This document shows, piece after piece, positions 1-64,000 of a DNA stretch of 64,000 bases. The translations under genes and the position numbers were made by a program. Positions within the stretch are counted from its first letter, which is position 1. Every line of letters starts with the position of its first letter. Where the stretch lies: assembly GCA_017499595.2 (NCBI GenBank), contig CM039007.1, positions 744,001 through 808,000 on the forward strand. The letters run 5' to 3'. This DNA is from Psilocybe cubensis (lineage: Eukaryota). Below the pieces are notes generated by a model. It had not been told where the DNA came from. It was given only the letters and a program-made list of their open reading frames with translations, and did not search any database.

Positions 1-458
1 ATGAATATGAGATGCTGGTATGTGTTCATTACAATCCCTTGATAGTATGCTCATAATTTGATATCTTTGTATGAATCCTGGTCCAAACTACATCGATCAA
101 CCCAAAAAGAAGGGAGAAGCTCAACCCAAGAGACCTCGTCCTAAGTCTTGGCCTATTCCAAAGAGAAGGAAGTGGGATGACCATTAATTATTCAGTACAA
201 CTGGATGCGTAGCATACTACATTCCTTGCAGAACATAGCTTAACATACGCTGCTCTTCATGTGAATCTCATACAGAATTTTGCACGCAAATCGCACGCTA
301 CCTCAACAAAGCTGCACGCGTTTACATATCATGCACACGCAACATGTAGCATTTCGCACGCAAAGTCATGTGAAAGACACGCAAATTTACTGATTTGCAT
401 TTATGCGTGGCACGCAAAAATAGGTCGCACGCGGGCTAACCACGCTGATTTCCTGGTG
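1..458. mobile_element. Probable right end of a CAC-terminated (CACTA/CMC-like) DNA transposon, cut off by the window start
   Basis: About 9 copies of a (G)CACGC motif lie between ~280 and 445. The block ends in ...GATTTCCTGGTG (revcomp CACCAGGAAATC) two bases before homology to the membrane-protein gene begins at 461. The other end is not visible. Confidence 0.45.
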
Positions 459-460
459 CC

Positions 461-1003
461 CACGCGGACAGTAGTGATTGCCGCCATTGTTTCTTCAACA
501 ATTGGTGTAATCGTGTCTGCCGCCTACTTGTTACTAGAGACGCCTGTGGTCGATTTCAATTCAATCAAGGAATCACCCGAAGTATGTCCACCTAATTTCA
601 ATATCGATGATTGTCTATTTACTATTGATTGGCGCTTTTCTTGTAGGCTTTCGAACCTCACAGTAGCGTGGAAGCCACCGATACCATGATGATACTGACA
701 TTGCCACTGTGCATGTTCGCTTGGTACAGTCCATATTAATCTAAATCTCTTTGGAAGTATGTCTAATAACTCCAAAGGTCCTCAATTTTCTGGATTCTAG
801 CATTTTTCATGATCTTCTTTACCGATCCGAATCAACTTTACAGTCCCAACCAGACAAAAATTAATGTCTGTGCTGTTCTTCTATGCATATTGGTCATTTT
901 TTATGTTGTACCACTTGTATCTTCTACAATCAGAATCAGGCGCCAGCAAAATAGTCACAGAATGGTGGAAGGCTCTCCAAGGCACCCTAACTATATACCA
1001 TGA
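461..1003 (+). pseudogene. 5'-truncated copy 1 of an uncharacterised multi-pass membrane protein gene
   Basis: Near-identical to 16225-16767 (RTVVI.AIVSSTIGVIVSAAYLLLETP... IFFTDPNQLYSPNQTK...HPNYIP*) with the same introns. The upstream exons are absent and replaced by the repeat-rich block at 1-458. Confidence 0.75.
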
Positions 1004-1436
1004 TAGATAGAATTCTCGGTAGCCGTATTGGCTTTGATACATATCTTCCAAGAATGAGGCAGAGAAAACATATTCTAGTCACAGGCCGTGTATACTAGCA
1101 CATTCCCACTTATTATCTATTGTCTTTCACCTTCATTAGCTCCTGGGTAATGTCAGTAATGTTGCCCCACACGAGGCAGACAAAGTGCATTTTCAATCAA
1201 TGTTTTAATCGACGGCAATCTTTCATTTGATCGTTCACACAGCATTCGGAGATGTCGCACTTAGTTTGGATTTATTTATACCTCTGAGCTACGAGGGTGC
1301 CAATTTTATCGATGTTGATGCTTTCGCTATCGCGTCGCGCCTCCAGACAAGCCACGTGATGGGACTGAAGAACGCCCAGAACAAGTTTCTGTAAGAGCAT
1401 GTGCACGTCTCCTCCGCGTAAATCAGAGTAGGAATC

Positions 1437-1723
1437 CTACGCAACATACGCCAGACTGCTCAGAAGGAAGAAAAAAAGCAGAGAAAAATCAATTCAGCAA
1501 AAACTCACAGAGCAGACACACAGAACCAGAACCAATATCAACCAGCCTCTCTGTGTACAAGAACTGGCGCACGTACCCATACAGCCGCCCATACTCAGAA
1601 TGCCCCCAGCGTCCATCTGCGTCCCGCTCATTCTCCGCAGCCGCTTCGAACATCTCAAACGTCTGCCCACACTCGTCGTGTACTTCCCGCAGCGGTAGCA
1701 GTAGTTCGGCGTAGACCACAGTG
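1437..1723 (-). pseudogene. Decayed 3' fragment of the SIT4/PP6 phosphatase gene
   Basis: TTCCCGCAGCGGTAGCAGTAGTTCGGCG (APNYCYRCG) and [16 protein letters not shown] match 17400-17530. It has a deletion after CG, and the last-exon acceptor CAG has become CTG. The rest of the gene is absent. Confidence 0.8.
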
Positions 1724-2968
1724 TGATATATTGTTCCAGAATTCCTAAAATCCACTATGAGCTATAAAAGGTTGCTGATACATATTGAAGCATCTGATCG
1801 GACTTCACAACAGCATGGGAGGAGCTGGAAGGCGAGTACCCTACGTCCTCCGAGACACCCTATAGGATAAAGTTGAGGAGATCCTGGCATATAGCTGCAT
1901 ATCCGGCGCGGCGTTATACGCCCACTTCGAGGTCCTGCTAGATGAGCGGTAGAGCGTGGTGATGCTCAGAGCATCGGGTGTGAGGAGTTGCATGGGAGAA
2001 ATGGAGGTTATCACCCTGATGGTGTGGGCGCAACTGAGGGGACGCCGACGTACCTTTGAATTGAAGTCGTTGAAGAGCTCCTTCTCTGCATTCTGCTGGG
2101 TGGTGGGATATAAATTGGCAAGGGTGTTGATGTCAAGGGACTCAATTGGGCAACGGCGCTCTTTGACAGAGCTGTTGGTAAATGTGCAAAATCCTAAACG
2201 ACCCAAAAAGCTTTCAAAACAATCCTGCCAGCACTTATGTAAACACCTCGTCACTCAGGATTCCGGCCTCCATACTCTGCCGCACCTTTGTTCTCACTTC
2301 CATTCAATACGCCACCCATAAAGAAAACGTCAAGACATTCGATGCTCTGAGAGCAACATATGCAACTCTGCTTGCCTATAAACTTTGTGGATATTGAATG
2401 ATGTTCTGGAAACTACTTCGGGGGCTCTCGGAATTTCTTCTAATTGGCTGCCATCACTCGCGTTCCACTGCTTTTGCTGGGCGACGCACGACACAACGTA
2501 CAACGCAGCGCGGTCCGCTGTTCGTCGTTCTTCTCCCCAGTGACATAAGTCTCTAACATAAGAGATGTTCTGTCGACCTTTCTTCTTGACCTTCTGAACT
2601 GTAATCTATCTGCTGGCGTTTTATCATGGGAAAATCCATTCGGCCCGACATGCTACACACACATTCTATAACTATGGCTCTCAAGGAGCCTCCTCTACGT
2701 GGACAAGTTGTGATGAGACTAGGCTCTTTTCTTCCGTTTTTCTTGCTAGGGCTCGAGTTGTCGTATGCCAGCGCACCAAGTCGACCCTTCAACCTCGCTC
2801 CAGAGCCCAAGACGGGATATCCAGCTGCAATCCACTCCTCGCACGGCTGTCAAAAACACAAAGTCTGAATGCTGATATGCAAAAAACGTGTCCATCAACC
2901 TCAGTAATTTTGATGAATGGGTATCTTCATACCTCGGAGTGAACAAAGATACAGGCCTACCAAGATTT

Positions 2969-3992
2969 CTAACATGGGATATCATTAGTTTGGCTTGAAG
3001 TGTCTTGCTTCATTCTATTATCATTATGCCGACGTATCATGGTGATTGCCGAAGATACGAGGGGAACAGCATGAAAAATGACCAATAGGCACAAAAGAAC
3101 AGCACAGACAGCTGTTTTCGTCTGGTCAGGAGTGTAGCGGTGATTTGGATCAGTAAAGATCATGATAAAGAGCGCTAGAATCCCAAAAAACATGGACCTA
3201 AGGATTAATCAGAAGAATTTTCAGAAATGTGGATCAAAAGGGACTAAACCATGCAAACATGCATAATGGCAATATCCATATAATGATAGTATTCCTTGAA
3301 TCCATGCTAAGTTGGGGTTCAGTAGCCTGTGAAGTGACGCCAATTGACAGAAATTAGACAATCATCAACATTGATACATTGTGCACGTACCTCGCAAGAT
3401 TGGTCAGTCAATTTGAAGTCAACCAAAGGCATATCTATGCATACGTAGACGGTGGACACGGCTGTACCAATAGTCGAGGAAATGATGGTGGCCATCTCTG
3501 CTGTCCGAGCATATATATTACCACTAACACCAGATATTTGAAACAATGCAAAGGATCCTCTAATGGGTAAACACGGTGTTTTAGCATACTAATAAATACA
3601 TAAACCAGTAGGGACTTACGTGAGGAGACCACCACACCCAGGAAGACAAATATTTTTCCACATTAAGATCATCCATTTCTCCCATTTTTGGCCTCCCTCC
3701 CCACCCTCTTGCTAGACGGATTTATATAAATATGATATCAGTCAAGATCCAATTAATGGTCCTTGATACTAACAGGTCCATCGGCAGAAGATCTGCAAGG
3801 AATAGGCGGTGGACCTCTATTGGCTGAAATAAAACAGCCAGATGCGATTCCCAACAACCCAAAGCAGTGTACTTTGCACACAGTGATGTACATTTTTGCT
3901 CCAATGTGGGAAATAGAAGGGAGTGTCAGTGCACTCATGAAAGTATAACCTTGTGCCCTATCATAGTTCAGATATTTTATGTGCAATGCCAT
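2969..3992 (-). CDS. Uncharacterised multi-pass membrane protein, family copy 2 (spliced; start uncertain)
   Basis: Exons read VCKVHCFG..., WKNICLPGCGGLLT|, MFQISGVSGNIYARTA..., IFTDPNHRYTPDQTKTAVCAVLLCLLVIFHAVPLVSS. Intron positions match copies 3 and 4. Confidence 0.7.
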
Positions 3993-4986
3993 CTATTAGT
4001 GTCTTTGGGCACCTACGTACCTATTGTTGAGTATATCAGGCTCACTACTACGTTCAACGCGAGGAAGGATTGAGCAGTCAAAAGGTGACGTCATGGGCTG
4101 CCGTGTTTTTGATCAATGTGAATAGCGTTTCTTGGTAATCCGGGGGAAATAGGGAAGTAGGGTGCAGTGTTTTGTTCATTTATATAGTACCCCAAGATGT
4201 TGAAGAAGGCGATGTCTAGGCACACAACTAGCGACGTGTGCCCGGTTACTTTTTGTCACACCGAGTATACCCATCATATCATACATGCCGCTCTGCTCAG
4301 CATTGGCACCCCGGTGGCCTGGATTACAGATGGTGATTAAAACACATTTAGGAGGGAATCAGGCCTCAGGGGCTCATCTCACTAACAAATTGATCTATTA
4401 CTCAAATTCTACAAATCTACATCTAACGAAAAGAAGAAGAAGAAAAAACAAGTGAAAAAAGCAAGATTTTACATTTTCCGCTCCTGTTACCAATGGATGA
4501 GAGGGAAAAAAAAAGGTTTGAAAGCTGGAAAATAAAACATTTTAAAAAAAGCCTGCATTCACATTGACATTCGGGGATACGAATCGAAAAGGGAGGGATA
4601 GCGATAGCGATGCGTGTATGGATGACGAAAAAGTCCATGTTTACCGGCAAAAGTGGGGTAGGGAAGGGAATCAGGAGTTAAAGGGTTCTATCGTCTAGAA
4701 GGGAGCTGACAAGAATAGAAACGAACCATATACACCGATCCTTGTCTTGAAACGAAGAGTTAAGATACACAAAAGAAATAGACATACAAACCATATACAC
4801 CAATCCTTGTCTTTCATCTTCCTCACACCTCACACGACATAACCAAAAGAAAAAAAAAGTGAACAACCTCTCTGTGCCAGACGTCACCTGAAGCATGAGC
4901 CCAGAGGCAGGCGCTCCCCTAACAAACCCCATATCTATCATCCACCATCCACCTCTAAAACCCGCCTCCACCGCACACCTCCCAAC

Positions 4987-7900
4987 CTACACACCCACAA
5001 AACTGCCCAACACCCTCCCACTCTCCTCACTCTCCAATCTCCACTTCGCATCCGTCCCCTTTCCACTCGTACTAACCGTCTCCGCGCCCTCAAACTCATT
5101 CAACCGCCTCAACAGCTTCTCATCCGAGCTCACAGCGAGCAGCATATCCACATCCACACCTCCGCCAGCACCATCGCCGCTGCCACTGGACGAGGATCCG
5201 TGCAAGGAGGACGTGGACGGGTCGAATGACGAAGCGTCGACAGTGGGGCTTGTTAGTGTTCCGTCGGAGTTGAACGCGGAGAGGTTGCTTAGTCCGAGGC
5301 TTGTGCTGATGTCCGACGCGGATGGGCTCATAGGGTGCCCGTGCCCATGTCCATGTCCGTGGCTCTGGCTCTGGCTATGATGACGGTGATGATGTCCTCC
5401 ACCCCCATGCCCACCTCTAACCACACCCCCCGGATGCAAAATCGCACCCACCGCCGTCGATCGCGACACATTATTCGGCAACACCAAGAAACTATTTCTG
5501 CCAGGTATAATCCTCAGCCCATAGCGCTCCCCGAGCGAATCAAAGATATGGTTCTGCGCCTCGGCCGCTTGACGTTGTGCCCATTGGCGATCGGGGTTTT
5601 CGCCAGAGGTGGTGGTGGAGGGTCCCGACCAGTAGCGCCAGACCATGGAGGCTTGGCGTTCCTCGATGAACGAGCCCGGTGTACGCTCGGTGAACTGGTG
5701 TAATGAGAGATGAGTTGGTATTTTATGGTGGTTGAGGTGATAAAGGCGACGTACGTAGTTCAAAATTTCCAAACATGAACTCTTCCATGTAAGATTGAAG
5801 TTGGACACCATGTTAATCCACTCCCCACTTCCAAGTCCACCTCCCCTCGTCTTGATGAAACATCCATTCTCCGCACTACACACCATTGAGCCAACCATCA
5901 GTCCTACGCACTTGCAAAGAACCAAAAAAAAATCGAAAGAAAACACTCACACAATCCCAACCCTAGGCACCCTCCTCGCCACAGCCTCAAGCACACCCCT
6001 AACCTTGAGGCCACTCAACAACCACACCTCATTCCTCCTCGTATCCTCCGCCAACCGTCCCAGCACACTCACAGCCCTCTCCACCTCCTCCGGCAACGGC
6101 GCATCCTCCCCTTCATCCGCCAACACCGCCGCACGCGACAAATCCCGCCTCCAAAGCGTACCCTCAAAATCAACAAATATCATCCGCTTGCGCGAGTGTT
6201 TGAATTTACCCACGAGCACGCTTACGCTTGTTTCGTTTGGCCCGAAGGAGGATGGGGAGAGTGGGGGAGAGCCGGGGGAGGGTAAAGGGCGGAGGATGGT
6301 AGGTCCCGAACCGACGTCGTCGAGCAGCGAGGCGGTATGTTCCGTGTTGGCACGGATACACCTGTTAAGGAACGAGTTGACAAAGGTCTGTGCGGTCTGT
6401 GTCGTGACGTGGTTATGCAAATCCTAGAACGTAGATCATGTGTATACGTCAGATTCCCGAGTTCCACCATTATAGACGAGGATAGTGAGAGAGATACTGA
6501 CCTCCCAGCGACTTCTGGCTTCCTCCCTGCCCATACTGAGTGCCTCCCATATCGCCCGGGCAGTCCCGCGCGCGTCCCATGGGTTCACAGCAATACAGCT
6601 GCGGAACCCACTGTAACTGTAACTCCCCGTGAACTCACTGAGGACGAGGACACCATGCCTGCCTCCCTCCACTTCTTTACGCTCCCCAGTCTCCGGATCA
6701 ACAACTTCGACAACCTATACCACAAAAATGACCATCAGCACACGCACCACATACATATACACACCAAAAGAAGAAAAAAACTGGCGAAAAAGGTATTACA
6801 AGAAAACCACATACCTCCCGATCTTTCCCCTCCTGACACTCAACAAACTCATGCGTCCTCAACGCCATCCCCTCTCTCAAACTCGTCACCACAAACGCAT
6901 CCGCAACCTCCAAGAGCGCCAAATACTGACTAAACGTCAAATCCTGCGTATGCAAAAACACAATCGGGGTATACGTCAGCGTCGAGAAGCGCGCGTTGAT
7001 GCGGGAGATGATCTCTGTTATCCCGGACGATGTCGCGGCTTGCTCGTTGGGCGAGGAGGTTTGGAGTGCGATTTGGATGAGCACGACTTTGTTGATGTAT
7101 TGTGGGTATTTTTCGAGGAATGTTTCAAAGGCTACGAGTTTGTGGCGTACGCCCTGTATCAGGTGAGTTGGAGTAGGCAGTACAAGGTAGATGTATGCAT
7201 GATGTTAGATAGATATCACATTCGATCATGCGATCAGGTTGAATAGAGAGGGTAGAAGGGACATGTAAAGAGAAACTTATCAGAAACATTTCGTACAAGA
7301 CAAAAACACTGCAAACGCACCTGAATCTCATCCAGTTTATCTCTCCCCACAACGAGCTTCATGCCCGCATAGCGCTGCTTGAGCACCTGAACCCACTCCG
7401 CAACTTCCGGTTCACGTCTTCATGGTGAGTGTTCATCACGACGCAGAGAACAATTGACGAGACCATAGCAAGAAAAGGAACACGGATAGAGAAAGGTCAG
7501 CGAGCTCATCAACAACCCAACCAACCACACGGAAAAAAATATAAAAAAACCAAAACCAGAAGATCAAAACATCAAACAACCCAACAATCAGGTATACCCC
7601 ACACAAAACATAAAAAAGGGAAAAAACCCAAACCTAAACAACCAACCACATCATCACACCACCCGACCCAAAACAGCAACCCACGAAAAAGGCAAAAAAA
7701 AAAAATCCAAACAACCAAAAACACCCGATATAGCCAAATGAGGCAAACCAAAACAAGAAACCCACAAACAAAACAAGGCAAGATCGACAGCGTGACAATC
7801 TCACACTTTCCCAGATCCACATTCACAAAAACTCCCACGCAAACGCAAACAGCACCGCCATTACCACGCGACGCGGATATAACGATGGGGGGTTCGAGAT

Positions 7901-10245
7901 TAGATCTGCCCCCCCTTAATTAAACCCCCCTTACCCCCCACACCATCCCAAAAATAACCACACCCCGAGAAAATCCATAAACCCACCAAAAATACCTTCA
8001 TCCATCTACCATCCAGATTTGATCCATCAAACCATCCATTCATCCATCATAACTCCGGAAAATCCGCCAAAAAAAAGGATAGCCCAAAATAACAAAGAAA
8101 GCAAAGAAAGAAAGAAAGAAAACAAAAAAACACAAAAAAACCAATTAATCAAATAACTCACCTCCTAATATGCAACTGCCTCACATCAATTCCCATCGGG
8201 AACACACCCACATCGACAAAGCGTCCCCTCTCAACAACTCCATCTCTCACTCTTCCCTCTTTACTCTCGCCCTCGCCCTCACTCCTCTCCCTCCCACCCG
8301 CACCCGACCGTCCTCTCTGCACACTCTCCCCCTTCCTCTCCCCCCTACCCGCACCCGCACCAACACCAACGCCAACATCCAACTCACCCACCGCCATCCC
8401 CTCTCCCTCCGGCACCTGTATCCCCCTCGGCAACGCCTCAAAACTCAATATCCTACTAACAGTCTGCCTCCAATGCCTCGCATAACTCCCCGTCTGGAAC
8501 CCAACCAGATCCGCTCCAAGCATACCCCTCAACAGGTCCTTGCGCACCGAGAGACACCTGAATATCTCCGACGAGGGGAACGCGACGTGCATGAAGAACC
8601 CGATGGGGGTTGAAGGCGGTATACTCGGTGTTCGGCGCTCTCCCTCGTTCCCATTCTCTGATGAGGTACGTGTGATGAGGAACGGGTTAAACGACGACGA
8701 GGAGGGTGGAAGACCGGATATATGGCTCGGTGCGCTTACGGATGAAGAGTGCGGGTTACCTGTAGCAGGTGGCGAGACGGAGGTGGGCATGCCAGGCGAG
8801 AGCGACATGCGCAAGAGGAGCGGGAGCAAGAGGAGGTGGTAGTCGTTCACCCAGATGATATCGCCCTCCTGGTGCGCGTGGATGATGACAGCTGCAAAGC
8901 GTTGGTTGACAGACAGATACTGCGCATACGACGCCGACTCGTAGAACTGCTTCGTCTTGGGCGCATCAGGCACCGCATAGTGTAAGCACGGCCAGAGGAC
9001 CTACAAAAAAAAACCCAATCAATCTCAATCGTATGGTAAAGAAAAACCAAGCAAAACACACCTGATGACAAAATTCATCATAACAACTCTGAAATTCATC
9101 ATCCGGGATCCACACGGGCAAACTCTGCCTCTGCGCCACCATCCGCGCATCAATATCCCTCCTCAGCTCCTCCCCAAACCCATCCGTCGGCGTGCCCAAC
9201 GTGCCCACCCACAACTTCCTCTTCATCCTCTCTCCAACACTCTCCACCGCATTCTTCAACCCGCCATTACAATGCGGGTTCGGCTCCATATGCCATGCCG
9301 GGACACCACTCGCACCACCATACATCATGCTCCCGCCATTACTATCCACAGACGGCGACGTCGGCACAGACCCCGCGCGCGCAGAGGACGTCGCGCGCCG
9401 CGAAGTCGAACGCGACTTGTTCCGCCGCAACCGCGGGACAGAGGACGTGTCCGGGTGCGTCGTCTGGTGCTTCCGCGGGAGCGGGGATGTGATGGACGGT
9501 GTGTGTGCTGTGTCCTTGGCATCGCCGGCGGTGGTAGAGTCGGCTGCGAACCGCGTGAGCTTGGTGAATGGGTTCGTCGTCTCGTTCGTCGGCGAGCGTG
9601 CAGAGGGCGTCGCGAGCCGGCTCTGTTTGTGTTACGTCATACCAATCCCAATCGAATCGTATCAATCGACGATTGCAAGCAATCACCCATCGCAATGAGA
9701 ATGAACGAGAAAAAACAACAAAAGAAACCCGTAAGCACCCGCCTTCTCTGTTACAAACCCCAAAGATACAAAAAAAAAACACCCACCTTATCTTTCAAAT
9801 CATCCACAATACTTTTCAACGGGACATTCAAACTCGACTGCCTCGTATGCGTGTTCCCCGCCGTCTGACTCTGATTCTGGCCTGATGCGCCACCTGCACC
9901 CGCACTTGCACCCGACACCGCCGAGCCGCGGGTGACCAGCGCCGGTTTGAGCGGTTTCTTCGCTGTCGCTGCTCCCGCTCCAGCTGCAGTAGCAGTCGCT
10001 CCAGCAGCACTCGCCGCACCCCCCTCAACAGCACCAGCCCCCGCAGCACCAGCACCAGCACCAGCGACGGCCGCGAGCCGGGACGACACAGCGGGGATCG
10101 TATGCTCCGCATCGACCCTCGCCTGCACCTGCGCGAGCGTCTCGTGCTCGTGGTCAGGCGTCGGCGGGGAGGAGTAGGTGAGCACCGCGGTCGTGGGGAG
10201 GAAGAGCGAGGCGATGACGATGCGGTGGTTTCGGAAGGATGTCAT
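4987..10245 (-). CDS. Trehalose-6-phosphate synthase/phosphatase family protein (GT20 + HAD-like), probably a regulatory Tps3/Tsl1-type subunit
   Basis: Motifs RIVIASLFLP, LWVGTLG, WVNDYHL, IGFFMHVAFPSSEIFRCL, DVGVFPMGID, VVGRDKLDEIQG, VTSLREGMAL, LVLSEFTG, VNPWD, IFVDFEGTLW, FTERTPGSFIE. Multi-exon with GT-AG introns. Confidence 0.9.
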
Positions 10246-12213
10246 TGTTGGGTTTTAGTTTTGATTTTTTGGATTGGATTGGATTGAGATTTTGGTTTGG
10301 ATGGGGATGGGGATGTTGGAAGTGGGTGTTATCGCTCTAAGCGTTTTGATGTTGTTCGATGTATGCACGTATGCGTGCGCGCGTGTGTTGTGAGGAAAGG
10401 ATGGAGGGATGGAGGGAGGAAAGAAGGAAAGAAGGAAGGGGGGGATGAATGAAGAAGATGGCAAGGAAGATATAAACGAAACACGGATTGCACCGATATA
10501 TATCCAGCTGACCGCTGCTGTTGTTGATGACGCTGACCAGTGACCAGTGACGCCGACGATGCCGATGCCGATGCTAACGATGATGCCAACGATGATGATG
10601 ATGTGGCAACAAGATCGAATCTACACCCCCGCTCAAGCTCGTTCAAGAATACCAATAACGATAACAATAGCAGCAACAGCAACCCAACACGGCGCGCCTG
10701 TACAAACGTGTCTGTAGAAGTCGAGGAGAGCTGAAGCAGGCAGAAGCAGAACTCGCTGAAAGCTTGGGATATGCTATGGGGGATGGGGGAGATGATGCGG
10801 GATTCACGATGAAGGACAAGGTTAATATAAGCCAAAACGACGTCACCCCATCGATGACGCCCCGCGCACCAATTGGGTCGTTGCGCCGGGACGTCGGCAC
10901 TCGGGGGCGCCCGGCATCTCAAAATCTCAACAGTCCAAGGCTCGGCCCACCCGTCTGCTCAGATTATCAGATTCAGCACGGCAATACGAATATCATGCGC
11001 ATTCGGGCTCACTCATGCATGCATGTATGATCCATCTCTTGGGGTATTCAGGAGTAGGTAAGAGACTAGAGTACGAGCACCACTGCGCACGTACGCACAA
11101 CCCATCCAATCCAATCCAATCCATCCTAAAAACACCCTATCCCGACCTTTCCCGCACCTAACCCATCCCATCTCCTTCACGATCAATGACACAGAATCAC
11201 CGATCGATGCACCGATCACATTCCGCTTTAAATTTCACCGAAGCTTCACCCCAAGCCAGCTCCGGCAAATCAGTAAACAGTGAATGTAAAGTAAACTCGG
11301 AGATGCAAAGTCAATGGTAAAATTGTAAACTTTGTGAACCAACGGTTTCGCGCACGTTCTTGTCTGATTTTCGAACTTGGTGTATTTTTAGTGCGTTTTT
11401 CAACTTTCTTTTTTTCTCTTTGCGTTGTACCGTGCGCACGGCTGGGCGGGCCCGTACCCGTACCCGTAACCACAACAAACCACCCGGCCGGCCCGTCGGT
11501 ATTGTGTCGTGTTCGCTGGCGCCTGGCCCGTGCGCACAGAAAGTAAGAGCTCGCTGTGGGTAGACCCAGTATACAAGCAAAACCCGTTCGTACTGGACAT
11601 TGAATACCAGATCCCGGTTGAATCGATCGTCAGATTGACTATACGCATATCATAGATTACATCTACGTAACAAGAACGTGTATCTGTATACGAGTTAGCA
11701 CGATGAACGTTCACGCTAGGTTGAGCCGCATGCGCGATGATATGGCCTGTGAGGTGAGCTTTAGGACTGCTCAGTGGATAAATACAGTGCTAACTTTAGT
11801 TTGAGTAACGACGACCGCTGCTGCGTCGACTCCGAATGCCTCATTATTCCGAAACACATACGAGGGCAGGCAAGTACAAGCATCATATCATGAATACTGC
11901 CTGCCATTCGCCTAATATATAATACAGTCTTCCAAACCCCTTGGTACTATAATCGTTAATCGTGTAAACGATTCTTCTTAAGCACAAGAGGCGTTTGCCA
12001 TCGGTCTATACAATATTGAGTTTTGTAAAATACAAAATATAGTTGCGTTCAACCCAGAACTTGCTACATTCTTCGTGGCATCAAGAAATGCAAAAGAGTG
12101 CGTGTTTATATAGCAAGTAGCAAATCGTCAATGTACACAGGCGCCTGTGGAGAGTTCTACTTACCAATGTCAGCTAGATGCACAATCACACGTACACGTC
12201 ATCTGCAACCTCT

Positions 12214-13105
12214 CACGGGAGGCAAAGTCCAGCACGGTCAAAATTCAACCGTGCCCGTCACGGTTGAGATTTTGGGACCACGTAATCAAGCTGATGTCAT
12301 TCCACAAGCACACTTTGCCAACGAAATTGTGTGTATTATATTTTCTAGATGTAGCAACAATGTACACCTTAATGTTATTGATGTAAATTTTAGTATAAAT
12401 ATGCTCTAAGAGTTTGATTTGAGTTTTAAAGCCCACAGTGCCAATGGATTGGTGATAGTGTTCCAATTAGCAGTGGCATATTATTGCTTCTGCATTTAAA
12501 AGTAATTAGGAGTGGATGTATCTCAGTAACCTCAATTCCAACTGTAGTACACCTTGAGAATATTCTAAAGACACTCTATATAATTATTTTACTGGCAAAA
12601 ATACTGCTAGAGCAATTGATCCTCAATTGATTTTATTTTATCATATTCTTCAGTATAATTGTCGGTGCCAATTCAAAGCATAATAAAGTTCAAAATACAT
12701 TTAAACTATGACACAAGCTGCCTAACTAATACCATATAGTTTCACAGGATATGATCAAGCTTTCGGCTCACAGATAGTTGTCGCAGAGCAGTATGTGTAG
12801 TTAAGGTAGTTATTGCTGAATAGGCCTCCAAATTAAGGTATCTACATACTAATAGGAAGCATGAGACAAACTTAAGTATATGTATTAGCTCCCTATTTAT
12901 CTGTTAAGCTTTGGAGTTTTGCATAATATTCACCATGACTCTTTTGAACAACAAAATATGAGGTGAAGTCATGTCGAGAATAACAAGTCTTACGCTGATT
13001 AAATATTTAAATCTCCGACGGAAATCCGGCCCGCCTTTGTTCACTCGAATCTCAACCGCGACGGGCACGGTTGAAATTCTACCGTGCTGGACTTTGCCCC
13101 CCGTG
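12214..13105. mobile_element. Non-autonomous TIR element (892 bp), 58-bp TIRs, CACG...CGTG ends, 3-bp TSD TCT
   Basis: The left TIR CACGGGAGGCAAAGTCCAGCACGGT...CGGTTGAGATT (12214-12271) is an imperfect inverted copy of 13048-13105. TCT flanks both sides (12211-13, 13106-08). The interior is AT-rich and non-coding. Confidence 0.85.
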
Positions 13106-13825
13106 TCTGCGTATAGACTACAACAAATCAACCTCCGCGTGATCGTGGTGCTCAAATCACAGTGGGTCACAGACGACCTGTGTGCTTAAAAAGCTAAGGA
13201 ACCCCTCTTTGGTGTACAATATCCCCAAAGAAAAGGGTGGCCGGATAGCCTGCCAAGGACCACTGTTGTTCTAAATGCCCATATACCGGCATATTCTTAT
13301 TTTAAGCTTCGTCTATCAGCAAGAATCCAAGCTGCAAAAATCTCACATTGATTACAGACTTTCCCACTCTCATGTCTTAAATTATAGCTCCGAGTCACTG
13401 GGTCCAATATAGCGACCGCTTGCGTAAAGGACAAAACTTGTATACAATCTGGCAAGAGGTTGTGATGGTCATACTGGTTATACCGGTCATAATACAGGCG
13501 ACATTGGAAAAAAAAAAACCAAGTCAGAGACCCGTGAAGTTGGGATCTAAGTTTAGAATGCAAACCATCGTTCGTAGCGTGATTTAAATAATATACACCA
13601 GCTTGCGAAATCGGCCCACATTCACATTGGGAACCTCAGGCTCTAACCTGATAAACATTTGGGGATCAAAGTTTGGGACAAATTTGTATTATCGTGAATC
13701 CTCCTATACTATATAAAGTTCTCTCTTAACTATCAGAGAGTTATTCAGCCTTGCTACAGACCAAGTTCTTGACTCGCCAGGAACGCAATTGTGTATCCGT
13801 ATAGTACTAGCACCGTGTCTACACA

Positions 13826-14860
13826 ATGACTCTCGAACAGAATGACATTTCAATTCGTAGAAGGTAAAATCCTATATTAAAATCAACATTTGTATACGCT
13901 AAATCGCTCTTTATTGTTTTCCCTACACAGACTCGGGAAAGCCTTAGAACAGGCTGTCAAATTTCTTGTAGATAAGCTATCGAGGATCCATTCCATTGGC
14001 CTAATTGACATAACGCGCCACATCTACTCTGCTCCTCGAGAGGATGCGGAAAACACCAATATGAGTGAGGTGCGTAGTGGACTGATCTCTATTTGTTCTT
14101 CAATATACTAACTATTAAACTCAGCAAGTGACAATACTGGAGTCATGGACAACGTCTGTGACGCGGATGGTTTCAGTTTGGAAATACATGTGTTTGCCAG
14201 GATGTGGATTTTTCCTAACGTAAGTCGCTGATGACCGCTGCGCGGTGGACAGTAATATATAACCCCATATGTCAATCAACTAAACAATCATTCAATCACT
14301 TACCACAATTTCCTAGGACTTCCATTGGATTCTTTCAAATCTCGGGGATCAATGGAAACATCTATGCACGAACGGCTGTAACATCAACTATCATCTCCGC
14401 AGCGCTTGGCGTGGCAGTATCGTCTCTGTATGCGTACTTTCATGCACTGTTTCTCAATCCCACAGTTGCGCAATGCTGGTTGAAGGTAAGTAAATATACC
14501 ACACGCACAACAACAACGGTATATCAACCCTAATACCGTCGACGCAGGCGTCCGAATGCATTTACACTCAACAATCAAACGCCTTTTTTGTCCTACTGAC
14601 TCTTCCATTATCACTGCTTGCCTGGTAGGCTCTTTAATCCATTATCTCCAAATACCAATTTTCTAACGTACACCCATATCAGGTCGACCGCATTTGCCAT
14701 AGCCACATTCTACACCTGCATATTCACCGACCCAAACGTAACCTACACACCAAACACATCCAAAACCATCGTCTCTGCAACCTACCTGTGCTCGCTGAGC
14801 ATCTTTCACGCCGTCACAATTTTCAGTTCCGCGAGACACTTTTATCTTATCACTATTTAA
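13826..14860 (+). CDS. Uncharacterised multi-pass membrane protein, family copy 3 (most divergent)
   Basis: Spliced model MTLEQNDISIRR|LGKALEQ...|...WKYMCLPGCGFFLT|TSIGFFQISGINGNIYARTA...|...LTLPLSLLAW|...IFTDPNVTYTPNTSKT... Confidence 0.7.
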
Positions 14861-15766
14861 GTTCTGCTTTGGCACAGATACTCCATTAGGTTTGCAAATG
14901 TAGACCTAAACCGTTTCTCTCGTACCCGACAATAAAGCAGGAAATTATTAGTAGACCTTGCTGTACTAAATCTAATCCAATCCCTTCTTTTCAGTTGTAT
15001 CCTTGTATACTCCTCCATGATAGCACTGTTCTCGGAAAATTCTGTATAAATGTGTCCCATCTGTAATTTATTTCCACAAAACCATTTTCTACAGATCACA
15101 AGGGCGTTAGGGTTGTATCAGAAGTAGTCTTTGTTCCACCAGCTTTGAAAGTTGACGTGTTAACGTCCTACAGATTAGTTTTACCCTAGACAGTCAGGAG
15201 ACAGGGTTGGATTTCTGTTTAGGTCAGACAAAACAGGTATTCTGATTATCATCATATTATAAATTTCAAAATTAAAACAACCCAACAAAAGGAGACACAA
15301 AGACCTTTTGATATCAGAAGCGTGTAAGATATCTGATGGAGCGGTACGGATATATGTTATGAAGTGATAAGAATACCATTCGGAACAAATCTTGCGCCCA
15401 TCATCGGCGCTTGCCAAAATTCTTGCTAGAGGGGCGGTGCCTGGCCATTACCTCCCCTTCTATTTTTACCCTGTATATGATTCCAAATTCTGCTCTCCAC
15501 CTCTTGCTCTCCACACTCCCCCTCGTTGCAACGTTCCCATTTTTGTATAACTCCCAACACCAACTTTCAGATATATTTAACTTTCGTGCTGCCGCTACAG
15601 CACGTTTTCGCAAAAACACCGAATTTCAACTTTCCTGCAGGACGTGTGGATACCTCGTCAACGAGGCGTGCAAACTGTAAATCAGCTCAAAGGAAAGCTT
15701 GGCAAAGTTAAAAGTTGTGTATCCCTGTTCCTTCAACACAATGTCTAATATTTAAAAGCAGCAACT

Positions 15767-16767
15767 ATGACTCGGACAACGCCATCCACCGCCAGAGGTG
15801 CTGGAACTACATGCATTAATGCTACTCGCTTCTGCCAAATGGGAGCAAGATTGAGCAACATTGTATGCAAAGTACACTGCTTTGGGATGCTTCATTTCGC
15901 ATATTACTATTTCATTCAAAGACACGGAGGGCCACCATCGAGCTCTTCCAGATCACCTACTGATAGAGCTGTGAGAATCATGTATTTCATATTTATTGAT
16001 ATTGTATTAATTGATATATTTCCAGAATATTAATGTAGGGAGCGGAACACGCTTGGAGAATCGGATGGTTTTATTATGGAAGAGAATGTGTCTTCCTGGG
16101 TGTGCTGGTATCCTCACGTAAGTGACTTTTACCTTGCTACGCTACAGTATGCTGGATTGACGTGTGTATCCATTAGAACATCTTTTGGAATGTTTCAAAT
16201 GGCTGGTGTCAGTGCCAACATATACACGCGGACAGTAGTGATTTCCGCCATTGTTTCTTCAACAATTGGTGTAATCGTGTCTGCCGCCTACTTGTTACTA
16301 GAGACGCCTGTGGTCGATTTCAATTCAATCAAGGAATCACCCGAAGTATGTCCACCTAATTCCAATATCGATGATTGTCTATTCACTATTGATTGGCGCT
16401 TTTCTCATAGGCTCTCGAGCCTCACAGTAGCGTGGAAGCCACCGATACCATGATGATATTGACATTGCCGTTGTGCATGTTCGCTTGGTACAGTCCATAT
16501 TTATTTAAATATCTTTGGAAGTATGTTTAATAACTCCATAGGTCCTCCATTTTCTGGATTCTAGGATTTTTCATCATCTTCTTTACCGATCCGAATCAAC
16601 TTTACAGTCCCAACCAGACAAAAACTAATGTCTGTGCCGTTCTGCTATGCATATTGGTCATTTTTCATGTTGTTCCACTTGTATCTTCTGCAATCAGAAT
16701 CAGGCGTCAGAAAAATAGTAACAGAATGGTGGAAGGCTCTCCAAGTCACCCTAACTATATACCATGA
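15767..16767 (+). CDS. Uncharacterised multi-pass membrane protein, family copy 4 (start 15767 or 15839)
   Basis: Spliced model ...MGARLSNIVCKVHCFG...|...WKRMCLPGCAGILT|TSFGMFQMAGVSANIYTRT...|...LTLPLCMFAW|SSIFWILGFFIIFFTDPNQ...HPNYIP*, with about four hydrophobic segments. Confidence 0.75.
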
Positions 16768-17207
16768 TAGATAGAGTTCTCGGTAGCCGTACTTGCTCCA
16801 AGTTGAAAGACGGACAAAGAAATGTTTGGGCCTCGAGGCAGTGTAAACTCAGTCTGGTCGCAGTTTATGTACGCAATCACATTGCCGCTTATTATTTATT
16901 ATCTTTCACCTTAATTAGTTCCTGGGTAATGTCAGTGATGTTGCCACGGACAAGAGACAGACGAAGCGCATTCTGAATCAACTTTTATTTGATCGTTCGC
17001 ACAGAATTTAGACATGTATCACCAAGTTTGCATCGATGGATGCGTCTGAGCTACGAAGCTACCAGGGTACCATTCTGTAGACGTTTATGGCTCCTGTCGC
17101 GTCGCGTCACGTATGCTGGGCAAATCACGTGACACGACTGAAGAACGAAGATAAAACTTCTGTAAGCACATGTACACGTCCTCTCGGCGTAAATCAGAAC
17201 AGCAGGG

Positions 17208-19823
17208 CTATACAAAATACGGCATATTGCTCTGAAGGAACAAAAAAGCAGAGAAAAATCAAGTCAGCGAAAACTCACAGAGTAGAAATTCACGGAACAA
17301 TGATCTAATTGTAAAAACAAAAACACTCACCCCACCTCTCCGCGCACCAAACCCGCCACCCATACCCATTCCGCCACCCATACCTCCAAGTCCCCCAGCG
17401 CCCATCGCGTCTCGCTCGTTCTCTGCCGCCGCTTCGAACACCTCGAACGTCTGCCCGCCGTCATCGCGCACCGTCATAATCCCCGCCATGTTCCCGCAGC
17501 GGTAGCAGTAGTTCGGCGCAGACCATACGGTGACGAGCTGCTTGTCGAACATGTACTTGTACCCTTCTTGCACGAGCTGGTGCGCGCGCGCGATAAGAGA
17601 GAGCGCGTTCACGTGGTTGAACTGGTTTGTTTGATGTGTGTGTACATGTGGTGTTGAGGAGGTAGGATGTGCGTAGACGTCCCAGATCATGAAGGGTACC
17701 AGATATACGGAGGATGTGGAAACCATTAATGAGCGACCATGTATGGTGTGCGACGCGGATGGACGCGTTGGGCGATAAATCAAAGACGTACCTCTTTGAC
17801 CACACTGCCACCAAAAAGCCACCCTGCCCCTCGCGGACTCACAGCCCAGTTCTCAATGTCGTCCGGATCTGACCACATCAGATCTATATATATGTGGTGT
17901 GGATAATTTGAATCAGTAATTAACGCGTCAGTTTTTCGTCATTTGCAAGGCAATGAAAGGAGAGAGAAGAAACGAATGAGAGACGATGTCGAGAACAGAA
18001 GCCAAATTGAATCCGGGATCTGCAGCATTAAATTACGGCGGCATGCCCCAGCATCAACTGATTCCCACCTGGTCCATCGCAAACTAGGCCCGATGACCAG
18101 TATAAAAGACACCAGAACTTCATATCCCATCCAAAATCCATGCCATCTTTGAAGAACGCATTGGCACTTGTCATTGCCCTCCAAAAACAGATCCAAACTC
18201 AAAAGAAAAACCCAGAAAAAAGGAAAACAGAGAAGAGAAGAAACCCTCATCACAGCAAAATCAAGAATGAAAACGTACCGCAAAAAGCACCTTCATGCGG
18301 AATCTCCTGCGCGCGCGAGAGCGTCCGGATCGAGTCAAGCGTTCGAATGTCGGGTGACAGGCCTCCGTGCACGCATAGTGTGTGCCCATCGATTATCTGG
18401 GAGGTGGTAGGAAACGGAGTGGAAGTTGGTGCAATGTAATAAGACACCGGGAGGAGTCAAGTGGAATGAATGTATTGTCCCAGAGTGTGGTGCATGTGGG
18501 CGATGTGAGATAGGTTGGTGTATCGACACAGAAAAGAGGTAGGAAGAGAAGATGGGTCGAAGTGACGTTGATCCAGAGATATAGGAGATGCGATAAATGA
18601 AGGTCAACGTTGATCCACGGAGGAAAAGCCAAAAATGTGGAAAAACAAGGTTGGTTCAAGGTGTGCATTGCGACGATATCGATAAAGAGAGGGAGCATTG
18701 AGAGAAGGTTGAATAAGGGAATATTGAAAGCAAAGGGACGAGTCAGTGCATACGATTCAGAGACATAAGCATGGTAATACACACGGCAGCAAGATTTAGG
18801 AAATCGAACACGCCACAACATGTCTTCCATACTGTCGCACTACCGTACTTCTGTTGGCACTCGTCTGTTCCGGATATTCGTTCGTAGTCGAAGTGGCCGT
18901 ATTATAAGGGGTTTGGCAAAGATCGAGATGGGATGTTGAAATGAGAGATGAGAGTGTGTTAGCCGTTTCTTATCGCAATAGTGGATGTAATTGTGATGGA
19001 TAGAAAACGAGGATGAGATACGAACAAGAAGAGAAAGGAACGGGTAGAGAAACAATGAATCATGAAAACTCGAAAACGAACCATAGAAACCGTATACCTG
19101 CGTAATCTGACGGCTTTCGTGGTTCCCGCGTAGGAGGGTTACTCGATCGGGATACCTGGGTTGGGGTAAGGGGAATGGATGAATCAGGTCGTTGCCGGCG
19201 AAGTCACAGAGTAGAGTAGGAATGCGATGTAGTCGGAAGATATAAGGCACGAAGAGGGAATTGGAAAAGCAGGGATAAGAAAGGTCGAGGCACGGACGCA
19301 CCTCGCTTTTAACGCGAATAGAAGGGAAACTGTCTCTAGGCTGTAATGGCCTCTATCCACGAAGTCGCCCTATATCATCGATCCCAAGTAAAAATAATCA
19401 ACAAGGCGTCAAACCCAACAGACTGTTTTTTCCCGTCGGGGGAACCGCGACCCACATCTCGAACCCACGTCAAACCAGAACCCAACCATCGAAACCAAGC
19501 ATCATGTGGAAGCAGAAAGACAAGGAGAGAGAGTAGCACATACATACCATAAAGATGTAACTCGTCCCGGGGACATCCCCACCCTTCCTCAACAACTCTA
19601 AGAGATCCCAAAACTGGCCATGAATATCACCGCATATCGTGACGGGTGACGAGACGGGTTGGATATTGCTCTCTTCCAGTAGGATGTTCCGTACCATCGC
19701 GCAGAGTTTTTTCATGTCAGGTTCAGAGAGGTGTGTGCAAGTCTTTAGCTGGGCAATCCATCTGTCTGGGTCTGAAATGCTTGAAGATGAGGGCGAGGAT
19801 GGGGATGAGGCGGATGTGGACAT
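17208..19823 (-). CDS. SIT4: Ser/Thr protein phosphatase, PP2A-like family, SIT4/Ppe1/PP6 type
   Basis: [118 protein letters not shown]. The last exon reads SNMPYFV*. Confidence 0.9.
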
Positions 19824-20849
19824 AGAGACAGAATAATCGAGCAGAAATGGGTGTATTGGTATACGAATCGATCAATAGGAACTTCTAGGCTATGGCTATG
19901 TGGGATAGATAGCAGATATGTTGGAGAGTTGAGTGAATTGGTGAGTGAGTGCAAGCATGACTGTCGGAACTGATTATGGCAAACCGAAGACCATGGCGTG
20001 GGAATATTTTATTCATTTTCGACTCCCGTTGACTTCTTTCAAGTATTTAAAGGGGTTTCTCTACATTCAGCACGAAATCGTATGCCATGACAGACTGCAT
20101 CATTTTAAGCCCTCTATCGAAAGAAGTGTGGTTTTTTAACATGCCTAATTCATTGAACTTCCAATTGGGAACACTTGACAGCGGCGCAGAGGCAGTGTCG
20201 TCCGAGTACGGGTCTATTGGTTCGAGATACTTTAAAACCTTGAAAAAAGCAGAAGATGAATATCAAGACTTAAAATATGTAATAAATGTCATCCAATTTG
20301 TCTTCTTCAAAGGTTGACTAAGGATGCTAGCTACTAGCAGCACTTCAATCTCATGGAGAGCAGCAAATTCTTCGGTATCGATGTGTACAGTCCCAAGTCT
20401 GTTAATTCCCAAGCTTCTTATGTATTAAGCTGAACTATAATCAGCTTTTACTCTGTTGCTAACTCAAACAGTACTGATCTGCTTGTTTCTAAAATTCAAT
20501 TGTTACTATTTAATTTCCCTTTATTTTTCCATCCGCTCCGGACTTTTTCCAATAAGTTGCTTGAGCACACGTATTTGGAGTATTTACCTGCCTCACGAGG
20601 TTGTATCTGTTATACTCTCAATGGTTTTACGTGGCATGCATAGATTGGGGCAGCAGTCCGCGCGATGTGCCAGGTTGGTGCCAGGTAGAAATCAAAAGCG
20701 TGAGAATATTCACAGGACGCGTTTGCAATACGATGATGTGTCCTGCTCGCTGCTGGTAACACGACGACAGCGCTTCCTCATTCCACCCACATTCTACGAA
20801 CTAATCAACCTGCGCAAGGCTAGCACCGCAGGGTCCGCTCATATCCAAA

Positions 20850-23800
20850 ATGCGGCTCTTGGCAGCCATCTCCCCCCTCATCACTCTTTCCGGTTTACTA
20901 CAACTATCACACCTCACTCAGTCGGTTTATGCGCTACACGAATCGGACGTCGGCGTCGTTGACTGGCATAAACATCTTATCGGTGTACCTCATTCGAATG
21001 CACCTGTCACCGCACCTTCCTTTGTTGATGTCGACCTCGACGAGACGGAAACAGGCACTGCAATCAAGGCGAATGGAACGAAGACTGTAATCGTCACTAC
21101 AACCGGAAATAATGTCCTTGCAGTGCTCGACCCGGAAGACGGCGCTGTCCGTGCGTACAATGTTTTTATAGTTAATCGATGCTACTGAGACATATATGCT
21201 TACTTTATTGTTCTGTGGACAGTATGGAGGCACATATTCGACGCGGAAGACCGGGTAGCGGGATACTACAAGAGCAGCACCAGTACGTTTCTTGCTCAAT
21301 CTTTCTTCATAACTCGTATTCACGTATCATATCGCTCTTTCTTTATTCCCTTTAACCAATCTACTATAGCACTCGCGACACTATCTGGACCCGGTGGCTC
21401 AACATTGCGCACCTTCTCCCTACTCACCGGCTCTCTCCTCCTTGAAAAGAGGCTACACCACCCAGCCAATGGCGCGCTCTTGGAACCAGCACATCTCGGA
21501 AAACAGGTTGTGTTCAGTCGTGAAGGAAATGATTCTAATGGAAATCAGAAAGACGTATTGTACGTCCTCACCAATGGCTGCGAAGTACGAAAGCTCGACG
21601 CCCAGAGCGGGAAGGAGATGTGGGCATGGAAGTCGCCTGATCAGGGGTACGCACTGTTCCCTATTTGTTTTCCTTTATCTCATCTTCGCTCTCCTCGTTC
21701 CATACCTTCGTAACGTTCATTTGTAGATCCTTAACAATCTACTCCGACATCCTCATCTCCCCGTCCTCCCAGCATATACACTTGATAGGCCTCTCATCAT
21801 CCACAGCCTCATTTACACTTCACACCACCGCCCTCTCAATCTCCTCCGGAGAAGTTATCGAGAACCTCAGCGGAGGCGTGCCAAGCTCAATATCAGACCC
21901 TCTCACTCAATTTTTCGTCGTCCGTGCCAGCGCAACATCCAAAGATACCGGGAAACCGGTGATTCTATGGTTATCGAAATCCACACTGTATTACCTCCCC
22001 CTCCCTTCAACCTCCTCCAGCAAGCAATTCAAACCCCGCCCACAGGCTCTCAAGAACTCGGGTTCTGCGGGATTGGAGAAACTTGTCGACGTCGGGTTAG
22101 GTAAAGAAGGTCATGTTGTGGTGGGTAGGAGTGATGGCAGCTCTTTGGTTCTGAGAGTCGCGGAACAGGGTGAAGAAGAAGTTGTTGCGGAAAGTGTATG
22201 GGAATTTGAGGGATCGGTGCGCCTGTTTTGCTAAACGCTCATCTCTGTAATTCTGGCTAACGCGTTTTCGCCCGTTCCTGCCTTTGTTTAATCCGACCCG
22301 CTGCATTGACATACATATTGCCAACCTCTCGCTCTTACGACACACCCGTTATCACTCTCGATCTAACCCATTTTCAATTCATCTTGATGGTTATTTCCTC
22401 GTTGAAATGGCGCATAGGCGACAACTCCAACACAAGCTGAGTCTATGTACGCAGGTGGTCTGGACGCGCGCGGTGCACCCGCTGTGGGAAGGGTGTGGTG
22501 GGATCATGCTGTTCAGGTGCGTCATTGGTTTCATTTCTTGACTTTCCGGTATTTTCGTATTTCTCCGCGTTATGCTTCGCTGGTTCCGTGCACACCATTT
22601 TACCCAGTATATGCACTTTTTCACTTCCGAGCGCGAGAACTTGCGTTTCTCCGAGCGTTTATGACATATTTCCATCTATGTCTATTCAATTCCCAGGATA
22701 TTCCCTGGCTTTTAGATGACTGACGACATTCCCTCTCACAGAAAGCGTCAGCAGACGTATACACCGTCCAATCCGAGGCGTCCACACAGCAAGCGCCACG
22801 TCCTTTTGCGTTTGCGTTTGATACCCAATCCCATGGTGTATTGAGCCACGTAGGTGTTTTTCCTTTGAATCAACGTGATTTCGCGTTCTGATCCATATTC
22901 GAATACGCTCTAGGTCGCCCTCGACGGTCCGCGCGATGCATCGTCTACGCACGCCAGGATCCTCATTACCACCACCACTGGTGCCGTACAGCTTTGGTCT
23001 GCGCCCTCTTCTTTAGAATTGGAACCTGTGTTGCATTGGACGCGTGAGGAGGGCCTAGCTGCTACGGTCGTCGCTGAGTTTGTTGAGCTACCGGAGGGAG
23101 GAAAAGGCGCTGATATAATCGCGAGGGAGAGCGAGGAAGGGTTCCTAGGGAGGTTGAGTAGGCAGATTGTTGACGCGCAGGTGTGTTTTGGGTTTTTTTT
23201 TTGTGATTTTCTCGAGAAAGTTTGGATGAGCCGGCGGCTTACCATATCTACCTTTGATATCCACGTCCCAACTGACTAGCTGACTGACTGGGCCGATTAA
23301 CTAGGGTTTCCCAAATTATGTTGCAAACTTCATCAAACGATTCACTTCCTCTCCAGCTCCAGCCGCTGCCACCGTCGTTATCGACTACCGCGCGCTCTCC
23401 AACGCCGCAACACCTCCATCAAACGATTCCACTACCACTTTAGCCCGCGACGCGTTTGGCCACCGGCAACTAATCATCACTGCCACCCTATTCGGAAAGG
23501 TATATGCTATCGATACTTCAACAGGCGCTATGGTTTGGAGCAGAGTGCTCGGGATGGGATGGGTCGGTCGAGCGGGTATGGGTGGGAGAGTGATTCCGGT
23601 GAAGTTGTTTGTGATCAGGGCTGTTGGAGATGAGGCTGTCACGAGTGAGGGCGACGCCGGAGATGTAAAGGGAGACCCGGAGGTTGTGCTTGTCGGGCAA
23701 AGGAGGGCAGATAATGTGAGTTTGAGGTTCAATTTTTCGCGAATTTTAGGGTTTAATCTCATGCTGGGATATAACTAGTCCCTTGTTGACACTGTTATAT

Positions 23801-25543
23801 TTCACATAAATGCGCTCACAGGCGAAGATGCGCTCCCTTCCTCGAAGAAGAGTGCTTCGGATATCTTGGCTGAGCTTGGGGTCGAATCTGAAGGCGAAGG
23901 TGAAGAGGTCGAGAAAGAGAAAGAGAAGGAGGAGAAAAAAGACGATCAAGATAATGGAGGCATTCTTGAAGGACAGGATATCGTTGCTGGACCAGTGGTC
24001 GAAGTATACATACTGAATGCGGAGGGAAGAAAGATTATCGTACTATTGGACGAGTTTTTGCAGGTCCGTTTCACTCCACCTTCCTTCGATCTTCCCTTGA
24101 TTTTATTTCAACGACCTGGTTACTCTCGTTTTTATAGGCATACATCTATCCCTCTAACCCAACCGCTGAGTCTGTGTTCGCTCGCGCCCTCCCAAGTCTA
24201 TCTTTCCCACTTCGCGCACACGTCGAGTCGCGGCACCGTATCGTCGGTCACAAGCTCGGGCTTCCACCAAAAGACCAGTCCCACTTCAAGCCAACCGCAT
24301 ACCCAACATGGGCAATTTCTCTTCCAGCGGGCGAAGAGATTCAGGCGCTCCTCCCACAGGCACCGACGATGGGCCACGCCAAGGGCTCGGGCGTCGCAAG
24401 CGTAGGCAAAGTGTTAGGATCGCGCAAGACCCTGTACAAGTATTTGGACGAACGACTATTCGTGGTCAAAACTGTGGCGAGGAAGAACAAGGTTGACGAG
24501 GAAGGTAATGCGAAAACGGATGTCATGTGTGGCATATATGTCGTGGATAGTGCGAAGGGTACCATTGTGTACCATGCGGAAGTAAAAGCTTCGCCTCCCG
24601 TGCCATCGTCGGACGCACCGGGCACACCGGGTGCGGGCGCAGGCACTGTGAGAGGGGGAGGTTGTGATATCAAAACGAACCTCGTGGAGAATTGGCTGGT
24701 GTATCATTATTATGAGGCGGAGGTTGCTGGTGGGAGTGTGGGCGGAGCGAAAGGATATCGTATGGTCAGTGTGGAGTTCTATGAAGGACAAAAGGCGGAT
24801 GATAAAATTATGAGGTGCGTTGTTATTTCTTTTGTTTTGTCTGATGGTGGTTAATTGACACATATACGCGCAGTTCGAGTATCTCGGCATATTCGAATGA
24901 TACGCTCAACTACTCTGTGTATGAGCAGGCATATGTGTTCCCGTCCGCTATCACGGCTCTGGCCACAACTACGACCAAGTTTGGTATAACTAGCAAGGAT
25001 CTCATCGGTAAGCTCCTCTAACCAATACAAATGGGTTACATATTATTCAAGTTTTTGCATGTTCTGTTTTTGCAGTTGCCACAGCGAACAGGAAGATCCA
25101 GTCATTCCCTAGGCGGATCTTTGATCCTCGGCGCCCATCGCGCAAGATGACAGCTGAAGATCAGGAAGAGCTCCTCATCCAGTACGACCCTCTGATCCCC
25201 AACGATCCGAAGAGGGCGCTATCCCATAACTACGACGTAAGTCATTATTTCTTACAGTCCAGGTCTGTTGTTAACTTCTGTTTTTGAATCTCTCGATGAC
25301 CAGGTTGCAAACGTGCAAAAAATTATCACCGCTCCTGCTCTTCTCGAGTCGACTTCGCTCGTCTTCGCATACGGCCTCGACATGTTCCTCACGCGCGTGA
25401 CACCGTCCAACACGTTCGACGTTTTGAGCGAGAGCTTTAACAAGGTGCAGCTTGTGCTTACAGTTACGGGTCTGTTGGTCGCGATCTTGGTGACGAGACC
25501 GATGGTGAAGAGGAAGAGCTTGAGGGAGAAATGGTATAATTAA
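20850..25543 (+). CDS. EMC1: ER membrane protein complex subunit 1
   Basis: Signal peptide followed by ALHESDVGVVDWHK; HWTREEGLA; RDAFGHRQLII; GKVLGSRKTLYKYL; ENWLVYHY; PALLESTSLVFAYGLDMFLTRVTPSNTFDVLSESFNKVQL and a C-terminal TM helix. Confidence 0.92.
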
Positions 25544-25817
25544 ATAATTTATGTAGGATGGATACTAAAAGAATGGATGGTTCTTTGGAATCTGACCATA
25601 GCAAACCCTCAGCCTTCAAGCGGGAAAATGGAATGAGATACGCGTTATTTGGTAAACAACCCCACCAGTACTGAGCGCTAGCCTTGACATGCTCATAAAG
25701 AAAGGACACAAATTTATGCATAGAAAAGCTAGATGAACGTTACGACTGCCGATGCAACATTGAGTAATATATACGTCGTCTACATCGAGTGTTAGATTTT
25801 TAGCTCTCCGGCTAGGA

Positions 25818-26665
25818 TTACAGGAATATTTCGCGTGTTCGGGTTATTTGAACTCCGGAGGATTGTGCAAAGCTAAGAGCGCTGGGTTTTTGGGCTCGAG
25901 CAGTTACGCCCGCAACTTTGTCGGATGAGAGACAGCAGAACCGGACAATTTCCATTACGAATTTCTCGAGGGTGAGATAGGACGTAGGTTCAATTTCCTG
26001 AGGCATATTGTTAGGAAGGGCTGCAAAAGAGATACAAATGTACTACAAACCTTGCAAAGGCCCGAGACGATCTGCTTGTAATCGGGGGATTTCACCTGAG
26101 ACAGTTCCGTGTTTTCGTGAAAGGTAATGTTAATAATAACGCGTTGCTTTTCTTCTCGTTCCGGAGGATTGACGCCGATAATGACTGGGAGGACGATATC
26201 GTTCACAGAAACATTCTTCGATGACATAAAATGAGGTGGGCCTTTGGCGATCGTTGTGTCTACAGAGAAGCCGCTGGCAAGGAGAATCATCTTCGGCACA
26301 CCCAGAACCACCCTGACTTCGGAAGCTGCATCGCCAGCCAGATCGAACGCGCGCTCGCTGACAGCCTGTATCAGATCATCGGCATCTGCAAACCCGCTGC
26401 TTCTCTCCCCTGCCTCCTCTTCGGACGACCGTTCCTTGATGAGGGTGCTGATTGTCTTGGTGAGATGGCCGTAGTGCACAGAGTCGAGGACGTTGTCTGT
26501 TTTGCCTGAGGTTTGGAGGTAGGATTCTTCTAGGTGGAGGTATACTGTGATTTCAATGGGCTGTGCTCGTGCTTTGCCCCACCAGTCCCGGCCGATGTTG
26601 GCTGATACGCGGAGAGTATCGACAAACACGACGTCGGTGCTCGAAGGAAGATCAAGGGGTGCCAT
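25818..26665 (-). CDS. Dihydroneopterin aldolase (two FolB-like domains), one intron
   Basis: DVVFVDTLRV...IGRDWW, TDNVLDSVHYG; second domain VIIGVNPPEREEKQRV...DY, SYLTLEK, KPSALSFAQSSGVQITR. Confidence 0.85.
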
Positions 26666-27339
26666 TTTCAAAGTGTAGCTTTTCGTTTGTACGAGGTATT
26701 ACTTGGGTCGGCGAGAAGAAACGACGCAAAAATTGTGGTGGAAGTAGAATCTCCATCGTGAATTGTGTCGTTTGTCTGTACATGTGGAAAATGTCTGTTC
26801 TTGTTTTGTCGGGGCGGTGAATCGGCAGGCTGCGGCGCGGAGTTGTTTGTGTGTGTTATTAAGAAAAGATAGTTAGGGGCTATTGTGGTCACGACAAGGC
26901 GCAGCAAGGTGCATTGTGTCAATGGGATGGCCAGCTATCGATTGAAAAATATTATTCCGTAGAAAGAAGTGCCCCTCATCATCGATTCGTGTATACTTCA
27001 GTGGTAGTTTTTTAAAAACAATATTAACACAGGTTAGGGTTAAGCTTGCAAAAAGGGGCCATGACTGCTATTTCCATCTACGATCATCACCATTACATCG
27101 TTACCTCCAGCGTAGGACATCTCTTTCACCAATCATGCCAGACAACTAACCAGCGCGGATTATTAGACGGCACAATCAACCTTTGTAATGGCAGACAACA
27201 TCAAAGTATTCATGCCTTTGTTGTGGTTCCTTGTACTGGCGAAACCCGACTGGCTGGGCCTTTACCCCAAAAAAGAAGCCTCTATGCTTTGACTTCAACC
27301 ACGTCCATCGACAACCTACAACCAGCGTCTTTGCACAAC

Positions 27340-29255
27340 ATGGAATTTGGAGTCAAGCTCCCTCCCATGCTCGTCAGCATAGGGCAAGCCTGTTATCAAT
27401 GTTTCAAGGAGAAGTCCAAAGTTCCTCTTCAACGATGCTCTGGCTGTCTTCATGTCTATTATTGTGGCTCCGGTGAGTTTTCCTCCTCTTTGAAGACCTT
27501 CCTCGAAACTTATGCACTTCCGACGATAGAATGTCAAAGGGTACGATATACGCACCTTTCACGTCCTATAAAAGCCTCACGTCGCTTTCAAAGACCAATT
27601 GGCCCAAGCACAAAGCACTTTGCAAGGCATTCAAAGCTGTCGAAACGAAGGACGCCAACAACTTACTCGCACCATACATGTTCATTGATGATGACGATGA
27701 GACCTACGTAGCTACCGACATTGACCAGGTGAACAAGTGCATTGGTGCTGTCATCCAAACTGAAATGCGAGCATTGGAACGAGAGTTGTTGAGGTCTCTG
27801 CGCATGGAGGAGCGAAATCTTATCGGATGGGAACCTCATTGTCTCGCCTGGTAAGCTCTTCACTACTTGGAGCTTCCCATTTCTCATTTTTATCGTGACA
27901 AATCTCGTTTTTCTCTTTACGCAGTGGACGCTCAGACGCGATCTTTCGGATCGAGGCATCGCTTAGGAAGCGAAAACCGTTATCACCCGGATTGAAACCC
28001 TGCCCCGATTGTCTCTTCACATCGTACTGCTGCGAAGAACACTGGGACGCTGTGAAGGAGAAACATAAAAGAGAACCGTGCCGCGATGGCCGCGATAACT
28101 TGTCCCAGTGTGATATGAACAAGCTGTACCTCGAAGACATCCGATTTGCCATGGTGATGTCTGGTGCGAACGAAGGAACTTTCAAATGGGCACCGGAGCG
28201 TACGTTGCGGACATGGAAATCCCTTCGAGGCATTGGTTGGAGTGATTATTCCGACGACATCGAACAAGATTTCGGGGGACTTCCTGGTGTTAGCGCGTTG
28301 TTGCCAAATCTGGCTCGAGCGGCAACAGACGGTCTCTCGATGCCTATGACGATTCTGTGGGCCCTCGAAAATCTGAACAACGATGATTCGTGGACAAAAA
28401 AGGATACTCTCAATATACATGTTGGTTATAATCTCAATCTGTGGTCTTCATTTTTGCTCATCAACAAACCCCAGATCCTTGGACCTGCTGAAAAAGAAAT
28501 TCTAAATGCTAATGTTTTCGAAGAGATTCTTCATCGACTTCCTCTAGTAAAAAACCTGACGGTAACCCAATCTTTGTTTATGTTGTAACGAAAAAAGTAC
28601 TCATTTTCACTGTTCGAAAGCTGACTTTGGTCGGCCCAGAATTAGCTGGTATTACAGGCCAAAAACAAACCTCAAATGTGATGAAAACTTGCCCGTAATT
28701 TGTTTCTCTTGACATTTGAACCCGATCTAATGCCTATTTTGTTCAACTATAAGGGCGTGTACGAGGAGCGGGCGGAAAAGAACGTTTATTTATTACCCAA
28801 CGTCAGTACTCTCGTAGACTCTGATTGGTGTGATGAGTATTCAACGCGTTTGTATACAGAACATACCACCAATATGTGTCCGAAAGTGGAACCAATTTCG
28901 TAAATCCTGATCTCGCAGTCGCTTTCAACTCAGGCTGTTCACAAGAGTACACTGATCTGTGGAAAGAATCTTTAGTTGTCTTGATCAAACATCGCATCCC
29001 AGCAGTGTTTACGGTAAGCTATTCGCCCACTTTCTCCTCACTCTGCAGCTTCGTCTGATGGATGAAAATTATCAGGCCTTTAACCAGGAAGAAGCCGAAG
29101 CCGAAGCAAATATTTTCAGGGATGTGGGAGCGACTCTGCACCCACAACTGGGTCCTAGAGCTAACCCTTGGGGAAGTTGTCTTGCCATTCCAGAGCCCAA
29201 TAAGGTCACGGGCTTTTATGCAGTCAATGGCTGGCTCGCGGGAGGATTCCGATAA
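27340..29255 (+). CDS. MYND zinc-finger protein with MSS51-like C-terminal domain, paralog A
   Basis: CYQC...RCSGCLHVYYC...WPKHKALC; second finger CPDCLFTSYCCEEHW; LSMPMTILWALE, LNIH.LGP, PDLAVAFNSG, NPWGS, FYAVNGW. Confidence 0.8.
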
Positions 29256-29521
29256 AGCTATATCCATTGTCCAAAATTAACGCTTTAGGGACCTAGTTAG
29301 TCGCGTACGTTTCCATCTGTATCGTGAATATCAACCTAGATAAATTACCTGTCTATAGGTGACATGGTGATAAGTACGTCTGACACGATGTCCATGTATC
29401 GTTGGTTCTACTGTGATCTCGTTCTTGATGAACTATTATACATAAAATCGAGTCATATTCCAGAATGCAACCACCCGCTCGCATTGTCTTATTGCCACTC
29501 ATCAACCCCAACGTCTAGAAG

Positions 29522-31486
29522 ATGGATGTCTTCTTAGACATATCGAACCGACTTCCTGTTCTCCTGATGGCCATGAAAGGTCAGGCGTGCTGCAAATGTG
29601 GGAAGGAGAAGGTAGAGTTGGCAACTCCGCTCCAACGATGTGCAGGGTGTCTACGCATATATTATTGCAATTCAAGTATGTCTTGGTCTTTGGCATTTGA
29701 GAGCGACTGCTGACCGGCCTTCTAAGAGTGTCAAAAGGTTTAAATGCTTCATTCTTATATAATGTTCCCTAGAGATTAATGTTGTTTGGTTCTTCAAGGA
29801 TGATTGGCCGAAGCACAAAAAACTTTGTAGAGCCGTCAGCACCGTCGAAGCGAAGGATGGCTTGCAGTTTTGTACTCCTCTAGACAATTTCCCCTACAAA
29901 TCGCCCAAGACTCTCGCTGAAAATGCTGCCGATCTGAACTTGCTTCTGGACTCGATAGGTCAGCTAAAATTTGACGCTCTGAGGAGCGAGCTAGGAATAT
30001 CGTTCGATAATCCCATTAAACAGACGGTGGGATGGGAACCTCGATGCCTCACATGGTATTTATATTATGGTTATTCATTCTTACGCGTACTGATAATGCT
30101 TCCCTGGCTTGCGTCGAATTTGCAGTGGCCGCTCAGATATGTCGTTTCGGGTTGAAGCAAGGCAGGCAGGAAGAGAGCCTATGCTTGGATCCGTACTGAA
30201 ACCGTGCCCGCGATGCCGGCTCTCCTTCTACTGCTGCAAGAGCCACTGGAAAGCTGTAAAATCTAGACATCGGAAGGAACCCTCTACTGGCCCTTATTCT
30301 CTCCCTCAATGCGACGTCAATTTGCTCTCCGCTGCAGACATGCGAGTCGGCCAGCTTATACACGACATAAATTTGTTCAAAGGAGGATTCACCATGTGGA
30401 CGCCTTCCCGGCGGTTTCCTAGTTGGAGGTCCTTGCGAGGGCTTGACTGGGAGAACTTTCGCCCTGACGTTGAGCGGGAATTCGGCCATCTCGTACCTCC
30501 GTACTTGATGGATGCGGCATTGCGTTGTGTCACCGAAGGACTTGCTGCCCCAATGACGATTCTGTGGGCATTGGAACTGTTTAATGAAGATGATTCGTGG
30601 ACGAAGAAGGAAACACTGACCATTCATGTATGTCTGGGGGCTGGCTCGTCAATTGGTTGCACTGATCGCGTTATTTAGTTGATGGGAACAACCATTGATG
30701 AATTCGCTAGCACTAAAATTTTCTCGGAAATGTTGTCACGTCTTCCTTTAGTTAAGTATTTGACGGTAAATTGTCCCTATTCCGATATCTCTGCCAGTTT
30801 TGATGTCTCATACTCATTCAGATAGTGCTGTCCAGCCACCTTCTTGAGGATCACAGACCACCTGCTGTGCCACGCCTTGAACCATTTTCTCTCACTATAT
30901 CATGCCTCTCGTACGATTCATGCACTAATGCCATAAATATCCGGATGCTAATTCACAGCGTAAAGAGGACAAAAGATAGAATATGACTGTCATCCTATGT
31001 GAGCATCGTCTTTATGATTTGATCGTGCCAAATTAAGTATTAAAAATTAACGATAAGGAACTATTACGAATACATTGCTCGGCAAGGAGAAAAGTATGTC
31101 AAACCTGACCTCGCTGTTGCGTTTGATGCCGGATGTTCAGAACCCGAAAACATCGAATCGTGGAGAAAAACTATGGCGCAGCTCGTCAAACTGAAAATTC
31201 CATGCGTGTTCACTGTAATCCATATTTTTAGTGCGTACCATGGAGGAGTCAAGACTGATGGAAATTGTTTTTTTTTTTTCGTATTTTACAGGCGTTTTGT
31301 CCAGAAGATTCAATCAAGGAAGCCAACATGCTGATAGACGCCGGAGCAGTTCTTCACAAAGAATTGACACCCACAAAGAGGAATCCTTGGGGTAGTCAGA
31401 TGGCAACGATAGAAGCAATGAAAGTAACTGGATTTTATTCTAAGCGCGCGTGGTTGACAGGAAGTTTCTGTCAATCATTCCTCTAG
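29522..31486 (+). CDS. MYND zinc-finger protein with MSS51-like C-terminal domain, paralog B
   Basis: CCKC...RCAGCLRIYYC...WPKHKKLC; CPRCRLSFYCCKSHW; PMTILWALE, SWTKKETLTIH, PDLAVAFDAG, NPWGS. Exon layout is similar to paralog A. Confidence 0.78.
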
Positions 31487-31631
31487 TCCATTACAAGGTT
31501 GAAAACAAATTTCAATCAAATAGTATTATACACCGTGTCGATCCTGTTACTTCTCAGCGTTGAATTTGTGCCGACAGTCAGATGGAACTGAGGAACTCGA
31601 GACTCGCGAGAGCACCCATTACCATATCGCC

Positions 31632-33848
31632 CTACTCGGCCGATATTCCATTAACATGGACAAAGGGAGTCTCGCTCGAATTGCCCAATATACCCAGCCT
31701 TTGCAATGATCCTTGTAGCTTCGCTGCTTCCTTGATATCCTTCTTGTCTTTCATCTTAATCTTTCTTTCCTCTGCTCGAGCTGTTCTCTCCTCTTTCTCT
31801 TTTCTTTCTTCTTCGACCCATGTCTTGAGCTCAGCCACAGCTATCTCAGGCTCCTTCTTGCAAGATAAAAGATACCCTTGAAGCTCAGCAAGCGAGAATT
31901 CGTGTTCGGGAAAGTGAAGGGAGAATTCGGATGCGAGAGTTTTGAGTCTTGTTTCTTGGTCTGAAACTTGGATGATCACGGAAGTTGGCGATTTTTCGGT
32001 CTTGTCAGAATCTGTGGACGTTATACTTGAATCTGAAGCCTCAGATGCGGTGAGAGTATAGGAAGGAGGGTAGAAACGCAGGAAAAGAGCTTCCGCTTGT
32101 TCCTTCGTCGACAGCTTGTATTGGATTTTGCGATCAATACGCCCAGGGCGTAGAAGTGCGGGATCCAGTCTCTCTATGTAGTTTGTTGTGGCAAAGAACA
32201 GTTTTCCTTCCTCGCTTCCAACACCGTCAAGAACATTGAGCAACCCAGATAAAGTAACACCTGATTTTGTTGTTCTACTAACTCCCATCCCTGGAAAGGC
32301 AGGTAGTTCCTCTTCTTCTTCGTCTTCTCGGGATGTGAAGGCACAGTCGATATCTTCAATCAAGAGTATAGCAGTGTTTGGAATAGACGACACAGCTCGT
32401 TGAAGGAAGGAATCGTCGACACTGAAAATATTATAATTAGCCAAAGTGACGTTAAAAAGCAAAGGTGTACAGATTAGTCACTGACTGTCCAGATGCGAGT
32501 GAAAGAGAGTATATCTCAAGCCCAAGTTCTCCTGCCTGTTGGAAAATGTAATGAGATATTGGAACCTACTGCGCTGGTTGAAGAGTAGGTCACTCACAAG
32601 TGCGTAGATAGTAGATGCTATGAGTTGTATTTGTTGGTCAGGCATCGAATACATCCTTATCGAAACGAAACAAATTACGAACTTTTTCCTGTTCCTGGAG
32701 GGCCATGGAGCAAGTATCCCCTTCGATGAGGAATGGCGGCTGTTGAGTACCAGTCCACCATACTTAAAAATTCTTTGGCATCGTCAACTAACGACTGGAC
32801 AATTCCGTTTGGAAGAATAATGCTGCTAATTGGTCGGCGAGCCTTGTTTTTTATGCTTAACCACGGATTTCCCATTATTTGACCGTGGAGGTAGGGACTG
32901 TTCTGTATTTTGATGTTACTTTGATTCATTGCGAGCCAAATCTCTAACTTGAGAAAACTTACCTGCTCTATTGTATGAACAATTACATGTGGCTGGCTCA
33001 CTTCCTGATATAATTCCCTGGCGTCATCAACGAATGACGATAAGGCTGACATGCTACGTGTGTAAATTCTAATCGACCGGTTCATCTACATATCAGAAAT
33101 TGCCAAAGGATAGAAATACTGATGCCTCACGTAAGAAAAAGTTTTCTCGATCCCGGAGCATGATCGCCTGGAGCGGAGTACACAGGACCTCCTCGATATT
33201 CGTGGAGAGTCCGTCTCGTTTCAGTCCAGTAACTATTCCATCGAAACAGTTGTGCCATATCGTATGTAGGAACATACTCTGCAGAGGTAAAGCTGCTACT
33301 CTGATGATGATTTGCATTACCATTCTGGCCCATACTAATTCCCCATCTCCGCCTACTGGATCTTGCGGTAACGTGAAATCGCCGAGATCTCTTCCATATC
33401 TTCTTTTCAGTCTATAAAATAGGATGAGTGACTGTGATATTCCCCCATACTCGATTCATCTCCATCTTACCAAAAAGAGGATTATCCAGTCGTACACTGG
33501 ATCCCCTTCATCGAACTGCGCCGTTATAGAGTATTCTGATGCGAAAATGAGCAAAGGAATTAGTCCCACGATACAGTATTGAACAGATAGTATCGATTGA
33601 GGGTACTCACGGAAAAAATCGAACCTTTCATAGACCCAACGAAAGAACCTTCGTCCTGTTTCTACCAAAGATCCGAGGAGGAACAGTTTTATGCTGTTAA
33701 ATGCGAGAGAATTGGCCTGAAATAAGGGTGCAAGAAAGGAGAGCCCCAAAAAATCTGCCACCCAATTCAGAAGTGACAACCAAGGGTTATCGTTTCCGGT
33801 TACGTAGGGGGTAGTAACCGGGGTTCCAGGAACAGATGGCCAACTCAT
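31632..33848 (-). CDS. BCS1-like AAA+ ATPase, paralog B
   Basis: KLFLLGSLVETGRR, YSITAQFDEGDPVYDWI, RPISSIIL, IPHRRGYLLHGPPGTGKS, LIEDIDC, TLSGLLNVLDGVGSEEG, ATTNYIERLDPALLRPGRID, FSLAELQGYLL. Confidence 0.88.
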
Positions 33849-34474
33849 GCAAAGGATATCGATAAACACGTAGGTAATAAGTTGTAGTCGTATTGGTAGG
33901 CGCCAGAGAGCACTGATAGTGTAGTGGAAATAAAAGACGGTAAGCGTGGTTGAGGTGTTTTATAGATATTGTCAAATGTGACTCATTGATGCCATGAGAC
34001 ATGGTTTGCTGAGGTACGCACATAGCATTACCGGGTACATAACAGATTCTTGGTCGAGTCGGCCATTGGAAACTGCATACGTGTTCTAAATATAGAGAAA
34101 GTGGTTATGGTTGACTCACTGTGAACGCATAGCTTTACGATAATTCGCAGTACATCACACGTTGAGTTGTCGGATCCGAAGCTTTATATGATAATAATGA
34201 CATTTACGGAACATGCCAACTTTGCAAATAATAGACCTGAGCCAAGAACACAAAAGTGTTAGAGAGGAATTAGTACATCTATCAAATGCTGATCGGTGAA
34301 ATATAAACCTGACAAGTTTGTACAGAACAAAATAGAAAAGGGAGTCCATTTGTAGTAATGTAGACATTTTTGCTGCAGGATACATGTAACATTAGGGTGA
34401 ATAAAACCCTCAGAATCGGTACGTTTACTTTCGGTAGTTCTTCAAGATATGGTTACTGGGGGTTACGAGTGACT

Positions 34475-36840
34475 CTACAGCAAAGTCGAGCCGTTAGGGT
34501 CAACCACCTGAGATACTTTCGAAGTGGAAGCTTCAGCATGGTATTGATCCATAGCAGCTCCATTTGCATCAGGTTTATCATCAACTTTAGCACGATGTTG
34601 AGGGGTAACCGTTGAATTGAGGTAAGGCAGAGCTTCAAATTTTGGTTCTTGACCTCCAACAGAAACGCCGAGTCTCGCTAACCCGCCTCGCAAACGCTTG
34701 GTCTCATGGGCCTCCTTTTTTTCCTCCTTCTTTTCCTTCTCCTCGGCTTCTCTTTTTAAACGCTCCAACTTGTCCTTTTTCTCTCGTTCCACCCATGCAC
34801 CGACTTCATCTGCTGCACGAAGGGGATCATTTTTGCAGGACAGAAGAAAACCCTGCAACTCGGCTGTGGAAAATTCATGCTGGGGAACAAAAGATGCAAA
34901 ACGTTCTGCAAGTGCAGGTATGTCCAATGGCTTCGCAAAGTCAGGAAGAGATTTCTTTTCGATATCTAATCCTGCATCCACGGTAAGCTCGTCATCTGGG
35001 TAGAAGCGTACAAACAATGCAGCAGCTTGTTCCTGTGTTGCAAGCTGATATGGAATTTTCACGTCGATTCGTCCAGGACGTAAAAGAGCTTGATCCAGTC
35101 GTTCAACGTAGTTTGTCTATAAGCCGACAATTAGCATGGGATTTCTGTCAGACTTGATGTGCATAACATACCGTTGCAAAAAATAGTTTCCCTTCCTCAC
35201 TTCCAACACCATCGAGAACGTTAAGGAGCCCCGAGAGAGTCACGGCGGATCCGGGTCTTGCCATGTTCATAGCGCGTCTATTCATCCCCATCATGTTCAT
35301 TCCCATCATCATACCACGCATCGACGATTCCTCATTCTCCTGATCTTCGCGAGAAGGAAATGCGCAATCGATATCTTCAATAAGGATTATGGCTTGTTTT
35401 GGTATTGATGATACCAATCGTGCCAGCATTGCATCATCAAGCCTATCCACATCGATGAGGACAAGATAGGAGATAATGGAGAAAAAAGTCGAAGAAACTT
35501 ACATGTTTGACGAAAGCGCAAGAGAATATATCTCGAGACCCAATTCTCCAGCCTGTAAAACTATTGTTAGACACTCACAAAACGCATCAACGACATTCCT
35601 ACTGACGACCGCGTATATTGTTGATGCTAGAGATAGATCGAGGCTCGAATCAATGAATGCTGACCATCAGCAATGGTGGAGAAACCTTACTTTTTCCTGT
35701 TCCTGGGGGACCATATAGAAGATATCCTCTTCGATGAGGAATACCTGCCTTTATGTACCAAGCCTCCGATTTGATAAATTCCCGAGCGTCCTTAACAAGG
35801 GAACTTATAACACCTTCCTGCAGGATGATTGAACTGAGTGGTCTACGGTTCTTGCGTTTCGCGTTGCGCCATGCGCCGCCTCGATGATTAGATAGCATTG
35901 CCTTCGCGTCAAAGCGTAAGTACAACGTTAATGACATGAAGTTTGGAGAAAGTTGACCCTACCTGGTCAGCGCTATGCACAATGACATGTGGTCTACTAG
36001 TGGCCATATATTTCTTTCGCGCATCATCGACCAATGCAGACAACGCGCTCATATCGCGAGTATATAGCCTAAAGTTGCATATGAAGCGATTTCGGTTGCA
36101 ATGTTGGCAATAGAATACGTACGTCAATGACAGCTTTCCCAAAGACCCACTTCCATCCATGATAAAAGCATTATAATTTGCTTGATTTTTTTGTGATCCA
36201 CTCCTCCTGATTTCGGCCCAGTATCCCCTCCATCGAAACAGCTGTGGTTCGTCATATGTTGGGACGTACTCTGCGTGTTCATCGACGTGCCCACCCGGCT
36301 TGGGGTTAGACGCCAAGTTGACCGTCCATTGTCGAAGAGAAGATGCGGCATTGACTTGAAACTGTCTCGAGCGTGTCCACACTTTTTCCTCAGTCTACAT
36401 TGAAGAAGGATGAGAATACGCGACGATGTTCGAGACAAGTATGATGCAACGCACCAGAAACAATATGATCCAGTCGTAGGCAGGGTCACCTTCGGAAAAA
36501 TGTGCGGTAATTGAGTATTCTGTACAGTATATGAGGTATCAGTGAAGGAGCTATGTCAATGACGACATATTTTGAGACGCCACTCACGGAACGGTTTGAA
36601 TCTTTCCATTGCCCATGAGAAAAACCTCCGACCACTTTCAATGATGGTTCCCAATAAGAACAATTTCATACTATTTCCAAAATACGAGTTTGATCCTCCT
36701 GCAGCATTTCCGATCGATTCCAGCTTTGTGCCCATCCCTTGAAGGAGCGATGCTATGAATGAAAAGCCAAAAATGCGAGTTAAACCCTGACCAGGGCCAA
36801 ACCATGACTGTCCAGAGGTGTCGGCAACGTCGAAGGACAT
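34475..36840 (-). CDS. BCS1-like AAA+ ATPase, paralog A
   Basis: KLFLLGTIIESGRR, YVPTYDEPQLFRWRG, RRPLSSIILQEG, GIPHRRGYLLYGPPGTGKS, LIEDIDC, TLSGLLNVLDGVGSEEG, FSTAELQGFLL. Confidence 0.88.
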
Positions 36841-38616
36841 GAGTAGACAGTATCTTTCAGAGAGGTAGGAGGGGGGCGTGAAGTTTTGGTTTCTTCTTCC
36901 TTAACAATTTTGAATTGTAAGGATGGGTAGAAGTCTCCTTGCAGAATCCAGTTTGATAAGAGCGCAGCAGTGGGAAAGCTGACGCATCCGATGATGACTC
37001 ACTTCAACTATTTCTCATGATAATCGATCAGGATCATGCGAAGTGAGATACATTGAAAATGAAGTAGTGCTTCAACACACCTATGGGCCGACAGTATCGA
37101 ATCCAACCCCAACGAGTGTTACACACGCTCCTGCTTGCCAGATTTGTTTTCCAGTCGATGTGAAATAGCAGACTACAAGGTTTGTGTTCCCGCAGATCAA
37201 TTTTTGACTGCGTTGAAGAATACAGAGTAAGGTGACGCAAAGTGGTGTACACAGCGTATATAGGGCGGCACATCGTCATTCATGTCTATATCTGGGTCAA
37301 AGCTGCGGGTATGAATCCATGATGGCTTCCTTAGTTATCGGGATTCGGGGCATACAGAAGCGCGTAAATGGCCAATGGCGCATACAGAGGCCCACTGCGA
37401 AGTTGTATCCTTCCACGTAGCAAGCAAATAGTCGATGATGCTGCTGAGTCAAGCCGAGCTGTTGTCGGGATGACATATGACGTAAACACTGTTACGTAAC
37501 CCAACCTAGTTGGCTCCTGACGTAGAGAAAGGGGCCTGTACGCTGAGAAATTAGAAAGGTATGAGTTCTCGGACACACTGGCGAACTACATAGCCTGACG
37601 AACGATGTGTGTGCTTGGGGAGAAGTAGAAAAGGTAGATTCATGGAAAAGTATGCAACTTTAAGTTTTATGTATTGAAAAATTAGCAAATAAACAACTTC
37701 GTGAGTTGGGAGTGAGCCAAGATAAACGCTAGCGTAGACATCACTGGAATACTTGTTGGATTTACTCCAGCTAACCACTCGTAGTCTCGCCACTCAGCGA
37801 AACCTTTATATACCGTCATGTCCCAGAATAGTTTAAGTTATTCACATTGACAGCAGGACTTTCCGGCGCAGTTCTCGAGAAATGGTCACCGAACAAGTTG
37901 GTAGGCGGAGTGTCTGTTTCCCTACAAATGTTCCGGTGTGTGGAATGCAATGAGGTATAAAGTTAGAAGTCAGAAACTGAGAGAACACATGAGAGTAGCG
38001 TTAATTTTAAAAGACTCTACTAAAAGAAGAATCAGACATACTGTAATTATTCCATCTACGTCCATTTGTTCGCTCGACAAAAATAAACAATGTGAGAACC
38101 TGTGAAGATGCACCCTTTGATAGGTGTCTTCCACCTCTATTTTTGAGATAGCCATCTATACATCCAGTTATATGTCATACCTGTCATTGCTGCTTCAACC
38201 CCTGACATCGATCATATGCGCAGCAAGGGGTAATTTTTTGCCCGGCGCTCATTGCAACAGCGACCAAGTGCTTTAACGCTCACCCAAGAGTAAGAGAGAA
38301 ACTTAATCTGTGTGTGTGTTTGTTGTAATTCATTATGTATACGCGAGTCTTATGCATTTGTTCTGATTTACTCTGAGAGTCAAAATCTAGACTAGATCAT
38401 TGAGTCATGATTTTACCCAAGGTAAAACGACATTTTTATACATAGCTCTCTAAAAATGCGAAGATGGGAAGATGTCGCATTATCGACACCAGTATGCTCG
38501 GCTGATTGATTGACGTCGTCAGAGTAGCAGCCTCGGCTGATGGTATGTTGTTTCTGTTGTTATATGTAGCTTTGAGAGAAGAGAAGGAGGTTGCTCAACT
38601 AGATAAAAGTTACTGA

Positions 38617-39935
38617 CACGTTGGGATATTCAGAATATGAAGTTCCCACGAAGTGGGTAATCGAACGTTACAAAATATTTGAAATATAATAAGGTTTTAA
38701 ATGATGCAACACGCTTTAAATACAAAAGAAATACATATGTTAACTAAGATTGTAGTTACATGGCAACATCCAAATCTTTAAAGAATGTTGTGATAAATTT
38801 TATACATAAAGTACATTTCAAGAATGACTTGTATATTAAATCTGAATCATCCTCTTTGAGACCAAGATATTTTATATCAAAGTTGTCCTTGAAAGGAACT
38901 TTGTATTTTAAATCCATTGTAACTTTTGAATGCCTCGTGAATGTCGAAAAAAATTTAAAGTACAAAGGTCCTTTGTGGGCGCGCTTAGACATAGCATGTT
39001 TTGCACCATCTGTTGTTCATAGACATTTGAAATACAATACTCCCTTACATGCTGCCACATATATTGAGTTTGTTACTACTTACAAAGGTCCTTTATATTT
39101 TAAATATACAGGAACCTAATATCAGTACTTTGTATGTTATAACATATCTCAAATATGTTGTTCCAATATATTCTGCGCCCGCTCATTGCCCATTGAGTGC
39201 CCAACAGTCGCCCACTATAACAGCCACTGCGTGCCCACCTAGATCTCTTTTGCGGGCATTGAACATGCTTGTAGAATTGATGCCTGCAAAATGGTGTTCA
39301 ATGCCAGATGTAGGTGGGCACGCAGTGGCTGTTATAGTGGGCGACTGTTGGGCACTCAATGGGCAATGAGCGGGCGCAGAATATATTGGAACAACATATT
39401 TGAGATATGTTATAACATACAAAGTACTGATATTAGGTTCCTGTATATTTAAAATATAAAGGACCTTTGTAAGTAGTAACAAACTCAATATATGTGGCAG
39501 CATGTAAGGGAGTATTGTATTTCAAATGTCTATGAACAACAGATGGTGCAAAACATGCTATGTCTAAGCGAGCCCACAAAGGACCTTTGTACTTTAAATT
39601 TTTTTCGACATTCAGGAGGCATTCAAAAGTTACAATGGATTTAAAATACAAAGTTCCTTTCAAGGACAACTTTGATATAAAATATCTTGGTCTCAAAGAG
39701 GATGATTCAGATTTAATATACAAGTCATTCTTGAAATGTACTTTATGTATAAAATTTATCACAACATTCTTTAAAGATTTGGATGTTGCCATGTAACTAC
39801 AATCTTAGTTAACATATGTATTTCTTTTTTATTTAAAGCGTGTTGCATCATTTAAAACCTTATTATATTTCAAATATTTTGTAACGTTCGATTACCCACT
39901 TCGTGGGAACTTCATATTCTGAATATCCCGACGTG
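38617..39935. mobile_element. Foldback-type non-autonomous element (1319 bp): ~630-bp inverted arms, 59-bp spacer, CACG...CGTG ends, 3-bp TSD TGA
   Basis: 38617-39246 is the reverse complement of 39306-39935, with about five mismatches seen by eye. TGA flanks both ends (38614-16, 39936-38). Mirror-image ORFs appear in the ORF track. Confidence 0.9.
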
Positions 39936-41510
39936 TGATATTGTACATTCGTCATGTCAATGGAACATAACATAATTGCGTCGGCAATTTATTTGGCACT
40001 CATAATCACACATGCGGAATTTAAATGCAGTATAATACTGCTTTGAAAGAGCATTTCATCTTCGGTAGGTCAGTATCCTTGGTATGTATCTTGCTTGTGA
40101 TATATTCGATCGGGTCGGAGCGAGTCCTCACTTTGAAGATTGAATAGTATCTGTGTCATCGACTGTTGATTTAGTAATCAAGTATATATATTTCGTAGCT
40201 TGCTCTAAGAGGATACAAAATATAGGAAGTAATGAAAGAATTGAAAAAGCAGCTGAGGCTATATAGCCAACTTTTCTCTCGACACTTTTTGGGTGCAGGA
40301 TGGTGCAGCTTAGTGTAATGCCGGGAAACGTTAACCGGCATGTCTGCGCGTTGGCTTGGTAATTGGTATAGCCACTTTGCCGAGCCGGCAAGACACTCCG
40401 GTTATCCAAACACGGGTGCATTCCCCCCGCGATAGCGTGGTGGTGGTTATGACTGACGCCTCCGTTGAATCTTTTGTTCTTCGGTTGTTGTCGTCTCCCT
40501 CTTGTCCCTCGACCCCCCATTCCTCTAAGCTTGAAGTTCAGGAGCTACATTACCAATAGGCACCTACGAGGAGCTGGTGTCTGATTGTGGCGCTTGGAGC
40601 ACGCTTTGGCCATACCTTATACGCGACAGCCTGTGGACTGCGGGTCAAGTGGAGTGTAATTCTGGTGGATTAAACGCTCAGGTATGATAAGAGCTTTCTC
40701 TCTACCCTTTCTATGTAATTTGATATTCAGACATCACCTACAACTGTTTGTCGTCGTTTAAAAGCTGTTTTCTTGACCCTTGAGCCCATCCAACATCACA
40801 CATCGTTCACTGCTTTCGATATCAAGATTGACCATCGCTAGATCATCATCACTCTAAGCAAGCTTCGCTAACAACCTTACGCCGCCGACACGTCCACGTT
40901 CACGATCACGAATACTAGCACAAAGCCTAATACAGATTCCGCTACGCAGTCATTGGAGCAATCCTTCTACAGAGCTCGCATCCAAATCTTCTACCTGCAT
41001 AAAGATAGGATTACCTCCTTTACTCATATAGCTTTCCGCAGTCAACAATCAGCATTTTCGAGGCACAACGGAGGTCGAACGGCAATTCCGGATAATCGTC
41101 ACAAATAGTCCGTCGGCACCCACGATATAAATATCGCCTCGAAACCTCTGAGAGGGCACTGCTTCGGATCCATTTACGGGCAAAATTCCTCCTTGAAATC
41201 AACTACAGTCCAGGGTGACAGACACGACATATTTTTAAGGCCACCAGTTAACCACGGTTTGGGCACGAGATCCCCACGCCTTAACTAGTGTGATCTTTTG
41301 TTTCCATCCCCCCGGCTCTCCGCTGCCCGTGTAGCTCCTTGTTTCTCTCCACCATTGCTTCTTTTTATTTTGTCTTAGGTCCCTACAAGGCGGATTCCCC
41401 TCTCATCTTTTCTGTCTTTTGCCTCATTGTATTGTGGGTAGAAGGTAGTGCCGCCAAGTCGCCCAATATACCAAGCTCTATAACGACATTATATCATTTT
41501 AATCGACAAC

Positions 41511-42840
41511 ATGTCGTCAAGTAACTCGACGGCTTCATCAGAGTCCCAATCCTTTTCGTCGACGTCTTTTTCTTCTTCGTTCTCAACTTCTTCAACTTTT
41601 TCCTCCTCTACCTCGACGCCCAGTCCATTTCCATCTTCTCATTCATCAGGACCCTCGACCGACAGTAACGCCACCAATGCGTCCATCGCAACCTCAGCTT
41701 CTCTATACTGTGCGTCTTTTCGTGGTACCCATCCCACGGAGAATCCTCTATTTTTCTGTTATTCATGATGCTTATTTTTATTAAAATCTAGTATACACAT
41801 TCTTGGCGACACTCGTCCTCCTCCTCTCTGTATCTGCCGCTATCGTCATACGCTCTTTCGTGCTTCGTCGGAGGCATAGGCTCATGGTGGAAGAGGCTAT
41901 CAGGAATGGGACATGGGTGCCTCCCGCACCCCCTACACGTCCTGTAAAAGTGGACTTGAGTAAGAAGCCGATGCTTTGGGAGGCATACATCGACGGGAAG
42001 GGCGATGTTGTCTCGTATGGTGCTCATGGGGCCGGAAGTCAAAGGATCAATGATACATGGAAAGCTGAGCATTCGAAGGAGTGGGATACCATCAAGCCTA
42101 TCGCTGTCAGTTATCTATCGTCGACTACGCTGCCTACGTCATCGCCGTCGCCATCTGGTTTGGCTACGATCCCATCCGTTGGTAGCCTACACAGCACAGC
42201 CGCTCAACAGCCGTCTACGCCAGTTGGAATGCAACGGGATGTCGAGGCAAACGCAGGTACTCCTACTAACGCATCCTCCGCCGCTGTTGCTGTCCCAACC
42301 CCGCCGACCTCAGTTCGGACACCAACATCACGGCCTCGTGCAATCCTATCCCGTGTAGTGCGCATGCTTAACCCAACACCCAACCCAACTTCGCCCCTAC
42401 CTGGCCCGCTTGCAGGATCAAATGCAGGCTCAAACGCCAACCTTCCAGGGCCTAACAGTGGTGACGCAACTGCGAATGAGAAGCTCGAACTAAAGGGACC
42501 ACATACGATGCGTGTAGCTGTTCTGATTGCCATGCCTTCTCCGCCCTCGAGCAGCTTGTCAACCTCGAGTTCGGCAATTTTATCATCAGCATCAAGCTCA
42601 ACAGGCGCTCCCGGAGCTTCCACATCTCCGTCTCCACCAATAATTTCTCATCCATTGTCAGTTATGGGCGACGACGACGAGCATCCATTGCCACATCTTG
42701 AGGTTGGCGTGGCCGATGTTGTAGTCATGCCGCCTGATTATGGTTCAGGCGTGGGAGATGCGCACGTGGGGAAGCGAAAAGCCGCGCAAAGAGGAAGTTT
42801 GGCAAGTATGGCGACGGGTAGCGAAGGGAGCGAGGTATAG
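41511..42840 (+). CDS. Ser/Thr-rich single-pass membrane protein, uncharacterised
   Basis: S/T-rich exon 1 (…ATSASLY), intron ~41709-41791, then a TM segment LYTFLATLVLLLSVSAAIVIRS followed by RRRHR and a long Pro/Ser-rich ORF. Confidence 0.75.
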
Positions 42841-43682
42841 TACGCCGCCTCGTATCCTTTCTCCTCTGTGTCTTTTGGATCTCTGTACTATTATCTTCTT
42901 TTGTGTGGCGTTTACTTTGCTCTTTTTTTGGCAGATAGAGGACCTGCCTCCGCTTTTCCTTCTGGTTTGGCAGTTTCTTGTGTTGTACTAACGGTGTTGT
43001 GCTTGTTGATGTACAGTATGCTCATTCTATCCCTTACTAAAAACCATCGTGTACTTTCTTGTACTTTCTTTTGCTTTGTATTGGTCATGAAATGATAGCG
43101 CAGGAGTATGCGATTTTACCCGACATTTTCCATCTCTGTTAGCATGTCGGCTCCACATCGGAAAGAAGCTTTTCTGGCTGACAAGCAAAGTAGATATATC
43201 TTTAGACTTCCTTGTTGAACTTGTAGATCATACGCCTTCTGTAGCTGTCGCAATTACGGACAGTACTATCAAATGACTAGGACGCGGTTAAATTTGAGAA
43301 AGATGCCCGGTAAGTATTTACAATTTAGTCCATTACTAACCTTTTATCTACCACTGCATGCTGGTTGAGCCAACATGCCAATCATGGATATGAGGCAGGT
43401 GACGACGGTAGCCTTCTCTCATATACTTTGTACGTGATGGAAGACAGGCGTATAAACAGCTTCGTTAGCTCTGTAGGACCCATGGGGTCACAGGGTCTCG
43501 TCCCAGACAAGTAGATTTACTATACGACGAAGCCCACCAAGGATGATCCCAATCTACTTGACATCACATAAGCAATGTTTCTAGGATGTGGACAAATTGC
43601 ACAATACCATATCTTCACTTAGAATATTCAAATCGACAGTCTCAAGGCTTTTGGCCTCTAGGCTGTCGGAGATAGGGAATAT

Positions 43683-45158
43683 TCACGTTTCAAAACGTTG
43701 ATGTTGATTGATGATATTCTTATGCCAGATTTTATGTACGTGATGCTGTCCAGAGTTTACAATGCTTTGGAATGAGCACAAACTCTTGTTGAAATTTTTT
43801 GAAAAGGTATATAGCGGTATTGGCCCGGGATCACGCATGCATTGCTGAACAAGATATGCTTCTTTACCGCACATTTGAAAGCCGTGCGGCAGAGGACTGG
43901 CTATTGGTTACATTAAAAGTTTTAACATGAAATAATTTGGTTGCTAGCACTATACAAGGAGCGCTGTGTTTGAGGCCAATAGTGGAAATTGAATCGTCTT
44001 GGTTGATTTCGAACTGGAGATTGTTCCAAATATCCTACGAGTTCCTGTTGGGAACCTCACCTTGGGAGAAATCCATTTTATAAATGATTCGTCTTGCAGT
44101 GCAATTCAAAGATCTCGGATCAGGGGACCCAAAGTGACGGGTACATTTTCCTTGCCTCGTACTGTCTCGATAGAGGCAGACCATTCTTTCTCCTTCCCTT
44201 TCGATGCGCTTGAAGTAGTTATTAATTGCGGGCTCATAGATATTTCATTTTCAGTTGACTGATCCAGTCTTGCTTCGATGGGCAATGATTCTGCCTGTTC
44301 GGATGTCTCGGTAAGCGTAGTTTGGTGACCTGCGTGAGGTGCCACTCTCATGAATAGTGTTGGAGTGTTGACCGTTTTTCTGAACTATTGACAAAGATAG
44401 GCCAGTCAAAATTTGCAATTATAATGGTGAATATTATATATCCAGTGTAAGAATGACATGGTAAATACCTGGCAGTGAGCACAAGCATCATCGTACTCTG
44501 TTCCATGGTGGGGACAATTCAAAGCTTTTTTGAGCCCACCTATCGTTCTACAAATCCGCTTGATACTGGCAGACACAATGCTCGAGCTGGCAGGGGGGTC
44601 AAGCCTACATTCATTACCATTATCTGCTTCATAATCGACGGGCGTCAACGTATTCGAGGCTATTCCATCCATCATAGAGGGTACCTTATTTGGCGATGGA
44701 TATTCTCCTGGACTTTCTTTAGTATGTCTAAAAGGCAACTGAGGCTGCAGTTTCGATGGACCTTGACCGTTAGAATGAGCTAACAATAAACAAGAACTCC
44801 GCGCCTGCCCAGCTGCAGCAGAAGTAACTTGGGCCTGGTTCGTAATCGCAGAGATACATAAGCCACTCTTTGGCTTTGACGATGAGCCGATACCATCTTC
44901 TGAGCCTCGCAGCTAACTATGCGTCAGAAATGCCATAATAGAGGCGGGATATGAATCACCATAAGGAGAGTGGCTTACTTTACAATTTGAACAACTAACA
45001 TCAAACATCCACGCATGTTTTTGACATAAATTAGGTGTATTTGCTGCGGAAGGGGGGTACGATTCTCTTTTTGACCATGAATCTTTGCGTGATTGGGCAG
45101 TGTTAAACGTTTCGTGAGCATTGACTCTCGTCCAAGAAATGTTGCGTGTCTTCGGCAT
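43683..45158 (-). pseudogene. Decayed gene with two C-x2-H-x7-C-x2-C motifs
   Basis: ORF pieces CQKHAWMFDVSCSNCK| and CPHHGTEYDDACAHCQ| are each followed by a GT donor. In-frame stops occur (…LIRDL*IALQDES) and frames are discontinuous. The 3' end is undefined. Confidence 0.35.
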
Positions 45159-45832
45159 GAGAATAAAAAAGGTTCAATTTGGGGTATTTCTACGTTGGAA
45201 ACCGATGTATCGATTCTTTAACACCTAGAAAAGATGCCAGATTGGAAGTTTACCCTAGTGGTGTCACAAAAATGGGGAATGAGGGGAATGAGCGCGCGTG
45301 AGTTGAGCAAGGGTCTTAACATGTCGTGACTCACAAGGATGTGTCAAATAAGAAGATCGTAAAAGCAGGGAGCTGTAACGACAGAAAGTAGAGGATGACG
45401 GGAAACCAGAATGAAGAACCAACTCAGCGATGGAAGATTAAAGAGAAGGGGCACACTCGTAACTTGTAAAACACAAAAGCAGGACAATGGCCCATCGCGG
45501 GACTTGTAGTCGCTGTTTCAAAATCAGAACCGCGCCCGTGTATTAGTCACATGACATATATGTGATCGTGTATACCGAGACGCGATCCGATGGAGAATTC
45601 AATAGTTCAGAGCCGCGGTCAAGTATGCGGCATTGCCCACAATCTGATAATTTACCTATAAAATATTCAATATCCTTTTGGCAAGCCTCTAAGCCATGGA
45701 CGCTTTTTCAATTCCTTCGATTAATACAATGATGAGCAACCTAAACTGGTAATGATACAGGCATAGACGATCTGGTCTTAATGAAACTATGTAAATAACT
45801 AATCTCGTCCATTCATGTGTCTTTCAGAATGC

Positions 45833-48800
45833 CTAAGCAGCTGTATCTCCAGCAGAAATACTATCAGAGGGTGGCGCTGCAAGGATTTTATCAGATTCAT
45901 GACAGCACAAGGACTTGAAGGTTGCACATACCTGCTACATGTTGATCTTCTCTCCGTAGATCTATGTTACCAGTGTCGTTTATAACCAGTCGGACGTTAC
46001 AGCTATGGCGAACAAAAGTCAGCCCTGATAAAATTTTTTAATACTGAAGGTCTGTACTTCTTTTTGATATTTCCTCGAATTTGGGATTCAGCTATTACCT
46101 GGATCGCACATGATTTTACTTCATTTGACACGGAACGTGCCCCGTAGTTCTCATCATAGCCTTGAGCTAGCTTAGCAATAACTGCAGTTATAAAAGATTA
46201 CTGAAAAATGAGTTTTACTGACTGGCAAAAAATTGGTACCTTCAGGTGTCCACGAGAGACGGATACCATGGTGCTCGTGAGCACGTTTTTTCCATTTATC
46301 CAGTTCAACTCTCACTATCTTCCGAATCTAAAATCGATCGAAACAGTCAATACTCCCCAAAAAATGGTATTTTTGCTCAGCCGACTAACCTCGTTCTCTG
46401 TAAACGGAAGAAATACCACCATCTGGTTGATTCGACCAAGGAATTCATCCCGCTTCAACGTCTTCTTGAGCACGGGGTACAGTGTTTTGTTGAAGTTGGC
46501 TATCCCATTGAGGTACTGTGTGTGCATGTCCACGGCCTCGGTGCGTTCAACCAGTTTGTGTAGACCAGGCGCGGCCTGGCGGATCTCTTCCGACCCTAGG
46601 TTAGACGTCATAATGAAGACAGCGTCAGGGCAGTGGATTGTACCATGCTGTACAAACACATGATAGATAGTATGTTAGCCATATGTGCATTAATACCTAT
46701 AAGATCATGAAGCATACATACCTTTGGATCAGTAATTCGCGCGTCGTCGAAGAGCTGGAGGAACACGGTCAGCACATCCGGATGAGCTTTCTCGATCTCA
46801 TCAAAGAGGACGACGGCCCGGGGATTTTTTCTTAGCTGGTTTGTTAGGTTGCCTCCACCTTCGTAACCCTGTCATGCATTGGAATAGGGACATGAAATTA
46901 GCGTGGAAAACGAGGAGAAAAGGACTGAGAGACTGGAACGTACGACATAGCCCTTGGGAGATCCTGTGAGTGACGCGGAATTTTATTTAATCAGAATTGG
47001 ATCTGAGAGGGCATGAAACAAGGGAGGAGAGCTTACCTGTTAAGTTGGCCACTGTGTGGCTATGTTGGTACTCCGACATGTCAATGCGCACAAACGTTCC
47101 TGACTTCTCAATATCCCTAAGTGTGATCTTCCTCTCCTTCTTCCCCTCCTTCCCACCGTCTTTTGAAGCGTCTCTATTGTTGTTCCCATCTTCATCGCTA
47201 TCATCACCACTCTCGGAATCATTATCCCTTGACGATCTACCATTAGCCTTATCCCTAACCGCTGTCTTCAATGCGTCGTTGTGCAGATATAGCGCAATGC
47301 GCTTTGCAATTTCCGTCTTGCCAATCCCTGAGCTCCCTAGAAACATCAGGACCAGCGGACGCTCGGGGTCGACCCACCCGTTCTCCCGCAATCGTAAGGC
47401 CGAAGCTATACTTCGGATGGGCCCCCGCTGTCCTACCACATTTGCACCTATAGATCTCTCTATCTCGACTAGAGAGAGGGATGAAGCGGTTTTACAATTT
47501 ATTAGTCCGTGATAGGCACATATATATGGAGAGTCAATCTGCTTACGATGTCGCATGCGGTATTTGTCCTCCGCGATTTGCTTTCGCTTTTTTTCTTTCT
47601 CTGCCTTTGCTGGAAATAAGACGGGTTAATATTATGTGATAACCTCTGAATATGAGTATTGGAAACGCAAACATACCAGTCTTCTTCCGCTCAGCCTTGT
47701 TACAGCGTTTCTGAGCTTTGGAGGCACGCTCCGCGCGCTTCCTTGCCTTCTCATCTGACAGACCCTCCAAGTCCCGCTCTCTCTCATGTTGTAAATCATC
47801 CATAAGCTCTCCCATACACACCAAAGCCTCAAGCTGTTCGTCCAATTTTCTCTTTTCCTCTTTTTCTTTTGCCTCCTTTTCCTTCGCCTCCTCCGCCTTG
47901 CGCTGCTGCACCTTCTTGTCCCTTCTCTCCTTCTCCTCAGCACATAGCGCTCTAAACTCTTCCATGTGGACACTACCATGCACCTTCACGTATTCCTCGG
48001 GAAGCATGTTATTGTCGTCCTTTCTTTCCCAATCTCCGCCTGCCTGCAGGATCAGCTCAACAACGCTCATCTCGCCCACGAGACAAGCGAGGTGGAGAGG
48101 TTGGCTATCGTCATCGGAGTACGGATTGGCGGAGGTGATACTGTGTAGATCTATAGAGGCCGGTTTGAGGGACTTAATGATTGACGAGATTCGGCCGTAT
48201 ATGCCACGGCTCCTTGTAATGGCGAGACTCTTGTTTGAGTTGATAATCCTGAAGAAGAGGGTTCGTATAGAACGAAGCGCCGGTGAGATGCGTCGGTGGA
48301 GGGGTTTTGAAAGGCAACTCACTCTTTACAGTATTCTAAATCGCGCTCGCAAATTGCCCTGCAGAGCGCTGCGCTATCTACATATATCACGTATATTTGA
48401 GTCCTCGATCCAACTGAGAAAATCATGTCAAAATTGAGAAATCGTACCTTTTCTCTCAAGCGAGCGGTATCGCATCCTCCACTGGACGGTCGCCTCATGG
48501 TATGCTCTTACTACCTCTATATCAACCCTGGCCAAATCAAAATACTCCCTCGGGAGTCTCTTTTTCTCGTCCTGCCAATCAAACCCCTTAGAAATATCCG
48601 TTGTCGACCCAATATACAGATCGAGCACGGCAGCGTCCCCGCGCATGCATGCAAAGTGCAGCGCGCTCGCGCCGGTCGTGGACTCTGTACCGACAATCTT
48701 TGGGCATAATTCTTCTTTGCGGCACTGTATATCTGCGTCGGAGGACGAGGTGTTGAACGTTGATTGGTCTTTTACCGAGACGTCGAGCCCGGGGAGGGAG

Positions 48801-49064
48801 AGGATAAACGCGAGGAGCTCTGGGTCGCAGTTGAGCGTGGCAGTGTGGAGGGGTGCCCAGCCGAGTGGGTGGCGGGTGTTGATGAGGTCGGGTGATATCT
48901 CGAGCAATCTGTGTTAAATTATGTTGGATTTGATGTATATGTGCACTTGGAAGATATACTTACTGACGAACACGTTCGTGTTCATTTTCTACGAGAAGTT
49001 TACAGAGACTGCGGCCTCCAGAGACTGCCAATTGGGCATCAGGTGGGGTGACTTTCGACTCCAT
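45833..49064 (-). CDS. Ankyrin-repeat + single AAA+ (ClpB NBD2-type) protein, Skd3/CLPB-like
   Basis: Ankyrin segments [32 protein letters not shown]; coiled coil; VVGQ...[75 protein letters not shown]. Confidence 0.9.
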
Positions 49065-52000
49065 GGGTGCCAGTAGGAAGATGGGCGTTTTCTAGCAGAA
49101 TGTAGGCACTTTTATATTTTCCGCGGTGCCTTCCTTGATGCCATTGTTCACTCATTGTCTGCGACAAATGGTAGTGCACACAACAGCACGTGTAGGCCCT
49201 CAGAGTCATAAGAACCCACAAGTAATTGGTTCCGATGTTGACTTGTAGGCGTCGTCTTCTGTAGAGTTGTCGTTGTAGGTCTTTGAAAATGAAAAAAATT
49301 AACCTTGGATTAGGGGTTTTAGACGACTGAGTCAGTTTGTGTAGACGGAAATGTACGGTGGGAGTGTACTTGACGTTATGCATTAGTAGACGATCGATGC
49401 CTTGATGATAGATTGTTCAAATCAAGTTTAAATTAAGCCACACATTTTCCCAGGCTTACGGTACAGCCACTTCAACTTTTAGTAAAAATTTCAATCCTCG
49501 CTGCTGCCTCGCGGCTATGTTTGCACACTATCGCAGCTCATAGGAACATATCTTTCCCAACACGTTGTTCATCTTCAGGGAACGAGTCCGGCTTTACATC
49601 ATTCGAGTGGATGCTTTTACGCTGGATGGCCCCTTAATCACACCTCGTGGCATATATCTAACTCGGGTTTGTATTGTAGACTAGCTGTCTTCGATATAAT
49701 TCTCGTAGTGTATTTTGATGTACGCGACCTACGGACATAAGAAGGGTGAGATCAGATGCTTTTCTTTAATTGGATAGGAAAATATATGATATTACGGTTG
49801 GCTAGATGGATGCGAAAAACATGTATTAAATAAGGTGAAGGGCCTAGATATGAAGGGTCTCAGATTTGAGGCTTTCTCAATCGCAGAACTCAGGTTGAGG
49901 TTGTGTTTCAGAACCCTGCCTCTACCACATTCAGAAACGTCTTTCAAACTATTTACCATGCGCGTTCCAAAGCTCCCCTGGTGGATGGGAAGGTTAATCA
50001 AATCGCGTGAGTAGGGATGGAGTACATGAACGTACATGCGAACCGGGGCACTCGCACTCTCGAACCTCGAGGTTTGTAGGGCGGAGATACCGCGTTGACG
50101 GGTACCTACTCAGACGAAATCCATTGCGGATTTCCCAGGCTATGCCTAACACCTCGGTATGATGGTCCGTACTTAAATTATCGTGTGTAAATGTGATTTG
50201 TGGCAGGGAGAAGCCGTTGAAGAGCATTTCTGGAAAATAAGTAATTGGTGACGAGGACAGTACAAGAAGGTTCTGTTAGGCATGGGGCGATAATAATCTC
50301 TCACTTCAAGGAATGCCACAAGCCGCATTACAACCTATTCAGGGACGTATATCAAAATGATTCTTTGCATTGTACTTCATTGATTTGATATTTCCTCTTC
50401 TCATATCGACAACTACAAAGCCTGAACCGAAAGTTACTACGCTCTTGCTGATCCACAGAATGTCCGTATACGAAACCAATAACTTGTACATATGCGGGTT
50501 GACTCTGAAGATTCAGAGTTGTGTCAATGGGCAGCCCAAGCTGACTGGACGGCAGCTAAACAGCAAGACGCTTGATTAGGAAGTCCAGATGTTGAGAGTA
50601 AGTATGCGTCGACTTACGAGCCGTATCCGTCCGTGGTGAATGGCCCGCAGCAGACATACGACACGGGGCCTAAAGAAAAGGGTGATTTAGTGTCAGAAAT
50701 ACTCTGGTACTCATGATAAAAAAATAGACTTACATCTAATGCTCTATATGAATGGTTGAAGTTCCGGAATGGTGAGGATCGTCAGCATCAGGGTAGTAGT
50801 ACAAGTCAGAGAGAAGATATTCAGAAATGGATGCATACATTTGGACCTCCGCCTGAAACATGTAAATGCACCATGGTAGGCATTAAGCGGCATAATTAAA
50901 ATACAAATACATAAATGGACATACACAGGATAAGCGCACTATCAGCGCTTGGAAGTGCCACCACTTGCGATACGGATGTAAGGACGCCGGCAACGAGAAA
51001 GAGTACAGTTTTCATGCTAAGTCTACAGATGGGGGGCATCAAGATGTGTAGTGAAGGATTATATACGGTTTTCTGATGTCAGGGTAATGTGTTCCTTGGT
51101 TTACAGAGTGACACGGCAGTCATGGACGACTCGGCTAAGTGACTGAAGTTTAACAAACAAAATGAATTCGTGCCTTGATATTGAGCATGATAAAAATAGT
51201 CCAATACAAGCGCTGGTTGGGGTATTACATTAAGTTTTGAAAAAGAACCCAGGCTGTTCACATGTGCAAACCACACGACTTGACCCACGCCTGATCCTTT
51301 AGAGAAAGAGAAGTAATAAATATACGTCAGGAACATAACGTACGAAGCATTCAGACTAACTTATATCTATTATCAGTGAACCGTCTGCACGCCAGCCCCT
51401 ATCTCAAGTACGTGTTCCTGAATAATCGACATCACATGAGGATGCGCCAAGCGTAACGCGCCCACCCGTCGCGCTCAGTTGGCGCCGCTGACGCGGAGTT
51501 GTGTTATCAGACTTCGGTGAAAATACACATGGGACCGCTGGGACTGCGATTGGAGTCTGGATATGTCTACCTCCATTTGCGGTTTAGTTGTCTGGGGAAA
51601 GGACTCGGATGAGGGATGAGGGAATTATCCTTTTTCAATCAACTGTGTAGTACTACGTCAACTTCAAGGCGGTGCAGCACACAGTTTATAGGTAGGCGTG
51701 TACGTACATACCCGGGTCAACGTTACGTTCTTAATACACCCAATAAAAGAAGAAAAGAAGAACACAGGAAACAGCCTGATTGTACTTTTTCACTTTTTCC
51801 ACATACAGTTAGAAGCGCTTGATGACTCGCTCGTCCTTACTATGAAAGGCATTCCGGAGTTCCTTCTTTTAGGTTGGTTGGTTACACAGCACAAGGGTGT
51901 ATAACGATCGAAGTCGCCGGATATTCCAAATGAGGCTTTTTGAGTACTTTGTTTACTGAATTTGGGTAACCCGACGTGGTGTTTGTGTTTGTGTGTTTTG

Positions 52001-52284
52001 TGGGGTAGGGCGGTTTAAAAAGCTGATGATAGATGGATACGTTTTTCCAACTCGACACCAGCAGCGACACACAATATTTGATACTCGACACCTCGCATCG
52101 GACGTCTAACATTGGAAAAACTGGCTTTAGATTCAAAAAATGAACGATGATAATAAGCACTGCGATCCAGTCGTTCGGGGAGGTACCTCAATAACCAACC
52201 ACATATTTCAATCCGGCACCGAGAGAGAGAGACCGATGAAATGAACATGAGCGAGGACACGTGCAATGGCTTAAGTACGCGAAG

Positions 52285-52444
52285 GGGAAAGGGAAAGGGA
52301 AAGGGAAAGGGAAAGGGAAAGGGAAAGGGAAAGGGAAAGGGAAAGGGAAAGGGAAAGGGAAAGGGAAAGGGAAAGGGAAAGGGAAAGGGAAAGGGAAAGG
52401 GAAAGGGAAAGGGAAAGGGAAAGGGAAAGGGAAAGGGAAAGGGA
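52285..52444 (+). repeat. Perfect (GGGAAA)26 microsatellite
   Basis: Direct reading: 26 uninterrupted hexamers followed by GGGA. Confidence 0.97.
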
Positions 52445-53109
52445 TGGAAGCTAGAGGTAAACTGTAAATGTATGCGCGCAATGCAAACGCACACGCACAC
52501 GCACACGAACTCAAGGTAAGAATTGCATATTACATACTGACTCCTTGGTGGCGCGCGGGAATGCCGCTGCGCATTAATGTACCTTATGGACTGTGCTTCT
52601 TTTTCATCTCAAGGAGACGGTATTCGATCCTAGTGGATGAATCATGAAGCGATGAACTTTTGAGGGCATTTTTCCATGTACATTAGTTTTTCATCGAAGG
52701 TTTTGGTAGATATCGATATTTTATTATAAGCTTGCCCGTTCTGCATTCGTCCGTCTCAATCGATGGAGAGGGACTTTGTGTGTGAATCATATGGATGCAT
52801 GAAGTGTATTGGGTATATCGGATATCCGAGTCCGAGTCAAGTCTTCCAGCGGGAGGTACAGTGCTCACCGCTCTGAATACATAGATGAAAATTACGCAAA
52901 CTTGATTTACGAGGGATCATACATGGTGAAGAATAATATTCATATTCAAGACAAACATATACACCCGGCACCGAGTGATTAGTAGATTGTGACTATCGAC
53001 TATCGACGGCAGCACAAATACCACGATATAGTTCATGAAGAGTCCGACGGACCGGGCACACCGACGTCGACAGAATCGAAGTCTTCGAAAGCGACTACTT
53101 TTGTAAGTA

Positions 53110-53701
53110 AGATTGGGCTCATCAGGAACCAGCACCCCCTTAGGTAAGCAAAAGTTGGCTTACCTCCGAACCTTTTCAACCCTTCTGCACTCACACTATT
53201 CTACATTTTTGAACCACAGATATGTAGGTTATGCTTCTTTGAACACATCTGTGGTTTTTTTTTTCAAAAAAATTTTGATCTCAAGAAGTTATAAAGATTT
53301 TAATTTTTTTCCTTTTTTTTTAGTCTAACACGTCAGAAATGGTGTTTTCTCGAGTTTGGGAGATTTTCGAAAATTTGACAATGTTCTTTTGGCCGCTTAT
53401 ATAATGGTACACGTGACCACACGTGACAATAAGTCACGCCTAAGTAATACCTCTCAGACTCATTATGGACTTCCAGAGACTACAATTTGACCTCTGAGGT
53501 GTAATTCTATTATTGTGGGCATAAAGGCTAGTAGTAAGGATTGTATATGCACATTTATGAATTTTTTTTTTTTAAACTTTTTGTCTGAAACCATTTTCCG
53601 TCAACATAACTTTTGATTTTTTTTTCGAGCTGGATTTTGGCCGCTCTTGGCGCCAAGCCCATTGATTACGTAAGGGTGCTGGTTTCTGATGAGCCCAATC
53701 T
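53110..53701. mobile_element. MITE-like element (592 bp), ~28-bp TIRs, AG...CT ends, apparent 6-bp TSD TAAGTA
   Basis: AGATTGGGCTCATCAGGAACCAGCACCC pairs with GGGTGCTGGTTTCTGATGAGCCCAATCT. TAAGTA occurs at 53104-09 and 53702-07. The interior is AT-rich. Confidence 0.8.
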
Positions 53702-55102
53702 TAAGTATTTCCTTGTGGTGACAGGATGCAGAAGCGCGTGTTCGCCGCGTGGATCGATGGGCTTTCAGTATGAGCATCCGATCCATATCCATGGCGCGCT
53801 CGGAACTCATATTTTGGGTGGTGAATGTGCGATCGCGGATACTGTATCTGCCTGCGTTAGTTGGAACGCGAACGTGCCGCTGGTGGGATGCGATGATGAT
53901 TGAATTGATCGGCACACGACTCACACTGTCGAATTCGGAGTCGTCGGCACGACCTCATTGTCCGCGTCCTTCCGCGTCATCGTCCACGGTCATCTGCGGG
54001 CGGTGTTTGAATTCCTCCAGTTCGTCTTCGGCGCGGAAGCAGTCTGTAGGTTACCAAGAATCCAAGTCCAGGGTTGTGATACAAGTAGAGTCATCACGAT
54101 AATAAATATATATATCCTACACACATACATACACATACCTCCCTACTTCAACATATCCCTTCAGTGCCCAAGGCACACCACAGCGACTCCCACCGCCCAT
54201 CGGCTTGCGCAACTTTGACCCACCCAACAACAACAACAACAAGCCGGGCGATCACGCGACACGCGAACCGCTGAACAAGGGCACTAGTACCAGGGGTCCC
54301 GGCACGGAGCAGAGACCCCGAGCGTCCAAACGCACCTCAGACCGCAACCACCACGAGCCCCCCCGGCATCGATCAGACCCTCCCCACCCCACATTCACAC
54401 AACACACACTTCACCACACCACTTTACCCATCTACCCTTCTCTACTCTACCCTACTCTACCCTACTCTACCCTACCTGCCTATCTTACCCTACCCTTTCC
54501 CTTTCCCTTTTCTATACACACGCTCTCTCCTGTCTGTCCCTCTCCAGCGCTAGCGCTAGTCAGGCACCCGTTCACTGTTCCCCCCACCGACAACGAAACG
54601 AAACGACGTTCGGAGAGTGTATACGCTCTTTGGATATCCCGCCTTTTTAGAGTTTATAGTTTTTGGTTTTTTTGGGAGGGTGGTTACTGGTAAGGGAGAA
54701 TCAGTTTGTTTGGTCGAAAAATTCTCACTTGGGGTTTCTTGGCATTTGCACTCGCGCTGGTACTTGGACCTGGACGGGCATCTAGCTTCCAGGTTCGCTT
54801 CGCTTTGCATTGCATTGCATTGTATTGGATTGCATTACAGTGCGGCTGACTTTGATCGAGACGACGAGCCAACTTTCCGGCGCTAAGACATACCTACACG
54901 CGCGCGCAAGTGCAAGTGCGAAGTCTACCGGGACCTTTTAATCGTCATCGAGCTCGAGCTAGGGGCGAGGTATATTTAACCGGACAAGACGAGATTCTAG
55001 AGACGAGAAGAGAAGAGAAGAGAAGGGACTTGAGACGAGACGAGTAGGATTAGGATTATTGGAATTTGTTGATTGGTGATTGGTGATTTGGTGATTTTTG
55101 GT

Positions 55103-58100
55103 ATGGGAAAGAAGGCAGCTAAGGGCGGGAAGGGCCCGCTTCCACATCGTGAGTTTCTTGCTCCCTCTCTTTAATCCAATCCAATCACTCCTCCGTTCCA
55201 CTCTGTTGCGTTGTATTGCATCCCCCGTGTATTCCAACCACCTACCCCTGCCCTACCCTTTCCCCACCCCGCCCTTCATGCACACGGCACACACATTGCA
55301 TGCAAATTTTTTTATCACACACGCATGCACGCATGCGCACCACGAGGCGGCGGCCGGGTTGTCGGGTGTCGGGTGATGGATGCGAGAGTGCGGCATTTAG
55401 ATGTTTTACCCCGCACTTTCTTTATCCCGCTCCGGTGCCGGCATCGTGTTGTACCCCCTTCACTCCTTATTTCCTCATGTTGTGTCCGCCGTGTGCATCG
55501 CGCACGCGCATATATCTATCGCTACTGCGCGCGCGTGTGTTGTGTATTCAAGGAATGATTGTGCTCATTGGATGATGTGCTGATGTTTGCTTTTTATGTT
55601 GCAGTACGTCAACGGACGACACGGTCGTCTAGAGGGCGTGTACGTCTACTTTCTTTTTCTTTTTATATGCCGTGCGCTGATTATGGTCTATGTGCTGTCT
55701 TTTTGGTTATATTCTTCCGGTTCATTTACTATACGTCGTTCATCACACACCTTTTTCAACTCTACCACAGCTCCTACAACCCACGCCCTCCGCCTCGCTC
55801 CCCGACCAGCTGCGGCTGCTCGGGCTATACGCCGCGCCGACGATAGGCGACGGCAACTGCCTCTTCCGCGCGCTCGCGGACCAGGTGCACGGCTCGCCTG
55901 TGCGCCACGCCGAGGTGCGCCGGGACGTGTGCGATTGGATCGAGAAGTGGGGGGAGAGGTATGAGGGGTTTGTAGAGTTTGAAGGGAGCGAGGAGGATGA
56001 GGGGCGGGGGAAGAGTAAAGGGAAGGAGAAAGAAAAGGAGAAGGAGAAGGATAGCGGGGCAGGGGCAGGGGAGGATAAAGGTGAAGGCAGTAGTAACAGT
56101 GCGGGGAAAGGCCCGTCGCCGCGTCTTGCGGCGTATTTGAGGAATATGCGGCAGAATGGGACGTACGGTGGTCATATGGAGCTCTCGGCGTTTGCGCATA
56201 TGACGAGGCGCGATGTGAAGGTTGTGCAGCCGGGCTTGGTGTATGTTATTGAGTGGCGCGCGGGGAGTGGGAGTGGGTCGGGGTCCAGTGCGGAGAGCCA
56301 GAGTCAGAGTCAGGAGAAGAAGGAAGAAGAGGTGAAGGATGCTGCTAAGCCTGTTTCTGTTTCTGCTTCTGCTTCGATAGCGACGAGCGCTACGCCGGTG
56401 TCGAATAGACGCGCGACGCGCTCTGCGAATGCACTGTCAGCTCCTCCGGCCAAGGTCCCGCCGAAAGACAGAGACGAGGGCAAGACGAAGGTGAAAACGG
56501 GGCGGCATGGATATTACGTGTTGGAGGAGGTGAGCAGCGATGAGGAAGATGATAAGCAGGCGTTGGGGTTGGGTTTGGGTAACCGTAGGGGTGCGAGTCG
56601 GGGTACGGCACCGGCGGCGTCGGCAGAGGTGAGTGAGAAAAAGGAAGAGAGGGAGGTGCAGCAGCAGCTCGTTGCACCTGAGCCGACGCCGTCACCGACG
56701 CCTGCGCCCGTGTCGGCGGAGGTAAAGCATGAGGAGGAGGAGCAGTCGGGAGGGCCGACGGTGTATGTCGCGTGAGTGTCTTTATTTTCTCGTGTTTGCT
56801 TTTGTCGGTGTCATGCCCATATATACTCCGCGATCTCGTTTGATCTCTCGGAGATTTGGCTGGTTATGGACATCTACTTTCTGTTTTTGGGGGTGTTTTG
56901 TCGTTTCCTTTTTTTGTGCTCGCCCTTGCTTTGGGTTTATGGCGTGTGCCTGGTTTTGATTGATCTATTTTGCGTTTGTTGCTAACTAAGGCCGGATGTA
57001 TGCGCGTACAGGTACCATGACTGGGAACATTTCTCCTCCATCCGCAACCTGCGCGGTCCACATACAGGCCTACCCAACATCCAAGAAACACCCGCGCACT
57101 CGCATCCGGCATATGTGCCTCCAGCAGACACGGTCTCCGCGCCAGCGGCGCTGAGCAAGGAAGCGTTGAAAGAACGCGAGCGCGAGAAGAAGCGCGAAAG
57201 GAAGGAGAAGGAGCGTGAGAGGGAGAGGGAGCGTAGGGAGAAGGGCAAGGAGAAGATTGTTAGTGCGAGTGCTAGTGCTAGTGCGGGGTTGAAGGTCAAG
57301 TTGAAGTTGCCGGCGAGTAAGACGGGGACGCCTGCGCCTAGTGCGTCTGCGTCTGTGTCTGCGTCTGCGCCGGTGGTTTCTGCTGTGGCGGCACAGGCGC
57401 AGGCGCAGGACCCATTGGCGGTTCCGCTTCCAACGTCCCGTTCAGCGTCGCCGTTCCCTGTGTCGTCGTTGGCTTCGACTTCGACTTCAGCTTCTGGTTC
57501 GACTGGCTCGCGGTCTCCGCAACCGCAGTCACAAACCCAGCCACCGTCGTCTACATCAACTATCTCCTCCACCTCCACATCTACATCTACATCGTTATCA
57601 ACTTCAACGCATACAGCTATCTCTCCTGGTGTAAATATCAACCTCAACCTCAACCTCCAAGCGCCGCATATGGCGCATCTGCACGCTAGCCCCCTCGCTC
57701 TCGCTCGACATCACGAGCAGCAGCAACAACACTCACACCTGCACCACCGCTCGCCGAAGCGCTCGTTTGACGAGTCGAGTGCGAGCGGTGGGGACGGGGA
57801 GAGTGCGAGTGGGAGTGAGAAGCGCAGTCGGAGGCGGGTGGGGAGTGTTAGTGTTGGTTCTGTGCCGGGGGATGTGAGGCTGAGAGCCTCGGTTGGTGGA
57901 GAGAATATGGATGTTGATGTTGATGTTGTTGAGGTCGAAGGCGAGGGACAAGGCGAAGGTGAAGGCGAAGGTGAAGGTGAAGCGGGCACACCAGGGCTAT
58001 CAGCGCCCGGGTCGAGCTCGTCCGAGACGAGTTCGGAGGTTGTCTCTGAAGAGGAAGAGGGCGATGCCGACGAGGGTGGCGGTGATGCCCGTCACCCTCA

Positions 58101-58656
58101 TCATATGGACGCTGTAGATGACGACGAGATGTCAGCGCTCTCGTCGGTCCCGCCAACACCCCCACCCGAGCCCGAGCTCGATCTGGACGTCGTCCAGGAA
58201 GAACACGATATGGACGATATGGATATCCCGCGCATTGTGAATGCGCGGTTGTCGCCTCCGCCTTCTTCTACAATGTCTTCCCTCTCCAACTCCCATTCTA
58301 ATTCCAATTCCAAAAAGCCCAAGTCGCGTAAAGGCACACCCCTCTCCTCCACCTCCACCTCCACCTCCTCCTCGCAAAACACGTACACGGCACAGTTGGG
58401 CCCTAAAGAGCTGACACGACGTCAGCGCAAGGCGCTTGGGCTGCCGAAAGCGCGTCCTCGTCCGGCGGGGGGGATGAGTGCGGGCAAGATTGTTATTCCT
58501 GGAGGGAGGTGGACGGGGCGGGAGATGACGCCGCCTGGTGTGGGTGTGGGTGGAGGTAGGGATGGAGGAGGGGGGGATGGAGAGGAGGAGGAGGAGTGGA
58601 GGAGGAATGGGACGGGACGCTTGGATGTTCGTGGGTTTAGGGAGTTGAAGATTTAG
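55103..58656 (+). CDS. OTU-domain deubiquitinase with long low-complexity C-terminus
   Basis: MGKKAAKGG...|RTTRSSRGR|...LGLYAAPTIGDGNCLFRALADQ, GTYGGHMELSAFA, VYVA|YHDWEHFSSIRN. The catalytic Cys and His are present. The start exon is inferred. Confidence 0.85.
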
Positions 58657-58979
58657 ATTTTTTGGGGGGTTTGGTGCTTTGAAGTTTGGGTTTTGGAATT
58701 TGGAGTTTGGGTGTTTGTTTTGGTTCCTTTGTGTGAAGGAGAAGGTGGGAGAGGTGGTGGAATGCGCTCTGACCCGCGCCCGTGCGTGTGGTGCCCCAGA
58801 TGTTTGATAGACACCATCGCGATCTGCAATCTGCAATCTGCAGCCAACCTGACCCAACCCCCAACCCATAAGCGACGACCGATCTGCAGTTTCAATCCAC
58901 CCTCTTCGTCCCGTGGATCTCCGAGATACACCAACCACTCACCTCCTCCTCCTATACCGAGGTCGGGTGCTGCGTACAT

Positions 58980-59011
58980 TGTACAGTGTACAGTGTACAG
59001 TGTACAGTGTA
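58980..59011 (+). repeat. (TGTACAG)4.5 tandem repeat
   Basis: Direct reading. Confidence 0.85.
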
Positions 59012-62000
59012 AAAATCTGAAGAAGAACTTGTGCTCGTTGCGCCCGAGGTATCTCGCACCTTTGTAGCCCCGCTGTGGATAATGGTCGATCAGGGTCGAT
59101 CCCTGGCCTGGGACTTGGACTAGGGATTCGAACGACTTTGGACATGGATGGCGTGGTCGTAGCTGGGATACTAAGCTCGCTCGATAAGCACGAGTGAAAC
59201 CTATTCGCATTATGTGGCATGGTGATGGATTCCGTAGAGTTCGTCCCGTGCGACGGTCAATTATTGCGGATGCACTATGCTCCGCCTGTATGTGTCGTTT
59301 GGTGGGCGGCGATTGCTCGCACTCGGGCGTTGGTATACGGTGAAACGACGAAACGATGAAACAATGAACGAGCACGAACGAGTAGAGCGATGCGGTATGC
59401 AGTTGGGCGTGAGGCGCCTATATTCTCTCGTGGTCCCCCCCAAGGCCTGAACCTCGGCTCGATGATCAAAGTCAAAGATCAGCCTTGTGGAAAACAACAT
59501 CGCTATCTCACGTATCGTCTTGCATAATGGTTCTTTCACTTTATTTCTCTCTCTCTCTCTCTTTCCTTTCTATCTTTTCTCCTCCCGTTTTTTTCTCTCG
59601 TTCGAAAGGCTTCTTCTTTCTTACATTTACATTTACATTGCCTGCGTCGTTATTTATTCAAAGGTTCCTCATTTCCTTTTTATTTTTTCTTTTTTTCCCC
59701 TCATTTCTCATTTTCTCGTTCTATTTTTTCATGTGTTTCAACTCTTGTATACGATGACGTTCGACGTCGACGCCTAAAACTACTGCTCTGCTGTAGTTGA
59801 TGTCGTTTAGAATCGGGCGTTCGGCGTTTCGGCGTCTTCCTTTTGTACACCAAGTATTCATCGATCATCCTTTATTTATTTTATTCATACGAGTCAACTG
59901 GCTGGCTTGACCCTCCGATGTCCATGTTTGAAGTGGGCAATTTGCGTTTTTTCAAACCCTTTTGCACAAACATCTTTCAACTTTCACAACTTTTCAATTT
60001 TTTCAACTCTCAAACTTTCACCCTTCCCGACACACCGCATTGCATCGCTATTACATCTACATACAAGCACACACGGCATTCGCACAGACAATACTCGCAC
60101 GGCAGAAGCATCATCGTCGGCCAATCGACTTTTCTTTTTTTTTTCTCATCTCCTTCCTTCCTGTCTGCACGTTTTCTCATACGCATACGCATACGCACTT
60201 GAATGCATACATACATATACGTCAACCCCGCATCACATCATACCACACCGCATACCACATCCATCCAATCATCCAATCATCCAACCATCCAACCATTGTC
60301 ATCACTTCGACTTTCCTCGCACACAAATCACAACAACAACCTACAATCTCAGAATCTTCATTGAACTCTTATAGTCTCTGTTTTTTTATTTTTTTGCAAG
60401 CGACACGACACGACTTATTATGACATGACGTTCCAGATTTTCTTTTTTTTCTTTTTTTTACACTTCTCACTCTCGGTTGCGAGAGGGAATTTCTAAGTTC
60501 CAAGTTTCATCCTCCTTTTTTTCATATTTATTTCTTGGTTTGGGTTTTGGTCGTAGTAGTAGAAGTAAGTAAGTAGTATAGGCATAGGCATACGCATACG
60601 CATAGCACAGATAAATTGCAATTTGTAGATTCTGGTCTGATCGTTCTGGATGGGGTCAAGTGAGCTTTTGACGTTCAACCTCACTGTAGTCGTCGAAGAT
60701 GGTAGATAACAGAGGGGACGTGATTTGAGTTTGAATCCCTGGAATTTGATTCTGCGCGTACGAGGATATAGTTTGTGGTAGTGGTTATTTTCTTTTCAAT
60801 CTTGGAAATGGATAATGGATAAAAACGATGGAATTGGGATGCCGGGTGGCCACGAGAGCCTACATTACATTATCAACACGGTGGTATATAAGGGCCGAGG
60901 GTAGACTGCAGCTACTGGTACCGGTAAGATCTTGATATCTACTCTCACACCCTAATCGATGGTACACCTGCTCTTCTGACGCTACCCTCCACATGCATAG
61001 AGTTGAAGTATCTAGCTTTGCTCCGTTGTCAATTTTTCCGGCAATATTCTTTCTCCTGTCTTGGGGTCTCAGCCAGGTCTGGCTCTGACAGCATATTGTC
61101 GCTGTGCTATGGCTGATTTGACTGCCTGTCGCACGCCCAAGTATACGTGGACGTAAATCGATCAGCGGTCTGAGCATCTACCAGTTAGAGAGGGAACTCC
61201 TTCCATGATCAATCGTGAGACCGACACCCGCTATCTTTGATTGCTCTATGGATTCGGAGACACGCTGGTGTCCTGGAGCATGCAGCGGCAGTGTTCGTGT
61301 CCGCGGCTGACGGTGCACGCGGAAGTTGGGTGAATATCCTTCTCTATGTCGAGGCACAGTCGAGGCACAGTCGCTGATCGGATGGTTCGTCGGATTGAAT
61401 GACGGGTGCATAGTGCTGGAATGACTGATAAGAAGTTCAAAGAGTAGGAGTGATGAGAACGCGATGCGAACTCTTGCATTACATGAGTTGGCGAAGTTCT
61501 CTCCCTTTCCATAATCTCCCAACAGATCGTCTTTCGGCGTTTGTGGGAGACACTTGTGGATTATAAGCACACTATCAAAAGTCATATGTTGCGCTTAGTT
61601 CTGAAGTCTATGCTCTCTTACCCTTCCGCCACTGCTGACAAAATCTCGATCATGGTTTTATCTAGTAGAAGGAGTGATAATGTAGTAGGAAGCCGTATGA
61701 ATAGCTTGTCGATACTGTGCTGGCATGAATATATCCGAGGACAGATTTCTCTGTATGTTCTCCGGCGTATGGGTGCTCCTGTTCAGTGAACATCGTAGTC
61801 TCCTCAAATTCTAAGAAATGTCATTTTGATATTCTGCATTCTCAAACTGCCAAATCTCCAATGTAGGCCTAGATATTCCCACCACTGCCTCTTTTATCGA
61901 TCAAACCACACACTCATGGCGCCACTCATCAAGGTGTATAGTGCAATTGTTCCGTCAAGTTTGTGTGTAATACCGTAGTCGCTTTTTGATATTCTCTGGA

Positions 62001-62386
62001 TATGATTCTCTCAGAAGCCATACCAATAACGCATCTGCTGGTATTCTGTCAAGGAGGACTATTCTATGGTCCCAAAGTGTTATTGACCATGATCTATTTT
62101 TAGCTCATCACTGCACGCCTCGACACGCGCGCGTGACGCGTCGCGCTTGCGCACACGTGATCCAATATTTGTATCTTGATGGGCACGCACCACGCAAGAT
62201 AGGGGCGATGGCAAGTTCAACCTCACAGTAACCTCTCAGGCGTCAGGCGCAATTGTAACAGATTGAAAGCATTAAATGATAAGAAAGTGCATAGACATAG
62301 ATGTATTAATATTTAAGAAGGATTATAATGCCTCTGCGAGTATATTCAACCATAAAATCCGCCGGCCAGGATTCGTAGAGGCGTTT

Positions 62387-62804
62387 CTACGACTCGGACG
62401 TCATCCTCTTCAAGAGCTCGATGAACTCCTCGGTGCCACCAATAGACTTTATATAGTCGTTGTTCCTTTGCATTCTTACAACAACGCTTCGGTGGAACTA
62501 TATAAGAGGAGGAAGAAATATCAGTAAGTAAATGGATGTGCGCGAAACCACAGTGCCTAGTACTGACCTCGCAATCTTCGCAGCCCTCCACAAAGGTGAT
62601 GCCATGGGCAAAGCAGTCGGTCCAAGCGCCTGTTCTCTCCGCTGTAAACACAGGCTGCGTCCGAAGATTGCTGCTACCAGCCACCGGCGCTGAATGGTTG
62701 GACCTCGGCGCTGGCTGTGCGGGCTTGGGAGCAAGGCCAGCTTGTCGACTGAGTACGGTCTCGCGCAGGCTCCTCGAAGACTTTGACTTGCGGGCTTTAG
62801 GCAT
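62387..62804 (-). CDS. Small basic protein with one C-x2-H-x7-C-x2-C motif, one intron
   Basis: MPKARKSKSS...CFAHGITFVEGCEDCE|gtcagt...tatag|FHRSVVVRMQRNNDYIKSIGGTEEFIELLKRMTSES*. Confidence 0.55.
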
Positions 62805-63531
62805 GATAGGTTGCGCTGTGGGGGCCCGGGATCTGATTAGTATGTTTCTTGTGCCACCACTAGTGTAGGGCACCGACCTTGGTGGGGATAGAGACAGATA
62901 AAGTAGGCGGTAGGGAGAGCGAGCGGGATATAACGCAATGCACAGCACTGGTTATCAACAAGGATGATGGGCGTCGAGGTATAGAGTTGGGGGAGAAAAT
63001 TTGGGACGGGGCCGCGGTTTATATACCTCAAGGGTTCGTGTATTCCTAACTTGGACGTCAACGAAGGAGACCACATGGGATCCTTCCTAAATCGGAATTG
63101 TTGGGCCAACAATGCCAGGAGGCACCGACACTGCCGCCTGACTCTCTGGAAGACAATGGACCTTCGGCAAACCGGTTCCAGAAAGGGAAGTCGGGAAAGT
63201 TATCCCCATTCCTTGTTCAGTGACGAGCGAAAGGGTACTTATTGCTGGAGGACACCTCGCACAAGGTCCCCCTTGAGTACAGCCAAACCCCTAGCTGCAC
63301 GTTCAATTGCGCCGTCCAGTTTAATTGACAGGAATACGTTCTCTTGGGGTCCTTTTCACCGCTCCCGTGGGAATAAAGGCGAACGTTGAACTTTGAAAAA
63401 AATCCAAATTTGCCAACGCCCGTGCCACTACGAGTCACTGTCCTGCCATGCCACACAAACCCTTGTATTACATGTGGTATAAGTTTACCGCACCCACAGG
63501 CACACAAACTTCCTCTTCTCACCTTACTACC

Positions 63532-64000
63532 ATGAACACACCATACACCCTCCGCTTCATCTCCAGCCGGAACAGCACCTACAACGGCGAACACGACCTC
63601 GTCCTCCCGGCACACAAGCTCGAGCAGCTGCACGACGCCGTCGACGAGCTCAACACCGCGCAGTTGGAGCATAAAGTGGAGATGTACTTTGCACTCCCGA
63701 TGGACGCGGACGCGGTGTGTGGCATGCTCGCTGAGCTCGCGAGCCTCCGCAAGATCGCGGCGTACGATAAATCGTTCGGGTTCATGCTCTCTGAGAAGAA
63801 TATCGCGTGTCTCGTTCTGGAGCGGTGGGATGATGTGCCGTGTGAGCGCTCAGCGGCGTATTATGATCTCTTCCGTCCGCAATTGTCAGTGTTTTTTGTT
63901 TTTTGCGTTGTTTTGGGAAGATATTCTGATGCTAACTGTGACAATCTTTCAGCCGCACGTTTTTACAGAAGCTGGATGTCATCTACGAATCCGTTTTAGG
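63532..64000 (+). CDS. Hypothetical protein, 5' part (runs off the window)
   Basis: GC3-rich ORF MNTPYTLRFISS... after a TATA-like GTATAAG. A probable intron ends in TTTCAG at ~63952. No recognisable domain. Confidence 0.55.

Follow-up and report, generated by a model that had tools for sequence, protein, structure and literature searches.

A divergent Skd3/CLPB-like ankyrin–AAA+ gene in the mushroom Psilocybe cubensis and the probably pre-holozoan age of its family

Animal Skd3 (CLPB) is an Hsp70-independent disaggregase of the mitochondrial intermembrane space, with a PARL-processed N-terminus and a hexameric or dodecameric assembly; its family is reportedly called ANKCLP by Erives and Fassler. 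The 64,000-nucleotide stretch of P. cubensis DNA analysed here (hereafter the window) contains an ankyrin–AAA+ gene of this kind, which raises the question of whether a mushroom carries an intact member of the family, how closely that member corresponds to the animal protein, and where it came from. An earlier note on this DNA presented Skd3 as usually described as a protein of the animal/choanoflagellate lineage, and two papers indeed describe the family as holozoan, with a stem-holozoan origin (PMC4339202, PMC7343390). Taking all lines of evidence together, we assign a probability of about 0.78 to the reading that the P. cubensis gene is a real, transcribed and intact Skd3/CLPB (ANKCLP) homologue, that it belongs to a fast-evolving and probably extramitochondrial subfamily, and that the family predates Holozoa.

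The coding region lies on the minus strand, as do all features described below, and runs from an ATG at 49064 to a TAG stop ending at 45833 (45833..49064), the ends originally claimed. It comprises 13 exons and 12 introns of 55–78 nt, all GT..AG, with exons at 49064-48964, 48908-48448, 48377-48323 and 48248-47677 (1–4), 47609-47547, 47468-47037, 46963-46944 and 46868-46722 (5–8), and 46647-46390, 46327-46240, 46181-46058, 46002-45932 and 45876-45833 (9–13). This frame-consistent model gave a coding sequence of 2436 nt including the stop codon, corresponding to 811 aa with no internal stops. The model agreed with a near-identical database protein (P0001) apart from 3 substitutions and one 12-residue gap, the sole conflict between the two models being an alternative acceptor of intron 2 (48377 or 48413).

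Analysis of the spliced translation showed N-terminal ankyrin repeats followed by one HCLR-clade AAA+ NBD of the ClpB-NBD2 type and a D2-small domain. The first ankyrin module, in exon 2 (48448..48908; Pfam Ank_3 and Ank), consists of a GW..LH repeat, an insert and an ALHFA repeat, and was the portion closest to the Skd3 ankyrin domain (i-Evalue 3e-5 against the PDB 8zr0 ankyrin region; BLASTP 3e-12 against that of Lottia CLPB). Residues 26-140 aligned with the 8zr0 region and had the repeat-linker-repeat layout that PMC9584538 gives for the Skd3 ankyrin domain. A second module covers exon 3 and the start of exon 4 (47921..48377; Pfam Ank and motif census); in Psilocybe the first half of this module has degenerated, leaving one clear repeat at 48106-48029, and in Rickenella modules 1 and 2 matched each other with E = 7e-15. 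It is followed by a K/E-rich linker across intron 4 (47548..47965, model residues about 301-417), in which AlphaFold2 predicted a pair of long helices (P0001 residues 310-377 and 384-437); no such helices were found in the aligned non-Agaricomycete members. The NBD and ClpB D2-small domain occupy exons 6–11 (46058..47468; Pfam, hmmsearch, Foldseek). Only one NBD was detected by hmmsearch, and Pfam analysis of P0001 returned AAA_2 (4e-40), ClpB_D2-small (1e-12) and Ank_3 (6e-10) and no match to Clp_N.

Every motif quoted in the earlier note in favour of an intact ankyrin and ClpB-NBD2-type AAA+ gene was present in the spliced translation: Walker A GSSGIGKT (47337-47314), the pore loop GYVG split between exons 7 and 8 (46952-46866), Walker B (46814-46785), sensor-1 MTSN (46611-46600), the Arg finger EFLGRI (46446-46429) and sensor-2 YGAR (46146-46135). 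Walker A, Walker B, the pore-loop Tyr, sensor-1, the Arg finger and sensor-2 were all intact, and did not vary among the 42 family members aligned. The phmmer alignment to PDB 7xbk contained the human CLPB segments given in the note, opposite the same fungal segments (48880-48845, 48673-48635, 47394-47350 and 46306-46250). The spacing between motifs differed in two places. An acidic, probably disordered and lineage-specific insert follows the Walker A helix, ahead of the strand that comes after it (47095..47280; pLDDT below 50 at residues 509-538 of the AlphaFold2 model), so that 73 residues separate Walker A from the FVRIDMSE strand vs. 16-18 in the outgroup; the median was 17-18 in most other groups, of which two reached 33 and 37, and the other Agaricales had 23-52. 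Between sensor-1 and the Arg finger there are 50 residues in Psilocybe, 54-63 (median 59) in Metazoa and 29-44 (median 36) in the outgroup, a spacing that suggests a shorter form of the Skd3-specific NBD insertion, placed at human L507-I534 in PMC9584538.

Similarity searches placed the protein with Skd3. In phmmer searches against PDB, CLPB chains scored 294-322 bits (E = 7e-95 to one CLPB chain, well outside what chance would give), compared to 176 for ClpB NBD2, 167 for ClpC and 165 for Hsp104, and the top Foldseek matches were Skd3 structures (2.6e-31 to 8.2e-23), with the best ClpB NBD2 at 2e-22. NBD identity was 50-51% to lamprey, Lottia and sponge and 37-39% to bacterial ClpB. A quick 108-row tree was replaced by two careful trees, in which the NBD fell inside the Skd3-like clade with support of 100/97 (76 rows) and 100/99 (60 rows); both contained bacterial ClpB as the comparison, and it is by PDB bit scores that the protein is set apart from Hsp104. 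A search of the ESM Atlas with the NBD as query returned only generic single-NBD AAA_2/ClpB_D2-small clusters from bacteria and phages, which we regard as a lead and not as evidence.

Like human and metazoan CLPB, the Psilocybe protein combines the ankyrin repeat-insert-repeat layout with an RLRENGW linker, one NBD2-type AAA+ domain carrying all motifs, a D2-small domain and, apparently in part, the NBD insertion. Unlike CLPB, it has neither a basic presequence nor a PARL-type N-terminus; its ankyrin module is duplicated, a ~125-residue helical linker and, behind Walker A, a ~55-residue acidic insert have been added, and the pore-loop context reads GSPKGYVG instead of GSPPGYVG. Its NBD is also homologous to the NBD2 and D2-small of Hsp104, Hsp78 and bacterial ClpB, and threading would be expected in all of them, but it has one NBD rather than two, lacks Clp_N and lacks an M-domain inside NBD1, its long helices linking the ankyrin part to the NBD, unlike the M-domain of ClpB/Hsp104. 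The suggestion that the gene is a plain Skd3 equivalent was therefore overstated, since the N-terminal presequence is missing and extra modules are present. We file it, on sequence grounds, as a homologue of the Skd3/CLPB family and not as the mitochondrial Skd3 equivalent.

These differences define a subfamily that, among the 120 matches listed, comprised 30 named proteins from 11 genera in two orders and was confined to Hymenochaetales and Agaricineae. Its members share the duplicated ankyrin module, the helical linker, the acidic insert and the lack of a mitochondrial presequence. In the P. cubensis protein, the first 30 residues contain 3 basic and 5 acidic residues, and ankyrin helices start from about residue 16. 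All 19 Agaricomycete proteins compared had at least one acidic residue in this stretch (5 in P0001), whereas 11 of the 14 non-Agaricomycete members had none and the other three had one. By these residue counts, which are not the output of a trained predictor, neither a mitochondrial targeting signal nor a PARL-type N-terminus was found in the Psilocybe protein. Because of this lack of a presequence, the probable site of action of the subfamily protein is the cytosol or nucleus, as opposed to the intermembrane space of mitochondria, and membrane anchoring is possible for some copies in Hymenochaetales. The stem of the subfamily was very long (0.80 and 1.44 changes per column in the two trees) and it split off close to the root of the Skd3-like clade, where the backbone was poorly supported in both trees (22-63), so that its placement relative to classical Skd3 is tentative. 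The Agaricales copies nested within the Hymenochaetales copies in both trees and were sister to Rickenella (97/99, 76-row tree), which does not follow the species tree.

Classical Skd3 orthologues were found well beyond this subfamily. Among fungi and aphelids they occurred in Rozella, Amoeboaphelidium, Thamnidium/Mucor, Dimargaris, Dispira, Tieghemiomyces, Mycoemilia, Zancudomyces, Entomophthora, Massospora, Neoconidiobolus, Gonapodya and Hyaloraphidium, covering Rozella, aphelids, Mucorales, Kickxellomycota, Entomophthoromycota and Monoblepharomycota, with presequence-like N-termini. They belong to the same family as the Psilocybe protein, with ankyrin repeats and a single NBD, but are 539-662 aa long, with one ankyrin module and basic N-termini, as opposed to 811 aa and a duplicated module. 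The Rozella NBD was ~60% identical to lamprey or Lottia CLPB, while that of Psilocybe was 47% identical to Rozella or Thamnidium and was not grouped with classical fungal Skd3 in free trees. Judged in this way, Skd3 is not rare in fungi, and the early-diverging fungal copies are closer to Skd3 than the Psilocybe gene is. No other Basidiomycota and no Ascomycota appeared among the matches listed; a Sordariales orthogroup with N-terminal ankyrin, an AAA domain and ClpB_D2-small has been reported (PMC12258605). The lower half of the list from the representative search was filled with giant ankyrin proteins because of the ankyrin columns in the profile.

Outside fungi, orthologues were found in Nuclearia, ichthyosporeans, the euglenozoans Entosiphon and Namystynia, and Rhodelphis, the non-opisthokont members coming from transcriptome sets in which contamination is possible; the Rhodelphis sequence grouped with a holozoan-labelled sequence (98/95, 60-row tree). 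This distribution indicates that the family predates its published stem-holozoan origin, being at least opisthokont-wide and probably older. A literature search found no paper on fungal Skd3 (supplementary files not covered). The novelty of the gene is reduced by the automatic names that fungal members already have in public records, 'Caseinolytic peptidase B protein-like protein' among them.

The earlier note had offered two origins for the gene, an older opisthokont gene retained patchily in fungi or a horizontal acquisition. Patchy retention of an older gene is borne out for the family as a whole by its members in early-diverging fungi and non-opisthokonts. For the Agaricomycete clade we place vertical descent first, at somewhat under an even chance: the Skd3 of the fungal ancestor would have been lost in most Dikarya and would have evolved fast in Agaricomycetes once mitochondrial targeting was lost. 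This agrees with the presence of classical Skd3 in many early-diverging fungal lineages, which grouped with Nuclearia, weakly, in the 60-row tree (69/67), and with a host-like GC content of 0.45-0.50 and 12 short introns. The introns had been taken as a sign of long residence, with which they are compatible without proving it. With dense fungal sampling, a clade of all fungi was not rejected (dlnL 20.8, AU p = 0.154), but in the first data set it fared worse (dlnL 32.3, AU p = 0.048), and the free trees placed the subfamily away from other fungi. Descent would also require many losses, given the absence of Ascomycota and other Basidiomycota among the matches listed, and it sits poorly with the position of the Agaricales copies inside Hymenochaetales, against the species tree.

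Acquisition by transfer appears possible but on balance doubtful. Here the ancestor of Hymenochaetales or of Agaricomycetes took the gene from a non-fungal eukaryote, and Agaricineae may later have received it from a Rickenella-like donor. The very patchy distribution among the matches listed, the nesting of Agaricales in Hymenochaetales in both trees and the identity of the nearest neighbour of the subfamily in both trees, a metagenomic sequence (P0302), all point in this direction, and a clade with Metazoa was not rejected (dlnL 17.5, AU p = 0.083). However, no donor was found among the sequences examined, and the duplicated ankyrin module and helical linker occurred in no possible donor among them; composition and intron structure are host-like, and with a long stem and an unresolved backbone the placement could be a long-branch effect.

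Whichever way it was acquired, the gene appears to be intact and transcribed. Contigs of X1, a probable RNA run, were exactly spliced at 3 of the 12 introns, joining 48908 to 48964 (intron 1, 48909..48963, 55 nt, with plus-strand ends CT..AC, i.e. GT..AG on the minus strand), 46647 to 46722 (intron 8, 46648..46721, 74 nt) and 46002 to 46058 (intron 11, 46003..46057, 55 nt). The contig across intron 11 stopped at 45932, where the model places the donor of intron 12; runs X2 and X3 were unspliced at the introns bridged by X1, and run X5 contributed no sequence here. X1 depth was present in 12 of 30 bins, with zero cover at 47455-48741, and nine introns and the ankyrin-AAA+ junction lacked X1 read support. 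Since no X1 contig spans both parts, it is the uninterrupted reading frame, together with homologues built in the same way, that argues for a single transcript. The uncovered middle of the gene would leave room for a pseudogene, or for two adjoining genes merged by the model, but we consider this very improbable given an open frame over 13 exons with all catalytic motifs intact, an architecture annotated independently in 11 genera, and a database model that departs from ours at a single acceptor. Less probable still is an independent fusion of ankyrin repeats to the NBD2 of fungal Hsp78/Hsp104 or bacterial ClpB, unrelated to Skd3, since, although the NBD is NBD2-like as across all these families and the subfamily lies near the base of the Skd3-like group, CLPB chains outscored those of ClpB and Hsp104 about twofold in bits, a clade of the Agaricomycete proteins with bacterial ClpB NBD2, one of the groupings that the earlier note had named as refuting, was rejected (dlnL 70.8, AU p = 1e-4), the ankyrin module aligns to that of Skd3 in the same layout, and the RLRENGW linker and, it appears, part of the NBD insertion are common to both.

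By analogy with solved Skd3 structures, the Psilocybe protein would most likely form hexameric rings, in which the pore-loop tyrosine of GYVG would grip a polypeptide and ATP hydrolysis would drive its pull through the pore, so that the protein would act as an unfoldase or disaggregase. The ankyrin part may serve in substrate engagement or ring pairing. In the course of its history, the subfamily duplicated the ankyrin module and gained the long helical linker and the acidic insert. A bolder reading, which we regard as rather unlikely, is that the Agaricomycete proteins are neo-functionalised disaggregases that moved out of the mitochondrion, often tandemly amplified, with the helical hairpin as a coiled-coil regulator whose role would resemble that of the M-domain in ClpB/Hsp104, and, separately, that the Skd3 family dates from early eukaryotes, before opisthokonts. 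If true, the latter would overturn the published stem-holozoan origin.

CLPB is a human disease gene, linked in PMC9584538 to 3-methylglutaconic aciduria type 7 and severe congenital neutropenia. Its cited origin is stem-holozoan, "alongside Hsp104 and Hsp78 in choanoflagellates". In the public protein sets searched, many fungi retaining two-NBD disaggregases also had Skd3, so the argument that Skd3 arose to replace a lost Hsp78 needs revising, and such fungi are systems in which Skd3, Hsp78 and Hsp104 coexist. The Agaricomycete variant amounts to a natural re-engineering of Skd3, with its targeting signal gone, two ankyrin modules in place of one and a new helical spacer, and could reveal the roles of the ankyrin domain and of ring-to-ring contacts.

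The heat-shock element GAAnnTTCnnGAA, searched on both strands with at most 1 mismatch, had 0 sites from the ATG to 50260 and 13 sites in the whole window vs. 22.9 expected by chance, counts that are evidence neither for nor against heat induction. A tblastn search recovered the Skd3-like gene as a single copy inside the 64-kb window.

The interval 45833–49064, for which the earlier note had proposed an Skd3/CLPB-type disaggregase, was found to be a real gene, read on the minus strand from an ATG at 49064 to a TAG stop codon at 45835–45833. Its model comprises 13 exons and 12 introns, all GT..AG and 55–78 nt in size, with an open frame of 2436 nt encoding 811 aa. Every motif cited previously was located by coordinate in the spliced translation, the GYVG pore loop spanning exon 7 (20 nt) and exon 8. 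Contigs of sequencing run X1, guessed to be RNA, skipped three minus-strand GT..AG introns at their exact ends, namely introns 1 (48909–48963), 8 (46648–46721) and 11 (46003–46057), the sites of which were unspliced in runs X2 and X3; 3 of the 12 introns are confirmed by these spliced contigs. Additionally, one spliced X1 contig ended where the donor of intron 12 is predicted. X1 gave no cover over 47455–48741, and therefore no read bridged the ankyrin and AAA+ parts; their joining in one gene rests on the unbroken frame and the equal architecture in relatives.

Pfam analysis showed ankyrin repeats, AAA_2 (4e-40) and ClpB_D2-small (1e-12) and found no Clp_N domain, and a local profile counted one AAA+ nucleotide-binding domain (NBD), not two. 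By sequence, the top solved-structure chains were all named 'Caseinolytic peptidase B protein homolog', with 8zr0 as the best match (322 bits, E = 7e-95), followed by 7xbk (307 bits), 7ttr (302) and 7us2 (301). After these CLPB chains came T. thermophilus ClpB NBD2 (176 bits), ClpC (167), yeast Hsp104 (165) and E. coli ClpB (about 150–154). In the alignments to solved structures, residues 26–140 matched the Skd3 ankyrin region, and the human CLPB segments cited in the earlier note were verified. AlphaFold2, given 42 sequences, produced a model with a mean pLDDT of 84.4 and a pTM of 0.52, and a Foldseek search with this model returned Skd3 entries first (2.6e-31 to 8.2e-23), the best ClpB NBD2 scoring 2e-22.

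For the phylogeny, NBDs were cut out with a profile from the family protein alignment A1, and two careful trees, which covered neither Hsp78 nor Hsp104, were calculated under LG+C20+F+G4. In the first tree (76 rows; outgroup of 10 bacterial ClpB NBD2 and 5 other Clp-type NBDs), the ankyrin-AAA proteins, Agaricomycete ones included, formed a single clade (100/97). Agaricomycete proteins (100/100, stem 0.80), Metazoa (97/97) and Mucorales with Dimargaris and Rozella (97/90) each grouped together, with a backbone among groups of only 57–63 bootstrap. The second tree (60 rows, far more early-diverging fungi) agreed with the first, with the Skd3-like clade at 100/99, an Agaricomycete stem of 1.44 and a backbone of 22–32. 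In AU tests, one clade of all fungi was not rejected with the second set (dlnL 20.8, p-AU 0.154) and was borderline with the first (dlnL 32.3, p-AU 0.048), and a union of Agaricomycetes with Metazoa was not rejected (dlnL 17.5, p-AU 0.083). A clade uniting Agaricomycetes with bacterial ClpB was rejected (dlnL 70.8, p-AU 1e-4). Going by sequence, these clades and tests make the NBD of the window gene one of the Skd3 type; the trees do not tell where the Agaricomycete clade attaches inside the family. The earlier note was right in its observation and in identifying the gene as one of the Skd3/CLPB type.

The database counterpart of the window gene, P0001 (823 aa, labelled 'Uncharacterized protein', Psilocybe cubensis), was 100% identical over exon 6 when this exon alone was the query, and over its full length showed 3 substitutions and a single 12-residue gap relative to the 811-aa model; the two are from the same species and probably from different strains. 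The 12 additional residues of P0001 (about 187–198, window 48378–48413) derive from an alternative, upstream acceptor of intron 2 at 48413 instead of 48377. Since they were absent from all other 13 sequences of A1, acceptor 48377 was preferred, and the upstream one probably reflects a choice made in annotation or else a minor isoform. A second P. cubensis copy outside the window, P0002, had an NBD 66% identical to that of the window gene, was its sister in the 76-row tree (99/67), and already carries an automatic name of the 'Caseinolytic peptidase B protein-like protein' kind. Its annotated C-terminus diverges from all relatives downstream of the sensor-2 GAR, which suggests a mis-called intron.

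At least 30 named Agaricomycete proteins from 11 genera were among the best 120 of 6777 matches to the P0001 NBD (E up to 0.001), and all outranked the first animal CLPB. The genera among the matches listed were Psilocybe, Cyclocybe, Agrocybe, Flammula and Phlegmacium in Agaricineae, and Rickenella, Phellopilus, Schizopora, Coniferiporia, Sanghuangporus and Fomitiporia in Hymenochaetales; lineages were confirmed by taxonomy, save for Agrocybe, Sanghuangporus and Fomitiporia, whose orders are taken as given. No other Dikarya occurred among the matches listed, which, being judged among those matches only, is weak evidence of absence. Hymenochaetales hold several copies, apparently as multi-copy tandem families, and the Agaricales copies were nested within these, sister to Rickenella (97/99 in the first tree, 92/97 in the second). 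Five Schizopora proteins were each reported on a contig of 69,646 bp, and the Coniferiporia copies and the Sanghuangporus copies have neighbouring locus tags.

Four traits set this subfamily apart from every other member examined and define a structurally distinct Agaricomycete variant of Skd3. Firstly, it has two 'GW..LH ... ALHYA' ankyrin units, whereas one is present elsewhere; in Rickenella modules 1 and 2 match each other (E = 7e-15), and module 2 of Psilocybe is degraded in its first half. Secondly, AlphaFold2 predicted that two long helices (310–377 and 384–437) separate the ankyrin part from the NBD. Thirdly, the spacing after the Walker A helix is 73 residues in the window protein, 31–32 in Hymenochaetales and 23–52 in other Agaricales, compared to 16–18 in the outgroup and medians of 17–18 in most other groups; the insert, which is acidic, was modelled with low pLDDT. 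Fourthly, the first 30 residues of 14 non-subfamily members contain no acidic residue (11 of 14) or one (3 of 14) and 2–8 basic ones, as mitochondrial presequences do, whereas none of the 19 Agaricomycete N-termini lacks an acidic residue and 16 carry at least two. The ankyrin fold begins within about 16 residues in 7/7 Agaricales proteins, and in 6/12 Hymenochaetales proteins a strongly hydrophobic segment of 19 residues (Kyte-Doolittle ≥2.2) lies within roughly residues 20–65. The Skd3-specific NBD insertion described in a section of PMC9584538 appears to be present in a shortened form, with a spacing of 45–50 in the subfamily, 54–63 in animals and 29–44 in the outgroup.

The published origin of Skd3 is stem-holozoan, and the choanoflagellate co-occurrence with Hsp104 and Hsp78 from earlier published work was repeated in a 2017 review (PMC5572323). 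As far as sequence can tell, the protein sets contradict this range, and the databases do not fit the published account of the origin. Fungal members included Rozella allomycis, Dimargaris, Thamnidium, Mucor, Amoeboaphelidium, Dispira, Tieghemiomyces, Mycoemilia, Zancudomyces, Entomophthora, Massospora, Neoconidiobolus, Gonapodya and Hyaloraphidium; other opisthokonts were represented by Nuclearia, Ichthyophonus and Chromosphaera, and lineages beyond opisthokonts by the euglenid Entosiphon, the diplonemid Namystynia and Rhodelphis. Lineages were confirmed by taxonomy except for Chromosphaera, presumably Ichthyosporea; the eukprot tags 'Partr', 'Clim' and 'CFRG' are taken here to be Paraphelidium, Corallochytrium and Creolimax. 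The finding is less singular than first thought, because closer Skd3 orthologues are recorded in many fungi. Several family records were already named automatically (e.g., 'Caseinolytic peptidase B protein-like protein'). No paper reporting fungal Skd3 was found in the literature searched, and ankyrin forms go unmentioned in the available portion of a 2025 survey of eukaryotic HSP100s (PMC12283024).

Protist records from transcriptomes could include contaminants. The Rhodelphis sequence grouped with the 'Clim' holozoan sequence in the second tree (98/95), which could reflect transcriptome contamination or transfer. Because a Sordariales orthogroup, as given in an excerpt of PMC12258605, combines an AAA domain with ankyrin repeats on its N-terminal side and with ClpB_D2-small, UBA_4 and Clr5 domains, an ankyrin-AAA family of related or convergent origin may exist in Ascomycota beyond the matches listed here. 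ESM Atlas clusters contained lone single-NBD AAA_2 plus ClpB_D2-small proteins of 300–480 aa in bacteria (Verrucomicrobiota) and phages, which lay outside the NBD trees and to which, as prokaryotic relatives, the Skd3 NBD may be linked.

The window gene is intact and spliced, with Skd3-type ankyrin and NBD domains, and the ATPase and pore residues are all conserved across 42 family members. By analogy with solved Skd3 (parts of PMC9584538) and with HCLR AAA+ proteins in general, the protein would form hexameric rings, in which the pore-loop tyrosine would carry out ATP-driven threading and the ankyrin part would serve substrate engagement or ring pairing. Judging from its N-terminus alone, the protein probably works outside the mitochondrial intermembrane space, and the helical linker is a candidate regulatory coiled coil.

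The GC content of the gene (0.45–0.50) was like that of its neighbours, and no three-unit heat-shock element was found within 1.2 kb upstream. Neighbouring reading frames encode an OTU-like cysteine protease domain (55681–56775, plus strand, 2.7e-10) and a BCS1 N-terminal domain (35909–36394, minus strand, 2.1e-12). A near-perfect inverted repeat at 38616–39936, in a 35% GC stretch, has 631-nt arms that are 99% complementary with 59 nt between them, and may represent either a foldback element or an artefact of assembly. At 52150–52530 lies a long dinucleotide-type microsatellite, the open frames of which read FPFPFP or GKGKGK.
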